NCBI GenBank assembly: GCA_000004985.1
Contig: GG739208.1
From: Naegleria gruberi
Lineage: Eukaryota
Strand: one strand, 5' to 3'
Length of the DNA stretch: 3,753 nt
Shown here: positions 1-3,753 of the stretch, in pieces
Layout: each line of letters opens with the position of its first letter
Position numbering within the stretch: position 1 is the first letter of the stretch
The notes under the pieces: generated by a model
What the model was told of the DNA's origin: nothing
Seen by the model: the letters and a program-made list of their open reading frames with translations, nothing else
Database searches by the model: none
Position numbers and translations under genes: made by a program

Positions 1-60
1 CTCAACATGTACTTCACCAACTTGGAAAATGTCTTTCATCACTACTATTCAAATACATAA
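1..60 (+). CDS. Possible C-terminal end of a coding exon (frame 1, open from the window edge: ...LNMYFTNLENVFHHYYSNT*), stop TAA 58-60
   Basis: Frame 1 is open from base 1 to TAA at 58-60. AATAAA at 59-64 overlaps the stop. Downstream sequence becomes very AT-rich. No homology recognisable by eye. 19 codons is well within chance. Confidence 0.12.
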   Translation, partial: LNMYFTNLENVFHHYYSNT

Positions 61-430
61 TAAACAATATATTTATTATCAGATTTTCATCATTTTGTGT
101 TTTTGCCAACTTCGGGTTATTCATGGTCCCAATCATGATTCATGCCAAAAGTACAGTCAATCTTCTTGAAACATTAATAAACTTTTATTAGTACAATATT
201 GTAGATGTACCATATCAATTATTTCGTCTTGTTTCGTTGAAATCATGAAGATTTTGATTTTTCTGTTTTTAATTAAATTACACATCACATACACCTTATT
301 TGTTGATGTAAACTAGACTAGTTACATGTAAATAATCCATTGTTGATTCTCTAATCATATTTTATTGTGTTTTTGTGTATCTAGGTTTTTGAAATCTTGC
401 AAATTATTCTGCGGTTATTCTTCATATAAA

Positions 431-477
431 TATGATTCCTCACTTCATGATATGAGGAGGGATTGATATCATGATTG
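431..477. repeat. Composite dyad region with two mutually exclusive short hairpins. The first is tcctca 437-442 / tgagga 453-458. The second is tcatgatat 445-453 / atatcatga 466-474 with a purine-rich loop gaggagggattg.
   Basis: Reverse complements verified by hand. Flanking direct repeats atgatt at 432-437 and 472-477. Confidence 0.6.
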
Positions 478-982
478 TTTGAAATTGTTGTACAAATTTT
501 GGACACTCCCTGAATTGAAATCAGGAAGAAAGAGTCAAATCTTTAACACCATATAAAATATGACTTTTGACGATGGTTTTGGTCTTTTTGGTTGTTTTTA
601 AAACTTTGGAAAAGGAGAATGATAAACACCTTTTCTCAACATATTCTTTATTTATGGAAGTTATGACCATAAGAATGAATTTCGCATTACCAAACCATGC
701 GAATTTATATAGTATGAAATTTATTCGCATAAATTTTATTCGAATATAATTGCCTGGAACATCATGTTTTACAGTTTGTTATAAGATATTTCTGTAACAA
801 AAATTTTTATTCAATTTCAAGTATAAAGAGTCTTTTGGTTCAATTAATATATTATCAAACTCTTTTAATATTATTCAGGGGTTTGAATTTATTCTTGTTT
901 ACAAAATGGAGTTATTTAAATGGTGGAAAGTGATATCAATGAAGAGATGATTACAATAAAGACTATTGCATAATTGTGAATG

Positions 983-2408
983 NNNNNNNNNNNNNNNNNN
1001 NNNNNNNNNNNNNNNNNNNNNNNNNNNNNNNNNNNNNNNNNNNNNNNNNNNNNNNNNNNNNNNNNNNNNNNNNNNNNNNNNNNNNNNNNNNNNNNNNNNN
1101 NNNNNNNNNNNNNNNNNNNNNNNNNNNNNNNNNNNNNNNNNNNNNNNNNNNNNNNNNNNNNNNNNNNNNNNNNNNNNNNNNNNNNNNNNNNNNNNNNNNN
1201 NNNNNNNNNNNNNNNNNNNNNNNNNNNNNNNNNNNNNNNNNNNNNNNNNNNNNNNNNNNNNNNNNNNNNNNNNNNNNNNNNNNNNNNNNNNNNNNNNNNN
1301 NNNNNNNNNNNNNNNNNNNNNNNNNNNNNNNNNNNNNNNNNNNNNNNNNNNNNNNNNNNNNNNNNNNNNNNNNNNNNNNNNNNNNNNNNNNNNNNNNNNN
1401 NNNNNNNNNNNNNNNNNNNNNNNNNNNNNNNNNNNNNNNNNNNNNNNNNNNNNNNNNNNNNNNNNNNNNNNNNNNNNNNNNNNNNNNNNNNNNNNNNNNN
1501 NNNNNNNNNNNNNNNNNNNNNNNNNNNNNNNNNNNNNNNNNNNNNNNNNNNNNNNNNNNNNNNNNNNNNNNNNNNNNNNNNNNNNNNNNNNNNNNNNNNN
1601 NNNNNNNNNNNNNNNNNNNNNNNNNNNNNNNNNNNNNNNNNNNNNNNNNNNNNNNNNNNNNNNNNNNNNNNNNNNNNNNNNNNNNNNNNNNNNNNNNNNN
1701 NNNNNNNNNNNNNNNNNNNNNNNNNNNNNNNNNNNNNNNNNNNNNNNNNNNNNNNNNNNNNNNNNNNNNNNNNNNNNNNNNNNNNNNNNNNNNNNNNNNN
1801 NNNNNNNNNNNNNNNNNNNNNNNNNNNNNNNNNNNNNNNNNNNNNNNNNNNNNNNNNNNNNNNNNNNNNNNNNNNNNNNNNNNNNNNNNNNNNNNNNNNN
1901 NNNNNNNNNNNNNNNNNNNNNNNNNNNNNNNNNNNNNNNNNNNNNNNNNNNNNNNNNNNNNNNNNNNNNNNNNNNNNNNNNNNNNNNNNNNNNNNNNNNN
2001 NNNNNNNNNNNNNNNNNNNNNNNNNNNNNNNNNNNNNNNNNNNNNNNNNNNNNNNNNNNNNNNNNNNNNNNNNNNNNNNNNNNNNNNNNNNNNNNNNNNN
2101 NNNNNNNNNNNNNNNNNNNNNNNNNNNNNNNNNNNNNNNNNNNNNNNNNNNNNNNNNNNNNNNNNNNNNNNNNNNNNNNNNNNNNNNNNNNNNNNNNNNN
2201 NNNNNNNNNNNNNNNNNNNNNNNNNNNNNNNNNNNNNNNNNNNNNNNNNNNNNNNNNNNNNNNNNNNNNNNNNNNNNNNNNNNNNNNNNNNNNNNNNNNN
2301 NNNNNNNNNNNNNNNNNNNNNNNNNNNNNNNNNNNNNNNNNNNNNNNNNNNNNNNNNNNNNNNNNNNNNNNNNNNNNNNNNNNNNNNNNNNNNNNNNNNN
2401 NNNNNNNN
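983..2408. other. Run of 1,426 N: assembly gap of estimated size or hard-masked segment. No sequence information.
   Basis: Uninterrupted N from 983 to 2408. Flanks are ...attgtgaatg|N...N|aattcaaaat... with no obvious target-site duplication. The length is not a conventional 100-N placeholder. Confidence 0.99.
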
Positions 2409-2441
2409 AATTCAAAATTTAATTAGCAATTAATTTTTTGA

Positions 2442-2709
2442 TCTGCATACAATCCATATGGATCTGATTTGAGCTCATATTCTTCATCACGTATAGAAGT
2501 AGAACCAGAATCACTCTTTCTTGAGAATTTTGGTGTGGGCATTTTGTGGTTTGTCTCACTCTTTGGTGATGTGGCACTGTATGATTATCAGCAATTTCGT
2601 TAGTTCCCGAGACAACATTCTGGTTGGTGAACAACAACTTGTCGATGCAACACTCTAACGATTTGATAAGTTCAAATTTGGCATCCTTCCTTGACGAATG
2701 ACACACGTG
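2442..2709. other. GC-elevated segment with long open frames on both strands; possible exon, strand and extent unresolved
   Basis: By eye the base composition is clearly less AT-rich than the flanks. The minus-strand frame is open 2419-2709 (96 codons) but begins with GTG in the track and has its first ATG only near its 3' end, so it is not a stand-alone eukaryotic CDS. The plus-strand frame 3 is open 2442-2606 (SAYNPYGSDLSSYSSSRIEVEPESLFLENFGVGILWFVSLFGDVALYDYQQFR*). Confidence 0.2.
2452..2463. repeat. 12-bp perfect palindrome atccatatggat flanked by direct copies of gatctg (2440-2445, 2461-2466)
   Basis: The reverse complement of atccatatggat is identical to itself. Contains CATATG. Confidence 0.6.
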
Positions 2710-2711
2710 TC
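2703..2711. promoter_or_regulatory. 8-bp palindrome ACACGTGT containing E-box/G-box CACGTG; ACGTGTC resembles a plant ABRE/G-box core
   Basis: acacgtgt at 2703-2710 is a perfect palindrome. CACGTG lies at 2704-2709 and ACGTGTC at 2705-2711. It sits about 70 bp upstream of the ATG at 2780. A 6-bp motif is expected by chance at appreciable frequency. Confidence 0.25.
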
Positions 2712-2779
2712 ATCACTTTGACATTGTGAGAGAAGAAACAACTTGGGACGCGTTGTTGTTTAACCTTTGTCATCAAAAA

Positions 2780-2860
2780 ATGGCTTCTCAAGAGAATAAT
2801 ACACCCTACCCTGCTATTTTATCTTTTAAAAGCATCACAGAATTATGTGGTAAAGGCTAG
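2780..2860 (+). CDS. Small ORF MASQENNTPYPAILSFKSITELCGKG* with plant-like initiation context (caaaaaATGGCt). Could be a uORF, a truncated first exon or a pseudogene start.
   Basis: ATG 2780-2782 is preceded by an A-run and followed by GCT: the A at -3 with +4 G and +5 C (ATGGC) matches the dicot consensus aaaaaATGGC. The Met-Ala-Ser N-terminus is common in plants. TAG at 2858-2860. The same frame reopens immediately afterwards. Confidence 0.15.
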   Translation: MASQENNTPYPAILSFKSITELCGKG

Positions 2861-3028
2861 AAATTGGCCCTTAGTGCAGGAGCAAAAAAGAAGTTGAAAG
2901 CAGTAATATTGGAAGCCAAGAAGAAAGGTGAGAAACAGATAGGTACATTATGTCGTCCAAAATACAAAAAATTGTTAGTCCAGAAACATTTTGGACAAAC
3001 ATGTCGGGGTTTGGTTAGGATTCAGAGT
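2861..3028 (+). CDS. Open frame in the same frame as the upstream ATG ORF, Lys-rich (KLALSAGAKKKLKAVILEAKKKGEKQIGTLCRPKYKKLLVQKHFGQTCRGLVRIQS*). Possible exon with a GGTGAG donor-like site at 2929-2934.
   Basis: 56 sense codons without a stop in roughly 33% GC DNA, ending in TGA at 3029-3031. No ATG. AAAG|GTGAGA at 2926-2935 fits a 5' splice-site consensus. No homology recognisable by eye. Confidence 0.12.
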
Positions 3029-3296
3029 TGATTTATTTGGGTTATTTAAGAGATTACTTAGTGAAGATTCATATCATTGATTATATTTCTTATCATCTAT
3101 AAATGATGTAAATTTGATGGTTTCATTTCTTGCATTGATAGATATTTAAAGGTCAGGTCAGTACTAACTTTTGAATTATGGACTTTTAGAAGTCAAATGT
3201 TTGGGACGTGAATCTACTCATTGGATTGAATAGGTATTGCTAATAAAGGAACATTTCATTGATTTATTGATTATAACGGTCAAATTGAGTTGAATG

Positions 3297-3391
3297 GAAG
3301 TGAATCAAATGTTGATTCATCGTGGATGGTGCAACTACCAACCTTTGTAGATTGAATCAGGTTGATGATAGATCAACATTTGATTCACTTC
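3297..3391. repeat. Foldback/hairpin: perfect 20-bp inverted repeat gaagtgaatcaaatgttgat (3297-3316) / atcaacatttgattcacttc (3372-3391). It extends by 5 bp (tcatc 3317-3321 / gatga 3364-3368) across a 3-nt bulge. Loop about 42 nt.
   Basis: Direct base-by-base comparison: the reverse complement of 3372-3391 equals 3297-3316 exactly. The loop contains internal aacc/ggtt complementarity at 3340-3343 / 3360-3363. Confidence 0.85.
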
Positions 3392-3753
3392 GATCGAATC
3401 TTCACAGAAATCACTCTTGAAATATAAACTGTACTACAATGTATGAGAAACATAATGGTGGTGGAATTAATCAGTAAATCGTTGAAATGACTGAGATGGA
3501 ATGTAAACTATGGTCTGTTTTTCATGTAATGGTGACTCGACAGTGTCAGTTTCATCAAATTATTTCAAACTGATTACAATCAATAAAAAACCGTTCTATA
3601 CATCAAACATGTCATATAGAATTAGTTTCAATATTTAATATTGTGAACTGACTCTGTTGGATACCATCTCTATAAATATAACAAGATGAAAAGTGTCAAT
3701 ATTCAATATCACATATATGTTACTTTGAAGAGTCAACATTATATCATCTAGAC

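Follow-up and report, generated by a model that had tools for sequence, protein, structure and literature searches.

A compact foldback with a perfect 20-bp inverted repeat, possibly a young local inverted duplication, in apparently non-coding DNA

We analysed a 3753-nt stretch of DNA (hereafter the window) that contains a compact foldback of about 101 nt (3294-3394) built on a perfect 20-bp inverted repeat. The foldback is real and non-random, yet ordinary in kind. It combines a repeat well outside chance expectation, sharp limits and a stable fold with an absence of family, TSD and copy signals. We hold, at roughly even confidence, that a young inverted duplication arose at this single locus by an event of the template-switch type and that it has no function. 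From this single sequence we infer, as most likely, how the repeat arose by mutation, that it is young and that it lacks function, the last being assumed.

A perfect inverted repeat with sharp limits

The left arm of the foldback, GAAGTGAATCAAATGTTGAT (3297-3316), faces its exact reverse complement, ATCAACATTTGATTCACTTC (3372-3391), across 55 nt. Sequence reading and a pattern search reproduced the coordinates, the perfect 20-bp arms and the separation given in the original prediction, which had also described the repeat as far beyond chance. This description was borne out by a comparison with 300 dinucleotide-preserving shuffles, applied to both non-N parts of the window with a spacer of up to 200 nt allowed, in which the longest perfect inverted repeat reached a maximum of 14 bp, as against the 20 bp observed.

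The limits of the foldback are equally well defined. A repeat search returned arms of 28 nt each at 3294-3321 and 3367-3394 that are 89% complementary, while a gapped local alignment over 3100-3590, in which the left half was matched to the reverse-complemented right half, resolved the pairing into two blocks only. The first block joins 3294-3316 to 3372-3394 and the second, also present in the DNA fold, joins TCATC (3317-3321) to GATGA (3364-3368), with the two separated by a 3-nt bulge, TAG (3369-3371). No further complementarity was found outside 3294-3394 in this alignment. On its outer side, the 20-bp perfect core loses complementarity abruptly, with two outer A-T pairs lying past a G.G mismatch (3296/3392), and the repeat search, the alignment and the folds described below together delimit the whole foldback, given here on the + strand, as a compact and sharply bounded unit. 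The 25-bp stem that had been proposed for it is obtained only if the 3-nt bulge is admitted or, in RNA, if a G.U pair plus a 1x1 mismatch are.

How the inner block relates to the perfect core bears on the history of the repeat. Given a random inner flank, a 5-bp block across the bulge is expected by chance with P ~0.034, while a 20-bp perfect run would survive in a uniformly decayed 28-bp TIR, with 3 mismatches placed randomly, with P ~0.07. A clean 20-nt event and an older 28-nt repeat are therefore both imperfect fits to the data. The inner 5-bp extension may mean that an originally longer repeat of 25-28 bp has since gained an indel, and it is also compatible with a pair of TIRs.

Small palindromes lie within and beside the arms. 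Sequence reading identified a nested palindrome in the left arm, GAATCAA-atg-TTGATTC (3302-3318), which extends 2 nt past the edge of the perfect repeat and is reflected in the inverted 8-mer pair TGAATCAA/TTGATTCA (at 3301 and 3312). In addition, a perfect 10-bp palindrome, TTCGATCGAA (3389-3398), straddles the outer end of the right arm and was recognized through self-inverted 8-mers at 3389-3391. A further feature, the near-duplicate gattgaat(a/c)agg, had been put forward as a hint of local duplication. Both copies are real (at 3224 and 3350), but they are at chance level, since about 10 exact direct 8-mer pairs no more than 200 nt apart occur per shuffle, and the pair is thus uninformative on local duplication.

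The foldback is the sole structural outlier of the window

Folding supports the picture obtained from the alignments. The 131-nt stretch suggested for folding in the original prediction reached -47.8 and -39.1 kcal/mol as RNA on the + and - strands (z -5.7 and -5.1), while the 101-nt hairpin alone yielded -44.3 kcal/mol (z -7.5) and -38.2 kcal/mol (z -7.0), respectively. The stronger fold of the + strand RNA results from a few G.U pairs that turn into C.A on the - strand. As DNA, the hairpin is predicted to reach -24.9 and -23.6 kcal/mol on the two strands, and its MFEI as RNA is 1.2 (+) and 1.03 (-). Among 428 sliding 100-nt windows covering both strands, the hairpin was the only outlier, with all others at -24.7 kcal/mol or weaker. 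The structural part of the earlier interpretation accordingly holds, in that the foldback is non-random, perfect and compact, folds on both strands as predicted and suggests a recent inverted duplication.

The hairpin has 20-21 uninterrupted pairs within a solid helix of 26-28 bp. The minimum free energy structure lengthens this helix to about 41 pairs closed by an 8-nt loop; however, the added upper part is no better than shuffles, as 3317-3371 folded alone gives a z of only -1.37 on the + strand and -0.83 on the - strand. The spacer of 42 nt (3322-3363) thus agrees in length with the loop originally described, whereas the sub-stems ascribed to it do not exceed chance. With the structure of the spacer at chance level, only the duplicated segment looks designed.

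Other parts of the window contain minor structural features. The second most stable 100-nt fold, at 431-530 on the + strand (-24.7 kcal/mol), falls within the background range and includes the pair TCCTCA (437-442) / TGAGGA (453-458) as well as the palindrome TGATATCA (464-471). Within 677-751, the words TTCGCAT (681-687) and ATGCGAA (697-703) form a small inverted repeat, after which comes a short tandem repeat of TTTATTCGAATATAAT (2.1 copies, 720-751). Tandem repeats in the window amount to three trivial short arrays, none of them within the hairpin.

The surrounding sequence resembles non-coding eukaryotic DNA

The window includes a run of 1426 N at 983-2408, which represents a scaffold gap or a masked stretch and leaves 982 nt and 1345 nt of readable sequence on its two sides. 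Its GC content is about 30%, with 25-39% in the flanks of the hairpin. In both readable parts (1-982 and 2409-3753) the CpG observed/expected ratio is about 0.5 and TG and CA are in excess (1.3-1.5), a dinucleotide pattern compatible with a methylated eukaryotic genome or with a general AT-rich bias. GpC is likewise at about 0.5-0.6 in these two parts.

Coding potential was not detected by any of the searches conducted. No ORF longer than 96 aa exists in the readable sequence under the standard code, and ciliate and other variant codes open no long ORFs; the ORF-list entries that exceed 96 aa all consist of X across the N run. Pfam returned nothing credible for the ORFs or for full six-frame translations of both readable parts, and the longest ORF (95 aa) had no protein homologue. 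A 3206-aa concatenate of all six-frame segments of at least 18 aa likewise had no match at E <=0.01 among 5.8 billion proteins. ARAGORN identified no tRNA, and a blastn search of 2409-3753 against phages and plasmids gave no match. On account of the N gap, the GC content of about 30%, the CpG depletion and the lack of an ORF, Pfam domain or protein homologue, the window looks like non-coding DNA from a eukaryotic draft genome.

Upstream of the foldback, the block at 2440-2950 has a higher GC content (35-39%) than its flanks (25-30%). On the + strand, A-rich sequence surrounds an ATG at 2780, GT sites resembling splice donors lie at 2850 and 2928, an AG resembling an acceptor at 2879 and an AATAAA at 3582. 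The - strand has a Ser/Thr/Lys-rich frame that stays open until about 2426. As no frame there has a protein homologue or a Pfam match, any exon in 2440-2950 would be speculative.

Search for relatives and known RNA families

To place the foldback among known elements, we compared it with sequence collections, RNA families and the literature. Exact matches to the arm 20-mer were found in none of the viral contigs but, once each, at 11 prokaryotic loci in 10 genomes and in 3 metagenomic contigs. When the window was compared by BLAST with these 14 loci, similarity was confined to the 20/21-mer, and at all 14 an inverted partner arm was absent within 400 nt (the best candidates had at least 6 mismatches in 20). 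With no shared flanks and no partner arm, these loci were dropped as relatives of the foldback. Because the collections searched are prokaryotic, viral and metagenomic, the lack of a foldback homologue in them says little about a eukaryotic repeat family. Within the 2.3 kb of readable window, no second copy or half-copy of an arm occurs at up to 3 mismatches, and the arm sequences, as DNA or RNA strings, were absent from the 8 million papers searched.

About 9 of the matching loci represent a single conserved intergenic element of about 100 nt in Flavobacteriaceae (Flavobacterium and Olleya). In Flavobacterium anhuiense (locus L002, 6343-6442; equivalents at L004, L005 and L007-L011), this intergenic element carries the same 21-mer, GAAGTGAATCAAATGTTGATT, and it is conserved in at least 7 Flavobacterium species and partly in Olleya. 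It is flanked by repeated TTGATTTTAGATTT words, and at L002 two minus-strand ORFs enclose the element. The element has no Rfam match and no likeness to the window outside the 21-mer.

A comparison with Rfam had been recommended in the original prediction, and it did not favour a known small RNA. With Rfam 15, the best match for the whole window was MIR2275 (18.6 bits against a gathering threshold of 60.5, E 7.6). For the hairpin alone, searched with lax filters, the best matches were MIR1444 (27.1 against 80), mir-577 (24.2 against 100) and MIR8706 (23.3 against 95), so that no family nears its threshold. These sub-threshold matches fall on both strands and are therefore best regarded as what hairpin models generally give for any long stem. 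Overall, the structural part of the earlier interpretation stands, while the identities named in it, a MIRNA-like locus and a MITE relic, receive no positive support from Rfam, from TSDs or from further copies.

A single local event would account for the foldback

Small palindromes nested in or abutting the arms are the setting of classical quasi-palindrome template switching. Given the absence of a TSD and of a family signal, the unstructured spacer and the presence of such palindromes, the sharp perfect core best fits one local event. Under the mechanism we propose, a single mutational event would have written a reverse-complement copy of about 20-25 nt at a distance of about 55 nt from its source, either by template switching during replication or by quasi-palindrome 'correction'. 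This event may have been helped by the small palindromes that the arms and their borders already contained (3302-3318 and 3389-3398), and its outcome would be a sharp-edged perfect duplex. The DNA of the foldback could then extrude a modest cruciform, and a transcript through it, more stable on the + strand, would bear a near-perfect stem of 26-28 bp. A foldback of this origin would be a raw hairpin of the type that, in a small minority of cases, gives rise to a new miRNA or hairpin-siRNA gene.

This proposal has a close parallel in the template-switch-mutation (TSM) hairpins described from primates (Monttinen, Frilander and Loytynoja 2023, PMC10710096). Template switching yields perfect inverted fragments of at least 15 nt, for example 28 nt (PMC10710096), and the foldback, with 20 nt exactly inverted at a distance of 55 nt, lies above this minimum size for an exact inverted fragment of adjacent sequence. 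The likeness extends to the perfect reverse-complement copy beside its source, to the appearance at once of a stem of miRNA size in unstructured non-coding sequence, and to the sharp edges and absence of a TSD. One difference is that the TSM hairpins were inferred from parent-child comparisons on a phylogeny (PMC10710096), whereas the mechanism proposed here is drawn from a single sequence.

Alternative explanations

The same geometry would also be produced by transposition, if the foldback were one of many genomic copies of a very small MITE or foldback transposon with TIRs of about 28 nt and a spacer of about 45 nt, mobilized in trans by a DNA transposase. We regard this as rather unlikely. 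The compact, non-coding layout with TIR-like 28-nt arms at 89% and a 20-bp perfect core is what a MITE would show, and the inner 5-bp extension suggests arms that originally exceeded 20 bp. There is also a weak in-register likeness between the flanks around 3296-3392, where GTTGAAT (3289-3295) and ATCGAAT (3393-3399) agree at 5 of 7 positions; however, a binomial estimate gives such a match a chance of about 3% in each test, uncorrected for multiple testing, and words of the TTGAAT type are frequent in this region. The TSD of the MITE Made1 is TA. Here, no exact TSD of 2-10 bp exists at symmetric boundaries save a trivial AT, and the best at offset boundaries is GAAT. This absence weighs the more because 0 mismatches in 20 arm pairs would imply a very recent insertion, the TSD of which should still be perfect. 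Nor is there a second copy or solo arm in the 2.3 kb of readable sequence, a transposase remnant in the six-frame Pfam and protein searches, or a copy of the foldback in the viral, prokaryotic or metagenomic collections. Palindromic MITEs of very small size are known, as exemplified by Made1, which is 80 bp long and the source of mir-548 (PMC1784062). The foldback resembles Made1/mir-548-type MITEs in being a non-coding element of 80-100 nt with two inverted arms and a short spacer that could give a pre-miRNA-like hairpin if transcribed. Made1, however, has 37-bp TIRs, a 6-bp spacer and thousands of copies (PMC1784062), as against arms of 20-28 bp and a spacer of 42-55 nt here, and the foldback further differs in lacking an exact TSD and any sequence similarity to it. 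A role at the DNA level, in which TGA(A/T)TCA half-palindromes would form a dyad protein-binding site or a cruciform, appears highly improbable. Four copies of this near-AP-1/GCN4-like heptamer lie within 3301-3387 (at 3301, 3313, 3353 and 3381), while about 1 is expected in the 1.3-kb right part (P ~0.016), and both the nested palindromes and the predicted DNA hairpin energies fit such a role. Yet two of the four copies are forced by the inverted repeat and a third by the arm palindrome, so the enrichment for the most part counts a single observation twice. Cruciform extrusion, moreover, is disfavoured by a spacer as long as 55 nt. An assembly or library artefact, that is, a chimeric fold-back read in a draft scaffold, seems barely credible even though the window derives from draft-like sequence that is interrupted by 1426 N. 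The 20-bp arms are shorter than usual assembly k-mers and enclose a unique 55-nt spacer, whereas fold-back artefacts are usually long palindromes running to a contig end, and the foldback lies about 360 nt from the end of the window and about 890 nt from the gap.

A functional reading holds that the foldback is an expressed hairpin RNA gene, a young or proto-miRNA or a hairpin-siRNA, with its 20-26-bp stem diced to about 21-24 nt, which we consider improbable. In its favour, the hairpin is stable and the sole outlier of the window, with an MFEI of 1.2 (+) and 1.03 (-), and the fold of the + strand is better by 6 kcal/mol owing to its G.U pairs. Near-perfect stems are typical of evolutionarily young MIRNA loci. 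A perfect stem is atypical for established miRNAs. For plant MIRNA loci, Axtell and Meyers (2018, 10.1101/213314) specify a foldback of less than 300 nt, no stem or internal loop of more than 5 nt interrupting the duplex, and no more than 5 mismatched positions, of which no more than 3 may lie in asymmetric bulges. The foldback is within 300 nt, its duplex is free of secondary stems and large loops, and its mismatches are within this limit; however, the 20-bp core has none at all, which makes the mismatch limit trivial, and these structural criteria are not discriminating. The defining evidence for a MIRNA is instead a set of miRNA/miRNA* reads from sRNA-seq with at least 75% precision in at least 2 libraries (10.1101/213314). 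The likeness to plant MIRNA and proto-MIRNA foldbacks (10.1101/213314) lies in hairpin length, uninterrupted duplex and high MFEI and is structural only. No Rfam family is matched: all score below 35% of their gathering thresholds, and the weak matches are spread over both strands. The arm sequences are likewise not found in the literature searched. The solid helix of 26-28 bp is shorter than the stem of about 35 bp, with an apical loop of at least 10 nt, preferred by the animal Microprocessor (PMC10710096), and the upper stem is at chance level. Hairpins generated by template switching and by MITEs are documented sources of new miRNAs (PMC10710096, PMC1784062), but the base rate is low. Human genic regions contain 53,666 putative template-switch events, 6,054 of which are miRNA-like in size, and only 0.9% of these suitable hairpins are annotated as miRNAs (PMC10710096), a figure that we used as a prior against function of the foldback. 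The more specific case of a newborn lineage-specific small-RNA gene, a proto-miRNA or hairpin-siRNA that would have arisen by one-step template switching and would be transcribed from the + strand and diced to a 21-24-nt duplex from 3297-3316 / 3372-3391, is a shade less probable again. The transcript of such a putative gene would be small, possibly starting near 2780 and ending near the AATAAA at 3582.

Several other identities were considered by sequence reading and rejected. The 3' hairpin of a Helitron was rejected because the spacer is too long and a CTRR terminus is lacking a short way downstream, and a mirtron because the hairpin does not have GT...AG ends. A viral ITR or replication-origin stem-loop was dismissed for lack of viral ORFs, and a Pol III hairpin gene because the hairpin is not followed by a T-run.

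Implications

In a window with some 2 kb of sequence, a perfect inverted repeat of 20 bp is striking in statistical terms, yet biologically it is commonplace at the scale of a genome. If the foldback is no more than a neutral inverted duplication, it would matter little and would add to the abundant short perfect hairpins found in eukaryotic non-coding DNA, which stem from replication errors or tiny transposons. If it were truly expressed and precisely processed, it would represent a clean case of a small-RNA gene born de novo in one step, of which many are already documented.
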